Of a stretch of DNA of 58,529 nt, positions 1 to 58,529 are shown in pieces. Origin of the DNA: Candidatus Omnitrophota bacterium (GTDB lineage: Bacteria > Omnitrophota > Gorgyraeia > Duberdicusellales > 4484-171); contig WJJJ01000016.1 of NCBI GenBank assembly GCA_014729775.1, positions 1 to 58,529 of the forward strand, given 5' to 3'. Below the pieces are notes generated by a model. It ran no database searches and was not told the DNA's origin. It saw nothing but the letters and a program-made list of their open reading frames with translations. The position numbers were made by a program, and so were the translations under genes. Each line of letters begins with the position of its first letter. The first letter of the stretch is position 1.

Positions 1-2
1 AA

Positions 3-77
3 TGGCTGCCCGGCCTGGACTCGAACCAGGAATGCTTGATCCAGAGTCAAGTGTGTTGCCAATTACACCACCGGGCA
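3..77 (-). tRNA. tRNA-Gln (anticodon CTG)
   Basis: Reverse complement folds as a cloverleaf: TGCCCGG acceptor stem, anticodon arm CTTGA-CTCTGGA-TCAAG, GGTTCGAGTCC T-arm, encoded CCA end. Confidence 0.97.
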
Positions 78-87
78 AAGTTCTATT

Positions 88-116
88 ATTGTATGATTTT
101 TCCTCCCGGTTGACAA
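88..116 (-). promoter_or_regulatory. sigma70-type promoter of tRNA-Gln
   Basis: TTGTCA-17 nt-TACAAT on the minus strand just upstream of the tRNA. Confidence 0.65.
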
Positions 117-168
117 GTGCCTTTTTGAAAAAGCGGCATGGGGCTGTGCTCTCTGCGTGATCCGATCT

Positions 169-684
169 TCAGGGGAGTTCCAGGGACTCAAGAAAAGCAC
201 GATAATGTTTTTCTCTGTGTGCGAATTCCGTTGAAGGAACGGAAAAAGTGATACCGACCACCTGGCCCGGCTGCGGGCAGGTCAGGGCGGTGAAAAACAG
301 TGTTCGTTGTGTGCGCATGAAACCGCCCAGCGGAATCGGGGCGACGGAGTAAACCGCGTATCTCCAGGTATGCCGGGAAGATCTGATTTCGCCTTTTTTT
401 TCTATTTCAGGTAATTTAGGGAGAGGGTAAAACCAGCTTTCCCATTTCAGTTCGCGGACATCCATTATTCCGGGCAGGTCCTTCACGGATATCTCCAGCG
501 TTTCTTCCCGTTCGCGGTGACGGAACCGGGCAGCGCCCCCTCCTGTCCGGTCCGATTCCGGAATCCATTCGTTTTCGAGCTGCAGGGTGATCCCCGTTTC
601 CGGTATCTCGATTATTTCCGGCAGCGCGTTTGGCAGAAACTGCAACGACAGAAAAATATACAGTGCGGTCCGGCAGAGTACCAT
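169..684 (-). CDS. hypothetical exported protein
   Basis: Start moved to MVLCRT (684) to avoid overlap with glnS; hydrophobic N-terminal signal-like segment; no family recognised. Confidence 0.6.
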   Translation of the reverse strand: MVLCRTALYIFLSLQFLPNALPEIIEIPETGITLQLENEWIPESDRTGGGAARFRHREREETLEISVKDLPGIMDVRELKWESWFYPLPKLPEIEKKGEIRSSRHTWRYAVYSVAPIPLGGFMRTQRTLFFTALTCPQPGQVVGITFSVPSTEFAHREKHYRAFLESLELP

Positions 685-742
685 AACGGGTTCATCATAG
701 CATAGCCGGACTCGTGAGGGAAGAGAGAAATACAAGGGGATG

Positions 743-2437
743 TTACGTGGTCCGTGAACCCTGTTTCTTTTGAATCTTGGCCCAGGTGTCGCGCAGGGAA
801 ACGATGCGGTTCCATATCTGCCGTTGGGGCGAGCTGTCCGGATCGAGGGTAAAATATCCCGTACGCTCAAACTGTACCCGTTGACCGGCTACGACGGTCT
901 TAAGTGTCGGTTCCAGGCGGCAGTCGGATAATACGCGGAGCGAATGCGGGTTTAAATTGGAAAGCCACGTCTCGCCTTCGTTTGTTTCAGAAGGATCCCG
1001 GCGGTCGAACAGCGGTTCATATAAGCGCACTTCCGCGGAAACCGCATGCCCGGCCGATACCCAGTGCAGGGTCCCCTTCACTTTTCTGCCGTCGGGGGCA
1101 TCTCCTCCCCGGGTGTCCGGGTCGTAGGTACAGTGTAGTTCCCGGATTCGCCCGGTCTGAGGGTCTTTGATCACCCCGGTACAGGTGATCAGGTAGGCGT
1201 ACCGCAGGCGCACTTCGCGTCCGGGAGCAAGCCGGAAAAATTTCCTCGGCGGGTCCTCGCGGAAATCATTTTGTTCAATGAAGAGTTCACGGCTGAAAGG
1301 CACTTTTCTCGTGCCCTCTCCCGGATTCTCGGGGTTGTTGACCGCCGACAGTTCTTCTTCCCAGTCTTCGGGGTAGTTTACAATAACGACTTTCAAGGGA
1401 TCCAGCACGGCCATATAACGGGGGGCCGATTTGTTCAGTTCTTCCCGGACGCTGTTCTCAAGCACATGAAGATCCACGATGCTGTTGAATTTCGCCACGC
1501 CGATGCGGCGGCAGAACTCGCGGATGGACGAAGGGGTGTATCCTCTTCTCCGTAATCCGGACAGGGTTGGCATCCGGGGATCGTCCCATCCGGGAACGAT
1601 TTTCCGTTCCACCAGTTCCAGCAGCTTCCTTTTGCTTAAAACAGTGTGACCGATATTCAGCCGGGCGAATTCGATCTGCCGGGGATGAGGAACCGGCAGG
1701 CGGTCAAGAAACCAGTCGTATAAAGGGCGGTGGTTTTCGAATTCCAGCGTACAGAGCGAGTGCGTGATCTGTTCCAGGGCATCGCACAGTCCGTGGGCCC
1801 AGTCATAGGTCGGATAGATGCACCATTGATCTCCGGTCCGGTGATGTCTTGCGCGCCGGATCCGGTACATTACCGGATCGCGGAGATTGATATTCGGCGA
1901 CGCCATATCGATTTTCGCCCGCAGTACGCGGGAGCCGTCCGGGAATTCGCCTTTTTTCATGCGGCGAAACAGATCGAGGTTTTCTTTGGGGGGGCGGGAC
2001 CGGAAGGGGCTTTCCCGTCCGGGCTGTGTCAGTGTTCCGCGGAACTCGCGTATTTCTTCCGCCGGAAGGTCGTCCACGTAGGCGTCGCCCTGATCGATTA
2101 ATTTTTCGGCGTATTCGTACAGCTGCGGGAAATAATCGGAGGCGAAATATTCCCGGTCATCCCAGTCAAATCCCAGCCAGCGAACGTCTTCTTTTATCGA
2201 ATCAACGAATTCTTGTTCTTCCTTGCAGGGATTGGTATCGTCAAAGCGCAGGTTGCATTTGCCGTGATATTCCGCCGCCAGGCCGAAGTTCAGGCAGATG
2301 GATTTGGCGTGGCCGATATGGAGATAGCCGTTTGGCTCCGGAGGAAAACGGGTGTGTACTGTTTCCCCGTGCGCGCCGTCACGAAGGTCCTTTTCGATGA
2401 TTTCACGGATAAAATGCGATTTCCTCTCGTCGTTCAT
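743..2437 (-). CDS. glnS: glutamine--tRNA ligase
   Basis: [18 protein letters not shown] (HIGH), [14 protein letters not shown]-terminal QFERTGYF. Confidence 0.97.
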
Positions 2438-2488
2438 CGTCATTATTATAGGAATTTTCGGAGAAAGGGCAAGAGTTTTTCCGGGCAG

Positions 2489-2845
2489 CTACATCTTCCA
2501 CCAGCGGGAAGTAAACTCCCGGGGGAATACTTTAAAAATGTTTTCGTAGATTTCCTGTTTGACGCTGTCGGAGGCGAAACGGAAGCATAAGCCGACTTCC
2601 CGTCGGGAAGAATGATCGCGGCACCATACGACATTTCCGTTCACTTTTACGGATTTGCCGGGCAGAAAAAAATCAATCGCGCAGGAAGCTGCCGGACGGA
2701 TGGCGGAATCGGTATCGAGCAGAAGGCGGACTCCGCCCATGCTGATATCCTTAATGACTCCCTGACAGGGATTCACAGAAGAGTGGTCGGTAAATTGTAC
2801 GCAGAACGGTGCCTGGAAACGGATACATTTTCTTTTTTCTTCCAT
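2489..2845 (-). CDS. single-domain PilZ protein
   Basis: RxxxR (RKCIR) and D/NxSxxG (DISMGG) c-di-GMP-binding motifs; SD GAGG before MEEKRK. Confidence 0.85.
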   Translation of the reverse strand: MEEKRKCIRFQAPFCVQFTDHSSVNPCQGVIKDISMGGVRLLLDTDSAIRPAASCAIDFFLPGKSVKVNGNVVWCRDHSSRREVGLCFRFASDSVKQEIYENIFKVFPREFTSRWWKM

Positions 2846-2875
2846 TGTTTCCTCTTTTCTATGGGACGGCTGTAT

Positions 2876-2917
2876 AAAAAAAGAACTGGACCCCGTGGCT
2901 TTCCCCCAGAGTCCAGT
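2876..2917 (-). terminator. intrinsic terminator / possible attenuator upstream of the PilZ gene
   Basis: ACTGGACTC-TGG...CCA-CGGGGTCCAGT hairpin followed by TCTTTTTTT on the minus strand. Confidence 0.7.
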
Positions 2918-2927
2918 CATTTCATGT

Positions 2928-2956
2928 ACTTTAGCATAGAATCGCTGCGAATGCAA
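2928..2956 (-). promoter_or_regulatory. sigma70-type promoter (extended -10)
   Basis: TTGCAT-17 nt-TAAAGT with TG extension. Confidence 0.5.
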
Positions 2957-2981
2957 GCAAGAAGAAACATATTCTCCAGAG

Positions 2982-3173
2982 TTACCAGTAATTTTCCTGA
3001 AACCATTTGTCGGCTTTGTACACGGTGGAATAGGTCGCGCACGCGTCGGTGGCGATCCCTTTCCCGACAAAATACGTCGCGGCACCGGCTCCCTTGGCGC
3101 TGTTGTATATCGTATGGCAGCCGGATACCAGCAAAACGGACAGGAGTGCGAGACATATACCGAATTTAGTCAT
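2982..3173 (-). CDS. small lipoprotein (63 aa, entericidin-like layout)
   Basis: Lipobox LVSG-C, amphipathic small-residue helix, SD GGAGGT; overlaps the gltX stop. Confidence 0.75.
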   Translation of the reverse strand: MTKFGICLALLSVLLVSGCHTIYNSAKGAGAATYFVGKGIATDACATYSTVYKADKWFQENYW

Positions 3174-4476
3174 CTGTTTGTTCACCTCCCCAATAGCGTA
3201 ACAAATCGTCAATTCTGTTAAGTACCGTAGTTTTCCCCAGTACATGCATCGTTTCAAACAATCCGGGACCGGTTTTCCCGCCGGTGAGCGCGACGCGCGT
3301 AGGATGCACCAATATCTTCGCTTTTACCCCGTGAGCTTTTACCGTTTTGCGAAATTCGGCCTCGATGTGTTCGGCGGAAAAATCATGCAGCTGCGCCAGC
3401 GTGTTCCTCAGATCCTTGAGGAGAGGTGTCCGATTTTCCCGGAGTATCTCGCCGGCTTCGGGAGAATATCCGTCGAGTTCCGAAAAGCAGAAGCGGGCTT
3501 TCTCGGGAAATTCCGCGAGCGTGACCAGCCGCTCCCGGAAAAGAGAAACAACTTGAGCAAAATATTCCGGGGACGCTTCGGGGAGCTGTTTCCGTTCCTT
3601 CAGATATCTCCGGAGTGTTTCGGTCAAATCCTCCAACGATTTGTTCCGGACATACTCCCCGTTCATCCAATTCAGTTTTTCCAAGGAAAACACCGCGCCG
3701 GTTCTATTGACGGCGGAAAGTTCAAAAATTTTCCGGGCCTCATCCAACGAGAAAATTTCCTGGTCGTTTTTCGGGGACCATCCGAGCAGTAAAAGATAAT
3801 TTGCCAGGGCGTCGGGCAAATATCCCTGTTTCCGGTATTCCCGGAGAGAGGTGGCGCCGAATCTTTTTGAGAGCCGTCCCCCGTCCGGAGAAAGGATCAG
3901 GGGCACATGGGCATATTCAGGGGCGGTAAACCCCATGGCTTGGCACATGAGTACCTGTTTGGGGGTGTTGGAGATATGATCTTCGCCCCGGATCACACAG
4001 GTAATGCCCATGAGCGCGTCGTCCACCGCGCAGCAGAAATTATAGGCGGGGGACCCGTCGCTTTTGATGATTACTTCTTCCGGCCGCGGAAGCTCGGTGA
4101 ACGTGATCTCTCCGCGGATGTGGTCCCGGATGCGTACCTCATCGAACTCATAACGGAAAAATACCGCGCCCTCTTTTTCAAATGCGCGGTCCTCTTTCAG
4201 CAGCGCTTGGGCGTGTTCCCGATACACCTCAAACCGTTGAGATTGATGGTGAAGCTGATCCCAGTCGAGGCCCAGCCAGCGGATGCTTTCCAGGATTTCC
4301 TCCAGATATTCCTGTTTTGACCGGGAAAGGTCGGTGTCTTCTATGCGCAGCAGGAATTCCCCGTTCATGCGGCGGGCGTACAGCCAGTTAAAAAGACAGG
4401 TACGCGCGCCGCCGATATGGAGAAAGCCGGTCGGGGAAGGAGCGAAACGGACCTTAGTCTTGGGATGTGGGTGCAT
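3166..4476 (-). CDS. gltX: glutamate--tRNA ligase
   Basis: VRFAPSPTGFLHIGGART, LRIEDTD, RGEDHISNTPKQ, RLSKR and C-terminal anticodon-binding helices. Confidence 0.96.
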   Translation of the reverse strand: MHPHPKTKVRFAPSPTGFLHIGGARTCLFNWLYARRMNGEFLLRIEDTDLSRSKQEYLEEILESIRWLGLDWDQLHHQSQRFEVYREHAQALLKEDRAFEKEGAVFFRYEFDEVRIRDHIRGEITFTELPRPEEVIIKSDGSPAYNFCCAVDDALMGITCVIRGEDHISNTPKQVLMCQAMGFTAPEYAHVPLILSPDGGRLSKRFGATSLREYRKQGYLPDALANYLLLLGWSPKNDQEIFSLDEARKIFELSAVNRTGAVFSLEKLNWMNGEYVRNKSLEDLTETLRRYLKERKQLPEASPEYFAQVVSLFRERLVTLAEFPEKARFCFSELDGYSPEAGEILRENRTPLLKDLRNTLAQLHDFSAEHIEAEFRKTVKAHGVKAKILVHPTRVALTGGKTGPGLFETMHVLGKTTVLNRIDDLLRYWGGEQTDD

Positions 4477-6400
4477 TGAGAATCCTTTCTTCTCGCGGCG
4501 TTAACTTGATCCCGAATTTTTTCGCGATGCGCGCCGCTTCTTCTTTATTATCCGTGTTCAGGTAAATTTTTGTCAAGAGTTTTTGCGTTTTTTGTGCGTC
4601 CGGATCAAAAAAAAGACTGGTTCGTGCCGCGAGGAGCGCATGATCAAAATCCCTGCGGGCATACGCGATTTTTGCCAGGTAACGGTACGCAGGGGCGTGG
4701 GAAGGATACACTTGAACGATTTGCCTGAAAAGGCGCCGGCTCGGTTCAAGAAAACCGAGCAGGTGAAGGGTTTGTGCTTTCCGGAAGTGTCCGGACACCG
4801 ACGGCAGACGGATACCGAGCGCCTGGAGGTCAAATTCAGGAGCCAGTTCGGAAAAGGAAACTTTGTCCAGCGATCCGCGGTGCCGCTCGTAAAAACCGGG
4901 ATCAATAAAAATAATGCCGTCAGGGCCGAAATACACGCAGGTATATCCCTGTTCATGGAGCACGCCGATGATCGGAGGCGGATCGATTGTGGTGTACGAG
5001 ATGAGAAATCCCCGAAGACGGTAACGATCGATAAGGAATTCAAGAACCTTGCGGTCTCCTTTGAGCGCCCGCTCGTAACGGGAAAAAAAGCGGTGCCCGT
5101 AAAGTTCAGTCCGGCCGTCGATAAAGACCTTTCGATCCGGGAAGAATTTGAATATGAGTTGTGCGCCCGAATTGAAATCGTTGAACATCCTTTCCGGCAG
5201 GGGGTGTGTTTCCATGTAAGCGATCATCTGGTCGGGATGCAGAGAAGGGTCGGTTTCAAAAAAACGAGCGGCCGCCGAAATTCCGTTTTCTCCGGTAAGA
5301 ACCGTTTCCGGCCGGCCGGAGGCGTGCATCAGGGATGCCTGCCGGCCGAACATCTGGGGGAGCAGCCAGACCAGTACGATAATGTGCAGCAGCGTGATCC
5401 CGGGAGGGGTCAGATACCGGTCGAGCACCGCACGTTTGATTTCGGGAAAGACGGCGACAAACAGGATGACGCTGGCGGGGAGATAAAAGTAAATATTCCG
5501 TAACGAATGCAGGGAAAATGCCGTAAGCAAAAGCCATACCAGCACAAAAAACAAATGCCGCCGCCGGGCCAGCGTCAAAGGCAGCGCGGTGCAGAACAGG
5601 TAAATAAAAAAGTGTGAGTGAAGCGAAATGTCGGCGAATGGACTCCGCAGTTCCGAGATGGCCCGGTAGATTATTCTGTTCCCGGGCGTGACGAGATCCC
5701 GAAGGATCCCGAACGGGTACCACAGGGTTTGCAGAGGATAAGGATTTACCAGGCACGCCAGCAGGGAACAGAAAAACATTCTTTTTGCCGTGCCGTAAAA
5801 CGGACGGGAGAAATCCCCGTTTTTGCCCGAAAGTAGGAACACTCCCAGGATGAGCGGTCCGAGGAAATAAAACCCGTGCGAGTTGACCCATAAAATCTGC
5901 AGAAAGGGAAGAAGAAAAAGCATCCGGCGTTTTTTCAGGATAAAAGGGAGCAGGAACAGCACGGCAAATACCAGGCTGAAATTATCGGGCCGCAACAGGA
6001 AACGATACAAAGTGATTTGTAAACCGAAAAACAAAAGAGGGATGCCGAGGACCCAGTCGGTACGCAACAGGAGTCCGGCGAGCAGAAGGAAAAGCAGAGA
6101 GAATATTCCTGCCCGCAGAAAAAACAGTCCCTGGATACCGAATGCGCGGTGTATTCCTCCGAGGAGGACCTGGTAAAGCCACTCGTGGTTTGTCCAGGAG
6201 GTTCCTTCGCGAGTGAAAGAAAAAACGTCTTCTTTGGGAACGGTCTTGTGGTCGAGAATGTACTGGCCGGATTTAATGTGGAAGAAATAATCCAAGCCGT
6301 AAAGGTTTAGCAGAGAGAACGACACCACGAGCGAGAAAAAAAGCCAGAGCACGGGATATTTCAGGAATCGGATTTTGTGCTCTAGCGAAAGGATTTTCAT
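4454..6400 (-). CDS. multi-pass membrane protein with C-terminal TPR (GT-C-like layout)
   Basis: About 10 hydrophobic segments; motifs WTNHEWL, LWVNSHG, FIDGRTELYG; TPR-like helices at the C terminus. Confidence 0.75.
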   Translation of the reverse strand: MKILSLEHKIRFLKYPVLWLFFSLVVSFSLLNLYGLDYFFHIKSGQYILDHKTVPKEDVFSFTREGTSWTNHEWLYQVLLGGIHRAFGIQGLFFLRAGIFSLLFLLLAGLLLRTDWVLGIPLLFFGLQITLYRFLLRPDNFSLVFAVLFLLPFILKKRRMLFLLPFLQILWVNSHGFYFLGPLILGVFLLSGKNGDFSRPFYGTAKRMFFCSLLACLVNPYPLQTLWYPFGILRDLVTPGNRIIYRAISELRSPFADISLHSHFFIYLFCTALPLTLARRRHLFFVLVWLLLTAFSLHSLRNIYFYLPASVILFVAVFPEIKRAVLDRYLTPPGITLLHIIVLVWLLPQMFGRQASLMHASGRPETVLTGENGISAAARFFETDPSLHPDQMIAYMETHPLPERMFNDFNSGAQLIFKFFPDRKVFIDGRTELYGHRFFSRYERALKGDRKVLEFLIDRYRLRGFLISYTTIDPPPIIGVLHEQGYTCVYFGPDGIIFIDPGFYERHRGSLDKVSFSELAPEFDLQALGIRLPSVSGHFRKAQTLHLLGFLEPSRRLFRQIVQVYPSHAPAYRYLAKIAYARRDFDHALLAARTSLFFDPDAQKTQKLLTKIYLNTDNKEEAARIAKKFGIKLTPREERILNAPTSQD

Positions 6401-6406
6401 GAAATA

Positions 6407-6952
6407 TTATCGTCGCGCGTCTGTGTGCGCTTCTTCCATCCCGCGGCGGAAACTGCGCAGATTCGTTTCATGCTTCTCCGGAGGGAAGTATGCCCGCAGT
6501 ACGGTTTCCGCGCAGGCGGCGTCCAGCAGACGCGGAAGGCGCGCGCAGAGAATGCCCAGTGCCACGATGTTCGCCGTTTTGATGCTTCCCTGCTCCAACG
6601 CGATGGAGTTGAGCGGGGAAAGAACCGGAGAAACGGCAAACGCGGAAGACGGGCGCACGCACATGTCTTTATTGAGGATCACCAGGGACGAGGGCCCGAA
6701 AGTTTTTGCGAACTTTTCGACGGACGGATGGTTAAACAAAATTCCCACGTCCGGGATATCGATGAGAGGCGAAGCAATTTGTGACGACGCAATAATGACG
6801 AAACAGTGCGCCGTTCCCCCCCGTACTTCCGCTCCGTAAGAAGGGAACCAGGTGACCGCGTAATTTTTTTTCAACGCGGTCAAGGCAATAATTTTTCCCA
6901 GGCTCATAATGCCCTGGCCTCCGAAACCGGATATAAGAATTTTTGATTTCAT
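6407..6952 (-). CDS. 2-oxoacid:ferredoxin oxidoreductase gamma subunit
   Basis: ISGFGGQGI and PSYGAEVRGGTA; start MKSKIL overlaps the beta-subunit stop. Confidence 0.92.
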   Translation of the reverse strand: MKSKILISGFGGQGIMSLGKIIALTALKKNYAVTWFPSYGAEVRGGTAHCFVIIASSQIASPLIDIPDVGILFNHPSVEKFAKTFGPSSLVILNKDMCVRPSSAFAVSPVLSPLNSIALEQGSIKTANIVALGILCARLPRLLDAACAETVLRAYFPPEKHETNLRSFRRGMEEAHTDARR

Positions 6953-7686
6953 GGCGTTTTGAGAATTCCCGGAGGAAAGACCTTTTTCATTTCGGTATCG
7001 ATCCAGGCCATGGCTTCGACCGGATTTTTCTGCCAGATTGTCGGGCAGGGGCTCAGCACTTCTACCAGTGAAAAACCCCGTTTGTCTAGTTGATGCTGAA
7101 ATGCCGTTTTGATCTGCCGGGCCGTGTCTTGTATTTCTTTCGGACTGGAAAGCGCGCAACGGGCGACAAAGCAGACCCCGGGAAGCTGCGCGAGCAGATC
7201 GCTGATTTTCAGCGGCCAGCCTTCTCCGGTGTCCGGCGTTCGTCCGCAGGGAGTCGTTGCGGTTTTTTGTCCGATAAGAGAAGTGGGCGCCATCTGTCCT
7301 CCCGTCATTCCGTAGCAGGCGTTATTCACAAAAATGCAGGTGAGCCGTTCTCCTCTGTTGGCGGCGTGCACGGTTTCGGCCAGTCCGATCGACGCGAGGT
7401 CCCCGTCTCCCTGGTACGTAAACACGCATAGATCCGGGGATACCCGCTTTATGCCGGTAGCGACCGCGAGCGCCCGCCCGTGCGCGGCTTCCGAGCAGTC
7501 AAAATTCCAATAATTATACGCGACTACCGCGCAGCCTACGGGCGCGACCGCGGCCGTGGTGCGGCGGATATCGAGTTCGTCGATCACTTCACTCACGATC
7601 CTGTGCAGAATGCCGTGGCCGCAGCCCGGACAATAATGCGTTTCCCGGTGCCGAAGTGAGGAAGGACGAAGATACTGTGTGCTCAT
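6949..7686 (-). CDS. 2-oxoacid:ferredoxin oxidoreductase beta (TPP-binding) subunit
   Basis: YCPGCGHG, GDGDLASIG...NN TPP motif, YGMTGGQ; start MSTQYL. Confidence 0.93.
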   Translation of the reverse strand: MSTQYLRPSSLRHRETHYCPGCGHGILHRIVSEVIDELDIRRTTAAVAPVGCAVVAYNYWNFDCSEAAHGRALAVATGIKRVSPDLCVFTYQGDGDLASIGLAETVHAANRGERLTCIFVNNACYGMTGGQMAPTSLIGQKTATTPCGRTPDTGEGWPLKISDLLAQLPGVCFVARCALSSPKEIQDTARQIKTAFQHQLDKRGFSLVEVLSPCPTIWQKNPVEAMAWIDTEMKKVFPPGILKTP

Positions 7687-8738
7687 TTCTCCAATACCTT
7701 TTTCAGATGCGAGACGATGTCCTGGCTGGAGGGTATCCCGCCGCCGGTTTTTCCGAAGAAAAGGACAGGGGTATCCCTGATCACCCGCCGGACGTCTTCC
7801 ACCATTTGTCCCAGTGACTGTTCCACTACGAGCACCATTTTTTTCTCTTTTGCGTGCTTTTTCAGTGCGTGGTCCGGGAAAGGGCAGAGACTGACCGGCC
7901 GGAACAACCCGATTCTCATTCCCTCTTTTGTCAGCAGATCTACCGCTTCTTTCGCGATCCGGGCCTGAGAGCCGTAGGCGATAAGGAGAATCCGCGCGGT
8001 TTCCGGGCCGTAATAAGCGCTTTGCTGTTCTTTTTCCCGAAGCTTCTCCCATTTTTCGCGGAGATGTTCATTGTGACGCTCCAGGCCTCCTTCTTCCAGA
8101 AAGAACGATTTTATGATGTTCGGTCTGCGGCCCTGTGCTCCAGAAAGTGCCCAGGTTTTTTTGGGAAGCGGCCGGGAGAACCGGCTCGCCTCGGGCAGTT
8201 CCACGGCTTCCATCATTTGTCCGATGATTGCGTCAGCCAGGACCAGTACCGGCGTCCGGTAGAAATCGGCAAGGTCAAATGCCTGCATAGTGTGCTGTGC
8301 CGCTTCCTCTACGCTCCAGGGGGCAAGCACCGGCGTGAAATAATCACCGTGGCCGCCGCCCCGGGTTGCCTGGAAATAATCAGCCTGGGAAGACGCGATG
8401 TTCCCTAGCCCCGGGCCGCCGCGCATTACGTTGACCACGACCGCGGGAAGCTCACAGCCGGCAAGATAAGAAATTCCTTCCTGTTTTAAGGAAATCCCGG
8501 GGCTGGAGGAGGACGTCATGGCGCGGGCTCCGGCGGCGGCGGCGCCGAAGACCATATTAATTGCCGCCAGTTCACTTTCCGCCTGTAAAAAGCTCCGTCC
8601 CGATTCTTTCATCCTTCGGGCCATGAACGCGGTCAGTTCATTCTGCGGGGTGATCGGATAACCGGCATACAAGGTGCAGTCGGCGCGGATCGCGCCTTCT
8701 CCTATTGCTTCGTTGCCAGACATGAGGATTTTGTCCAT
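7683..8738 (-). CDS. 2-oxoacid:ferredoxin oxidoreductase alpha subunit (VOR-like)
   Basis: GNEAIGEGA, YAGYPITPQ, QAESELAA, TSSSSPGISLKQE. Confidence 0.93.
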   Translation of the reverse strand: MDKILMSGNEAIGEGAIRADCTLYAGYPITPQNELTAFMARRMKESGRSFLQAESELAAINMVFGAAAAGARAMTSSSSPGISLKQEGISYLAGCELPAVVVNVMRGGPGLGNIASSQADYFQATRGGGHGDYFTPVLAPWSVEEAAQHTMQAFDLADFYRTPVLVLADAIIGQMMEAVELPEASRFSRPLPKKTWALSGAQGRRPNIIKSFFLEEGGLERHNEHLREKWEKLREKEQQSAYYGPETARILLIAYGSQARIAKEAVDLLTKEGMRIGLFRPVSLCPFPDHALKKHAKEKKMVLVVEQSLGQMVEDVRRVIRDTPVLFFGKTGGGIPSSQDIVSHLKKVLEK

Positions 8739-8861
8739 AACACCATACCAAGAGGCGGGGATCTAAGAAGGAAAGGAGCCAAAACCCGGAAATCCGCAGA
8801 TCTCCCGCGTTGTCTCTCTGTTCCTTTGTTGCGGTATTCCTTTGCCTCTTTTTTTCATATT

Positions 8862-9098
8862 CTATGTGTGAGTTTTCTTGGTCTCCGACGGTTCAAGCAG
8901 GTGGACCTCTATGCAGGATTCCGGACAGACGAGATAACAGTATCCACATCCGATACAACGGGTGTGCGGATCGGTACAGGCGTATAATACTCCCTTATTA
9001 TTCATCTCTTCCGAGATCCGCAGATGATGTACCGGGCAGAAATGTATGCAAAGCCGGCACCCCTTGCATTGGTCTGTGTTGATTTTTATTTTTGCCAT
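8862..9098 (-). CDS. 2x[4Fe-4S] ferredoxin (delta subunit)
   Basis: Two CxxCxxCxxxCP motifs; adjacent to the alpha subunit. Confidence 0.92.
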   Translation of the reverse strand: MAKIKINTDQCKGCRLCIHFCPVHHLRISEEMNNKGVLYACTDPHTRCIGCGYCYLVCPESCIEVHLLEPSETKKTHT

Positions 9099-10957
9099 GT
9101 AGTCTTCTTTTCCAGAGCGGCGAGTATCCCGCGCGAGATGCTTTCAGCGTCAATTTTACAAAGTTTGAACAGTTCTTCACGGGTTCCCGCCGGGATGAAG
9201 GAGTCGGGAATTCCCATGCGAATAAGACGAACGTGGTCAAAAATATTTTTTTGTGCGTAGAGCTCTGCGACCGCGCTGCCGAATCCTCCGGCCAGCGATC
9301 CTTCTTCCAGCGTGACGATCAACCGGCAGGAAGAAGCGAGATCGCACAAGAGCGCTTCATCGAGAGGCTTGACGAATCTCGCGTTTACCAGCGCCGCTGA
9401 AATACCGTTTTCCTCCAGCCTTTCTGCGGCTTGCAGTCCGATCCGGACCATGGACCCGATAGCGATGATCCCGACTTCCGTTCCCTGCGTCAAATATTCT
9501 CCTTTCCCCAGATGTACCGGGGTCCGCGAACCGAGCGTATAGGCGCATTCCCGGGGGTATCGCAGCGCGGCGGCGGTATTGAGAGTAGTCGAGAATTCGA
9601 GCATGTCTTCCAGCTCCGCGCTGTCCTTGGGAGCCATTATGGTCAGGCCGGGAATCATCCGCAGATAGCCGATATCGAATACGCCGTGATGCGTGGGGCC
9701 GTCGCTTCCTACCAATCCGGCGCGGTCCAGCGCGAAAATTACCCGTAAATTTTGCAGGGCAACGTCGTGGATGATCTGATCGAATGACCGCTGCAGGAAC
9801 GTCGAATAGATTGCTACCACCGGAGTGAGCCCTTTTTTTGCCAGGCCGGAGGCAAACCCTACGGCGTGACTTTCCGCAATTCCCACGTCATAGGTACGGC
9901 GGGGAAAATTCTTCTGAAAACGGTCCAGCCCCGTACCCTTGGGCATCGCGGCGGTGATCGCGACCAGCGATTGGTCTTTTTCTCCCATCGCGGAAAGCTT
10001 GCGGGCGAAGGCGTCGCTGAAAGTCTCGGACTGCCGGGGCAGGTGAGGTGCCGTGACGCAACAAGGTTTCGCGCTGTGAAAATCTTCCGGATTGTTCTCG
10101 GCGTGGGAAAACCCCTTTCCTTTCTGCGTGATCACGTGGAGGATCCGGGGGCCTTTGAGCGAAAGCACGTTCTTCAACGCGGGCACAAGAGAGTCGGTAT
10201 CGTGTCCGTCCAGCGGCCCGAAATAACGAAAGCCGAGTTCTTCAAAAAATATCCCGGGAACCATAATGCCCTTCAGTGCTTCTTCGAACTTTTTCGCGCG
10301 CGGCGCGAGCTTTTTTATAAGCGAGAAATGGGTTAAGAAGGATTCCATCTCATTCTTGATCCGGTTATAAATCGGCGCGGAAAGGAATTTCGTGAGATAG
10401 TTGCTGAGTGCCCCGACTGACGGGGAGATGCTCATCGCGTTATGGTTAAAAATGATCAGCACATCGGACTGCGAATGTCCGCAGTGATTCAGCGCCTCGA
10501 AGCACATTCCTCCCGTCAGGGACCCGTCTCCGATGAGGGCGACGGTGCGGGAGCGGTCATTCTTTTGCCGTTTTGCCTCTGCGATACCGGTAGCCCAGGA
10601 GACCGCGGTCGAAGCGTGACCGGAAATATATTCATCGTATTCCGATTCCCTGGAATTGGGAAATCCGCTTATTCCCTTGTGCTGCCGGAGAGAAGAGAAT
10701 CGATCCCTTCTTCCGGTGAGAATTTTGTGCGCGTAGGACTGGTGTCCCACGTCGAAAAGGAGCGTGTCCCGGGGGGTGTTCATACAGTAATGCAGGGTGA
10801 CGCAGAGCTCAACCGCGCCGAGGGACGAGGCGAGATGACCCCCCCGGAGATCGACCGCTTCAATGATTGCCTTGCGGATTTCCCCGGCAAGAACAGGCAG
10901 TTGATCGGGAGAGAGTTTTTTCAGGTCCTCTGGGGAGTTAATCTTTTTCAGTATCAT
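9086..10957 (-). CDS. dxs: 1-deoxy-D-xylulose-5-phosphate synthase
   Basis: GGHLASSLG, DVGHQSYAHKILTGR, GDGSLTGG, DVGIAE, DRAGLVGSDGPTHHG. Confidence 0.97.
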   Translation of the reverse strand: MILKKINSPEDLKKLSPDQLPVLAGEIRKAIIEAVDLRGGHLASSLGAVELCVTLHYCMNTPRDTLLFDVGHQSYAHKILTGRRDRFSSLRQHKGISGFPNSRESEYDEYISGHASTAVSWATGIAEAKRQKNDRSRTVALIGDGSLTGGMCFEALNHCGHSQSDVLIIFNHNAMSISPSVGALSNYLTKFLSAPIYNRIKNEMESFLTHFSLIKKLAPRAKKFEEALKGIMVPGIFFEELGFRYFGPLDGHDTDSLVPALKNVLSLKGPRILHVITQKGKGFSHAENNPEDFHSAKPCCVTAPHLPRQSETFSDAFARKLSAMGEKDQSLVAITAAMPKGTGLDRFQKNFPRRTYDVGIAESHAVGFASGLAKKGLTPVVAIYSTFLQRSFDQIIHDVALQNLRVIFALDRAGLVGSDGPTHHGVFDIGYLRMIPGLTIMAPKDSAELEDMLEFSTTLNTAAALRYPRECAYTLGSRTPVHLGKGEYLTQGTEVGIIAIGSMVRIGLQAAERLEENGISAALVNARFVKPLDEALLCDLASSCRLIVTLEEGSLAGGFGSAVAELYAQKNIFDHVRLIRMGIPDSFIPAGTREELFKLCKIDAESISRGILAALEKKTTWQK

Positions 10958-11315
10958 TTTGTTCGTTTCTCTGCAGTACGAAACTGTCGATTACCTGACG
11001 GTCGCGATCGGAAATTTGATAAAATTCAATCCCGGTGTCGAAATGCGTTTCATCCTGCCGGGAGCGGGTCACGACCCACACGACCCGTCCTTTGCAGGTG
11101 ATTTCCCCTTCTCCGAGATAAATTTTCAATCCCACGATATCGGCACTGTGCAATCGTTCCCCCAGTATCACCCGCACTCCTCCGGCGCCGATGTTCTCGG
11201 TATGCGTTGATATCGTGTGTTCCCTGGGGGGGTAAATAACGATTTTGCAGGGAAAACACGCCCGAACGAAACGTCTTTTTTCTCGATCAAATTGATTGTT
11301 CATATTTTCCCTCAT
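10938..11315 (-). CDS. single-domain PilZ protein
   Basis: RRFVR and NIGAGG motifs; GRVVW and GIEF strands; start may be 11303. Confidence 0.85.
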   Translation of the reverse strand: MRENMNNQFDREKRRFVRACFPCKIVIYPPREHTISTHTENIGAGGVRVILGERLHSADIVGLKIYLGEGEITCKGRVVWVVTRSRQDETHFDTGIEFYQISDRDRQVIDSFVLQRNEQNDTEKD

Positions 11316-11319
11316 TTCT

Positions 11320-12111
11320 TTATACCGGTTCGGTCCCGTTCCGCTTTTTTTCGATCCGGCAAATGCGAGAGGCGCTTCCGGTGCGCGGATCGGCGTCGAT
11401 TAACACCCCCTGTATCCGAACGTCGTTCTGGGCAACCGTAAATCTGACGGGAAGATTCGACACGAAATGTTCGATGATCGCTTCCTTTTCCCGTCCCAAA
11501 ACCGAATTAAAGCTTCCGGTCATTCCCGCGTCGGTGATATACGCCGTGTGATCTTTGATGATGCGTTCGTCCGCCGTGGGAATATGGGTATGGGTGCCGA
11601 TTACCGCGGTGGCTTTTCCCGCGAGATAATAGCCCATCGCCAGTTTTTCCGAAGTCGCTTCCGCGTGCATATCAACTATCAGGATATCGGTGTTTTTCCG
11701 GACCTCGGGGAGTACCCGCGCGACTGCCTGGAAGGGATTGTCCATCGGGGGAAGGAATACCCTTCCCAGCAGATTGAGCACGCCGATTCTATACCCCTGA
11801 ATCTTTTTTATCAGGAATCCCCGTCCGGGCGCGTCCGGGCCGTAGTTCAGCGGCCGGAGAATATCGAACCGCGAAAGAGCTTCCCGGGCTTCCCTTTTTT
11901 TGAAAATGTGGTCTCCGCTGGTAAGCACGTCGATCCCGCAGTCAAAAAGTTCCTGGGCAGTATCCAGCGTAATGCTCGATCCCCCTGCGGCATTTTCTCC
12001 GTTGGCGATGACGCACCCGGCGTCTAACTCCTTGCGCAGAGAGCCCAGCTGTTCTTTAATAATTTTACGCGCCGGTTTCCCGACGATATCTCCGAGGAAG
12101 AGAATTTTCAT
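11320..12111 (-). CDS. ymdB: YmdB-family metallophosphoesterase
   Basis: MKILFLGDIVG, NGENAAGG, DMHAEATSEK, GTHTH; directly downstream of rny. Confidence 0.93.
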   Translation of the reverse strand: MKILFLGDIVGKPARKIIKEQLGSLRKELDAGCVIANGENAAGGSSITLDTAQELFDCGIDVLTSGDHIFKKREAREALSRFDILRPLNYGPDAPGRGFLIKKIQGYRIGVLNLLGRVFLPPMDNPFQAVARVLPEVRKNTDILIVDMHAEATSEKLAMGYYLAGKATAVIGTHTHIPTADERIIKDHTAYITDAGMTGSFNSVLGREKEAIIEHFVSNLPVRFTVAQNDVRIQGVLIDADPRTGSASRICRIEKKRNGTEPV

Positions 12112-12174
12112 GGTTTTCTGTGAACAAAATATTGTAACTCTGTTTTCTTCCCGGCACAACCATTTTGCCGCGTG

Positions 12175-13728
12175 CTATTTGGCGTATTCCACCGCCCTGG
12201 TTTCCCGGATAAGGGTGATCTTGATGTTTCCGGGATAATCCATTTCTTCTTCGATCTTCTTCTTGATATCGTGAACCAACAGGGTAATGTCTTCGTCTTT
12301 TATGCGGTTCGGCTGAACGATTACCCGGATTTCCCGGCCGGCCTGGATGGCATAACTTTTTTCGACCCCTTGAAAAGAATTCGCCATATTCTCCAGCTGT
12401 TTCAGTCGCTTCACGTACGTTTCCAGGGTTTCCCTGCGGGCTCCGGGACGCGACGCAGAAATCGCGTCCGCCACCAGGGCGAGCAGAGAATACAGCGAGG
12501 AGAATTCGATTTCCTCGTGGTGCGCGGCGGCGGCGTTGATGACGACTTCATTCTCTCCGTATTTTTTGAGCAGCTCGGCTCCGATTTCGGCGTGGGTTCC
12601 CTCTACCTGTTGATCGACCGCCTTCCCGATGTCGTGGAGCAGTCCCGTGCGCCGCGCGAGCTGCGGATCGAGCTCCAGCTCGGATGCGAGAGTTCCCATG
12701 ATCATCGAAACTTCTTTTGAGTGCTGGAGCGCGTTCTGTCCGAAGCTGGTGCGATATTTCAGTTTCCCGAGCAGTTTCAGCAGTTCCGGATGGAGGTTGT
12801 GCAGACCGACGTCAAACGCAGCCGATTTTCCCTGTTCGATGAGCTTTTTATCGAATTCCTGCTTGGTCTTGTCTACGAGTTCTTCGATGCGGGCCGGGTG
12901 GATCCGGCCGTCCTGCACCAGTTTCTCCAGTGAGATGCGCGCGATCTCCCTACGAATCGAATCGAAACTGGAGAGACTTACCGCTTCCGGCGTATCGTCG
13001 ATCACCAGGTCTACCCCGGTGGCCATTTCGAACGCGCGGATGTTTCGTCCCTCTCTTCCGATAATTCTTCCTTTAATTTCATCGTTCGGCAGAGGGACGA
13101 CGCTCACGGTTGTTTCCGTGGTGTGTTCTACCGCGCAGCGCTGAATCGCCAGAGAGATGATTTCTTTCGCTTTTGTTTCGGCCTCTTCCCGTACTTCTTC
13201 CTGCATCGTCCTGACCATGCGGGCTTTTTCGCCCCGGAGTTCTTCTTCGTAGCGGCGAAGCAGAAGATCCCGCGCTTCCTGCTGAGTAAGAGAGGAAATT
13301 CTGCGCAGTTTCTCTTTCTCTTCTTCTATCAGATTGGCGAGCTGAGAGTCTTTTTCCCGAAGCTGTTCGGAATGCGCGGAGAGTTCCTGGGAGTGGGCCT
13401 GAAGTTCTTTTTCTTTTTTTTCGATAAAGTCGAGCCGCTTCTCGAGATTCTCTTCTCGCTGGATAAGCCGTTTCTCCAGCTGGAAAAGTTCTTCTTTCTT
13501 TTCCGCGTTTTGTTTTTCGAACTCAACCCGGAGTTTATAGAGCAGTTCTTTCCCGTCCAGATCCGCTTTCCTCAGTGTTTCCTCGGCTTTGAGTTTTGCT
13601 TCCCGGACGATTTCTCCGGCATTTTCCTGCGCTTTTTTGATCTTGTTTTTTTTGAATAATTCTCCGAGCCACCAGCCGGCGAAGAGACCAATTACGAGTG
13701 CCCCGGATATATACAATATGGTGATCAT
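12175..13728 (-). CDS. rny: ribonuclease Y
   Basis: N-terminal TM anchor, coiled coil, KH domain ([12 protein letters not shown]), HD domain (LLHDIGK). Confidence 0.97.
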
Positions 13729-13776
13729 GATACCCTCCTTCTGTTTGCCGTAATGCGGTTCAATTGAACGCTTCGG

Positions 13777-14367
13777 TTAAGAAGAGCTGACCGAAAAACG
13801 TTCGCTGATTACTACATCAACTTTTTCGTCGAAGGAGAGATGAATCGGAAGGGTATCGAGGATTTGAAAGTCGAATGCGAGTCCTGCTTTTTGCGTGTGC
13901 GGTGAGAGCCGGCGGAGAAAACGGTCATAAAAGCCCCCTCCTCGTCCCAGACGGTTTCGGGAACGGTCAAACGCGAGGCCGGGAACAAGAACCAAATCTA
14001 TTTCGCTGAGTTCTACCGGCGCGGCCTTCTTGGGATCCGGCTGCAGCACTCCATAGCAGGCACGAACAAAATCCTCGTCTACACAGGATGCTTCAAATGG
14101 ATGCAATTCCTGAGAGGCTTCCCGGATGACCGGGAAGCAAAATTTCTTTGAATTCTCCTTCTTCATCATCTCTGAAAGATCGACTTCCCCCTTTAAAGGG
14201 GAAAACGCCATAATTCGTTTCGCTTTTTTATATATAGGTAAATCGCGTAACGTGCGTTCGACATTTTTACTCCTCCTTTTTATCTCTTCTTGAGTTAAAG
14301 CCAACAGACGTTTCAGCATTTTCTTTCGAATAAGTTGTTTTTGTTCGTGTAGCGCCATCTCAATCAT
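13777..14367 (-). CDS. 5-formyltetrahydrofolate cyclo-ligase
   Basis: LVLVPGLAFD and RLGRGGGFYDRFL. Confidence 0.93.
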   Translation of the reverse strand: MIEMALHEQKQLIRKKMLKRLLALTQEEIKRRSKNVERTLRDLPIYKKAKRIMAFSPLKGEVDLSEMMKKENSKKFCFPVIREASQELHPFEASCVDEDFVRACYGVLQPDPKKAAPVELSEIDLVLVPGLAFDRSRNRLGRGGGFYDRFLRRLSPHTQKAGLAFDFQILDTLPIHLSFDEKVDVVISERFSVSSS

Positions 14368-14466
14368 CGCGCCCATTATACCAACTATTTTTTAAAAGTA
14401 AACCCTGCAGAATAAGGCGAAAAAAGTCAAAAAAAGCTGTTTTGCGGGCAGGGACGGCGGTCTGAT

Positions 14467-15456
14467 TCAATATCTCACGCTGGTGATATCTCCGGCAGAA
14501 TAGGATTCGATGAGGCCCTGGTCGGTACGCAGAAGGAAGAAACCCTGCTTGTCGATTCCGTGCGCGGTTCCCTCTCTTACCGTATGGGGCAGGGTGATCT
14601 TCACCCGGGTGCCCCAGAGAAAGCAGTGCTCTTCCCAGCAGGCGCGGATCGGTTCAAATCCGTCGGTGCGCAGAATTGAATACCAGGCGTGTATTTCCCG
14701 GATGATGTGCCGCAGAAGCCGGCTGCGCGAGCAGTCCCGGCCGTATTCTTTTGCCAGGGACGTTGCTTCCCGCGGCAGTTCCCTGTGCGGGATATTTACG
14801 TTCAAGCCGATTCCCGCGGCAAGGAACTGAATGGAATCCGCTTCCGCGGCGGCTTCGGAAAGGATACCCCCTACCTTTTTTCCGGAAAGGAAGAGGTCAT
14901 TGGGCCATTTGCTTTCGCATTGTATGCCGGTTGCCGTCCGGATCCCCCGGATGCAGGCACAGCCCAGCATTAAGGAGAGTTGAGACGCGCGGGCAAGCGG
15001 GAGAAAATCCGGGCGCAGGAGCAGAGAAAAATACAGTCCGCCGTGCCGAGAGAGCCATGTTCTGCCCAGGCGCCCCCTCCCTTTTGTTTGCTCTTCTGCT
15101 GCCACGAGCGTTCCTTCCCCCGCTCCGGCGATACCCAACGCGATCAGCGTATTTTGGGTTGAGTCGGTGTCTTCCGAGTAGTGATATTGCTGGGTTGCGC
15201 TGAAGCGCGGCAGAAAGGGGGCGATTTCCCAGGGGTACAATTTGTCCGGGGCATATTCCAGGAGGTATCCGCGGCGCGGGACCGCGCGGATCCGATATCC
15301 TTTGTTCCGGAGCGCGGCGAGGTGGGTGCGCAGGGTCTGCCTGCTCATGCCGAGTTCTTGCGACAGTTTTGTCCCGGAGAGAAATCCTTGCGCGAGTTTC
15401 AATTTCTCGACCAGTACGGCTTTGGGATCCCCGGACTGCGCAGATTCAGGGGGCAC
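14467..15456 (-). CDS. birA: bifunctional biotin ligase / repressor
   Basis: N-terminal HTH (SGTKLSQELGMSRQT), QTKGRGRLGRTW, KWPND, KKVGGIL. Confidence 0.93.
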   Translation of the reverse strand: MPPESAQSGDPKAVLVEKLKLAQGFLSGTKLSQELGMSRQTLRTHLAALRNKGYRIRAVPRRGYLLEYAPDKLYPWEIAPFLPRFSATQQYHYSEDTDSTQNTLIALGIAGAGEGTLVAAEEQTKGRGRLGRTWLSRHGGLYFSLLLRPDFLPLARASQLSLMLGCACIRGIRTATGIQCESKWPNDLFLSGKKVGGILSEAAAEADSIQFLAAGIGLNVNIPHRELPREATSLAKEYGRDCSRSRLLRHIIREIHAWYSILRTDGFEPIRACWEEHCFLWGTRVKITLPHTVREGTAHGIDKQGFFLLRTDQGLIESYSAGDITSVRY

Positions 15457-15459
15457 GCG

Positions 15460-15618
15460 TTACCTTTTTTTTAACAGGGAGATCACCTCATCCATCTGCC
15501 GGGTGAGTTTTTTCAGCAGATCAATCTGTTCTCTCTGCACTTTTTCCTGTTTCGCTTGGATTTTTTTCGCCTCTCCGGCGACTTTTGCCATTTCGCCCAA
15601 TTTGTTGAAATCGAACAT
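15460..15618 (-). CDS. 52-aa small helical protein (not in ORF track)
   Basis: MFDFNKLGEMAKVAGEAKKIQAKQEKVQREQIDLLKKLTRQMDEVISLLKKR; strong SD AAGGAGG; stop 3 nt before the birA start. Confidence 0.75.
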   Translation of the reverse strand: MFDFNKLGEMAKVAGEAKKIQAKQEKVQREQIDLLKKLTRQMDEVISLLKKR

Positions 15619-15725
15619 TTTTCCTCCTTGGTTGTATGCGGAAAATTCTTGCCGCGGATCTCCCTTCCCGCGGAGGGATACATTGTATCGTAGAGGATTT
15701 TCTCCTGCAAGCGAATTCGGGGGAG

Positions 15726-16403
15726 TTATTTCCGGAACAGTTCCTGCAGCAGCGCGACTTCGTTTTTGGTGAGGAGGGTACGGGTAAACAAACGCCGAAG
15801 CGTACGGTGCGCTGACCGGGCGCGGCGGGACGGGAGCCGGACGGAAAGCCAGTGTTCCATTTCGCGGAAGAGCGAATATATCGTCTCTTTAGGCGCCAGC
15901 CTGAGCGCCCCCGCCGGAGAATGACTGCGGGCGGTTTCCCACAGGCAGTAACAGGTGATGCTGACCGAAACCGCGAGATTATAGGAAGGGAATTCCGGAT
16001 GCGCGGGAAGAGCGAGCAGCAAATCGCAGCGGGCGGTTTCCTCTTGGGAAAGTCCGGTTTGTTCGTTGCCGAAGACCAGCGCGATCCTTTCCCGTTTTGC
16101 CAGTGCCAGGAGAAACGGGATGGCAGAGGGGAATGTATAGGAGGGCGCGTATTTCCGGGTGCGGCGGGTGAATCCGCAGACCAGGTGTGCCGGACCGAGT
16201 GCTTCTTCCAATGTTTCGGCGACGCGGGCGGTCTCCACGATATCCTTTCCTCCTTTCGCGACTTCCACGGACCGGGGAGTGAGATTGGGATTCACCAGGC
16301 AAAGGGAATGAAAGCCGGTGTTTTTCATCGCCCGCGCGGCGAGCCCGATGTTTTCCGGCGTCTGCGGCGAGACGAGCACGATTTCTACATTTTGTATCCA
16401 CAC
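15726..16403 (-). CDS. TrmJ/LasT-like SPOUT RNA methyltransferase
   Basis: PENIGLAARAMKNTG, LVFGNEQTGLS, SYNLAVSV; GTG start with GGAG SD. Confidence 0.88.
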   Translation of the reverse strand: MWIQNVEIVLVSPQTPENIGLAARAMKNTGFHSLCLVNPNLTPRSVEVAKGGKDIVETARVAETLEEALGPAHLVCGFTRRTRKYAPSYTFPSAIPFLLALAKRERIALVFGNEQTGLSQEETARCDLLLALPAHPEFPSYNLAVSVSITCYCLWETARSHSPAGALRLAPKETIYSLFREMEHWLSVRLPSRRARSAHRTLRRLFTRTLLTKNEVALLQELFRK

Positions 16404-16517
16404 GGTTTCTTCTCCGGTTTGGCACTTATTGTAACAAATATTTTCGGGCCGGGGAAGAGCGGATATGGATATGTCGTATTCTCCGGTGCCGGCAAGGGTG
16501 CGACCACGGCAAGTATA

Positions 16518-16546
16518 TTGACAGGGAAAATGTTTCACTATAAGAT
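16518..16546 (+). promoter_or_regulatory. sigma70-type promoter of tpsB
   Basis: TTGACA-17 nt-TAAGAT. Confidence 0.65.
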
Positions 16547-16561
16547 ATAAAAAAACCACAA

Positions 16562-18256
16562 ATGGGACCTGCACAAAAAATCCTTTCCATGACGGTTATT
16601 TCGTTGCTGCTGCCCGCAGGGCAGTGTCCGGTGTTCGCCCAGCTGCCTCCCGGTGCGGAAAAGGCAACCGAAAGTCCCCGCAGGACAATCCAAAAGAAAA
16701 TCGAAGAAGAGCTGGAACGGGTTCCCCAGAAAGTACCCGAAATTTCCGAAGAGGAACCGCAGCTACAGGAAGGGGAACGGTTCTTTATTAAGGAGATTAC
16801 GCTTACCGGGTGTGAAACCGTATCTTGTGGCGAGTTCGACGCGGTATTGAGGGAGTATGAAAGCCGGGAAGTTACGCTGGGAGAACTGGACCAATTGTGT
16901 AAAAAAGTCGAACGGGAGTATCTGAAGAAGGGAATAATCGCCGCCTGTATTCTCCCGCCGCAGGAGCTTTCCCGTGGGACCGTGACGTTACGCATCGTGG
17001 AAGCGAAGCTGGGAAGTGTTGAGATACGGGATCACCGTCATTTCCGGGAGAGCCGGCTTCAATGGTACTGGAGAAGTAAACGGGGCGAAGTGTTGCGATA
17101 CGATCAACTTTACCGGGACCTTCAGCTGATGAACAAAAATCCGGACCGGACGGTATCGGCAACGCTCCATGCCGGAGAAGAACCAGAAACCACCGATGTT
17201 ATTCTGGAGGCGGAAACCGAATTTCCTGTCCATGTCACTTCCAGTTTTAATAACGAAGGCGCTTCGTCAACCGGGGTGTATCAGAAAGGTGCCGGTGCCA
17301 GGCACAATAATTTCTTGGGGCTCGATGATACTTTGCTGGCCGGCTATCTGTTTGGACGGCATTTCGACGGAAAGTATGTGTACCATTCTTTGCCGGTCAG
17401 TAATTTCGGGACGACGCTTTTGTACGGGCACAGTTACAGCAAATCGTTTCCCAAAAAAGAATTTGCGCCGTTACAGATTACCTCCCGGGCAAGAAACACG
17501 ACAGTGTCCCTTCGGCAGGATTTATTCTCCCGGGAGAAATATCTCGGCGAAGCCTATCTGACGTTCGACGCCAAGGATAAGACGGTGACGCAGATTGCCG
17601 GGACGGCGAACAGAGACCGGTTGCGGATATTTCGACTGGGAGCGTCGTTTTTGGCCCGGGGTGCACAATCGATAACCCGGATCAGTCCCGAATTCTCTCA
17701 AGGCGTCAACGGCTTCGGCGCGCGCCGCCGAAGCGCTCTGTCCAGCCGGGGCGGGGAAAACACCTTTTCCAAAGCCAATATCGGGCTCACCCATTCCCGC
17801 CTTTTGCCGTGGGATTCCGAAGGGCGGGTGCAATTTGAAGGCCAGGTGGCCACGACCACGCTTGTACCGCAGGAGGCATTTTCCCTGGGAGGGATCGATT
17901 CCGTGCGCGGCTATCCGGCGCAGGATTTTTTGGCGGACGACGCGTTTCAGTCTAACGTAGAAGTGTTTTTCCCGGCATTTTTCATCCCCGCCCGGCTGAA
18001 ACTTCCCGGTGCCGAATCCACGCTTCGCGAGGATACCGCGCCGCTGGTGTTCTTTGACTACGGCTGGGGCGCCCGTCGAAGTTACTCGCCGGCAGAGCAG
18101 GGCGATGCGCATCTTATTGGGGTCGGCGCCGGCCTGCGTCTGCGCCTGTTCAACCGTGCGTTGCTTCGTCTGGAATGGGGGTTCCCGGTCGGCGAAGACA
18201 CCATTTCCGAGGACGGAAATAGCCGATTCCATTTTTCAATCGATTTCGAAACCTGA
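16562..18256 (+). CDS. TpsB (ShlB/FhaC/HecB family) outer-membrane transporter
   Basis: Signal peptide, POTRA-like region, SVRGY loop motif, C-terminal beta-strand FHFSIDF. Confidence 0.92.
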   Translation: MGPAQKILSMTVISLLLPAGQCPVFAQLPPGAEKATESPRRTIQKKIEEELERVPQKVPEISEEEPQLQEGERFFIKEITLTGCETVSCGEFDAVLREYESREVTLGELDQLCKKVEREYLKKGIIAACILPPQELSRGTVTLRIVEAKLGSVEIRDHRHFRESRLQWYWRSKRGEVLRYDQLYRDLQLMNKNPDRTVSATLHAGEEPETTDVILEAETEFPVHVTSSFNNEGASSTGVYQKGAGARHNNFLGLDDTLLAGYLFGRHFDGKYVYHSLPVSNFGTTLLYGHSYSKSFPKKEFAPLQITSRARNTTVSLRQDLFSREKYLGEAYLTFDAKDKTVTQIAGTANRDRLRIFRLGASFLARGAQSITRISPEFSQGVNGFGARRRSALSSRGGENTFSKANIGLTHSRLLPWDSEGRVQFEGQVATTTLVPQEAFSLGGIDSVRGYPAQDFLADDAFQSNVEVFFPAFFIPARLKLPGAESTLREDTAPLVFFDYGWGARRSYSPAEQGDAHLIGVGAGLRLRLFNRALLRLEWGFPVGEDTISEDGNSRFHFSIDFET

Positions 18257-18270
18257 CTATCAGCGGATAG

Positions 18271-21200
18271 TTAACGGGCTTTGTTCAGGTTGATCACCGG
18301 CGATAGCGGGGCGAGTTTGATCAGCGGCCCGTTTGGCGCGGTGGGGAATTCGCCGAAATTCACCACCGGCGGGATGTAATAGACTGCCGGCTCCCGGGGT
18401 GAATAAGGGGTCATGCCCCAGAGATACAGGTGTTCCGGCGGAAGCTGGGCCAGCTGGGCGAACCACATGACCGTGTTGCCGCCGTCGGTCGAACCGACCG
18501 GATTGAAGACCACTCCGGTACGATTATAGGAATCTTTCACGTACACATAAGAAATATCATACGCCCCTCCGGCATCAATATTCCACTGAGAACCGGCAGA
18601 GGTGCTGGTTAAGGACAAAAGGTTTCCTGCCGTGCCTCGCAGGGTGAGGTTATTCAAGACCGTCTCGGTCGCTCCTGCCTGAAACTTTATCTCTTTGCCC
18701 GGGGTCGTGCATTCTAAGTTCCAGAATGTGGTGCCGTAGACGCGCGAAGTCCGGGATGCATCTACAAATCTTACCGTACCGTTATTATGATTGAAGGTGG
18801 CGTTCTGTACGTCAAAGTCGCCGCTGACAATCAGAAGATTCGGTGCGGTGACCGTTCCCGAAGAGATAATGAAATTTCTGGCGGTAAGATTTGCCGGTAA
18901 GGTGATGATGTTTCCTCCCAAATGGATGCCTTTGCCGCCGGTATCGCCCGGATTAAAAATGATGTTCCCGCCGGATGAAAAGAATCCGTAATTTTCTTCG
19001 GGAATTAAGTTTTCAAACCCGTTGATAGTATAGTTCCCGCTGCGCTGGGTGATCGATATGGTATTGACACCTTGTCCGGAAGCGCCCAGAAGATTGGGAA
19101 ACGCCGGCACGACGTCAAAGGATAAATTGACCGAGCCGTTATGTGCGCTGGAGGGATTCAGCGCGGCCGTATCGACTTCCTCGATATAGACGCTGCCGTT
19201 GACGGCGCTGAATTCAAGCGTCGTCGCGTCGGTACCGAGGTAAGAAGAAGGAGACCCGAGCTCTCCCGCAGCATATATTTGCACGGTATCACCGGACAGA
19301 TGCGTCGCATCATTGCCGTCGTCAAAGAACGAGCCGCCGGAGTTCTCAAGTATGATGTCGTCTGCTGAGGTTAAATCACCAAGCGTTACGCTGCCGCCGG
19401 TGGCGGTGACGGTGATATCGTTCCCGGCGCCGTTAGAGGTAGCGTTTAAGATGCTGCCTGATTCCGCGGTCGTAAAATAGATATTTCCTCCCGTAAGCGT
19501 AGCGGTTCCTGTCTGATTCACGGCGCCTGTGCCGTCACCGTCAGTGTCGGCATAGAAAAATACCGTTCCTGTTCCGGCATCAATATCAATTCCTGTGTTT
19601 TGGACAAGGTCCCCGTCGGCCAGAAAGTAAACAGCTTTATTTGTGCGGGCAAGATTCGCGTCAAGGGTAATATTATGGTTGTCGTTTGTATAAAGAGCTA
19701 AGTGACCGGTTGCCGATATATCGTTGAGCTCATTCGGCCGTAACAGCGAGCTTACGGTGATATCCGAGGCGGATTGAAGAGCGAGGTATCCTGAATTGCT
19801 GATCAGGGCCGTGCCCGGCCGGGAGAGGCTTCCTGTTCCGTCATCATCCCGGTCAGCGTACAGATATATCCCTCCTGATCCTGCGCTGAGAGTGGTTGCC
19901 GTGTTCTGGGTGAGGTCTCCGGCTGAGTAGAATTCTATCCCCCTGTCTGTACGGGTGACGTCAGCATCAATGGTAATGAAATGGTTGCCATTTGTGCAGA
20001 GGATTAAGTATCCCGTTGTCGATATGTTATTGAGCTCGTTGGGCCTCAACAGAGAGCTCACGACGATATCCGATCCGGATCTGAGCTCGAAAGTGCCCGA
20101 ATTGTTGACGATGGCCGTGCCCGGCCGGGAGAGGCTGCCGGTGCCGTCTTCGTCATAATCAGCATAGAGAAACACCTGTCCTGATCCTGCGCTGAGAGTG
20201 GTTGCTGTGTTCTGGGTGAGGTCTCCGGCTGAGTAGAATTTAATATTTTTATTTGTACGGGAAATGTCCGCATCGATGGTAATCCCGTGGTTATCCGTTG
20301 TGAAGAGGGATAATTGCCCGGTCGTTGAGACATCATTCATCTCGTTCGGCCGTAACAGCGAGCTTACGGTGATATCCGAGGCGGATTGAAGAGCGAGGTA
20401 TCCTGAATTGCTGATCAGGGCCGTTCCCGGCCGGGAGAGGCTGCCGGTACCGTCTTCGTCATAATCAGCGTATAAATATACATTCCCCGATCCCACGGTG
20501 ATGGTGGTCCCGGTGTTCTGGGTGAGGTTGCCGTCAGAGTAGAAGTAGATGCTTTGGTTCACCCGGTTGATATCAGAATCGATGGTGGTATCCGCATCGT
20601 CGGTGGTATACACATAAAGCCAGCCTGTAGTTGTGTCTCCGGCCGTCAGTACGGTGCTTGTAGCGAGATTCGATGCCGATTTAAGGGAAAAATGACTGCT
20701 GTTGGTCACCGTCGATGTGGCGTCGCGGGTCAGCGCGCCAACGCCGTTCTCGTCAGCGTCGGCATGTAGATATACGTTTCCTGATCCGGCGGTAACGTCA
20801 CTGCCGGGTCCTTGAGTGAGGTTGCCGGCTGCATAAAAGGAGATGCTCCGGTTCACGCGGGAGATATCCGAATCGATGGTGATGTCGTGATCTCCGGTAG
20901 TCGCTACAGCAAGTACGCCGGTAGTCGTGTCTCCGGCCGTAAACAGGTCCGAAGTGACAAGGTTTGATGCGGATTGAGCGAAAAACGAGCTGCTATTGGT
21001 GAGAGTCGAAGCGGCGTCGCGGGTAAGGGCTCCTGTGCCGTTTTCGTCAAAGTCGGCAACGAGAGTGATCATACCATTGCCCGCGTTGATGTCTGACCCG
21101 GCGGCGTGGATGAGGTCTCCGGCGGCGTAGAATCGGATGTTTTGGTTCGCGCGGGAGATGTCGGAGTCGATGGCGATAGCATGGTCGTTAGTGGTATATA

Positions 21201-23283
21201 CCACCAGCTCTCCGGTAACGGCATCCCCGGCCGTCAGCAGGGTGCTTGTGGCAAGGTCTGATCCGGATTTTATCCTGAAAGGACGGGTATTGCTGACGGT
21301 AGAAGCCGCGTCGCGAATGAGGGAACCGGTGCCGTTCTCGTCGTCGTCGGCATACAAATAGACAAATCCATCGCCGGCGTCTATGTCTGAACCGGCGGCG
21401 TGGGTGAGGTCGCCGGCGGCAAAGAAGCTGATCGTTTCGTCCGCGCGGGAGACGTCGGAGTCGATGGTGATCGAATGGTCGCCGGTAGTGTGCACAGACA
21501 GCTCGCCGGTCGCGGTATCGCCGGCGGTCAGCAGCGTGCTTGTGGAAAGGGCTGATCCTGATTTCATCCAGAAAGATCCGTCATTACTCACGGTAGAGGC
21601 TGCATCGCGGGTGAGTGTCCCGGTACCGTTTTCGTCAGCGTCGGCGTAGATAAAGACATCTCCGCTTCCGGCCGTGATGTCTGAGCCTGCGGTTTGAGTG
21701 ATGTTGCCGTCGGCATACAGGTCTATATCAGCGTTGTTAGTGGTGATGTCAGCGTTGACGGTGATATCATTATCGGCCTCTAATTTGAGATCGACGCTGG
21801 CGCTGCCGGTGGCCCCGGAGGTATCAAAATCGGAATTGACGACGATATCGTGCGTTGCCTGAAGGTGAATGTTGGAGAAACCCCAGAAGCTTCCGTTGGC
21901 TGAAGGGTCAAACGTAAGGCTAAGCCCGGAGTGCTCGGAGTAAGTTTCATCCGCACTGCCTCCTTCATCTCCTCCAAACACGGTGTCATATCCGCCGGCC
22001 TGGATGATGATGTCATAGGGATCGAAGAAAACCGAGCCGCCCTTGTATCCCTGCTGAGCTTCCCCCCTGATCGAGCCGTGATAGCCGAGGCCGTATTTTG
22101 CGGAGATCTCCAGGAACCCGGCATTTCCGGATACCGTCCCGCCGGAAACGTCAACCAGCGCGCCTTCCCGGTAATCGGTATCCCCTTCTAATGTGTTGAT
22201 GTAGACGTCGCCCCCTTCGGACAGCGTATTCTTTCCTTTGGCTTCAATGAGTGTGCCGTCTTCATAGACGCTTAGCGTTTGGCCCACTAAGTCAATATCT
22301 CCTGCTTTTGCGTGATCATGAGCGTTGGCTTTGATGATGCCTTCAGAGAGAATCGTATCGGCTGCGACCGCAACCTTTCCCCCGTCCGCGCCTTCCCGGA
22401 TTCCGGAGACATCCATTACTCCCGAAATGCTTACGGTTTTGTCGGCCACAAGTTCGATACGTCCGTCGCGATGTTGCAACGAGCGGGCCTGTACGATCCC
22501 GTCGAGATTGATCGCATTGCTGAAGATGTCGGTGATACTTTGCGCTTTTAGCACCACCACTCCTCCGTCCGAGGAAAGTTCTCCCGTATTTTTTATCTGA
22601 TCAGTGAGGGGCCTGCCGTCAAAGTCATTTATGGTTGAGGCAACGGCCTCATCGATGGCAACGGAAATCAGTCCTTCCCCGGCGATGTCTAACTTTATCG
22701 CATCTCCGGATGCCAGCACGATTTTTCCGACGGGCGCGGTAATGACGCCGTTGTTCTCGATGCCGCCGGCGATCAGTACGCCGAATCCGCCTTCGCTCAC
22801 GTTAATTGTCCCGTCGTTTTTCAGCAGTATATCCAATTGTTCATCGGAGAGTTTTTTAAACAGGTAGTTTCCGGACAAGAAGTCAGAGTTGGTGATATCC
22901 CGCGTGGAAATGACGGCACTTGCCGCATCGATTTTGGCGTTGGGGCCGACATACACACCGGATTGATTAACCAATATAAACACGCCGTTACAGGAAACCG
23001 AGCCCAGGATATTGGAAAACTCTTTCCCGACCACGCGGTTTAAGATTTCAGCTTTCACCGAAGGGAGATTGATGATCAGGGATTCTTCTTTTCCTAAACT
23101 GAAATTCCTGTAGTTGATGATGGTTTTATCCGAGGCGTTAATCCGTAGGGTTTTTTCGTCGATCTGTTCTACTTCGGCCTCGCCGTGGATGATCTCCGCC
23201 AGTGTGGGCAATGCCCAGGCCGGAGGCAGGCCGATGAGCAGAGCCGAAATGACCACACAAATCAATTTCATCCAGTAGGTCAT
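18271..23283 (-). CDS. TpsA filamentous haemagglutinin-like exoprotein, 1670 aa
   Basis: Signal peptide AWA-LP, TPS domain (ILNRV...NGVFILVNQSGVYVG), Gly/Asp/Thr-rich beta-helix-like body with long repeats. Confidence 0.92.
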   Translation of the reverse strand: MTYWMKLICVVISALLIGLPPAWALPTLAEIIHGEAEVEQIDEKTLRINASDKTIINYRNFSLGKEESLIINLPSVKAEILNRVVGKEFSNILGSVSCNGVFILVNQSGVYVGPNAKIDAASAVISTRDITNSDFLSGNYLFKKLSDEQLDILLKNDGTINVSEGGFGVLIAGGIENNGVITAPVGKIVLASGDAIKLDIAGEGLISVAIDEAVASTINDFDGRPLTDQIKNTGELSSDGGVVVLKAQSITDIFSNAINLDGIVQARSLQHRDGRIELVADKTVSISGVMDVSGIREGADGGKVAVAADTILSEGIIKANAHDHAKAGDIDLVGQTLSVYEDGTLIEAKGKNTLSEGGDVYINTLEGDTDYREGALVDVSGGTVSGNAGFLEISAKYGLGYHGSIRGEAQQGYKGGSVFFDPYDIIIQAGGYDTVFGGDEGGSADETYSEHSGLSLTFDPSANGSFWGFSNIHLQATHDIVVNSDFDTSGATGSASVDLKLEADNDITVNADITTNNADIDLYADGNITQTAGSDITAGSGDVFIYADADENGTGTLTRDAASTVSNDGSFWMKSGSALSTSTLLTAGDTATGELSVHTTGDHSITIDSDVSRADETISFFAAGDLTHAAGSDIDAGDGFVYLYADDDENGTGSLIRDAASTVSNTRPFRIKSGSDLATSTLLTAGDAVTGELVVYTTNDHAIAIDSDISRANQNIRFYAAGDLIHAAGSDINAGNGMITLVADFDENGTGALTRDAASTLTNSSSFFAQSASNLVTSDLFTAGDTTTGVLAVATTGDHDITIDSDISRVNRSISFYAAGNLTQGPGSDVTAGSGNVYLHADADENGVGALTRDATSTVTNSSHFSLKSASNLATSTVLTAGDTTTGWLYVYTTDDADTTIDSDINRVNQSIYFYSDGNLTQNTGTTITVGSGNVYLYADYDEDGTGSLSRPGTALISNSGYLALQSASDITVSSLLRPNEMNDVSTTGQLSLFTTDNHGITIDADISRTNKNIKFYSAGDLTQNTATTLSAGSGQVFLYADYDEDGTGSLSRPGTAIVNNSGTFELRSGSDIVVSSLLRPNELNNISTTGYLILCTNGNHFITIDADVTRTDRGIEFYSAGDLTQNTATTLSAGSGGIYLYADRDDDGTGSLSRPGTALISNSGYLALQSASDITVSSLLRPNELNDISATGHLALYTNDNHNITLDANLARTNKAVYFLADGDLVQNTGIDIDAGTGTVFFYADTDGDGTGAVNQTGTATLTGGNIYFTTAESGSILNATSNGAGNDITVTATGGSVTLGDLTSADDIILENSGGSFFDDGNDATHLSGDTVQIYAAGELGSPSSYLGTDATTLEFSAVNGSVYIEEVDTAALNPSSAHNGSVNLSFDVVPAFPNLLGASGQGVNTISITQRSGNYTINGFENLIPEENYGFFSSGGNIIFNPGDTGGKGIHLGGNIITLPANLTARNFIISSGTVTAPNLLIVSGDFDVQNATFNHNNGTVRFVDASRTSRVYGTTFWNLECTTPGKEIKFQAGATETVLNNLTLRGTAGNLLSLTSTSAGSQWNIDAGGAYDISYVYVKDSYNRTGVVFNPVGSTDGGNTVMWFAQLAQLPPEHLYLWGMTPYSPREPAVYYIPPVVNFGEFPTAPNGPLIKLAPLSPVINLNKAR
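19525..21648 (-). repeat. intragenic tandem repeats in TpsA (4 x 98 aa + 3 x 102 aa)
   Basis: Eight copies of xADxD(E/D/G)(N/D)GxG spaced 294 or 306 nt apart; near-identical DNA blocks starting at 19729 and 20341. Confidence 0.9.
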
Positions 23284-23535
23284 TTACTTCTCCTCCCGGT
23301 TATCCTCCAGCGAGGAAAGCAGGCCCTGCCACAGTTCCTTATGTTCCAAATCAAGGCGGTTTACGTCGATCCCCAAGTGCATCAGCAGGGTGACCAATTC
23401 CGAAAGGATCTGGGAGCGCGCGAGCCGGTGGCCGTATTTGAACCGGTAATCTTTGGTGATCTTGTCCAGAAAGTCGATTTGCTGCCGGTTCAGGTGCGTC
23501 ACGCAGGCGATATTAGTCCGGTTTGTTTTTTTCAT
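23284..23535 (-). CDS. 83-aa hypothetical protein, possibly ribbon-helix-helix-like
   Basis: Short strand followed by helices (VTHLNRQQIDFLDKI...RSQILSELV); its stop codon abuts the tpsA ATG. Confidence 0.75.
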   Translation of the reverse strand: MKKTNRTNIACVTHLNRQQIDFLDKITKDYRFKYGHRLARSQILSELVTLLMHLGIDVNRLDLEHKELWQGLLSSLEDNREEK

Positions 23536-23556
23536 TTTTCTTAACGGTCTTTCCTC

Positions 23557-23596
23557 AAAAAAAGAACCCATAGCCCGAGAAGCTATGGGTTCTTTT
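23557..23596 (-). terminator. intrinsic terminator (riboswitch expression platform)
   Basis: AAAAGAACCCATAGC-TTCTCGG-GCTATGGGTTCTTTT perfect stem ending in a U7 tract, about 20 nt upstream of the small ORF. Confidence 0.9.
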
Positions 23597-23614
23597 ATGC
23601 ACGAGAGTCACGGA

Positions 23615-23782
23615 GCGTCTTTGTTTTCGGTAGCTGACTGCCATAGCGTGTTTCGCGTTAGGCTCTGTGAGCTTTGCCACGCCTCTCCGCGGTGCGGATG
23701 GCGAGGTCATCCCGCATATGTAGGAGAACGCGGGAGACGTCGTCCGGTTTCCCGGATTTTGCCGGTTCGGTACAAAGAACGC
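23615..23782 (-). ncRNA. c-di-GMP-I (GEMM-I) riboswitch with internal 62-nt insertion
   Basis: GGCAAA-ATCCGG-GAAA-CCGGAC-G[insert]GGCAAAGC-TCACAGAGCCTAA...TATGGCAGTCAGCTACCGAA; GAAA tetraloop and CCTAA/TATGG receptor; closing stem TCTTTGT/ACAAAGA. Confidence 0.85.
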
Positions 23783-23897
23783 GTGTGTACGCTTTAAGAG
23801 TAGCACATTTTTACGGAAGATACGAATTTAAAAAGAACACTTTTTACAAAAGCAACAAAGAGAAAAACGGGTTTTTAAATTTGCAACATGCTGGTAA

Positions 23898-25169
23898 TCA
23901 GAGGCTTGTGGAAAAGGAGCGCGTGGGGAGATTAAAATAGCCGGATTTTAGGCCCTGAAAACGGTTTCTCGTCCGGGCGTGCAGAGCGATCAGGCCTTGG
24001 GGGTGTGTGAGCCATGGACGGACACAGGGCAGGTACTGTTCAGGATCGATGTTCAGGTTGCGCCACTGGATCATGTCGATCTTGGTGCGGGTGAGGAATT
24101 TCAGGAGTGCGGCTGCTTCGCGCGCGTCGTCGGTCACCTCCGGGAAGATGAGCAGATTCAGGGACACGAATTTGCGGCGGCGTTTGGCGATGGCGATCGA
24201 TTCCAGAACATCCCGGAACGTGTAGCCGCGGGGCCGAAAGTACGCGTGATACAGCTCTTTCCGGACGCTGTTGAGGCTGACCCGGAATGAATCGATGCCC
24301 GCCTTGCAGAGCGTTTCTATTTTGTCCGGCATGCTCGCGTTGGTGTTCATGTGGATGGTTCCGCGGGAAGTGCGGGCGCGTACCCTGGCGATGCTTTCGG
24401 CGATCAGGGGCGTTTCTGTTAACGGCTCTCCTTCACAGCCCTGCCCGAAACTTACGATCGCTTCCCGGGCGGTATTCAGATGATGGGTCATGACTTCGCA
24501 GAGTTCCTCAACCGTCGGCCGGAACCGGATCCGGTTGTGCGAGGCGGCGCAGTCTGAATCCTGGTAGGACAGGCAGCCGACACAGCGGGCGTTGCAGGAC
24601 TGCGCGGTGGGCAGGGGTGCTTCCCATCGTTCGAGAAAAAGGTTTTTCGCCGCCAGACAATTGTAATTGAGCGCGCAGTTTGCCAGGTGGGCGTAGAGCC
24701 GGTTGCGCGGTGATTTTTGATAAAAAGAATTGACCTTGTGCTGTATGCGGCGGGAATCGTAAAACCGGGGGCTTTGCCGGATGCGCGCATCCACCCGTAC
24801 TGCGCACACGTAAAATTTCCCTTTGCGGAATCCGGCCGCGGTGTATGCCCACAGCGGCAGAGCCTGCGGTTGGCGGACCGCATAGGCCGGGAGGGCCAGG
24901 CGCAAAAATGCCGGGATCAGGAAGGCGGCGACCGCGGTGACCGGGATCCCCTGGTATTCCTCTACGGTGATCTGCCGTTGTGTCTGAGGGTCAAATCCCA
25001 CCGGCGCCCGTCCGGGCAATGAGAACAGGGTGCTTCCTTTCGGCAGGGCGATCAGTTCTTCCGGCCGCGGCAGACGGCGGTGACGCGCCGACCCTACCGC
25101 CATACGCAGACGCGGATGGGCGCAGATATTTCCTTCGGGATCGGCCATAAGCAGTGCGGGGGTATTCAT
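23898..25169 (-). CDS. radical SAM protein of unknown function
   Basis: CNARCVGC (CxxxCxxC), SFGQGCEGEP, MNTNAS. Confidence 0.9.
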   Translation of the reverse strand: MNTPALLMADPEGNICAHPRLRMAVGSARHRRLPRPEELIALPKGSTLFSLPGRAPVGFDPQTQRQITVEEYQGIPVTAVAAFLIPAFLRLALPAYAVRQPQALPLWAYTAAGFRKGKFYVCAVRVDARIRQSPRFYDSRRIQHKVNSFYQKSPRNRLYAHLANCALNYNCLAAKNLFLERWEAPLPTAQSCNARCVGCLSYQDSDCAASHNRIRFRPTVEELCEVMTHHLNTAREAIVSFGQGCEGEPLTETPLIAESIARVRARTSRGTIHMNTNASMPDKIETLCKAGIDSFRVSLNSVRKELYHAYFRPRGYTFRDVLESIAIAKRRRKFVSLNLLIFPEVTDDAREAAALLKFLTRTKIDMIQWRNLNIDPEQYLPCVRPWLTHPQGLIALHARTRNRFQGLKSGYFNLPTRSFSTSL

Positions 25170-25513
25170 TGAGTTTTTTCTTCGTTGCGGACGCGGGCGT
25201 GAAGACGCACCCGGATCATCTGCCGGTCCGCATCCATCAGCATAAGTTCCTGGGTCGTGTCTCCCCGGTAGCCGGCAGGATCAAATTCCACCGTGAGCCG
25301 GGTGCCGCCGTTTTCGGGCGCGGCATAAGCGGCCACGCATTCACACAGCGGTACGACATGGATGATCTCCGCGGGCACGAATAGCGCGGTCCGTTGTATC
25401 CGGTCAGGGGATACCTCCCCGAATCGATGTGAAATGATTTCTTCTCCGCACAGCGGGTCCGGGAATCCGCCGAGCACGAGCGCGAAAAATAAAAGGGAGA
25501 GCAGTTTACCCAT
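25166..25513 (-). CDS. small exported beta-rich protein (DUF1573-like)
   Basis: Signal peptide, CxC motif (LCEC), LTVEFDP. Confidence 0.6.
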   Translation of the reverse strand: MGKLLSLLFFALVLGGFPDPLCGEEIISHRFGEVSPDRIQRTALFVPAEIIHVVPLCECVAAYAAPENGGTRLTVEFDPAGYRGDTTQELMLMDADRQMIRVRLHARVRNEEKTQ

Positions 25514-26642
25514 AACGGAACAATAAAATACCCAGCACGAGAAACAATAAAGCCATAAGCAATTTCAGTCCCCCCAGGTCTTTTTTGAGTACCTGCTGGA
25601 ATTTTTCCGACCGCACGCCGAACAAGGCCAGGCCGAAAATGACCAGGAGCGGCAGGACGAACATAAAATTATAGGCAAGCAGATAGACAAACGCTTTCAG
25701 CCGGTAAGAGGTATTTTTCAGGATATAGACGATCGTGGGAATATAGATTTGCCCGGTACAGGCCGCTTCCAGCAGGGAAACGATGACGCCTACGGAAAAC
25801 GCGCTCGCGACGAGCTTCCAGGACGACTGCTGTGCGTGCCCCCGGAGCCGGGAACCGACGGCCCGGTGGATGCGGACTTTCAGGAAATGAGGCAGCTGCA
25901 GGACTTGAGAATCAGTCCGGCCGGAACGTTTGAACCGGACATAATCGAAGATCGTGAGCGCGAACAGCGCGAAGCAGAACAGCGCGACCGCGCGGTAGAA
26001 ATAGGTGATAAACAGCGAAATCTGACTGAGCGAATAGAAAAATTCAAACAGGCCGAATCCCATTAGTAAATAGGTAAGAAACACGGCAAGACAGTAAAAC
26101 GTGCCGATGGCCACGATTTCTCTCCGGCCGTATCCGTATACCGATAAAAAGGAGACGAAAAAAATAATTACCGCGAAGGCGCAGGGGTTGACGCCGTCGA
26201 TCAGTCCCCCCGTGACTACTGTCATGAACGATAACCTTCGGAACGTGCCTACAAGCGATGTTCCTTCGAAAGACAGTGTGGGAGTCCCTTGTACGTAGGC
26301 CAGGGCGATCGCGCGGTCGAGATTCTTTTTTATCTCGCCCGTGCCGACGAGAAAGGATTGACCGACCAGTACGGCGGGCACTGCCGGAGATTCCTCATCC
26401 CGGAAATGTTCGGTCGCGGCGATGAGTGTTTGCAGGTGCTGCGGATTGTTGCTGGTCTCCAGGTAACGCCAGTGGGTAATATCGGCATGTTTCTCCTCTA
26501 TTGCAGGAAAAAAGTTCTGTTTGAGCGCGTGACAGGCGCCGCAATGCTGGGAATAAAAGACCAGTACTTCTACCGGATCTTTTGCCCCGGCCGGACGTAT
26601 CAGCGATCCCGCACAGAGAAGCAGAAGAATACACAGGCGCAT
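25506..26642 (-). CDS. thioredoxin-fold + CcdA/DsbD-like membrane redox protein
   Basis: CGAC active site; membrane cysteines in DGVNPCAF and ACTGQIY. Confidence 0.85.
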   Translation of the reverse strand: MRLCILLLLCAGSLIRPAGAKDPVEVLVFYSQHCGACHALKQNFFPAIEEKHADITHWRYLETSNNPQHLQTLIAATEHFRDEESPAVPAVLVGQSFLVGTGEIKKNLDRAIALAYVQGTPTLSFEGTSLVGTFRRLSFMTVVTGGLIDGVNPCAFAVIIFFVSFLSVYGYGRREIVAIGTFYCLAVFLTYLLMGFGLFEFFYSLSQISLFITYFYRAVALFCFALFALTIFDYVRFKRSGRTDSQVLQLPHFLKVRIHRAVGSRLRGHAQQSSWKLVASAFSVGVIVSLLEAACTGQIYIPTIVYILKNTSYRLKAFVYLLAYNFMFVLPLLVIFGLALFGVRSEKFQQVLKKDLGGLKLLMALLFLVLGILLFRYG

Positions 26643-26725
26643 ACACACGATTATACCAAGATCCGTAAGAATTTCCAATGCGGCGAAAAAGATAATGAAA
26701 AATCTTCAAGTTACGGTAAAATAGT

Positions 26726-29383
26726 ATGATTTGTATGAAATTCCGTTTTCTTGACGACACAGGTGCGTTTCATGTTCCGGCGGTATCGCGGCAGGATGTC
26801 TATTTTCCGCTTACGAACCGTGACGGTACACTGTTGAGCGCGGTGAGCCCGCAGCTGGCCGGGGATATCAAACGCGATCAGGACCATTTTGTGACTCCGC
26901 CCGCGACCGCGGTGGATTTGCGTGCCAATCTGCTCTGCCGCCGTGAGGTTTTTTTCCGGGTGGAAGAGCAGGGGAAGACGGAGATCGTGCGGTTTTCTTC
27001 CCTGGGATCGTATGAGATCGAAGCCGGGATATTGTTCCACCGGACCCGCGCCTGTTCCGGGCCGCTCTCGATTGAAGTGCTGAACTTCATTCCCTATGCG
27101 GACGACGCGGAGGTTATGCGGGTGACGGTGCAAAACCAGTCCGACCGGAAAATCACGATTACGCCCCTGACCTTTCTTCCTTTGTACGGCAGGAGCGCGG
27201 AAAACGTGCGCGACCACCGCCACGTCAGTTCTTTACTGAACAGGATCCGGCTTCTCCCCCACGGGATCATGCTGCAGCCGACCATGGTATTTGATGAGCA
27301 TGGTCACCGGAAGAATACGCGCCGATATTACTGCCTGGGATATCAGGAGGACGGCCGCGGTCCTTCCGGACAATTCCCCACGCTGGATTCGTTCCTGGGG
27401 GAGGGCGATATGCTTCGGCCGGGGGCGGTGTACGAGGAAGGCAGCGAGGCGGTCAAAGAAAAGCTCTGTACCCATGACGGGAAAGAAGCGTGCGGCGGCT
27501 TCGAATTCTCACGCAGAGAACTTGCTCCCGGCGCGCAGTTCCAGCTGGTAATTCTTACCGGAACGGACGCGGCCGATGAGGAGGTGCCGCGGACATTCGA
27601 AAAATTCAACTCGCCCGAAAAGGTCGAAACGGCACTTGAAGAAACCAAGACATACTGGAACAGGTGTGTAAGTGAGACGGAATTTTCCCTCGGAGATCCG
27701 GAATACAGCAACTGGGTGCGCTGGGTGAAACTCCAGCCCACACTGCGCAAACTGTTCGGGTGTTCCTTCCTCCCCCATTTCGATTACGGGAAAGGCGGCC
27801 GCGGCTGGAGAGATTTATGGCAGGACGCGCTTTCTCTTCTGTTTACGGAAGAGGCGCAGGCCGGGGAGCTTATCCTCCACAATTTTCACGGAGTGCGCAT
27901 TGACGGTTCCAACGCGACGATCATTACCCGGGACGGACAATTCCTTTCCGACCGGAATAAGATTTCGCGGGTATGGATGGACCACGGCGTATGGCCTTTG
28001 CGGACGCTGAGTTTATACGTCCATAAAACCGGCGATCTGGATCTGCTTCTTCGCGAGGTTCCCTATTTCCGGGATCACCAGCGAAAACGGGCGCGCGCGG
28101 TGGACCCGGGTTTCGACCAATCCGATTTCGTTCTTCGCAATACGCGGGGAGAAAAATATGCCGGGACGGTGCTTGAACATCTTTTAATACAGAACCTCGC
28201 GGCATTCTTCCACGTCGGCGCCCATAACGTTATCCGTTTGGAAAACGCCGATTGGAATGACGGGCTGGACATGGCGCGGGAGAAAGGAGAAAGCGTCGCG
28301 TTCAGTTTCATGTATGCCTATAACCTTCGCCAATTAGCCGAACTCATAGAGACATTGTCAGGCACGCGGCCGCAGGTAGAGCTCTGCGAAGAGCTTCTGT
28401 TGCTCCTGGATACGCTGGAGAAACCGGTCGAGTACGGAAGTTTCCGGGCCAGGCAGCAGCGTGCCGAGGAGTATTTTGACCGGACGTGCGCATTTCGCGG
28501 GAAAAAAGTGCCGGTGGAAACCGAAAAGCTGGCCGCGGATTTACGGGCAAAGTCGGAATTCCTCTATGCGTGGCTGAACGAACACGAATGGAACGAGGCG
28601 GGATTTTATAACGGGTATTACGACAATACCGGTGCGCCGGTGGACAAAAAACTGGACGGAAACGTGCAGGTACGGCTAGAATCGCAGGTGTTCGCGCTGT
28701 TGAGTGAGGGGGTGCCCGCGGACCGGGCACGGCGGATCTGGGAGACGATCCGCGCCCTGCTGTATGACTTGAAGCTGGACGGCTACCGGCTGAATACCGA
28801 CCGGGGCGGACTGTATCTGGAGCTCGGCCGGGCCTACGGGTTTGCCTACGGCGAAAAAGAGAACGGCGCGGTCTTTAATCACATGGTGGTGATGCTGGCG
28901 CACGCGCTGTACCGCTGCGGGTTCGTGCAGGAAGGGCATAAGGTGTTCTCCTCGGTGTACCGCATGGCGTCTTCTCCCCGCGCCGAAATCTATCCGGTAC
29001 TGCCCGAATATTTTAACGGCGAGGGGCGCGGGCTTTACCTGTATCTTACCGGGTCGGCGAGCTGGTATGTGTACACGCTGATCGAACAGGTGTTCGGCAT
29101 TCAATTTTCGTTCGGCGCGCTTAGGCTTCTGCCCCGTTTCCTCCCCGTACAGTATGCACAGGTTCCGGTGTCGGTCCGGTTCAAATTTCACGGGAAGCAG
29201 CTCACCGTACGGTATCGCCGCGAATCCGCCGATGCCAGCAGCACCAAGGAACCGGGAGAAATTCTCCGCGTCCAACTCCAGGGACGCGCGATAGAGACCG
29301 CCGGGCGTGAATGCCGGATATCGAAACAGCAGATAGAAGGGCTGTCCGCGGCAGAGGTGACGCTTGAAGTCATCCTGAAATAA
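26726..29383 (+). CDS. GH94 glycoside phosphorylase (laminaribiose phosphorylase-like)
   Basis: DYGKGGRGWRDLWQD, ADWNDGL (catalytic Asp), KENGAVFNH, YLTGSASW; start may be 26735. Confidence 0.88.
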   Translation: MICMKFRFLDDTGAFHVPAVSRQDVYFPLTNRDGTLLSAVSPQLAGDIKRDQDHFVTPPATAVDLRANLLCRREVFFRVEEQGKTEIVRFSSLGSYEIEAGILFHRTRACSGPLSIEVLNFIPYADDAEVMRVTVQNQSDRKITITPLTFLPLYGRSAENVRDHRHVSSLLNRIRLLPHGIMLQPTMVFDEHGHRKNTRRYYCLGYQEDGRGPSGQFPTLDSFLGEGDMLRPGAVYEEGSEAVKEKLCTHDGKEACGGFEFSRRELAPGAQFQLVILTGTDAADEEVPRTFEKFNSPEKVETALEETKTYWNRCVSETEFSLGDPEYSNWVRWVKLQPTLRKLFGCSFLPHFDYGKGGRGWRDLWQDALSLLFTEEAQAGELILHNFHGVRIDGSNATIITRDGQFLSDRNKISRVWMDHGVWPLRTLSLYVHKTGDLDLLLREVPYFRDHQRKRARAVDPGFDQSDFVLRNTRGEKYAGTVLEHLLIQNLAAFFHVGAHNVIRLENADWNDGLDMAREKGESVAFSFMYAYNLRQLAELIETLSGTRPQVELCEELLLLLDTLEKPVEYGSFRARQQRAEEYFDRTCAFRGKKVPVETEKLAADLRAKSEFLYAWLNEHEWNEAGFYNGYYDNTGAPVDKKLDGNVQVRLESQVFALLSEGVPADRARRIWETIRALLYDLKLDGYRLNTDRGGLYLELGRAYGFAYGEKENGAVFNHMVVMLAHALYRCGFVQEGHKVFSSVYRMASSPRAEIYPVLPEYFNGEGRGLYLYLTGSASWYVYTLIEQVFGIQFSFGALRLLPRFLPVQYAQVPVSVRFKFHGKQLTVRYRRESADASSTKEPGEILRVQLQGRAIETAGRECRISKQQIEGLSAAEVTLEVILK

Positions 29384-29409
29384 AGCCGGCGGAATATTCC
29401 TCCAGATCC

Positions 29410-31821
29410 ATGCGCGCACGGACCAAAATCTTTCTTACGTGTCTTTTCCTTTTTCTGGCCAGTGCCGTTTACGGCTATATCGCCATGCGTGCCGTCCTGC
29501 CGCAGAGGATCGCGCAAACGATACGCCAAAGCGTGCGCGATCAATTCGGAAAAGAGGTGCGTATCGGCGGCGTGTCCGTGGAATTTCCCCGCGACATCCG
29601 GCTCACGGAAGTCCGGATACACGATCCCGTTACCGGTCGGCTCGTGTGCGCGGCCGAAGCGGTACACGTCCGGCCTGCTCTTCTCCCCTTCCTGTTCCAT
29701 CGTGAATATGTGCTCACGCTAAAGGCGCGGGATGTGCGGATAGTCCTTGCCCGGGATGCCGCGGGAAAATGGAATTTCTCTCCCCGGCCGCACGCAGACA
29801 GCGCATCGGCCGGCAAAGTCCGGTTCCTGCGGTGTGCGCTGAGCGGCGTGCAGATAGAAGTCGCGGACGAAAAGGAAGGAGTGCGGCACAAGTTCGCCCC
29901 TCTTTTCCTGGATGCCAGGATCGATCCCCTGTCCGGCGGAGTGCGGGCGGAGGTGGACGGAGAAAATCTCGCGTTCAGGGGTACCTATGATTTTTTCCGT
30001 AAAAAAGGAACCGTAACCGGCCGTGTGAGCGAATTCCCGCTTGCCCTCTGGGCGGTTTATTTTCAGGAAGTGCTTCCCGCGGACGTGACCGGCGGGGTCG
30101 TTCGCGACCTGCGGGTGCGCGTTGAGTACGCCGGAACAGTGCGTACCCGGATCGACGGTACGGTGACCGGGCTGCGTTTGCGCTGGGCCAAAGGCGAAGC
30201 AACGGCTGACGTGAGCGGTACCTGTGTGGTAGCCGGCGGGGCGGGGACTCCCGGGGTCTCCTATGATCTTACCCTCGCCCGCGGAACTCTGCGCACTGAA
30301 GATTTCCCGCTATCGCTGCGGAATATTTCCGGACATATCAGAGGCACTGAGGAGAAGAGTGCATTCAGCGCAATGACCGTCCAGACCGGGGAGCATACCG
30401 TCGAGGGGAACGGGGAAGTTTGGTGGGAGGCGCTCTCTTACCGGGCGCAGGCGGGGGGAACGCTGCCGGTGCAGGATCTTTTCGGGCTGTGGGAGCAGTG
30501 GGACGAGGGCATTACAGTGCCGGGACTGAGCGGGCGCGTGAATCTGGACATCGAGGCACGCGGAAAATTATTCCCCGCGCAGCATACCGTGTCCGGCTCG
30601 TTCCGGCTTGAGAACGGACGGTATCACGACTGCCGTCAACTCGCGCTGGAGGGAACGTTCTCTCCGGAACAGATGGAAATCACGCAGGGCCGTTGTGTTG
30701 TGCGGCAGATTCCCGTGCAGGGGAAGGGAAAATTTTCACTGCGCGCTCCTTATCCGGGAAAGGTTATGCTGAACGCGGGACCTTATGAGCTTGAGCTTTC
30801 CGGAGAATACGATACGGCGCAGGAAGCGATTACGGTGCCGCGGGTGCGGATCGACGGCGAGCATACCCGGGCGCAACTGCGCGGGAAAATCTTTCCGGCA
30901 GAGCGGACGGCAGAGGTGAGCGGCACAGGGATTTTTTCCCTGGATGAAGTACGCGCGATCGCCGGACTTATCCCCGCGGCCGCTGCGGTGCGTGCCTATT
31001 GGGAGCCGCTCAACGGGAGCGTGCGGGCCCGGGGGTATCTGCGGGGAGGAGTGTCCCCGCAGGAATGGGAAACGAAACTGATCCTGGAAAGCGATGCCTG
31101 CCGCTGGAGAGAATTGCAACTGGAAGATCTCCGGATGCGGTTCGAGCGCGATGCCCGGGGGATTACCTTGAGCCCTTTTCAGTTTCGTGCCGCCGGCGGC
31201 ACGGGAGAGCTCAGGATAGAGAAAGCCCCCGGAGGGGATGAGACACGCTGGAATCTGACGGTGAACGGGATGTCGCTGAACGCGCTCCAGCAGGGACTGG
31301 GGCTTCAATCGGAAGAGAAACCGATTCTCGGCGTGGTGTCCTGTGAAGCCGGCGGGTCGTGGGCCGGAGAATTCTCTTCGGAAAAAATCCACGGCCGCGG
31401 ACTACTGGAGGTTCGTGACGGCGATTTGTGGAAGATCAATTTCCTCAAGGGCCTGGGCAAATTCCTGTTCATCCCCGATTTCGAAACGATCGTGTTTGAT
31501 TCCGGGAACAGCAAAATACGGATAGAAGATAATACCTTATTTTTCGAAGAACTGCGGCTTCATTCCTGGCAGATGGAACTTGCCGGCGCGGGCAAGGTAA
31601 ACCGGGATCAAGAAATTGAATTTGTGTTCTTTCCGGAATTCAATCCCAATCTGGTCGCCGCTTCCCAAGGTCTGCAGAAGGTCCTGACCGAATTTTTAGG
31701 CAAAAGCGGACTGGTGCTCCGGGTCGGCGGCACGCTCGAAGACCCGGATTACTCAATGAAACCCGCGTTTTTTTCCCCGCTGAAAAAGATCCAAAATTTC
31801 TTCGAGCAGATCATTCAGTGA
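29410..31821 (+). CDS. AsmA-like envelope protein
   Basis: N-terminal TM anchor, GKWNFS, long beta-rich body, C-terminal LRVGGTLEDPDY. Confidence 0.8.
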   Translation: MRARTKIFLTCLFLFLASAVYGYIAMRAVLPQRIAQTIRQSVRDQFGKEVRIGGVSVEFPRDIRLTEVRIHDPVTGRLVCAAEAVHVRPALLPFLFHREYVLTLKARDVRIVLARDAAGKWNFSPRPHADSASAGKVRFLRCALSGVQIEVADEKEGVRHKFAPLFLDARIDPLSGGVRAEVDGENLAFRGTYDFFRKKGTVTGRVSEFPLALWAVYFQEVLPADVTGGVVRDLRVRVEYAGTVRTRIDGTVTGLRLRWAKGEATADVSGTCVVAGGAGTPGVSYDLTLARGTLRTEDFPLSLRNISGHIRGTEEKSAFSAMTVQTGEHTVEGNGEVWWEALSYRAQAGGTLPVQDLFGLWEQWDEGITVPGLSGRVNLDIEARGKLFPAQHTVSGSFRLENGRYHDCRQLALEGTFSPEQMEITQGRCVVRQIPVQGKGKFSLRAPYPGKVMLNAGPYELELSGEYDTAQEAITVPRVRIDGEHTRAQLRGKIFPAERTAEVSGTGIFSLDEVRAIAGLIPAAAAVRAYWEPLNGSVRARGYLRGGVSPQEWETKLILESDACRWRELQLEDLRMRFERDARGITLSPFQFRAAGGTGELRIEKAPGGDETRWNLTVNGMSLNALQQGLGLQSEEKPILGVVSCEAGGSWAGEFSSEKIHGRGLLEVRDGDLWKINFLKGLGKFLFIPDFETIVFDSGNSKIRIEDNTLFFEELRLHSWQMELAGAGKVNRDQEIEFVFFPEFNPNLVAASQGLQKVLTEFLGKSGLVLRVGGTLEDPDYSMKPAFFSPLKKIQNFFEQIIQ

Positions 31822-32398
31822 GTGCCCGCAGGCGCCGCAGTGTTTCCCGGTACATCGCCGCGCTCTTCCCTTTTAAGCGCCGCCGGGCGGCGTGGAAGAA
31901 TTTCTCCGCCCGCCGCGGGTTGCCCAGCCGGACATAGGTGTCCCCGAGACTGAACAGCGTTTCCTCCCGGTCTTCTTCCAGTTCCAGGGCTTTATGAAAA
32001 CACAGCGCGGCGCCGCGGTATTTGCCGCGAGTGTGGAGCAGCCACCCTTTGTTATGATACAGCGTCGCGCAATTGGGGTCGCGCCGAAGCCCTTCGTCAA
32101 ACCGGTTCAGCGCCTGCCGGTAATGACCCATTTCCGCGCAGCACAGCGCGATATCGTTCCAGGTGCATCCGTCATCGGGACGGAGCCGCCGGGCCTCCTC
32201 CAGGTACAGCAGGGCATGCCGTAATTTACCGTCCAGTATCTTTTCCTGCGCGGCGAAGTACTCGGCGTAAAAGGCGAGATCCCGGGCACGGGACAGGCGC
32301 AGACATTTCCGGATTTTACGGCGGGCGCGGCCGAAATGAAAGTAAGTGATCAGACGGTCGAGTTTCCTGCGTTCCCGTTCCAGGTCTAACGCCGGCAT
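31811..32398 (-). CDS. TPR-repeat protein
   Basis: Several 34-aa TPR-like units (WNDIALC..., YHNKGWLL..., LFSLGDTY...). Confidence 0.85.
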   Translation of the reverse strand: MPALDLERERRKLDRLITYFHFGRARRKIRKCLRLSRARDLAFYAEYFAAQEKILDGKLRHALLYLEEARRLRPDDGCTWNDIALCCAEMGHYRQALNRFDEGLRRDPNCATLYHNKGWLLHTRGKYRGAALCFHKALELEEDREETLFSLGDTYVRLGNPRRAEKFFHAARRRLKGKSAAMYRETLRRLRALTE

Positions 32399-33198
32399 AA
32401 GATTCCCCCTTCTTTCCGGAACAGACGGCAGTCAGTGAACCCGGCCGCGCGCAGGCGCCGTTGTGTTTTTGCCGGGAAGTCATAGCCGTGAGTCATTTTG
32501 TACCGCGGCGCGTAATGGAACAACGTTCCTCCGGGCCGAAGTATTCGCTTCAGCGCGGCATAGAAGACATCTGAATACAGATCCGGGGACAGCGTAAACG
32601 TCGGCGGGTCATGAAGGACGGAGTCGAAACACCGCGAAGGAAATTTTTCGATTGCCGCGGCGATATTACCCTGATGGCAGTGAATCGAAGGCGTGGAGAA
32701 GGCTTCTTGTGACCAGGGATTGACCCGGGCGAGTCCGGTGACGTTGGTGTCTATTTCGTAAGTGTGCACTTCGCGGGCGGTCCGGCTGCCCAGGAGCGCG
32801 CTGTAGCCTAACCCCATACAGGTATCCAGCAGGCGTCCGCGGGGGCGCAGGATGCGCAGTTTATTTTCGGTGTCGGTCCGGGGTGAGTCCCGGCGGTGCA
32901 TGGGAACTGAACTGAACGAAATCGTCGGCCAGTCGCGGGTGGGGATGAGTTTATAGTAGATGTTGGTATTTTCATCAAAGAAAGCCAGCGGCATAATCTC
33001 TTCTTGTTCAAGGAGATAGCATGATTTCGGTTTGATCTTGGCGTCGAGCCCCAGCCTGTGCCGGCCGTCAAGTAGCGCGGAGTCCGGCTGTCTGTGGACC
33101 GTGACGCCGCGCCGGCCGAAATCAACCATAAGCGTAAAGGTACTGCCCGGCGGGCGGCTGCGGATCCGGTCGAATTCGGCTTTGGTGAGGATCGGCAT
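32386..33198 (-). CDS. class I SAM-dependent methyltransferase (COG2521-like)
   Basis: LLDTCMGLGYSA, EID, HDPP...LYS motifs. Confidence 0.85.
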   Translation of the reverse strand: MPILTKAEFDRIRSRPPGSTFTLMVDFGRRGVTVHRQPDSALLDGRHRLGLDAKIKPKSCYLLEQEEIMPLAFFDENTNIYYKLIPTRDWPTISFSSVPMHRRDSPRTDTENKLRILRPRGRLLDTCMGLGYSALLGSRTAREVHTYEIDTNVTGLARVNPWSQEAFSTPSIHCHQGNIAAAIEKFPSRCFDSVLHDPPTFTLSPDLYSDVFYAALKRILRPGGTLFHYAPRYKMTHGYDFPAKTQRRLRAAGFTDCRLFRKEGGILCRR

Positions 33199-33303
33199 AG
33201 GAGTATTATAAATCATTAAAATAGCTTGACAACCTTTTCGGGGGATTTAAAATATAAAAAGGGTTGAAAACACTCAATTTTTTTAACGTAAGGAGGTGTC
33301 TCA

Positions 33304-33570
33304 ATGAACAAGGCGCAGTTGGTAGAAGTGATCGGAGCACACACCCAGACCAAGAAGGAAGCTCAGGCGATCGTAGAAAAAGTATTCGATTCCATAAAGG
33401 ATTCATTGGGAAACAAGGATGACGTGACAATTTCCGGTTTCGGTACGTTTCGGGTGAAAACCACGAAGCCGAGACAGGGAAGAAATCCGAAAACCGGCGA
33501 AACGATTCAGATCCCGGCAAAGCAGAAAGTCGCTTTTCGCGCGTCAAAAGATTTGAAATCGGTGCTGTAA
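33304..33570 (+). CDS. hup: HU DNA-binding protein
   Basis: MNKAQLV, GFGTF, GRNPKTGETIQIPA; SD AAGGAGGT. Confidence 0.96.
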   Translation: MNKAQLVEVIGAHTQTKKEAQAIVEKVFDSIKDSLGNKDDVTISGFGTFRVKTTKPRQGRNPKTGETIQIPAKQKVAFRASKDLKSVL

Positions 33571-33593
33571 ATCGCTGCATCCGATATTGAGAG

Positions 33594-33625
33594 AAAAAAG
33601 GCACACTTCGGTGTGCCTTTTTTTT
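33594..33625. terminator. bidirectional intrinsic terminator
   Basis: AAAAAAGGCACAC-TTCG-GTGTGCCTTTTTTTT between convergent genes. Confidence 0.92.
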
Positions 33626-34577
33626 ATGCTTCCTGGTCCCTCCTGCGCAGTTTCGCGACGTAAAATCCTTCCATGGAATCGGTGGGGATTATCCGCTTGG
33701 TCCTCTGGACAATCGAGGGGTATTTGGCGGTTTTCCATGAGGTGAGCCCCTCCCGGATATTGGGTATCGGAAGTTTGATCGGCAACAGTTCCAGCTGATC
33801 GCCGAATTTTTCCAGAAACCAGGAGATAATTCCCTCGTTCTCCTCCGGCGCGAAGGTGCAGGTGGAATATACGAGTATTCCTCCGGGTTTGAGCGCATGA
33901 AACGCCGCGAACAGCAGCTTTTTCTGAGTCCGGGTCATTTCGATAATTTTCTTCCGCTTCCAGTAGTAGTAACTGCGGGGATTGTGCACGTAGAAGCGGC
34001 CTTCCGCCGAACAGGGCGCGTCTACCAGAATCTTGTCGAACTCTTCCGGGAAATTTTTGCGGACCAGCGTCCCGTCCATCAACCTGCTTTCTACACGCGG
34101 CGCGCCCTGGATTTTTAAGTTTGCCGTGAGTTTATAATAGCGAACCTTCGCCTTCTCCACCGCCGTGACCGCGGCGCCCGGGGCCAGCGACACGATTTGA
34201 GTCGTTTTCGCGCCCGGTGCCGCGCAGAGATCAAGGATCTTTTCGTCGTCGCGCGGATCCAAGACGTAGGGAACGATCATGCTCGAGACGTTTTGCACGT
34301 ACACGTAGCCTTCCCGGTACAGGTATGATTCCTGGAATTTGCGAAAATTCGATTTCAGCAGAAACGCGCCCGGCGGAAAGGGCAGCTCCCGGGCGCGGAC
34401 GTGTTCTTCCTGTAGTTTGCGGCGCAGATCCCGCAGGCCGGTTTTGGTGTAATTTATCCGGAAGGTCGTGTTTCTTTTTTTTAAAAACGTGTTGAGAACC
34501 TGTGGGTGCTTGTGCGGATAGATTTGTTTTATCCGCGTAATGAATTCGTTCGGTAGTTTCGTGAGCAATTCGTTCAT
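33624..34577 (-). CDS. RsmB/RsmF (NOL1/NOP2) m5C RNA methyltransferase
   Basis: LDLCAAPGAKT, DAPCS, YSTCT...ENE. Confidence 0.92.
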   Translation of the reverse strand: MNELLTKLPNEFITRIKQIYPHKHPQVLNTFLKKRNTTFRINYTKTGLRDLRRKLQEEHVRARELPFPPGAFLLKSNFRKFQESYLYREGYVYVQNVSSMIVPYVLDPRDDEKILDLCAAPGAKTTQIVSLAPGAAVTAVEKAKVRYYKLTANLKIQGAPRVESRLMDGTLVRKNFPEEFDKILVDAPCSAEGRFYVHNPRSYYYWKRKKIIEMTRTQKKLLFAAFHALKPGGILVYSTCTFAPEENEGIISWFLEKFGDQLELLPIKLPIPNIREGLTSWKTAKYPSIVQRTKRIIPTDSMEGFYVAKLRRRDQEA

Positions 34578-34592
34578 GGTTTCCCCTTTCGG

Positions 34593-35282
34593 TTAGCGCA
34601 CCAGCCGTTTCATTTTCCAGGCGATGATCACCGATGCCAGCACGTAGACCAGATAGCCGGCATAGACCAGCGGATGCGTGAGAAAATAGTCCATTATTTT
34701 TTCCGGCGAGAATTCTTTCACCGCCGCCAGCGGGAACTGGATAAAGAAAATCCGCGGCGGTGAGGCGATAAGTACGGCAATGAGATATTTGCGGAATGGG
34801 AATTTGCTCAGGCCGAAGCATAGGTCCAGTATCCGGTAAGGAACCAGCGGGATCGCCCGCAGAAGGATCACCGTGCGCAGGTTGGTCTCCTCCAGCCGGG
34901 CGTAGAGTCTTTTTCCTCTGCCTTTGAGCTTTGATTCCATGTAGTCTTTCCCCAGTGCCCGGCTCAGCCGGAAAAAGATCCAGGCGTTGATCACCTCGGA
35001 TACGTAAATCAGCGCGGTGCTGAGCAACGCGCCGAAAATCACCGCGGCGGCGAGTTTGAGCGGGTCTTTGAGGTACCAGAATATGAACGTTCCCCCGACA
35101 TATACCAGGATGAACACCAGTCCGGAGAACAGCAGCGGCAGCGCGCGGATGCGGCTTAAGAATTGGTTGACCTGGAGCGAGTAGGCCTGGCCGGCAAAAA
35201 AGACGACGACGAGCAGGAGCAGGAACAGCCCGAAGCGGAACTTCGGGCTGTGGACTATTTCGGTGAACCGGTGTGCTTTCAC
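34593..35282 (-). CDS. TVP38/DedA (VTT domain) membrane protein
   Basis: Hydrophobic profile and LLRAIPLVP motif. Confidence 0.85.
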   Translation of the reverse strand: MKAHRFTEIVHSPKFRFGLFLLLLVVVFFAGQAYSLQVNQFLSRIRALPLLFSGLVFILVYVGGTFIFWYLKDPLKLAAAVIFGALLSTALIYVSEVINAWIFFRLSRALGKDYMESKLKGRGKRLYARLEETNLRTVILLRAIPLVPYRILDLCFGLSKFPFRKYLIAVLIASPPRIFFIQFPLAAVKEFSPEKIMDYFLTHPLVYAGYLVYVLASVIIAWKMKRLVR

Positions 35283-36307
35283 GCCCGCACTCCTCCTCTT
35301 GCCTGGGCGCGCAGCTGGCCGCAGGCGGCGTCAATGTCCGGGCCGCGTGAGGCGCGGAGCGTAAAGAAAATGTTTTTCTTCTTGAGTTCTGCGGTGAACG
35401 CTGTTGTTTCCTCCTCTGTCGCCGGCCGGGCATTGCCGCGGGCCGCATGCAGAGGAATCAGGTTCACTTTGTGCTTGATCCCGCCCAGGAGCTTTGCCAG
35501 GCTCCGGGCCTGCTTGATGCCGGTGTTGAGGCCGCCGATCAGGGCGTATTCGCACGTCACCGGCTGACCGGTTGTTTTGGTATAGGTTTTGAGCGCGGGC
35601 ATGAGGTTTTTTAGCGGATATTTCCGGTTGACCGGCATCAGCCGTGACCGCAGGTCATCCGTGGCCGCGTGCAAAGAGACCGAAAGTTTGACCTTTGGGA
35701 AGGCCTCCGCCAGCTGAGGGAGGCGCGGGATGATCCCGCAGGTGGATACCGTGATTTTTCGGGGGCTGAAGCCGAGGCCTTTCGGCTCGCAGAGTAAAGA
35801 GATGCTGCCGGCGACATTAGCGAAATTGTCCAGCGGCTCGCCGATGCCCATGTACACGATGTGCGTGACCGGGCGCTCGTGATCGGCGGCCCAGAGGTGC
35901 TGGCCGACGATCTCGGCCACGGTCAGGTTACGCTGAAAGCCGGAGGCGCCACTGGCGCAGAAGGCGCAATTGAACCGGCACCCCACTTGTGAGGAGACGC
36001 AGAGCGTTCTCCGCTTCTTTTCCGGGATCATCACGGTTTCCACGGTCCGCCCGTCTGTGAGCCGGAACAGGTACTTTTCGGTTTTGTCCGCAGAGACCCG
36101 TTTCAGCGTACATTCCGGCAGGCCGCAATAAAAAGTATCCGCCAGCTCCCGCCGGAGATGCGGGGGTAGCGTGCGCATTTTCGCAAACTCCTCCGCTCTC
36201 TTTTTATACAGCCAACCAAAGACCTGGACCGCGCGGTAGGCGGGAAAGCCGTGCGCGGCCAGCCGCTGTGTTAGTTCGGGAAGCGCAAATTCGTAGATAT
36301 TTTCCAT
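35279..36307 (-). CDS. rlmN: 23S rRNA/tRNA m2A methyltransferase
   Basis: CVSSQVGCRFNCAFCAS, MGIGEPL, DIDAACGQL. Confidence 0.96.
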   Translation of the reverse strand: MENIYEFALPELTQRLAAHGFPAYRAVQVFGWLYKKRAEEFAKMRTLPPHLRRELADTFYCGLPECTLKRVSADKTEKYLFRLTDGRTVETVMIPEKKRRTLCVSSQVGCRFNCAFCASGASGFQRNLTVAEIVGQHLWAADHERPVTHIVYMGIGEPLDNFANVAGSISLLCEPKGLGFSPRKITVSTCGIIPRLPQLAEAFPKVKLSVSLHAATDDLRSRLMPVNRKYPLKNLMPALKTYTKTTGQPVTCEYALIGGLNTGIKQARSLAKLLGGIKHKVNLIPLHAARGNARPATEEETTAFTAELKKKNIFFTLRASRGPDIDAACGQLRAQARGGVRA

Positions 36308-36498
36308 TTTCAGGTAATTTCCTTCCTGTTTTCAGGAATCTTTCGAACAGTATACCATTTTCGCCCGATTAGAAAAGAGCGCAATAGAGAGGCAGAAAAA
36401 CCGGAGGTTTTATGATATGCTTTTGTATATGCGCAGGCGGAACAATCCGGCAGAAACCACCTCTGCCTCTTCTCCGCCATTCCCTGCCGGTGCTTTTG

Positions 36499-36565
36499 TG
36501 GTAAAATTTATATATGTAGTATTCATCGGCAGGATATTATGTTTTCCGTATATTAATTGTTAGAA
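36499..36565 (+). promoter_or_regulatory. putative cassette promoter and attI-like crossover site
   Basis: Extended -10 TGGTAAAAT (36499-36507), AT-rich tract, then core GTTAGAA (36559-36565) complementary to the R'' of the next attC. Confidence 0.5.
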
Positions 36566-36586
36566 GAGTCTAAATAAGGAGGAGAA

Positions 36587-37036
36587 ATGAAAAGAATATT
36601 TACTTGTCTCTTTGTAATACTTCTTTCATCTACGGTAGCAAGCCTTTCTTTGAAAGCAGATAATGCTAAAATAGATTATTTTAAGCTAAATTCAAATAAG
36701 TTGCTTTATCCTGGAGATGTAATTTTTACCGGTCATGTAACAGCTTCATGTGGACCAAGAGGATCACAGAAGCCATGTGCTTATAAAAAAACTTTGATTT
36801 ATAAAGATTTTGAAAAAACTTTTGAGATAAGTAGAATCATTGTAGAAGAAATAACAGAATGGACAAAGGGTAGCAGTCCCAACTATAATCAAAAAATAAA
36901 GAAAAAAGAAATGCCTATCAGCGCCAGGAGTTCTTACGGTTGGAATCCGTTCCCGGAACTAAAATTCTCAACGCCAAATAGACGAGATAAAAAAGGTGGA
37001 ATAATGGTACAAAAAGTTTTATATGGTAGAAATTAA
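36587..37036 (+). CDS. cassette 1: hypothetical secreted protein
   Basis: SD AAGGAGG, signal peptide, stop 3 nt before the attC. Confidence 0.8.
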   Translation: MKRIFTCLFVILLSSTVASLSLKADNAKIDYFKLNSNKLLYPGDVIFTGHVTASCGPRGSQKPCAYKKTLIYKDFEKTFEISRIIVEEITEWTKGSSPNYNQKIKKKEMPISARSSYGWNPFPELKFSTPNRRDKKGGIMVQKVLYGRN

Positions 37037-37039
37037 AAC

Positions 37040-37105
37040 TTCTAACAAGCCAATCCAGCGGACCGTAAACCTGCGCTTTCCGGCCGCCGAGTTCGAATGT
37101 TATAG
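37040..37105 (+). mobile_element. attC site 1
   Basis: R'' TTCTAAC, L'' ATCCAGC, inner stem GCGG-A-CCG/CGG-CCGC, R' GTTATAG. Confidence 0.85.
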
Positions 37106-37115
37106 GCAAATAAAA

Positions 37116-37670
37116 ATGCAGAAATTAATCACCAGAAAACAAATCAGATTAAAGAATTATAATTACGGATTAAATGGATATTATTTTGTGACCATATGTT
37201 CAAAAAATAGAGAAAATATATTTTGGAAATATAAAATATCTGTAGGGGCCGCGCTTGCCCCGGCCCGTTATGAAAATAACATAAATTTATCGATAATCGG
37301 TACAATAATCGATAATCAATGGAAGGATATACCGAATCAATATAATGATGTTCAATTGGATCAATACATTATTATGCCCAACCATATTCATGGTATTTTG
37401 ATTATTAATAATAATCATGGTGGTTATCGGGCGCAGGCAAGCAGCGCCCCTACGGTTTCTCAAATTATTCGTTCATTTAAATCAAAATCTACCATGAAAT
37501 ATCTAAAATACATAAATGATAATGATTTAAATATTTCCGGAAAAATATGGCAACGTTCCTTTTACGACCGCATCATCAGAAACGGCCGCTCTCTTGGCGC
37601 AATACGTGAATATATATCCAACAACCCGGTTAATTGGGAAAAAGATATCGATAATTTAATTAACCTATAA
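37116..37670 (+). CDS. cassette 2: REP-associated tyrosine transposase (RAYT, IS200-like HUH)
   Basis: GYYFVTIC, IMPNHIHGI (HUH), WQRSFYDRIIR, catalytic EYISNNP; start set after attC1. Confidence 0.9.
   Translation: MQKLITRKQIRLKNYNYGLNGYYFVTICSKNRENIFWKYKISVGAALAPARYENNINLSIIGTIIDNQWKDIPNQYNDVQLDQYIIMPNHIHGILIINNNHGGYRAQASSAPTVSQIIRSFKSKSTMKYLKYINDNDLNISGKIWQRSFYDRIIRNGRSLGAIREYISNNPVNWEKDIDNLINL
37242..37267 (+). repeat. GTAG-type REP-like palindrome inside RAYT
   Basis: GTAGGGGCCGCGCTTGCCCCGGCCCG, GC-rich within an AT-rich gene. Confidence 0.75.
37428..37453 (-). repeat. GTAG-type REP-like palindrome inside RAYT (inverted copy)
   Basis: Reverse complement GTAGGGGCGCTGCTTGCCTGCGCCCG, same 26-nt length as the first copy. 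Confidence 0.75.
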
Positions 37671-37742
37671 TTTTTTCATCCAGAGGACTGTTACCGCCGG
37701 TTTTCAAGCCGTCGGCACCAGCCGCTGGTTTTTATGTTAGAA
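37665..37742 (+). mobile_element. attC site 2 (degenerate R'')
   Basis: R'' CTATAAT (AAT rather than AAC), L'' ATCCAG, palindromic core, L' GCTGGT, R' GTTAGAA. Confidence 0.75.
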
Positions 37743-37814
37743 GGGACCTTGCCCCGTTGGGGCTCCGTAAGGCAGCCGATCTTTATGTGGTGTGAATAAT
37801 AAAAAGGGAGAAAA

Positions 37815-38502
37815 ATGAAAATTAAATATCTAATTCTCATAGCTATCTTATCTTTGACATTTTCATCCTCTTCCTATGCTGAAAAAAATAACGCTTAAAT
37901 CAGGAAAAACAATTGAAGGAAAAGTAATTCAAGAAACAGCCACTTTCATAAAAATTAACTTTTCTAGAGTCCCTTTAACCTGCTACAAGGATGAAATAGC
38001 TAATATACAAAGGGGCAGCAACACCCAAGCAGAAAGCAACATTCAATCTAATCAAAAACAAATTAAATCGCAAGGATGGCTAGAATGGCACAATAAAGCG
38101 AAGCCTCATCTTGATAAAGTTACAGCACGACTGGAGTCTATTGGTTCTGCAGCGAGTAATCCGATTCATGTAAAATCTAATCCCAATAAAGTTTTAAATA
38201 CAATAAATTCGGATATAAATAAACTAAACAGTTCGAATCCTCCCCAAGAATTAGCATCTTTTTACAATGATATAAAAAATTCTTTTGAGCACACTAAAAA
38301 ACAAATTCTAGCTTTAACCAAAAATAAAAACCAACAAGCAATCAATCATGCTGTGCAATCATTGCAATATAGCAAAAAGGCCTTGCTAAAACTAAAGAAA
38401 ATATTTATTAAGCATAGCGCTCCAAAAGAGAAAATAGACGAAATTGATTTCCTGATAGATGCAAACAATAAAGGGTTAGCTATGCTAGGTTATGCAAAAT
38501 AG
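37815..38502 (+). pseudogene. cassette 3: secreted protein with a one-base frameshift in an A7 run
   Basis: SD and signal peptide MKIKYLILIAILSLTFSSSSYA-EK end at TAA; removing one A at 37882-37888 joins it to ITLKSGKTIEGK... ending at 38502. Confidence 0.75.
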
Positions 38503-38536
38503 GCTCGATAAAGTATTATGGTTTTAGCAAAATAAT

Positions 38537-38600
38537 ACACAACAAACTAATCCACCGGACATTGTTGCTGCGCAAAATGCCGGTGATCATTGTGTTAGGG
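38537..38600 (+). mobile_element. attC site 3
   Basis: R'' ACACAAC, ATC-C-ACCGG-A-CATT pairing with AATG-CCGGT-GAT (two extrahelical bases), R' GTTAGGG. Confidence 0.88.
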
Positions 38601-38611
38601 GGAGGGATAAT

Positions 38612-39238
38612 ATGACAAAAAACAAAAGGTTTATCAAATATTCTCGTATAGTTCTCGGTGCAGCGGTAATCAGCGGTGCCAGTCTTTATGTACTCTATCT
38701 TCATGATTCCATCGCATGGCATAGAAAATCTGCAGAGTATCTGCGCGCGGAATTAGATGAGTATTATAATGTGATGTATGATTTGCTGTTGGAGCAGGAA
38801 GAATTTAAGGTGTTCAGTGAAAAATATGCGAGTTTTAGCGAAACTTTTATGGAAGGCAATGTGAAGCGCACCATCACATCATCTTTTGGGAAAGTGATCG
38901 AAACTGAGGGCCATAAAATCAAATACTTAGCTCTTTCGGCCGAGAGGCCGGTTAAGAATCGTGAAAACGCGACTATTGTTATCTATCTTAAGAAAAATTT
39001 CCCACGCAAAAAAGTGTCTATGGAGGCAGAAATAGCCCCCCGTCTCTCCCCTTCCCTTCCGGTGGTTTTAATGGAAATTCCAATGACGGAGTTTGACGAA
39101 ATTTTGGAGAATTGGCTTTCTCAAAAGAATATTGATACTCTTGTGATGACCTACCGGAAACTTATTCAGGAATCACGAGAAAAAGGGAAAGACTTTGTGA
39201 ACAGCAAAATTCCTGTATATGTAGAATACGTCCGTTAA
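38612..39238 (+). CDS. cassette 4: hypothetical membrane-anchored protein
   Basis: SD GGAGG immediately after attC3; N-terminal TM helix. Confidence 0.8.
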   Translation: MTKNKRFIKYSRIVLGAAVISGASLYVLYLHDSIAWHRKSAEYLRAELDEYYNVMYDLLLEQEEFKVFSEKYASFSETFMEGNVKRTITSSFGKVIETEGHKIKYLALSAERPVKNRENATIVIYLKKNFPRKKVSMEAEIAPRLSPSLPVVLMEIPMTEFDEILENWLSQKNIDTLVMTYRKLIQESREKGKDFVNSKIPVYVEYVR

Positions 39239-39748
39239 TCATCCGTGCCAGCGAGGCCTTCCTCCTCTGCCCCCGCCTGCCGAAGCGGGCCGCGGACTTC
39301 TCGCCATAAAGACGGAACCGAGAAAGCAAAAATACTGTTGCTGTTGATTCCGGGATTACTTTTTGTCAACGCGGTGTTTCTTTGCCTGATAGGGCTTGGC
39401 AGCGCTTCGCAGGCGGTGTCCGAAGGCGCGGCCGCTCCCGGTGTGGGCCGCAGCGGTCTTTCGATTGTGGGGCTGGTCCCTGGTGCCGTATGCGGGGTAT
39501 CTGGCATTGCTCGTGAGGTGCCGGGCTAATCCGCCCCGTTTCTCGCGCAGTTATCACAGTGTTCTCCATCCCGCCTGGCTTTCCTTTCCGGGGAGCGGTG
39601 CGGTGTCCTTTGTCTGTGGCCGTTTCTGCCGGCGTAACGATAAATAGCCGGTTTTGCCCGAGCAAGGGCGCCTGTACGGATTTTTTTGCACACCGACTCC
39701 TCGTCTCCTTCTTCATTCGTGATTCGCGCGCTGTTCCCTGAAAAGAGC

Positions 39749-39776
39749 TTGACAGTGCCGCGGGGTGTGTTACAAT
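39749..39776 (+). promoter_or_regulatory. sigma70-type promoter of rpmH
   Basis: TTGACA-16 nt-TACAAT with TG extension; ATG lies 7 nt downstream. Confidence 0.75.
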
Positions 39777-39783
39777 TTCCTCT

Positions 39784-39921
39784 ATGAAAAAAGGGCAGTC
39801 TACCCCCACAAAATTAAAAGGAAAACGCAAGCATGGGTTCCGCACCAGGATGTCTACTGCCGAAGGAAAAAAGATCCTCAACAGAAGGCGCCGTAAGGGG
39901 AGAAAAAAACTGGCGGTATGA
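39784..39921 (+). CDS. rpmH: 50S ribosomal protein L34 (not in ORF track)
   Basis: [45 protein letters not shown]. Confidence 0.96.
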
Positions 39922-40124
39922 GGAGACTGGTGCTCCTGTGCATTTCCGTATATCAGCAAGTTTCCCGTGTATTTCCACCCCGGTGCCGTTATTACCCGAC
40001 GTGTTCTGAATATGCCAAACAGGCGTTTCGGCGTTATTCGTTCTGGCCGGCGTTCGGTGTGAGCGCCCGCCGGGTACTGCGCTGTCATCCGTTTGCGCGG
40101 GGCGGCTACGATCCTCTGCAGTAA
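39918..40124 (+). CDS. yidD: membrane protein insertion efficiency factor
   Basis: [23 protein letters not shown]. Confidence 0.95.
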
Positions 40125-40127
40125 CAC

Positions 40128-41588
40128 ATGGATAAAAAACGTTTTATACTCGCGATAGTACTGACGGTAGCCTTTTTGTTCGGCTATCAGTATTTTCTGG
40201 GAAAATACTATCCGGCCGATTCCGGGCAGGAAACCCAGGAATCACCGGCCTTGTCCTCCTCCGCCGATACTCCTCCGCAGGAAACACGGACCGAACCAAA
40301 AGACGCAAAAAGGGTGGCCCTCCCCCCCGCGGAAGAAAGTGCGCAGGAGCATCAAACCGAGATTGGCGGATTTTTTATAACTTACTCCGCGAAAGGCGGT
40401 TATATCAAGAGCGCGGTGGTGAGTGAGAAGGGGGATCAATTAGATTACCGTACGGTGGGCTATGTCCCGGAGCAGGCCGATGTCCGCTATCAGGTCAGAG
40501 AAGAATCGTCGGCCCTGGTCTTTACCGCTCCTTCGGGCGCGACTAAAACTTTTCGCATCGAAGGGTATGTGATCACCCTCGAATTTTCCTCTCCTCCCTC
40601 CTCGGTCGTATTCTTTTCGGTACCCCCGGCGACCGATATGCTGAATCAGCGGTACCAGAATTTTTTCTATTCGCGTGAGGAGAAGATCAAGCGGATTCAC
40701 GTAAAAAAGGTCAAGCCGGAAACCCTGCGGGATATTGAGTTCGCCGGGGTACGGGACCGGTATTACTGTATTTCGTTATTGCCCGGAGATTACGTTCTCA
40801 AAACTGAATCCACCGAAGACCGGGAGCTTGTGGTGCACGTGAATTCTCCCGGGGAGCACCTTGCCTTCTTTATGGGGCCGCAACACACCCGCGACCTGGC
40901 GGCAGTGGGGCTGAAAGATATCGTATCCTACGGGTTTTTTCACTGGATCGCGGTTATTATCCATAAGCTCCTCCTCTTTTTTTATTCGTTCACCCACAGC
41001 TGGGGCTTGAGCATTATTCTGCTGGCGGTGGCGATCTATCTGTGCCTGTTCCCGTTCACCCGAAAGAGCACCCAGGCAATGAAGAAAATGCAGCAATTAC
41101 AGCCCCAACAGCAGGCGCTCAAAGAGAAATACAAAGATAATCCTCAAAAATTAAATAAGGAAATGCTGGAATTGTTCCGGAAGAATAAGGTGAATCCGCT
41201 GGGCGGGTGCCTTCCTCTCTTTTTCCAGTTGCCGGTATTTCTTGCTCTCTACCAGATCCTGTTGCGGTTTGCGGAGCTCAAAGGGGCTGAATTTTTATGG
41301 ATCCAGGACCTGTCCCGTCCCGACCGGCTTGCCGAATTGCCGATGAGTCTGCCCTTTTTGGGCGGCCATTTCAATTTACTGCCGGTGCTGATCATGGCGG
41401 TTGGGTTCATTCAGCAGAAAATTACAGCAAAGAACGTGACCGCGCCCGAGCAGAAAACAATGGGGCTTGTGTTTTCGGTGATGATCGGAGTGATCTTCTA
41501 CAATTTCCCCGCCGCGATTGTGCTCTACTGGCTGGTGCAGAATATCCTGACGCTCTCCTACCAGACGCTGAGCGCACGCTCTTCCTAA
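40128..41588 (+). CDS. yidC: membrane protein insertase
   Basis: WGLSIILL, NPLGGCLP, FLWIQDLS, LYW; follows yidD. Confidence 0.95.
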   Translation: MDKKRFILAIVLTVAFLFGYQYFLGKYYPADSGQETQESPALSSSADTPPQETRTEPKDAKRVALPPAEESAQEHQTEIGGFFITYSAKGGYIKSAVVSEKGDQLDYRTVGYVPEQADVRYQVREESSALVFTAPSGATKTFRIEGYVITLEFSSPPSSVVFFSVPPATDMLNQRYQNFFYSREEKIKRIHVKKVKPETLRDIEFAGVRDRYYCISLLPGDYVLKTESTEDRELVVHVNSPGEHLAFFMGPQHTRDLAAVGLKDIVSYGFFHWIAVIIHKLLLFFYSFTHSWGLSIILLAVAIYLCLFPFTRKSTQAMKKMQQLQPQQQALKEKYKDNPQKLNKEMLELFRKNKVNPLGGCLPLFFQLPVFLALYQILLRFAELKGAEFLWIQDLSRPDRLAELPMSLPFLGGHFNLLPVLIMAVGFIQQKITAKNVTAPEQKTMGLVFSVMIGVIFYNFPAAIVLYWLVQNILTLSYQTLSARSS

Positions 41589-41683
41589 CCCGCTGTCTAT
41601 CAATAAGTTGAGAATTTACTTTTGGCGGCGTAACTCCTGGTGGACGAGAGGTGCTGTCTGGAAGCTGCCGCTCTCCCCTTTTT

Positions 41684-41979
41684 CTTTCCACATGAAAACG
41701 TGATTTCGGAACGATGTCCCGATACTGGCTGTGACGTTTCCACGTGAAAACGGTGCGACCTACACAAAGTCGACCTCCGGGCGTTTCCACGTGAAAACGG
41801 TGCGGCCTGCACAAAGTCGACCTCCGGGCGTTTCCACGTGAAAACGGCGGACTCCTTCGGGATGCGAGGCCAGCTCCATCGTTTCCACGTGAAAACGGTG
41901 CAAGGGATTATTTTCTTGACAATTTTACGGTTCATGCCTAGAATAGAATTAATACGTGAATGCGTTTTCACGTGAAAAC
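41684..41979. repeat. cluster of six parS-like sites
   Basis: GTTTCCACGTGAAAAC at 41736, 41783, 41830 and 41881; degenerate copy at 41684; perfect palindrome GTTTTCACGTGAAAAC at 41964; directly upstream of parAB. Confidence 0.9.
41916..41944 (+). promoter_or_regulatory. sigma70-type promoter of parAB
   Basis: TTGACA-17 nt-TAGAAT flanked by parS sites. Confidence 0.75.
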
Positions 41980-41988
41980 GTTCCGGCA

Positions 41989-42819
41989 ATGGCACGAATA
42001 CTCGGTGTATGTAATCAAAAGGGCGGAACCGGCAAGACGACGACCGCCATTAATCTCAGTTCCTTCCTCGGACTTGCCCAGGAAAATACCCTCCTTATCG
42101 ATATGGATCCACAAGGAAATGCGACTTCCGGTTCAGGAGTTACGTCCGAGGGAAAAAATTCAATTTACGACGTAATCCTTGGGCGTGTGCCGATCGAGGA
42201 GAGCATCTATCCGACGGACTGGGCCCGGCTGTCGATCATCCCTGCTGATATCTCTCTGACTGGGGGAGAAATAGAACTGGTTGAGAAGAGCCATCGCGAA
42301 GCTCTTCTCAGACAAGAACTTGCGAAGATATCAGACCGCTATTCGTATATCCTTATCGATGCGCCTCCGTCATTGGGATTGCTCACGGTGAATGTGCTCG
42401 CGGCTGCGGATGCGTTAGTGATTCCGCTCCAGTGTGAATACTACGCGCTGGAAGGAGTTTCTAAGCTATTGCACACCATAGAGTTAGTGAAGGCCAGGAT
42501 CAATCCGGAACTGGAAGTGGAAGGAGTTCTGTTGACGATGGCCGATTTTCGTACGCGGCTCGCGTTACAGGTGATCGAAGAGGTGCGTGCCTACTTTAAA
42601 GAGCGCGCGTTTAATACGATTATTCCCCGCAACATTAAACTGGCCGAGGCGCCGAGTTTCGGGAAGCCTATCTATTATTACGACGGGGCATGTGTAGGGG
42701 CGAAGGCATATCAAAATCTTGCCGAAGAGATTGTACACCGTAAGTTTGATCCGGATCCCGGCGTAACCGCGCCGCGGCCGGGCCCGGGTGTGTTTCAGCG
42801 GGATATAAAGGAGGCATAA
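41989..42819 (+). CDS. parA: chromosome partitioning ATPase ParA/Soj
   Basis: NQKGGTGKTT deviant Walker A, DMDPQGNAT, DAPPSLG, QCEYYALEG. Confidence 0.96.
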   Translation: MARILGVCNQKGGTGKTTTAINLSSFLGLAQENTLLIDMDPQGNATSGSGVTSEGKNSIYDVILGRVPIEESIYPTDWARLSIIPADISLTGGEIELVEKSHREALLRQELAKISDRYSYILIDAPPSLGLLTVNVLAAADALVIPLQCEYYALEGVSKLLHTIELVKARINPELEVEGVLLTMADFRTRLALQVIEEVRAYFKERAFNTIIPRNIKLAEAPSFGKPIYYYDGACVGAKAYQNLAEEIVHRKFDPDPGVTAPRPGPGVFQRDIKEA

Positions 42820-42820
42820 G

Positions 42821-43657
42821 ATGGAACGGAGAGTATTAGGAAAGGGACTCGACGCGCTCATTCCCAAGCGTCCTGTGCAGGAGGAGAGCGTGGACAGAGA
42901 ATTTACCTATCTTCCTACCGCGCGCATCAGACCGGGCAGGTTTCAGCCGCGCCGGCATATGAATCGCGAGGCACTGGAGGAGCTGGCGCAATCAATAAAG
43001 CAAAACGGTGTACTTCAGCCGATCGTGGTGCGGCAGGCGGGGGAAGGATATGAAATTGTTGCCGGAGGCCGCCGCTTTGAAGCAGCGAAGATGCTGGGGC
43101 TCAGCGAGATTCCTGCGGTGATACGCAGCGCTTCCGACAAACAGACGCTGGTGCTGGCTATTATCGAGAATCTCCAACGGGCCGATCTGAATCCTATCGA
43201 AGAAGCCGAAGCGTTCAAGCGGTTGATGGACGAGTTTTCATTCGGACTGCAGCAGATCGCGGAATTTTTGGGGAAGGATAAAACGACGGTGGTGAATACT
43301 CTGCGACTGCTCAAACTCCCTTTTGAAATCAAGGAAGCGGTGAAAAAGGGACTGGTGACACGTTCTCAGGCGCGGACGATCCTGGGCGCGGAGAATAAAG
43401 AAGCCCAGGCAAAAATATTTCGTCAGATCCTGTCGGAAGGGCTTACCGTGAGAGAAATTGAACAGCGGGTAAGGAAATCGGCGCCGCGTTCCGCCCGGCA
43501 GTCACAGGATCCCTACGTGCGTAAACTGGAGGAGCAGCTCCAGAAATTGCTGGGGACGAAAGTGCGTGTGTCTCACAGAAAAAATAATACCGGCAGGATT
43601 CAGATCGAGTATTACAATCTTGATGATGTCGACAGAATTGTGCGCAAGCTTACCTAA
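42821..43657 (+). CDS. parB: chromosome partitioning protein ParB/Spo0J
   Basis: LGKGLDALI, QPR, VLQPIVVR, GGRR, IENLQR, HTH. Confidence 0.96.
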   Translation: MERRVLGKGLDALIPKRPVQEESVDREFTYLPTARIRPGRFQPRRHMNREALEELAQSIKQNGVLQPIVVRQAGEGYEIVAGGRRFEAAKMLGLSEIPAVIRSASDKQTLVLAIIENLQRADLNPIEEAEAFKRLMDEFSFGLQQIAEFLGKDKTTVVNTLRLLKLPFEIKEAVKKGLVTRSQARTILGAENKEAQAKIFRQILSEGLTVREIEQRVRKSAPRSARQSQDPYVRKLEEQLQKLLGTKVRVSHRKNNTGRIQIEYYNLDDVDRIVRKLT

Positions 43658-43667
43658 TTAAGGAGGA

Positions 43668-44174
43668 ATGATGGAGGAATCTACCTTAGTGATCATTAAA
43701 CCGGACGGCTTGAAAAAGTCGCTTACCGGCAATGTCCTGACGCGGCTTTCTGAAACGAAGCTGCGGATCATCGGCGCGAAAGTGGTGCAGGTCGACGATC
43801 AGCTCGCGGAAACGCACTACGCCCACCTGAAAGATAAGCCTTTTTTTTCCGAACTTATCCGCTATATCAAGGGAGAACTGCATTCCGACAGCCGGGTGAT
43901 GGCGTTGGTATACTGGGGAGAAGACGCGATCCGCAAAGTGCGTACGATCGCCGGCGCGACCAATCCCGAGGAAGCCGACCCCGTGAGTATCCGCGGCGCA
44001 TACGGGAGGATTTTAACAAGCGGATTGTTTGAGAACGTGGTGCACGCCTCAAGTAGTCCCGATGAAGCGGAAAGGGAAATAAAGCTCTGGTTTGAGCCCG
44101 AGGAGATTGTGTATGATCTGTATCCGGTAAAGAGCGTGCAGGTGCAGGAAACGACGAAGCAGGGGTGGGCATGA
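43668..44174 (+). CDS. ndk: nucleoside diphosphate kinase
   Basis: IIKPDG, HYAHLKDKPFF, GATNP, NVVHASSS. Confidence 0.95.
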   Translation: MMEESTLVIIKPDGLKKSLTGNVLTRLSETKLRIIGAKVVQVDDQLAETHYAHLKDKPFFSELIRYIKGELHSDSRVMALVYWGEDAIRKVRTIAGATNPEEADPVSIRGAYGRILTSGLFENVVHASSSPDEAEREIKLWFEPEEIVYDLYPVKSVQVQETTKQGWA

Positions 44175-44953
44175 AGTCGATGACTGCCTACGCGCACGTG
44201 CAAAAACAGCAGAAGGGGAGGCAGCTCCAGCTGATCCTGCGGTCGCTTAATTATAAGTATCTTGATGTGTTCGTGCACAATCTTCCACCGGAAAAACTCT
44301 ATTTGGAAGAAACAATAAAAAGAGAGATCAAGAAGAAAATTCTCAGGGGACGCGTTGAGGTTTTTGTGTTTCTCCGGCAGGAAGCGGCCGGCCAGATGAA
44401 GATGGATGACGCGGTGGTGGCGCGGTACATGAAAGAGATCCAGCGGATTTCCCGCAAATACCGCGTACGCAATGATGTGACGGTGCGGGACGTGCTTACT
44501 CTGCCCCAGGTGATCCGGTGGGAAGAGAAAAAGGGATCTTCCGAGACGATGCTGGTGCCCGCGCTTCGTGAAGCCCTGAAAAAAATGGACGCATTTAAAC
44601 GGAAAGAGGGAAGGGTTATCAGGACCCAGATCAAAAAAAATGTCAAAGCTCTCAAAAAAAACGTGCAAAAAATCGAAAAAATCAAGCCGAAAGCCAACGG
44701 CGGGGAAAACCACCGTGAGGACATCGACGAAGAAGTTTCGCTCATGGGTTTTTACCTTGACCGCCTGGAAAAAAAGATCGGCGGCCGGGCGGAACAGCCC
44801 CTCGGAAAATCAATCGACTTTTTTACCCAGGAAATCCTGCGTGAACTGAACGCCGCTTCCAGTAAAACCAAACACAAGCAGTGCGCCGCGCTGATCGTCG
44901 AGTCAAAAAATTACCTGGAGCGCGTGCGAGAACAGGCCCAGAACATCGAATAG
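44171..44953 (+). CDS. YicC/YloC family protein
   Basis: MKSMTAY, RGRV, DIDEE, GKSIDFFTQEILRELN, REQAQNIE. Confidence 0.9.
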   Translation: MKSMTAYAHVQKQQKGRQLQLILRSLNYKYLDVFVHNLPPEKLYLEETIKREIKKKILRGRVEVFVFLRQEAAGQMKMDDAVVARYMKEIQRISRKYRVRNDVTVRDVLTLPQVIRWEEKKGSSETMLVPALREALKKMDAFKRKEGRVIRTQIKKNVKALKKNVQKIEKIKPKANGGENHREDIDEEVSLMGFYLDRLEKKIGGRAEQPLGKSIDFFTQEILRELNAASSKTKHKQCAALIVESKNYLERVREQAQNIE

Positions 44954-45033
44954 GTCCCCACTACAGAAAACGCTTCCAGAAAATCCGTCTTGGTCTCTTG
45001 TTTCGGGGGTGATTTCAATGGTATCATTGACCA

Positions 45034-45408
45034 GTGATGAGTATGAAAAGATCACTTTCTCTCCTGCTGTGCGCGGCAATTTTGCTTCTTCCGCTGAGCG
45101 GCTTCGGTTTTTACGAAGATTTCGTAGGCAAAGAAGTAAGTCTGCGTCCCTATTTTGCCTCGGGGCTGGTCTATATAGGTATGGAAAAGGAAGCGTTTAA
45201 CGCCCTCACCAGCAACCTGATGGGAAAAGATAAGGAAGCGTATTACACCTGGATACTCGCCCACGAAGGGTTCGAAGTCTATGAGGCCACCAAAGCCAGG
45301 GTTTTAGACGTGAGTTTCTACGAGCAGGCAGCGAAAGTGAAGATCCTGGAAGGGACCCACCGCGGAGAAGAGGGGTGGGTTCTGCTCGAACAAGCCGTAC
45401 GTTATTAA
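45034..45408 (+). CDS. hypothetical exported protein
   Basis: Signal peptide; SH3-like tail (AKVKILEG...GWV) by inspection. Confidence 0.7.
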   Translation: MMSMKRSLSLLLCAAILLLPLSGFGFYEDFVGKEVSLRPYFASGLVYIGMEKEAFNALTSNLMGKDKEAYYTWILAHEGFEVYEATKARVLDVSFYEQAAKVKILEGTHRGEEGWVLLEQAVRY

Positions 45409-45549
45409 TCCCCCTCCAACTTTTCCCTTGTACCCTCCGTATAAGTGATATAATGAAACACACACGGGATTTTGCCGCGGAGATCCGCCGAATTCTGAAA
45501 GTAGCGGTATGCCCGCAAGAAGATTTTTGTCAAAGACAGGAGGCGCTGT

Positions 45550-46032
45550 GTGAGACATCCTATCGTTTTTTTCTTTTCGCTCTCAGTGTTGTCATTCGTT
45601 TGTTCTGGGTATCAGTATGAAAGCTTCGAATGGAACGATACCCGGGAGGAAACGGAACAGGACGTGCTGGTGCGGGAGAATCACATTGTGTTTGCTGACG
45701 AGGAGCACATTGTATACCAAGACAAAAAATATCGGCATCCCTGCACGGTGACCTTATCGTTCGATTCCGAAGACCGGTTGCTGGAGAAGGTCTCCGTGAA
45801 ATGGGACACGACAGAGGTCGGACCGCGCGTGAGGCAAGTGCTGACCGGGAAGTACGGGAAGCCGTATTCGCGCAGCGCCTATGGGCAGTCCTATTTATGG
45901 CGGGATCCGCAAAGAGACGAAGTCGTGCGGCTCAATTACAGCGTGCGGTCCACCGAGCTCACGTATTTCGGGAAGAAGTTTTATCAGAAGCACCGCGGAC
46001 CGGACAAAGGATGGAAGGGAACCGCCTGGTAG
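45550..46032 (+). CDS. hypothetical exported protein
   Basis: SD GGAGG, hydrophobic N terminus, LTGKYGKP. Confidence 0.7.
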   Translation: MRHPIVFFFSLSVLSFVCSGYQYESFEWNDTREETEQDVLVRENHIVFADEEHIVYQDKKYRHPCTVTLSFDSEDRLLEKVSVKWDTTEVGPRVRQVLTGKYGKPYSRSAYGQSYLWRDPQRDEVVRLNYSVRSTELTYFGKKFYQKHRGPDKGWKGTAW

Positions 46033-46048
46033 ATTCGGGCAAAGTTCC

Positions 46049-47581
46049 ATGGTATGTAAACTGTTATCGCTTGGATGGAAAGGGTTGGACGTCTATCCGG
46101 TATGCGTAGAGGTCGACGTGCACCGGGGGCTGCCCGCGGTGTCATTGGTAGGCTTGCTGGATACGGCCGCAAAAGAGAGTAAGGACCGGATACGGGCGGG
46201 GATCAAAAACAGCGGGTATGAATTCCCTTCGCGGCGGATTACCGTGAGTCTGGCTCCGGCCTCCAGGAAAAAAGAAGGGTCTCATTTTGATCTCGCGATG
46301 GCTCTGGGGATTCTCTCTGCCTCGCAACAGATCGTTTTTTCCCGTTTGTCTTCTTATTGCATTGCCGGGGAACTTTCCCTGGAAGGTGAGGTCAGGCCGG
46401 TAAAGGGTATTTTCCCCATGGCGCTTTACGCCCGCGAAGCACAGAAAACTCTCATCCTTCCCGAAGAAAACGTGAAAGAGGCCGGGTGCGTCCACGGTCT
46501 CACGCTTTATCCGGTTAAGACGCTGCAGGAGGCGGTCAGTTTTCTGTCCGGATATGCGACCCGCCGGCCGTATACGATCAACTACCGGGACCGGCAAGGG
46601 GTAACGCCCGCGCAGGAAGGGGATTTCGGGGAAGTAAGGGGACAGATATTCGCGAAGCGGGCGCTGGAAGTCGCTGTGAGCGGAATGCATAACGTACTGC
46701 TTATCGGACCTCCCGGCGTGGGGAAAACGATGCTCGCACGCAGGGTTCCTTCGATATTGCCGTCGATGTGTTTTGAAGAAATGCTGGAGGTTACCCGGAT
46801 CTACAGCGTGACCGGCCTGCTTCGGCCGCACGAATCTTTAATACGATCCCGCCCCTTTCGGGCGCCCCATCATACGTCCTCAAGCGTGGCGCTTGTGGGG
46901 GGAGGAGTGCAGATTCAGCCGGGCGAAATCACTCTCTCTCATCGCGGCGTGCTGTTTCTCGATGAACTTCCGGAATTCAACCGAAGCACGCTGGAAGCAT
47001 TGCGTCAGCCTTTGGAAGACGGCGCGGTCCATATTTCGCGCGCCGCGCACCGTGTCCAGTATCCGTCAAGATTTCTGCTTGTCGCCGCGATGAATCCCTG
47101 TCCCTGCGGATATTACGGCTCCCGGGATAAAGCCTGTCATTGTTCCAGCTCTCACATTCAGAAATACCGTAATAAAATTTCAGGGCCGCTGCTCGACCGG
47201 GTTGACGTGCACGTGGAATTAGCCGATGTGAAAACCGACGAGCTTATGGAGCCGGAATCACTGGAGGAGGGCTCAGCGCAAATCCGGGAAAGAGTGGAAG
47301 CCGCGCGTAAGATCCAGCAGTCCCGTTTTCGACGCGAACGAATAAAATTCAACTCTCAAATGAACGCGAAACAGCTTCATCGTTATTGCGTGCTGGACAG
47401 CGGCTCCAAAGAGTTACTGCGAAAGGCGATCGGTCATTTTGGAATGAGCGCCCGGGCGTACCATAAGGTCCTGCGGGTATCCCGGACCATCGCCGATTTA
47501 AATAAAAGAGCGCAGATCAGCGTTGATGATGTGGCCGAAGCCACACAATACAGAAGTCTTGATAAGAATCTTTGGGTGTAG
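46049..47581 (+). CDS. comM: ComM/YifB Mg-chelatase-like AAA+ ATPase
   Basis: GPPGVGKTML, RPFRAPHH, LFLDELPEF, AMNPCPCG, SGPLLDR; start MVCKLL. Confidence 0.93.
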   Translation: MVCKLLSLGWKGLDVYPVCVEVDVHRGLPAVSLVGLLDTAAKESKDRIRAGIKNSGYEFPSRRITVSLAPASRKKEGSHFDLAMALGILSASQQIVFSRLSSYCIAGELSLEGEVRPVKGIFPMALYAREAQKTLILPEENVKEAGCVHGLTLYPVKTLQEAVSFLSGYATRRPYTINYRDRQGVTPAQEGDFGEVRGQIFAKRALEVAVSGMHNVLLIGPPGVGKTMLARRVPSILPSMCFEEMLEVTRIYSVTGLLRPHESLIRSRPFRAPHHTSSSVALVGGGVQIQPGEITLSHRGVLFLDELPEFNRSTLEALRQPLEDGAVHISRAAHRVQYPSRFLLVAAMNPCPCGYYGSRDKACHCSSSHIQKYRNKISGPLLDRVDVHVELADVKTDELMEPESLEEGSAQIRERVEAARKIQQSRFRRERIKFNSQMNAKQLHRYCVLDSGSKELLRKAIGHFGMSARAYHKVLRVSRTIADLNKRAQISVDDVAEATQYRSLDKNLWV

Positions 47582-47602
47582 TGCGTTCGCTAACCGAAAG
47601 GA

Positions 47603-48037
47603 GTGAGCATGAAGAAATTATCTGGAATGTTACTGCTCATCATAGGATGGGTGTTCTTATCCCAGGGATCCCTTTACGCCGGTGACTGGCAGGGGCTGGT
47701 TCACGATAAGTATTCGCGGACCGAAGGGCATTTACGCCTCTGTCCCCGGGAGATCGAGGGGACGGGACGGTTTGTCGGCAAAAAATCAGGGTTTTACCGC
47801 CTTCCGGGACGGATTCTCATTTACAACACAACCGAAGAAGTGATTCTTGCCGGGGTTTTCGGCCGGATCGCGCCGGGCGGCGCGAGAGTGGAGAGCCTGC
47901 GTAACCAGACCTCGCTTGTAACTTTCGAAGGGATCGAGAGCGGCAAAGTGTACGGACAGGCGTCGCTGGGGCCGACTTCACAGGGAACCACGGTCATCGT
48001 GCGGGAGAGCGGGATCGAGTATCGCGGAGTAGACTGA
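47603..48037 (+). CDS. hypothetical exported protein
   Basis: SD AAGGAG and signal peptide (LYA-G). Confidence 0.7.
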   Translation: MSMKKLSGMLLLIIGWVFLSQGSLYAGDWQGLVHDKYSRTEGHLRLCPREIEGTGRFVGKKSGFYRLPGRILIYNTTEEVILAGVFGRIAPGGARVESLRNQTSLVTFEGIESGKVYGQASLGPTSQGTTVIVRESGIEYRGVD

Positions 48038-48087
48038 GTGAAATAATCTGTTGCTCCCGAAGAAGATTCTCTTTATAATAATAATTT

Positions 48088-48543
48088 ATGAATAATATTA
48101 TGTGGGAAGACCTTCTCACGAACAGAGTGTTATTCGTCACTTTCCTGGGTTGGATCACCGCTCAGGGGATTAAGATCATTCGCGGGATCGTCACGGAAAA
48201 AAGGTTCAATTTTTACTGGCTGCTCAGGACGGGAGGGATGCCGTCGGCGCACAGCGCCGCGGTTGCCGGCTTATCCTATGCCGTAGGAAGAGAGTCCGGC
48301 TTCCAGTCGCCGTTATTCGGTTTGAGCTGTGTGTTCGCCCTGATTACGATGTTTGACGCCCAAACCTGGCGCCGGTCGATCGGCGTGCAGGCGAAGATTT
48401 TAAACGGAATGATGGAAGATATTTATGAAAAAAGAAAAGTAGGCGAAGACCGTCTGCGCGAATTGGTAGGGCACACGCCGGTGGAAGTGCTCGTGGGAGC
48501 GTTGCTCGGGGTATGTATGGCATGGGCGGTTTATCTTTACTAA
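48088..48543 (+). CDS. divergent PAP2 family protein (DUF212)
   Basis: TGGMPSAHSA, LRELVGHTPVEV. Confidence 0.92.
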   Translation: MNNIMWEDLLTNRVLFVTFLGWITAQGIKIIRGIVTEKRFNFYWLLRTGGMPSAHSAAVAGLSYAVGRESGFQSPLFGLSCVFALITMFDAQTWRRSIGVQAKILNGMMEDIYEKRKVGEDRLRELVGHTPVEVLVGALLGVCMAWAVYLY

Positions 48544-48577
48544 GAGCGCGAAGGTCCTTTTCAGGAGGAGGAGGAAG

Positions 48578-49402
48578 ATGAAATATGTAAGCTGGAAATC
48601 CTGTCGTTTGATCGCTGTGCTCTGTCTGGCCGCGCCTTTGGGCTTTCTTTCCTGCGCGGGAGGGGAAACGCCGCGCGAGGTGACGACCGAAGTCGAAACC
48701 GGAGGACCTTCGGAATTCATGGAGGAGGCGGCCCAGGCCGAGAAACGGGGAGAGCTCGTGGTCGCGAAGAAATATTATCAGCGGGCTAAAGAGCGGATGG
48801 ACAACAGCGCGAAACTGAATGATATTCAACAGAAAATAGAAGACGTGAATATTCGGATCCTGTTTTCTCCCGTGCCGACCGAATGCAGTACCACGTACAC
48901 CGTCGAACCAAATGACGCGCTGGTAAAAATCGCGAAAAAATTCGATACCACCGTGAATCTGATCAAACGGGCAAATAATCTCGAATCCGACATTATCATC
49001 CCGGGGCAGGAACTGAAAGTGAATACCTGTCCTTTTTCGCTCGCGGTGGATAAATCCCAGAATCTTTTGTTTCTTAAACAGGAAGGGGAAATCCTAAAGA
49101 CCTATACCGTGTCAACGGGGAAGAACAACAGTACTCCGGTAGGGACGTTCAAGGTGGTCAATAAGCTTAAAAATCCCACCTGGTTCCGGACCGGCGCGGT
49201 CATTCCGCCGGATAGTCCCGAAAATATTTTGGGCACGCGATGGATGGGATTTGACGTGACCGGATACGGGATCCATGGGACCAAAGATCCGGATAATCTC
49301 GGCAAGCAGGTGACGCTGGGGTGTGTGCGGATGAGGAATTCCGACGTGGAGGAGCTTTACGATATTATTCCTACCGGAACGGAAGTAACGATTATTGATT
49401 AG
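48578..49402 (+). CDS. LysM-domain L,D-transpeptidase lipoprotein
   Basis: Lipobox FLS-C, LysM (YTVEPNDALVKIAKKF), YkuD motif GIHGT...TLGCVRM. Confidence 0.92.
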   Translation: MKYVSWKSCRLIAVLCLAAPLGFLSCAGGETPREVTTEVETGGPSEFMEEAAQAEKRGELVVAKKYYQRAKERMDNSAKLNDIQQKIEDVNIRILFSPVPTECSTTYTVEPNDALVKIAKKFDTTVNLIKRANNLESDIIIPGQELKVNTCPFSLAVDKSQNLLFLKQEGEILKTYTVSTGKNNSTPVGTFKVVNKLKNPTWFRTGAVIPPDSPENILGTRWMGFDVTGYGIHGTKDPDNLGKQVTLGCVRMRNSDVEELYDIIPTGTEVTIID

Positions 49403-49414
49403 AGGGAGCATGCA

Positions 49415-50368
49415 GTGATGCAAAGTTGGGATTTTGAAAAGCCGGTTCTTGAACTGGAGCATAAAATCGAAGAACTCAAGACTTTTTCCTCGGAAAAAGA
49501 AGTGGATCTCACCGGAGAAATCCGGAATCTCGAACAGAAACTCAGCAATCTCAAAAAACAAGTCTATTCTCAGCTTACGCCGTGGCAGAAGGTGCAGATC
49601 TCACGGCATCCGCAGCGGCCGACGACGCTGGATTATGTTCAGCTGATCATGGAGGATTTTGTCCCGTTGGCCGGAGACCGGTTGTTCGGCGAGGACCGCG
49701 CGCTCATCGGGGGGTTCGCGAAGCTTGGCGGGAGAAAGATCATGCTGCTGGGACATCAGAAGGGAAAAGACACCAAGGAAAACGTGGAGAGAAATTTCGG
49801 ATGCGCTCACCCGGAAGGATACCGGAAGGCGTTGCGCTGTATGCGGCTCGCGGAACGGTTTTCGCTTCCGGTAGTATGTTTGATAGACACTCCGGGGGCT
49901 TATCCCGGGATCGGCGCCGAGGAGCGAGGTCAGGCCCAGGCGATCGCAGAAAATATCCGTGATATGTTTTCTCTCCGCGTTCCGATAATCGTGGCAGTGA
50001 TCGGCGAAGGGGGCAGCGGCGGAGCGCTCGGGATCGGAGTGGGCGACCGGGTCTGCGTCATGGAATACGCGTATTATTCCGTCATTTCTCCGGAGGGCTG
50101 CGCCGCGATTCTCTGGAAAGACGCGGCAAAGCGGGAATCCGCTGCCAGCGTGCTCAAATTAACCGCTCCGGAACTGCAGAAGCTCGGGGTAATCGATCAG
50201 GTGATCCCTGAACCCGAAGGCGGCGCGCACCGTGATTATCAAGGCGCCGCTCAGAATTTGCGGGCCGCGCTGACCGAGCATTTAACGGCACTTTCTTCCG
50301 AGCCCATAGAGAACGTGAGGGCGTCTCGCTACGAGAAATTCAGAAGAATAGGGCTGTTTCAGGAATGA
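49415..50368 (+). CDS. accA: acetyl-CoA carboxylase carboxyltransferase alpha subunit
   Basis: RHPQRP, PEGYRKA, DTPGAYPGIGAEERGQ, GEGGSGGA. Confidence 0.97.
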   Translation: MMQSWDFEKPVLELEHKIEELKTFSSEKEVDLTGEIRNLEQKLSNLKKQVYSQLTPWQKVQISRHPQRPTTLDYVQLIMEDFVPLAGDRLFGEDRALIGGFAKLGGRKIMLLGHQKGKDTKENVERNFGCAHPEGYRKALRCMRLAERFSLPVVCLIDTPGAYPGIGAEERGQAQAIAENIRDMFSLRVPIIVAVIGEGGSGGALGIGVGDRVCVMEYAYYSVISPEGCAAILWKDAAKRESAASVLKLTAPELQKLGVIDQVIPEPEGGAHRDYQGAAQNLRAALTEHLTALSSEPIENVRASRYEKFRRIGLFQE

Positions 50369-50895
50369 TCCAGAAGCTGACAATTTTGGGATTCCTTAAA
50401 AATCAACCCGCCTCCGGCTACGATATCAAAAAATTTATCCAGAAAGAACTGGGGATTTTCTCCTCTTTGGAAACGCAGTCCATTTATTACCCCCTCAAGA
50501 AAATGGAGGAAGCGGGGTTTTTGCGAAAAGAGGAGCGCAAGGGCGAGAAACATCTGAAGAAATATAAATATTATCTTACTGCCGCGGGAGAAAAAGAGTT
50601 TTACCGTCTTTCCTCGCAGGCGCTGCTTTCTAAGAAAAGGCCGTTCATGGAAGTTGATATCCCTCTCTATTTTCTTCCCCATCTCGATGCCAGATCGTTA
50701 ATCGCGCGGTTGCGGGTGAGACGGCAGTTCTTGAAAAAAGCCAAATCCTGGTTGAGAGACAAACTAAAAATACAAGATGAGTTTCTTCCCCACCAGAGAC
50801 TGATCCTTACTCATCATCTTGAACTTCTGCAGGTGGAAGAAAATTATATTCAGGAGATAATCGATCACGTGCGCGGCCGGGACGGCAAATCATGA
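50365..50895 (+). CDS. PadR-family transcriptional regulator
   Basis: ILGFL...GYDIKK...SIYYPLKKME...YYLTAAG. Confidence 0.9.
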   Translation: MIQKLTILGFLKNQPASGYDIKKFIQKELGIFSSLETQSIYYPLKKMEEAGFLRKEERKGEKHLKKYKYYLTAAGEKEFYRLSSQALLSKKRPFMEVDIPLYFLPHLDARSLIARLRVRRQFLKKAKSWLRDKLKIQDEFLPHQRLILTHHLELLQVEENYIQEIIDHVRGRDGKS

Positions 50896-50914
50896 AAGAA
50901 AATGTCTTTCGGCC

Positions 50915-50993
50915 TTGCCGGGAGCGCGCCGCTATACTATAATTTATAATGATACGAAAAAAATTCTAAATAAATCATATATTTTGACGATAA
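50915..50993 (+). promoter_or_regulatory. tandem sigma70-like and sigma28-like promoters
   Basis: TTGCCG-17-TATAAT (50915-50943) and TAAA-15-GACGATAA (50967-50993), one mismatch from the FliA consensus TAAA-N15-GCCGATAA. Confidence 0.55.
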
Positions 50994-51367
50994 TGAATGT
51001 GAAGAGTATCTGTGTTCTCTATGAAAAATTGTACGCGCTCATCCGCGACCAGCATCAGGCTGTGAGAAGCGAAGAGTACGAACTGCTGGCCGAGTTAACT
51101 CAGCGAAAGAAAACACTCGTGCACGAGCTGGTTGAAGGTGAAGAGCGACTTCCCCGAGGGGAGCGTGCCGCGGCGGAAGCGGATTTGAGTTCATGGAAAG
51201 GGAAAATCGCTCAGGCTGAAGAGGAATTCAAGTCCTGCATAAAACAAGCAGGTGCGGAAGTCGAAAGGCAGCTGCGCGAAATTCGACAGGTGCGCAAGAC
51301 CCGTAAAAACGTTTCTTCTGTTTACGACGAGAAGAAACGAAAACCGAACATCAATACACAATGGTAA
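50993..51367 (+). CDS. FliT/FlgN-like helical chaperone-type protein
   Basis: LYEKLYALIRDQHQAVRSEEYELLAELTQRKKTLVHEL pattern; start ATG 50993 or GTG 50999. Confidence 0.6.
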   Translation: MNVKSICVLYEKLYALIRDQHQAVRSEEYELLAELTQRKKTLVHELVEGEERLPRGERAAAEADLSSWKGKIAQAEEEFKSCIKQAGAEVERQLREIRQVRKTRKNVSSVYDEKKRKPNINTQW

Positions 51368-52107
51368 CGCCGGCATCGAAAAAATCCGGAACGAAGAAAA
51401 AGGTGCTTCTTATCGGCGGAATTGTCGCGGTGCTTCTTGTCGGAGTCCTCATCGGGTTGATCCAAACAAAAAAATCAATGGTTTCCCGGCGTCAGGCGGA
51501 GATCCAGGAGCAGGAGCAGGAAGAGATTCAGCGGGAGGCTCTGCTGGAATCCGGAGAACTGCATCTTTCTCCGGAAGAGATCATCGAGCGGGAAGAAAAA
51601 ATCGCCGGGGAAGAGCTGAGCGTGTCTGAGTTTCAGGTTCTCGAAGAGGATGACCCGGAGGAAGAGCCCGCCAGCGTGTCGCGAGTGACGAAATCAGAGA
51701 TCCGCGCCGCGGCAATAGGTGAGCTGGAAGGGATCCTTCACCGGGTGCTCCCCGAGGGAAACCCGTCTTTGGTCTATTTGACGTTGACCAGAATGCAGCA
51801 AAAGGGAATTGATCCGATCTCGGCACTGAAAGAGGAGATCTTGAACAATCCCGATAACGCCGATATCCGAAAAAACGCGATCATCGGGTTATTTTACGTG
51901 GGAGGCAAGGAAGTGGTGCCGTTGTTGAAGACCGCGGCTAAAGTCGATCCTGTGCCCGAAGTGCGGGAAATCGCGTTATTCTGTCTGGATTATCTGGCAC
52001 GCGGAGAAGAGGCGTCTTTTTTTAAAGAGGTTGCGCAGTCAGATCCTTCCGAAAAGGTGAAAGAGAGAGCGGAGCGGTACTGGAAAATCAGGAGTACAGA
52101 TCAATGA
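51361..52107 (+). CDS. membrane-anchored HEAT-repeat protein
   Basis: N-terminal TM helix, acidic linker, HEAT-like units (DIRKNAIIGL, EVREIALFCL, KVKERA). Confidence 0.8.
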   Translation: MVTPASKKSGTKKKVLLIGGIVAVLLVGVLIGLIQTKKSMVSRRQAEIQEQEQEEIQREALLESGELHLSPEEIIEREEKIAGEELSVSEFQVLEEDDPEEEPASVSRVTKSEIRAAAIGELEGILHRVLPEGNPSLVYLTLTRMQQKGIDPISALKEEILNNPDNADIRKNAIIGLFYVGGKEVVPLLKTAAKVDPVPEVREIALFCLDYLARGEEASFFKEVAQSDPSEKVKERAERYWKIRSTDQ

Positions 52108-52540
52108 GAATTCCGCGAATTTCTCCGATCTTATCGAGAAGGGCGAGGTTGTTGATTTCTTTGTCCAAGGCCAGTTTCAGCAGCTCTTCCAATTGGTTAT
52201 CTACGTTTTCCACCAGGATAAACACGTTGTGTTTGCCTTTCGGCGAAAAGTCGATTTTTTCTTTCAGGAGATACACGTTCTTTATGACCAGTTCAAGAAA
52301 TTTCCGGACGAGGGTTTTGTATTGGAGCACGCTTTCCAGTGTCCTTTTACGCAAAAGCATTTGTCCCTGGGCGTCGATGTCGACCAGCAAATTTTTCAGA
52401 CGCTGTTTGATTTCTTCTTTCAGTGAATCTTTCAAATCATGGCGGAAGGATGAATTGGCCTTGTTCTTGGCGACTTTTCGGGAAGTGTCCGCCGCGGGAA
52501 GGGTGGTATGAAACGAATGGTGGTTCCGTTTTATTCTCAT
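52088..52540 (-). CDS. YaaR/DUF327 family protein
   Basis: LLVDIDAQGQML, YKTLVRKFL, IGEIRGILIDL. Confidence 0.85.
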   Translation of the reverse strand: MRIKRNHHSFHTTLPAADTSRKVAKNKANSSFRHDLKDSLKEEIKQRLKNLLVDIDAQGQMLLRKRTLESVLQYKTLVRKFLELVIKNVYLLKEKIDFSPKGKHNVFILVENVDNQLEELLKLALDKEINNLALLDKIGEIRGILIDLYS

Positions 52541-52561
52541 GTAGTTAAAGAGTATCGTATT

Positions 52562-53227
52562 TTGATTCGGAAGTCAACTGCTTTGATGGGCGTGCTCTTC
52601 GCGGCGGCCGTTCTCTGTTCGGGATGCGGTCCCCGGCCGCTGGTGACCAGAAACTACTATTTGATCGACGGATATTCCTTGTACGATGTCCGGGATGTCG
52701 GGGTGCTGCCCTTCACGAGCGGGAAAGACTATTCTCCCGAAATCCTGGAGAAATGCCGTACGATCTTTGTGTCGGAGCTTCGCCGGCGAAACGAGTACAG
52801 GCCTCATTTAGTGACCTCGCGGGACCTGACAAATTTTGAGGATACGCGGCATCTTGACGCCGTGGTCCGGGGGCACGTGATCTATTACGATCCCGCGGAG
52901 CCTTTTCGTTTCGGGCTCCAGGTCGAGATGGAGGATTTGGAAACGGGACAGATTCTCTGGAGCACCTCGCATATCTTTGATGCGCGTCTGAAAGACGTTG
53001 TCCAAGGGGTAAAAGGATATTACCGGGAAGTTCTGTACCCGCATCATCCGCTTTTAGGGCACAAATATATTCTTCTTTCTATGGATAAATTCATCGCGTT
53101 TTCCTGCAGTACGTTGGTTGATACTTTGCAGAATGAACAGGAGCCCGAAAAGCAAGCCGGGAGTTCGATACCAGAAGGAAATTTGAAGGCCCGACCGGGA
53201 AGAGAGGTGAGAAACGATGAAAGGTAA
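52562..53227 (+). CDS. lipoprotein of unknown function (alpha/beta, CsgG/PelC-like layout)
   Basis: Lipobox CSG-C, VGVLPF, DAVVRGHV, DLETGQILWS; start uncertain (TTG 52562 or ATG 52586). Confidence 0.75.
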   Translation: MIRKSTALMGVLFAAAVLCSGCGPRPLVTRNYYLIDGYSLYDVRDVGVLPFTSGKDYSPEILEKCRTIFVSELRRRNEYRPHLVTSRDLTNFEDTRHLDAVVRGHVIYYDPAEPFRFGLQVEMEDLETGQILWSTSHIFDARLKDVVQGVKGYYREVLYPHHPLLGHKYILLSMDKFIAFSCSTLVDTLQNEQEPEKQAGSSIPEGNLKARPGREVRNDER

Positions 53228-53633
53228 AGTTGCGTATATTCTTCTGGCAGCGGTATGGGCGATGCCGCTGGAGGCGGTGACCCGTGATTTAAAAAGCGCC
53301 AAGCCCCGGACGATCGAGGTTCAGGAAGAAGTCTGGGTGAAAAAAAACGAGGATCTGGAAAACCTGCGGAACAAAATTCTCCGTTTGGAAACAGAACTGC
53401 GTGTCTCCCGCGCGGAGATCGTGCGCCTTGAAGGCGAGTTGGAGCAGGCGTATGCGCAGAAAGAACCGGATAAGACCTATTCTGTCAGAGAAGGAGATAA
53501 TTTATGGAAGATTTCCCGGCGATTTTATAACGATCCCTACAAGTGGCTGTGGGTATTTAAGGCCAATATGGATCAGATCACCGATCCGGACCAGATTTAT
53601 CCGAAGCAGGTGCTGGAAATACCCCGATATTAA
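53217..53633 (+). CDS. exported coiled-coil + LysM protein
   Basis: Signal peptide; YSVREGDNLWKISRRFY...IYPKQVLEIP. Confidence 0.9.
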   Translation: MKGKVAYILLAAVWAMPLEAVTRDLKSAKPRTIEVQEEVWVKKNEDLENLRNKILRLETELRVSRAEIVRLEGELEQAYAQKEPDKTYSVREGDNLWKISRRFYNDPYKWLWVFKANMDQITDPDQIYPKQVLEIPRY

Positions 53634-53638
53634 ATCGA

Positions 53639-54784
53639 ATGAGTATGAAAAGAGTGTTAATTTTATTGTGCGCGGCGCTCATTTGCGGGAACGCGTGGAG
53701 TCAGAACGGCTCTCCTCAAGAAGTCCAGGATGATTTTCGTACCCGCTGGGAAAAGGTTCAGGAGAAATATCTGAAGGATTTTCGCTGTGAACGGGAAAAA
53801 GCGGAACGGCTGCAGTATATCAGCGAGCTGTTCGAACGCGGCAAAGATGAATTTTTCTCGCAGGATTATCCCCGGGCGATTGTTCTTTTTCAGAAGGTGA
53901 TCGAACTGGAAGGAAAAGAAGCTTGCCGGAAATATTCCTCTCTCGCCGAGCAATTTTTAAAGGAGAGCGCCGTGCGGCTGGAAGGACACGTGCAGCGAAA
54001 GGCGCGGGAAAAATATCAGCTGGATTTCGGACGATTATCCGACGGAACCGAAAAGCTTCTCGAACAGACCGGCTATAAACCGACCCTTACCTATCTTGAA
54101 CCCGAACCTACCGAAGAAGAAAAGCAGCTTGCCGAACTGGAAAAACAGCTGGAACTGCAGAGAGCCGAGATGCGGGCCCAGAAAGAAATGATGGAGCTGG
54201 AGCTCAAGCAGGAAGAGATCGAGAAACAAAAAGTAATCGAACGGCAGCGTTTCGAAGAGAGAAGAAAAGAGATCGAACGGGACGCGAAAGTGCAGGAAAA
54301 GCTGCTAGTGCTGCGCCGTTTATACCGGGAGAAAAAATATCCCCAGGCAATGAAGGTGATCGAAGAAATCCTTGAGTTGGATCCCCGCCAATACGAGGCG
54401 CTGAGAAAGAAGGAATCGATACTCGCCTACCGCAGACGCAAAGAACTGATCGCCAAGCGAAAACAGGAAGCGCAGGAGCGGGAGCGAAAGAGAAAAGAGG
54501 CTGCGGAACGGCGCGAAAGGGAAGCCGAGCAGAGAAGAAAAGAGGCTGAGCGGCGCCGGAAGGAACAGGAGGAAAAAGAACGGCAGGCGCGGCTTCAGAG
54601 AAAAATTGATACCTTACTCAGCAAGGCGGAAGAGTTGATCTTTCAGGAACAATACCGTGCCGCCGCGGAAGAATTAAATCAAGTCCTGGAGCTGGACAAG
54701 GATAATGAGGAAGCGCTTCAGCTCCTTGATTATATCATGCTTAAGCTTCAGGAGATCGCCGAAGAACTCGTCCCCGAAGAATAA
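53639..54784 (+). CDS. exported TPR / charged-helix protein
   Basis: Signal peptide AWS-Q; three TPR-like units separated by E/R/K-rich helices. Confidence 0.85.
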   Translation: MSMKRVLILLCAALICGNAWSQNGSPQEVQDDFRTRWEKVQEKYLKDFRCEREKAERLQYISELFERGKDEFFSQDYPRAIVLFQKVIELEGKEACRKYSSLAEQFLKESAVRLEGHVQRKAREKYQLDFGRLSDGTEKLLEQTGYKPTLTYLEPEPTEEEKQLAELEKQLELQRAEMRAQKEMMELELKQEEIEKQKVIERQRFEERRKEIERDAKVQEKLLVLRRLYREKKYPQAMKVIEEILELDPRQYEALRKKESILAYRRRKELIAKRKQEAQERERKRKEAAERREREAEQRRKEAERRRKEQEEKERQARLQRKIDTLLSKAEELIFQEQYRAAAEELNQVLELDKDNEEALQLLDYIMLKLQEIAEELVPEE

Positions 54785-55004
54785 ACTCCTTTTCAATCTT
54801 CCGAAGGCGCTTCGCTCCTTCATTCCGCAGGGCTTTCCTGCCCGGCACCGAAAACTCCGAATGAATTATTGAATACTTTTACGATTATGATAATATAGGT
54901 ATGAAAACGGGGAAATTGAATGTTTTCACGCCTTCGCGTGCCGTGAAGCGAAGCCCGCTTCGCTCTATTCCATGATAGAAAACCATAAGCCAAGGGAGGA
55001 TACG

Positions 55005-58000
55005 ATGCGAAATTTACGGAAGAGGTGCGTCCTGAACCGTGTTTTTTTCATTCTCGCCTCTATGTGCGCGTGTGTCTGTAATATTCCCTCGTTCGCGCAA
55101 AATACCGACTCGACCGAATTTATCCTGATGGACGAACTGCAGTCTTTGCGGAAAGAGAACGTGAAACTTCTTTCCGATCTCATCCGTCTCAAAAAAGAAC
55201 GCGAACAGCTCGTGAGCGATCTGCGGGCGGAATTAAACCGGACGGAACAAGAGAAGAACGCATTGGAAGCGAGGCTACGTTCTGAGATCACCGATTTAAA
55301 AGGGGCCGCGGAAACGTTAAGGACCCGGTTGGCACAGGCGAAATCGGAAAAGACCGCTTTGGCCTCGAACATCGGAGGAGAACTCGCCGCGCTTCAGAAA
55401 CGGGAAACGGAACTTCAACAGGAGTTAAATCGGACCAGGCGGAACAGGGAAGAGACTCTTGCGGAATATGAAAATCGCATTGCCGCGTTACGCGACCGGA
55501 TTGCTTCCCTGAAGCAGGAAGCGGAAACCGCGCAGCGACGGCTTCGGGATCAGCTGGCGCAGACCGAACGGGAGCATGCCGAAACGGTGCAGACCCTGCA
55601 AGAAAAGCTTTCTCAAGCCCGGATGACGGAGCAGGCCGGAGAAAATCTGCGAAACCAAATCGCCCGACTGGAGGAAGAGAACCGAAGGATACGCGCCGGT
55701 TACAAATCCGAGCTCGACGATCTCAAGTATGCCGCTTCATCTTTACGGGAACAGCTGGCAAAGGCCAGGGAAGCAAAGGAAGGCAGAGACGCACAGCTGC
55801 AGGCTTTGCAGGAAAAGCTGGAGAAGGAAACGGCACAGGTAGAGGCGCGGAAGGCGGCATTGCGGCAAGAATATGAAAGCGAAATCCAAGTTTTGCAGGG
55901 CACCGTGGAAGATTTGAACGAGCAACTTGCCCGTACGCAGCAGGAGTTAACCCGGGTCGAAACGCAGCTCGCGGCGGGAGACGCGGCTTTACGGGACCAG
56001 AGGAATAACCTTCAGGCCCGGTACCAGCGCGAATTGAACGAGATCAAGGCGAGGGCCGAAGAGATGCGGGTCAAAGCCGAGGAAAACGCTCGTGAACGGG
56101 ATGCGCTTCAGGAGCAGCTGCGCACGGTCAGCACTCGTTTGCGCTCATCCATCCAGGCGCTGGAGGAAGAAAAAAGGGAAGGCGAACGGCACGCCAAAAA
56201 AAGCGTTGCCGAAGCCCGACGTGAAACCACACAACAGCTCGCGGAACTGCAAAAGGAAATATCCGCGCTGAAAGAGAAAAACCGGGAACTGGATGAACTG
56301 AAAACCGCCGCGCAGGAAAAACTCAAAAGAGATGTGGCGGCATTGCGAACGGAATACGAGAGTAAAATCGCTTCTTTGACCGAGACGCTGAATGAGGTGC
56401 GCCGGGAAAGCATACAGGTTTCTCAAAAGCTCGCCGATGAAGACGAGAAATTCAGGGAAGCCGAACAAAAATATCTTGCCCAAATCAAGGGACTGAGCGG
56501 ACGGGTCGAAGCGCTTCAACAGGAACGTGCCAGGATACGCGAGTCTTTCGAGAAACGTCTCGCCGAACTTCAAAAGGAGCAGGACCGGCGGCGGGCCGAA
56601 CTTCGCGAGGCCGCAGACCGATATAAAACACGCGCGCAATCCGCGCAAGACCGTCTTTCCGAGCAGAAGGATCTCGCGCGGAAACAAAGTGAACGCATCG
56701 CGGGCTTGGAACAAGAATTGAGTTCGCTGACCGCCGCTCTGCGGAAAACGGAAGAGGAGTATGAGCGGGAACTGGCGGCAGTGCAAAGGACGCAGTCCGC
56801 ATCCGAAGCCAAACTGCAGGCTCAGCTGCGGCAGGTACAGGAAAATCTCGCGGGGTTGCGAGAAGAAAAACGAAAGGTCGAAGCAGATTTGCAGGATGAG
56901 CTTCTTTCTCTGGAACGGGCAAAGGCAGAGAGCGAAGGGAGACTGAGATCAGAAATCGAAAACCTGAAAGATACCCTGCAGACCGTTCGAAACCAGCGCG
57001 AGAAAAATGAGCAGGAGTTAAAAACTCAACTGGTGCAGTTGGAACAGGAAAAGGCCGAGCTCGAAACCTCGTTGCGTGCAGAACTCAGCAAAGCCCGCGA
57101 TGCACTGGCTCGGTTTAAGGAAGCGCGCCAACGGAGCGAGGAAGAATTACAGTCCCGGCTGGCGGAGGTTCGGGCGGAAAATACGCGGACCCGTTCACAG
57201 CTGGCGCAGGCAGAGGACAGGCTCGCCCGCGCATCCGCGCGCGGGGAAAAATTACAGGCGGAATTGGACGAGACGTCCGCCAAGTTGAATAATACTGAGA
57301 CTGCGCTTGAAAATACACGGCGGGAAAAAACGAAGGCCGAAACCGAACTCGGGTCGCGGATAAGTAAATTATCGGAACAGCTGGAAAAATTGAATGCCCG
57401 GTACGCTGCGGTGCGCGAAGAGAAGGAAAAAGCGGAAAAAGAATTAGCCGTACAAATTTCGGATTTGCGGAATGCAAAACGAAACAGCGAAGGGGAGTTA
57501 AAAGAAGCACTCAACAGGATTTCCGCCGAAAAACGCGATGCGGAAAAGCGGCTGCAGGAAAAGATCAGCGATCTTGCGAAGCGTGTCGAAACACTGCGGG
57601 AAGAGCTGGCGGAGGTGCGTAAGGAGAAGGCGGCGGGCGAGAGCCGGCTGACCGGGCGGATCGAAGAGCTGCAGCAGCAGTTGAGCGACGCGCGCCGGGT
57701 CAAGAATAAGAGCGAAAGGGAATTCAGCGCGAAACTCGAGGAGGTAAGAGCCGCGGCAGAAACAAAGGAGCAAGCTCTTCGCCGTGAAGTGAACAGAATT
57801 GCGACCGCACGGGACAGGACAGAAAAAGAGCTCCGGGCCAAAATCGACGAGCTCGTACGCGCCAAGGCTGACCTGCGGGATGAACTTTCTCAGGCGGAGC
57901 AGACATTGCAGACCCGGGTGACCGCTCTCCAGAAGGAGCTTGCCGACGCGCGGGCGGTTTTGGAAAATACGAAAAAAGAAAGCAGCTCCGCACAGGCCGG

Positions 58001-58529
58001 GTTACAGCGCCAAATTCGCGAACTTACCGCGGAAAGAACGTTGGCGCAGGATCAGCTGGAAGTGGTCCGGGGAGTGCTCAGCGAAAAGGTGCAGATACTG
58101 TCCCGGGAGCTTGCGGGCGTTCAGAAAGAATTGAGCGATGCCCGTGACCGTCTTGTGGCAACCAGGTCCGCGCTCCAGGAACAGCTGGACACAAAGAACG
58201 CGGAACTGAAAAGAGCGGCAGAAGCCTTAGCCGCCGTCCGCCGGGAGAAACAGGCGGTTGAAAAACGATTAAAGGATCAGATCGAAACGGTATCCGGACA
58301 GCTCGATGCTTTGTCCGCAAAACACGCGGCGCTACGCAACACGAAAGCGGAAATCACACGGGACTTTGCCTCATTGCAGGAAGCCAAAGCGGCCAAGGAG
58401 ACCGCACTGCGCAATGAACTGCAGCAGCTGGCCAAGGCCAAGCAGAGCGCCGAGCAAGAGCTGACGGGCCGGATCAATGAACTGTCCACGACGGCGGAGA
58501 CACTGCGGGAAGAGCTGGCGCAGGTGCGT
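55005..58529 (+). CDS. giant exported coiled-coil protein, partial (at least 1175 aa; not in ORF track)
   Basis: SD GGGAGG, signal peptide ending SFA-Q, continuous E/L/A/R/K/Q heptad-like sequence; last codons TLREELAQVR are in frame and no stop is seen before the window edge. Confidence 0.9.
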   Translation, partial: MRNLRKRCVLNRVFFILASMCACVCNIPSFAQNTDSTEFILMDELQSLRKENVKLLSDLIRLKKEREQLVSDLRAELNRTEQEKNALEARLRSEITDLKGAAETLRTRLAQAKSEKTALASNIGGELAALQKRETELQQELNRTRRNREETLAEYENRIAALRDRIASLKQEAETAQRRLRDQLAQTEREHAETVQTLQEKLSQARMTEQAGENLRNQIARLEEENRRIRAGYKSELDDLKYAASSLREQLAKAREAKEGRDAQLQALQEKLEKETAQVEARKAALRQEYESEIQVLQGTVEDLNEQLARTQQELTRVETQLAAGDAALRDQRNNLQARYQRELNEIKARAEEMRVKAEENARERDALQEQLRTVSTRLRSSIQALEEEKREGERHAKKSVAEARRETTQQLAELQKEISALKEKNRELDELKTAAQEKLKRDVAALRTEYESKIASLTETLNEVRRESIQVSQKLADEDEKFREAEQKYLAQIKGLSGRVEALQQERARIRESFEKRLAELQKEQDRRRAELREAADRYKTRAQSAQDRLSEQKDLARKQSERIAGLEQELSSLTAALRKTEEEYERELAAVQRTQSASEAKLQAQLRQVQENLAGLREEKRKVEADLQDELLSLERAKAESEGRLRSEIENLKDTLQTVRNQREKNEQELKTQLVQLEQEKAELETSLRAELSKARDALARFKEARQRSEEELQSRLAEVRAENTRTRSQLAQAEDRLARASARGEKLQAELDETSAKLNNTETALENTRREKTKAETELGSRISKLSEQLEKLNARYAAVREEKEKAEKELAVQISDLRNAKRNSEGELKEALNRISAEKRDAEKRLQEKISDLAKRVETLREELAEVRKEKAAGESRLTGRIEELQQQLSDARRVKNKSEREFSAKLEEVRAAAETKEQALRREVNRIATARDRTEKELRAKIDELVRAKADLRDELSQAEQTLQTRVTALQKELADARAVLENTKKESSSAQAGLQRQIRELTAERTLAQDQLEVVRGVLSEKVQILSRELAGVQKELSDARDRLVATRSALQEQLDTKNAELKRAAEALAAVRREKQAVEKRLKDQIETVSGQLDALSAKHAALRNTKAEITRDFASLQEAKAAKETALRNELQQLAKAKQSAEQELTGRINELSTTAETLREELAQVR

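Follow-up and report, generated by a model that had tools for sequence, protein, structure and literature searches.

The window, that is, the whole stretch of 58,529 nucleotides that was analysed, contains a genuine integron cassette array that starts at a sequence like the attI sites of its family and has no intI in the assembly. In type, the array is a CALIN that keeps its attI. As the assembled genome has no integron integrase gene, the array is likely frozen and decaying. It begins at attI (36544), its low-GC stretch stops near 39240, and it forms the lowest-GC island of the assembly, inside a contig. No RNA run was listed as containing the sequence; the only DNA sequencing run yielded low-depth pieces that are about 97-99% alike over rlmN, ORF1 and ORF2, and none of them bridge cassette junctions.

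Attachment sites, predicted promoter and cassettes

The features of the array and its flanks are summarized in Table 1. The attC sites were scored with a covariance model (R2) trained on 47 attC sites from other genomes, with the sites of the window excluded. In the training alignment, 96.6% of the cells were paired and 9 of 15 pairs had changed on both sides, although these sites had been preselected for attC-like arms, which favours structure. The model recovered the three attC hairpins proposed in the preliminary description at 39-47 bits, as against 13.3 bits for the next match in the 58.5 kb window, and these three were the only matches reported genome-wide, where 150 of 867 first-look candidates were scored with it. 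The R'' core of attC2 reads AAT, whereas the site alignment gives AAC for the copy of the same cassette in L113. A rule-based attC scan of the genome was dropped (531 candidates from which the true sites were not separated, with a stricter version still noisy), an attC profile that missed attC2 was superseded, and an Rfam search for attC gave no matches.

Table 1 Features of the cassette array and its flanks (z, bottom-strand folding relative to shuffles).
Feature	Position	Strand	Remarks
rlmN	35279..36307	-	left-flank host gene, on the side where relatives have intI; TIGR00048, 362.9 bits (cut-off 290); GC 0.61
candidate extended -10 TGGTATACT for rlmN (predicted)	36349..36357	-	read from the sequence
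predicted Pc, extended -10 TGGTAAAAT	36499..36507	+	60 bases upstream of the crossover
attI core TTCCGTATATTAATTG/TTAGAA	36544..36565	+	predicted crossover between 36559 and 36560 (slash)
cassette 1	36560..37099	+	ends GTTAGAA / TTCTAAC, 7/7 complementary; GC 0.35
attC1	37040..37105	+	intact cores; 47.4 bits (E 7e-9, covariance model); z -2.4
cassette 2	37100..37736	+	ends GTTATAG / CTATAAT, 6/7 complementary
REP-like inverted repeat within ORF2	37242..37453	.	arms 37242-37270 and 37425-37453; GTAG...CTAC ends
attC2	37665..37742	+	degenerate; 39.0 bits (covariance model); z -4.7
collapsed cassette, 51 bases	37737..37787	+	7-base core fused to an attC that lacks its left quarter
cassette 3	37788..38594	+	cores GTGGTGT / ACACAAC, 6/7 complementary
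attC3	38537..38600	+	42.8 bits (covariance model); z -3.8
ORF4 unit	38595..39238	+	ORF4 at 38612-39238, 208 aa; starts 18 bases past the last crossover
rpmH	39787..39921	+	right-flank host gene, followed by yidD and yidC; PF00468, PF01809, PF02096

The earlier statements that an extended -10 precedes the first crossover and that rlmN sits where intI would lie both held, and the suggestion that attI and a Pc have been kept is supported, with Pc as a predicted promoter. The 21 bases TTCCGTATATTAATTGTTAGA are identical (21/21) to the intI-adjacent site of a relative, G058, and a profile trained on 13 intI-adjacent sites gives the attI of the window 27.1, compared with 14.6 for the next-best site of the genome, in which attI is a single copy. 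By sequence, these two matches and the 7/7 cores of cassette 1 place an attI at the head of the array, as in a complete integron. The predicted Pc box, TGGTAAAAT, aligns with the TGnTATAAT-type box of intI-adjacent and orphan modules in the relatives, at the usual spacing of the family. A consensus promoter scan returned 14 sites (9.8 +/- 3.3 expected); it did not report this extended -10, and it reported no -35 partner for the candidate -10 of rlmN, TGGTATACT. The start of rlmN lies 252 bases from the crossover, and no Pint motif was found in this interval (score -0.8, shuffled median -4.3). Positions 36420-36460 were considered as a Pint remnant and rejected, as neither the alignment nor the profile supported them.

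The complementarity pointed out earlier for the ends of cassettes 1 and 2 was likewise found (Table 1); among family cores paired at random, 351 of 8100 combinations (4.3%) reach 7/7. The core type of cassette 3 occurs at 1 of 90 family sites. The collapsed cassette between cassettes 2 and 3 has neither an ORF nor a left arm, and 33 of 43 columns align with the attC of L087. Its right-arm score is only 11.0, with scores of at least 10 at 149 genome positions, so that the case for a cassette rests on its position and core match. No recognisable attC follows ORF4 on its 3' side, where the best left-arm score of 0.4 is not significant (4296 genome positions score 0 or more), and ORF4 is probably an old cassette whose attC has since disappeared. 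The collapsed cassette, the missing attC after ORF4, and the ORF3 frameshift, the REP-type identity of ORF2 and its occurrence as a cassette elsewhere, described below, had been overlooked in the preliminary description.

ORF2 (37116-37670) is, as judged by its sequence, a REP-associated (RAYT / TnpA-REP) type of HUH Y1 transposase. It matches PF01797 at 28.9 bits, over the cut-off of 23, and NF047646 (REP-associated tyrosine transposase) at 59.8 bits, under the cut-off of 80 and over residues 75-172 only, and its translation carries HIH and YISNNP, which correspond to the HUH and Y---NP motifs of TnpA-REP subclass 2.4. The inverted repeat within ORF2 is the longest in the region, with arms that are 76% complementary, one lying before the HUH motif and the other between HUH and Y. 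A homologue of ORF2, 76% identical, is a cassette with an intact attC in L113, and a plasmid search gave only distant RAYT relatives.

For ORF1, ORF3 and ORF4, no family scored over cut-off in Pfam, NCBIfam or PADLOC. ORF1 (36587-37036, 149 aa) has a hydrophobic N-terminus, and among 21 candidates only ORF1 itself was recovered. Atlas searches led ORF4 to unnamed clusters and gave nothing usable for ORF1. In ORF3, the signal peptide is encoded by a frame of 27 codons (37815-37898) that is out of register with the body (37876-38502), so that the gene is split; the apparent frameshift falls at a run of seven A (37882-37888). Five further loci in the genome are similar to the N-terminal 45-70 residues of ORF3; no full-length relative of it was found. 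ORF4, with a GC content of 0.40 compared with 0.54 for the genome, was not found in the 73 family genomes searched. The four ORFs are not syntenic core genes of the relatives, which, with the attC model matches, argues for the array reading of the preliminary description. RlmN itself, in a protein search at a strict cut-off, retrieved only itself.

Integrase genes and attI modules in the genome and its relatives

Neither an IntI nor a remnant of one was found in the six frames of the genome by a family HMM and tblastn, no intI with the IntI-specific domain stands next to the array, and the only tyrosine recombinases found were XerC and XerD. The matches to TIGR02249 lie under its cut-off and skip profile positions of about 183-237. 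These results should be considered together with the state of the assembly, which is 94.4% complete in 34 contigs, about 6% of the marker genes being missing.

Among 73 relatives, intI is present in 15, beside at least seven different genes, and within a single genus its neighbour differs in each of four genomes. A co-directional gene begins directly at, or within, the 3' end of intI in 11 of the 15 family integrons, so that removing intI yields the layout of the window. The attI motif occurs in 36 of 85 genomes, 17 of which hold two or more copies; the 16-base motif, with at most one mismatch, gives 66 matches in the 85 genomes, compared with 7 for a reversed control. In relatives such as G015, G003 and G070, several attI-headed arrays occur alongside one intI. 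Sites that have no intI and are followed by attC match the core of their first cassette perfectly in 16 of 26 cases. As no intI was found in 26 of the 41 attC-bearing relatives, integrase-free genomes look common in the family.

Upstream of rlmN, a survey of 60 relatives (147-5000 bases of sequence each) revealed five intI-less attI-like sites, all 167-224 bases from the rlmN start codon and in the same orientation, one complete integron and one attC array. One well-supported clade of seven includes the complete integron and three intI-less sites at rlmN. With 7 carriers in 60, scattered, and with the varied intI neighbours, this is not the conserved, host-inherited locus of a sedentary integron. 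In a quick RlmN tree built from partial sequences, the 8 carriers can be explained by no fewer than 7 changes (mean over shuffles 7.6, with 161 of 500 as low), of which well-supported branches force only 3, and the genome of the window does not group with G058 but sits on a long, compositionally odd branch. Only 2 of 12 inner branches of the IntI tree are well supported, and the four IntI of genus g10, one of them a fragment, are 50-63% identical and show no visible grouping; the IntI tree proves no transfer.

Possible histories of the array

We lean, with modest confidence, towards an array that was built by an IntI encoded between rlmN and attI, with intI later deleted in place. A complete integron would have come to lie ahead of rlmN, head to tail with it, and its IntI would have inserted circular cassettes singly at attI, the oldest standing rightmost and cassette 1 arriving last. 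The deletion would then have taken intI and its promoter and spared the start of rlmN together with 60 or more bases adjoining the crossover on its left. Transcription from Pc would still reach ORF1 at least, and cassette 1 and attI could be reused if an IntI arrived. This history is supported by G058, in which the layout is rlmN <- intI <- attI, the attI is the one identical to that of the window, and IntI passes TIGR02249 (436 bits, cut-off 265). That in-place decay occurs can be learned from L098, where a frameshifted fragment of IntI residues 346-426 stands behind the promoter. The array itself shows signs of decay, namely mutated cores, the collapsed cassette, the frameshift and a last gene with no attC.

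As neither an intI remnant nor a Pint is left in the 252-base interval that separates rlmN from the crossover, the deletion is not directly seen. The earlier claim that intI was lost therefore stands as the likeliest history, with intI in the same slot in G058, but it does not amount to proof, since rlmN-side modules are scattered and intI-less copies exist. The module of the window is no closer to that of G058 than to others (best score 16/83 over the last 80 bases, G058 being outside the top three). Modules on the rlmN side differ between genera and are scattered on the tree; that of G088 has matches at other loci in G082 and in G088 itself, and that of G017 in the intI-adjacent module of G057.

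In a second history, which we hold to be rather doubtful, a promoter-attI module of about 150-170 bases would have been copied with no intI. Its cassettes would have been supplied by an integrase encoded elsewhere in the genome and lost in the meantime, and rlmN would never have had intI as its neighbour in this lineage. Copies of the module within one genome are closely alike up to an abrupt boundary near the start codon of intI, with identities of 167/169 (G017), 133/151 (G003), 146/175 (G015), 131/162 (G070), 120/152 (G058), 195/221 (G074) and 225/240 (a tandem, G067). In genomes with several modules, 22 of 38 find their best match within the same genome, and the 17 genomes with repeated attI motifs point in the same direction. 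Of 40 orphan candidates, 12 keep a Pint motif at the usual distance (scores 21-41) with no intI behind it, and 39 have no intI remnant. Nonetheless, inspection by eye revealed neither a recombination core nor a target repeat in common at the left boundaries of the modules examined, nor a common core at intI 3' ends, which leaves this history without a mechanism; L098 is a case of deletion in place; and whole integrons that moved and then shed intI cleanly would give the same picture. The genomes are, moreover, all fragmented assemblies, and some orphans may be split from their intI, as 3 of the 40 have fewer than 310 bases upstream.

The preliminary description had also allowed for an array that is still active and served in trans, which would now mean by an intI missing from the assembly. 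The assembly gives this no support, and we consider it improbable. The incompleteness of the assembly leaves room for such a gene, attI and attC1 are intact, and one intI does accompany several attI-headed arrays in some relatives. However, no attC or attI was found elsewhere in the genome, contig ends included, the low-GC island of the array lies within a contig, three of the four distal units are damaged, and the many attC-bearing relatives with no intI found are in the same position. That the array lacked an attI from the outset and grew from a cassette seeded at a random chromosomal position (attG), a route shown experimentally and proposed for small CALINs in the available text of bioRxiv 10.1101/2022.09.11.507474, is already largely refuted by the attI match and retains only a very slight chance, as the attG consensus is just GWT while here the sequence agrees with the family attI over the 15 bases to the left of the crossover, matches to the 16-base motif far exceed those of its reversed control and the extended -10 stands at the family spacing.

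For the family as a whole, we tentatively suggest, as a possible picture, an integron that is not sedentary. A Pint-Pc-attI module of about 165 bases, accompanied by its integrase or not, would spread to new chromosomal sites, for the most part next to housekeeping genes and more than once before rlmN; one IntI would load several sites, and these would outlive it as CALINs that a new intI could re-activate. The window would then be an end stage, a lone site whose enzyme is lost.

Significance and comparison with known systems

The short, conserved attI of the family is searchable, and the rlmN locus is found as a complete integron, attI alone, attC only or empty. With these two properties, in-place loss, module copying and attG seeding can be separated by comparative genomics and recombination assays, and the family is a potential test case for the origin of integrase-less arrays, of which the array of the window is itself a small, decaying example. 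Should orphan attI remain functional, genomes that lack an integrase would carry ready-made, promoter-equipped sites at which genes can be captured, and integron counts based on intI would be too low. No description of scattered or orphan attI copies was found by title or abstract in a search of mainly openly accessible papers, in which the one paper retrieved for attI copies concerned SGI1 variants. The supplementary tables of IntegronFinder may already contain these arrays.

ORF2 resembles TnpA-REP subclass 2.4 in its HUH and Y---NP motifs, and the REP-like GTAG...CTAC repeat inside its frame may be a counterpart of the REP insertions that the accessible part of PMC6006769 describes within the frame of this subclass, as a rule between HUH and Y. 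It differs in that the gene is a cassette bounded by att sites, in the window as well as in other genomes. The word 'Integron' is absent from the main text of that paper, and no description of RAYT genes as cassettes was found in the literature searched.

As in the SALIN/attG insertions described in the available text of bioRxiv 10.1101/2022.09.11.507474, cassettes made by IntI are found far from any intI; attG, however, shares only GWT and differs from attI, whereas the array of the window starts at a family attI in place of a GWT-only core. The array of the window is like the Xanthomonas sedentary integrons with an inactivated intI, in which, according to the accessible part of bioRxiv 10.1101/2025.06.18.660453, the array became fixed after damage to or deletion of the integrase. 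Unlike in Xanthomonas, where the same text places intI downstream of ilvD in nearly all genomes, the attI-headed arrays of this family are scattered, as are its intI genes. The strain-specific chromosomal integrases of Shewanella are similar in having intI at varied chromosomal sites, often gained and lost, and CALINs in genomes with intI and in genomes that lack it, the mechanism of gain and loss being stated as unknown (PMC9229058, as far as its accessible text goes); intI-less copies of an attI/promoter module, seen in the family of the window, are unreported in that part of the study.

The CALIN study (Cury et al. 2016, PMC4889954), in its accessible part, lists four routes for the origin of CALINs, reports that 95% of them have no intI pseudogene nearby, and uses a definition that ignores attI, as attI is unknown for most integrons. 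The array of the window is like these CALINs in having at least two attC, no nearby intI, a small size and cassettes of unknown function, and shares with them degenerate attC, suggested there as a step towards fixation. It departs from the CALIN definition in that relatives allow its attI and likely Pc to be recognised, and in that the locus is found complete, intI-less and empty in one family.

Sites, cassettes and decay of the array

Our attC-like sites (n = 90) were gathered from relatives' loci by a profile for which five of them served as seeds, and 47 shorter ones were aligned for a covariance model from whose training the window sequence was excluded. In this alignment 96.6% of cells are paired and 9 of 15 pairs changed on both sides, covariation that should not be taken as independent proof of structure, as the training sites were picked for their attC-like arms. 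The model, made from other genomes, recognizes the three attC hairpins of the preliminary description (see table; next-best score in the window, 13.3 bits), and these sites are real. It reported no further attC in the window's genome and found attC sites in 41 of 73 relatives. The claimed complementarity of cassette cores also holds, at 7/7 positions for cassette 1 and 6/7 for cassette 2.

The array ORFs are not core genes: a large protein search with ORF1 and full-length ORF3 returned only themselves, and ORF4 was not found in the 73 relatives searched. What was found is thus the opposite of what had been named as grounds for abandoning the array (no attC matches, four syntenic core ORFs), and its observation as a whole is confirmed. 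ORF1, ORF3 and ORF4 each start with a hydrophobic stretch and probably encode proteins that are exported or lodged in the membrane. In the ORF3 body, the N-terminal 45-70 residues (window 37891-38090) resemble five other loci of the same genome at 34-52% identity and weakly match NF047433.

Coordinates of array features and related loci (C, contig; G000, the window's genome; L, fetched locus)
Feature	Location	Strand	Remarks
rlmN	window 35279-36307	minus	left flank of array
rpmH-yidD-yidC	window from 39787	plus	right flank of array
attC1	window 37040-37105		47.4 bits
attC2	window 37665-37742		39.0 bits
attC3	window 38537-38600		42.8 bits
Collapsed cassette	window 37737-37787		51 bases, directly after attC2; 7-base core and right three quarters of attC
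REP-type HUH genes as cassettes or directly after attI	window 37116-37670 (ORF2); L113 59-592; L114 2501-2848; L072 2889-3407; L101 1016-1501; L123 1767-2270
ORF3-body-like loci	G000 C21 79332-79463; C25 9057-9266; C34, three places

The window corresponds to contig C11 in an assembly of 1.65 Mb (34 contigs, 94.4% complete, GC 0.536), the sole member of its genus among the 74 family genomes compared. Within the rlmN-rpmH interval, 2.7 kb at GC 0.33-0.40 form the assembly's lowest-GC island; two further low-GC stretches (0.37-0.42; C33 ~4500-6500, C26 ~14000-16000) contain no attC or attI matches. The rlmN-rpmH neighbourhood is not conserved, with yidC in 0/20 rlmN loci. In 19 of the relatives' 23 best yidC loci dnaA precedes rpmH; here it lies on contig C2 (2762-4090), and its usual place is taken by the array and 545 GC-rich bases (39239-39783). 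The array marks a rearrangement point, and may or may not have caused the rearrangement.

Judged by sequence, the array head is the family's attI. Relative G058 has rlmN, followed by intI and then by TTCCGTATATTAATTGTTAGA, which is identical at 21/21 positions to window 36544-36564. With a profile made from 13 intI-adjacent sites, the window site reaches 27.1 (next best in the genome, 14.6). A search of 85 genomes of the order for the 16-base attI motif, with up to one mismatch allowed, gave 66 matches spread over 36 of them, as against 7 for the reversed pattern. The extended -10, 60 bases before the crossover and in register with the relatives' TGnTATAAT-type box, is likely the Pc, so that the claim of a kept attI and Pc stands at that strength. 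The window lacks the family's Pint motif (profile score -0.8). Around the family Pint -10, repeats like the attI left arm (TCCGTAT / ATACGGA) could be extra IntI binding sites.

Decay of the array proceeds from the right, and its only parts that look intact are attI, cassette 1 and attC1. The collapsed unit aligns to a family attC at 33/43 columns, with a modest right-arm score of 11.0 (149 genome positions reach 10). As its core, GTGGTGT, is complementary at 6/7 positions to the cassette 3 end, ACACAAC, and is of a rare type (1/90 among family attC sites), we conclude that a cassette collapsed by deletion and that cassette 3 begins there. ORF3, as read from the sequence, is split: at seven A, its body (from 37876) is out of frame with a signal-peptide frame of 27 codons that starts at 37815. 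ORF4 starts 18 bases past the last crossover, and no recognisable attC was found after it. These three features were absent from the preliminary description. The attC2 core reads AAT, as against AAC in the L113 copy of the same cassette.

ORF2 is a Y1 HUH transposase (PF01797) with an internal GTAG...CTAC inverted repeat, and resembles TnpA-REP subclass 2.4 (PMC6006769). A protein 76% identical to it is encoded by a complete cassette of a Planctomycetia assembly (L113), and a 60% identical piece follows attC in an Omnitrophota assembly. Of the 73 family genomes, 26 carry relatives of ORF2. We examined 29 loci: an att site lies at one end of 11 (controls, 0/460 positions) and at neither end of the other 18, and many ORF2-type genes are therefore not cassettes. 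A low-depth contig of public run X1 (window 37100-37303) has the first base of cassette 2 as its own first base; this may reflect a branch in the graph where several upstream contexts meet, or be a coincidence.

Integrases and intI-less attI sites in the family

We found intI in 15 of 73 family genomes, and none in 26 of the 41 relatives with attC sites, both counts coming from incomplete assemblies. The 15 genes precede at least seven different genes, among them what we take, from sequence and not from profile hits, to be bioA, era, mtnA, truA and a nitroreductase gene; in 11 of 15 the intI stop abuts or overlaps the next gene's start. In L009, L011, L014, L016, L020 and L021 the next housekeeping gene starts within the last codons of intI, so that beyond the conserved SPLD motif the IntI tails differ. 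Family IntIs (L007 901-2199; L008-L021; 14 full-length) have 417-452 amino acids; the TIGR02249 match begins at residue 105 of 433, and Pfam has no match to the N-terminal 100 residues.

Our survey of intI-less sites covered 40 regions from 84 non-window motif matches, few mismatches being preferred; one region was intI-adjacent, which gave 40 candidate sites in 39 loci. The attI profile score is at least 17 in 37 of them, and attC lies downstream in 26. In 16 of these 26, the site core and the first attC show 7/7 complementarity (chance, 4.3%), which indicates that intI-less sites took cassette insertions. Pint is retained at 12/40 sites and an intI remnant at one; three have <310 bases upstream, where an adjoining intI is possible. 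In L098 (6700-6890), a frameshifted remnant of IntI residues 346-426 immediately follows the promoter module and is convergent with a glycosyltransferase gene.

The genes upstream of the sites are often housekeeping ones, whether divergent (rlmN, truA, PP-loop, dihydroorotate dehydrogenase, class II tRNA synthetase) or in tandem (RodA-type, riboflavin kinase, PRPP synthetase, leucyl- and Glu/Gln-tRNA synthetases). Within a genome, copies of the module (the ~165-base Pint-Pc-attI stretch) are up to 167/169 identical, and on the left the module ends ~20 bases or less from the intI start codon (five pairs including an intI-adjacent copy). L108 holds two 240-base modules in one array (2313-2553, 4052-4292; 225/240 identical), the second beginning ~10 bases past an attC crossover.

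Origin of the window's site

Our best reading, which we favor by somewhat better than even chances, is that a whole integron would have arrived in front of rlmN and then shed intI, leaving an attI-headed array. Sequence upstream of rlmN is available from 60 relatives (<1 kb in some), of which five (G017, G086, G088, G008, G071) have an intI-less attI-like site 167-224 bases upstream of it, the G008 site, with a score of 12.9 that is within background, being counted because it is like that of G071. G058 has a complete integron there and G012 an attC array. Loss in place fits this survey and the L098 remnant, in partial support of the earlier claim that intI was lost; against it stand the rlmN-side modules, which do not resemble one another between genera, and a quick RlmN tree (61 partial sequences) on which eight carriers need seven changes, three of them forced by well-supported branches (shuffles: mean 7.6; 161/500 as low as 7). 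From the unlike modules and the seven changes, modules arriving repeatedly in front of rlmN are no less likely than a single ancestral event.

Upstream of rlmN in G019 (L035 2915-4545), several short low-GC ORFs with weak attC scores are possibly an older, more eroded array, left out of the counts. Three relatives have long, imperfect inverted repeats that are AT-rich in the vicinity of rlmN (L026 520-666, L031 471-624, L039 5704-5861); the covariance model rejected these as attC.

Arrival of the module alone, without intI, is a less probable alternative that keeps appreciable weight; the window module is too eroded (best score against other modules, 16 of 83) to separate it from whole-integron arrival. 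Service in trans, also proposed earlier and here by an unassembled intI, is improbable: no IntI was found in the 94.4% complete assembly. TIGR02249 stays below cut-off there, with matches that skip the profile's middle, and a family-specific IntI HMM and six-frame tblastn with 15 family IntIs matched only XerD and XerC, the genome's two tyrosine recombinases, which pass the respective cut-offs. Seeding at attG, where GWT alone suffices for insertion (bioRxiv 10.1101/2022.09.11.507474, in part), is very improbable. The earlier interpretation is thus partly supported.

Comparison with known systems

In Xanthomonas, decay of the integrons takes place at a single fixed locus (bioRxiv 10.1101/2025.06.18.660453), and Shewanella strains have intI of their own at varied sites, by a route that the source gives as unknown (PMC9229058). 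PMC9668308 states that an IntI from outside can take up the cassettes of CALINs (attC clusters without intI). Scattered attI copies are not described in the portions seen of PMC8618304, PMC10127599, PMC8266576, PMC5581495 and bioRxiv 10.1101/2022.02.06.479319, nor elsewhere in the main texts of the literature searched. The family series of attI sites makes the origin of CALINs testable. By the definition in the consulted part of PMC4889954, our array is a CALIN and not a complete integron; on its sequence it is small and decaying, with a likely Pc, and unlike the CALINs described there, it keeps an identifiable attI.
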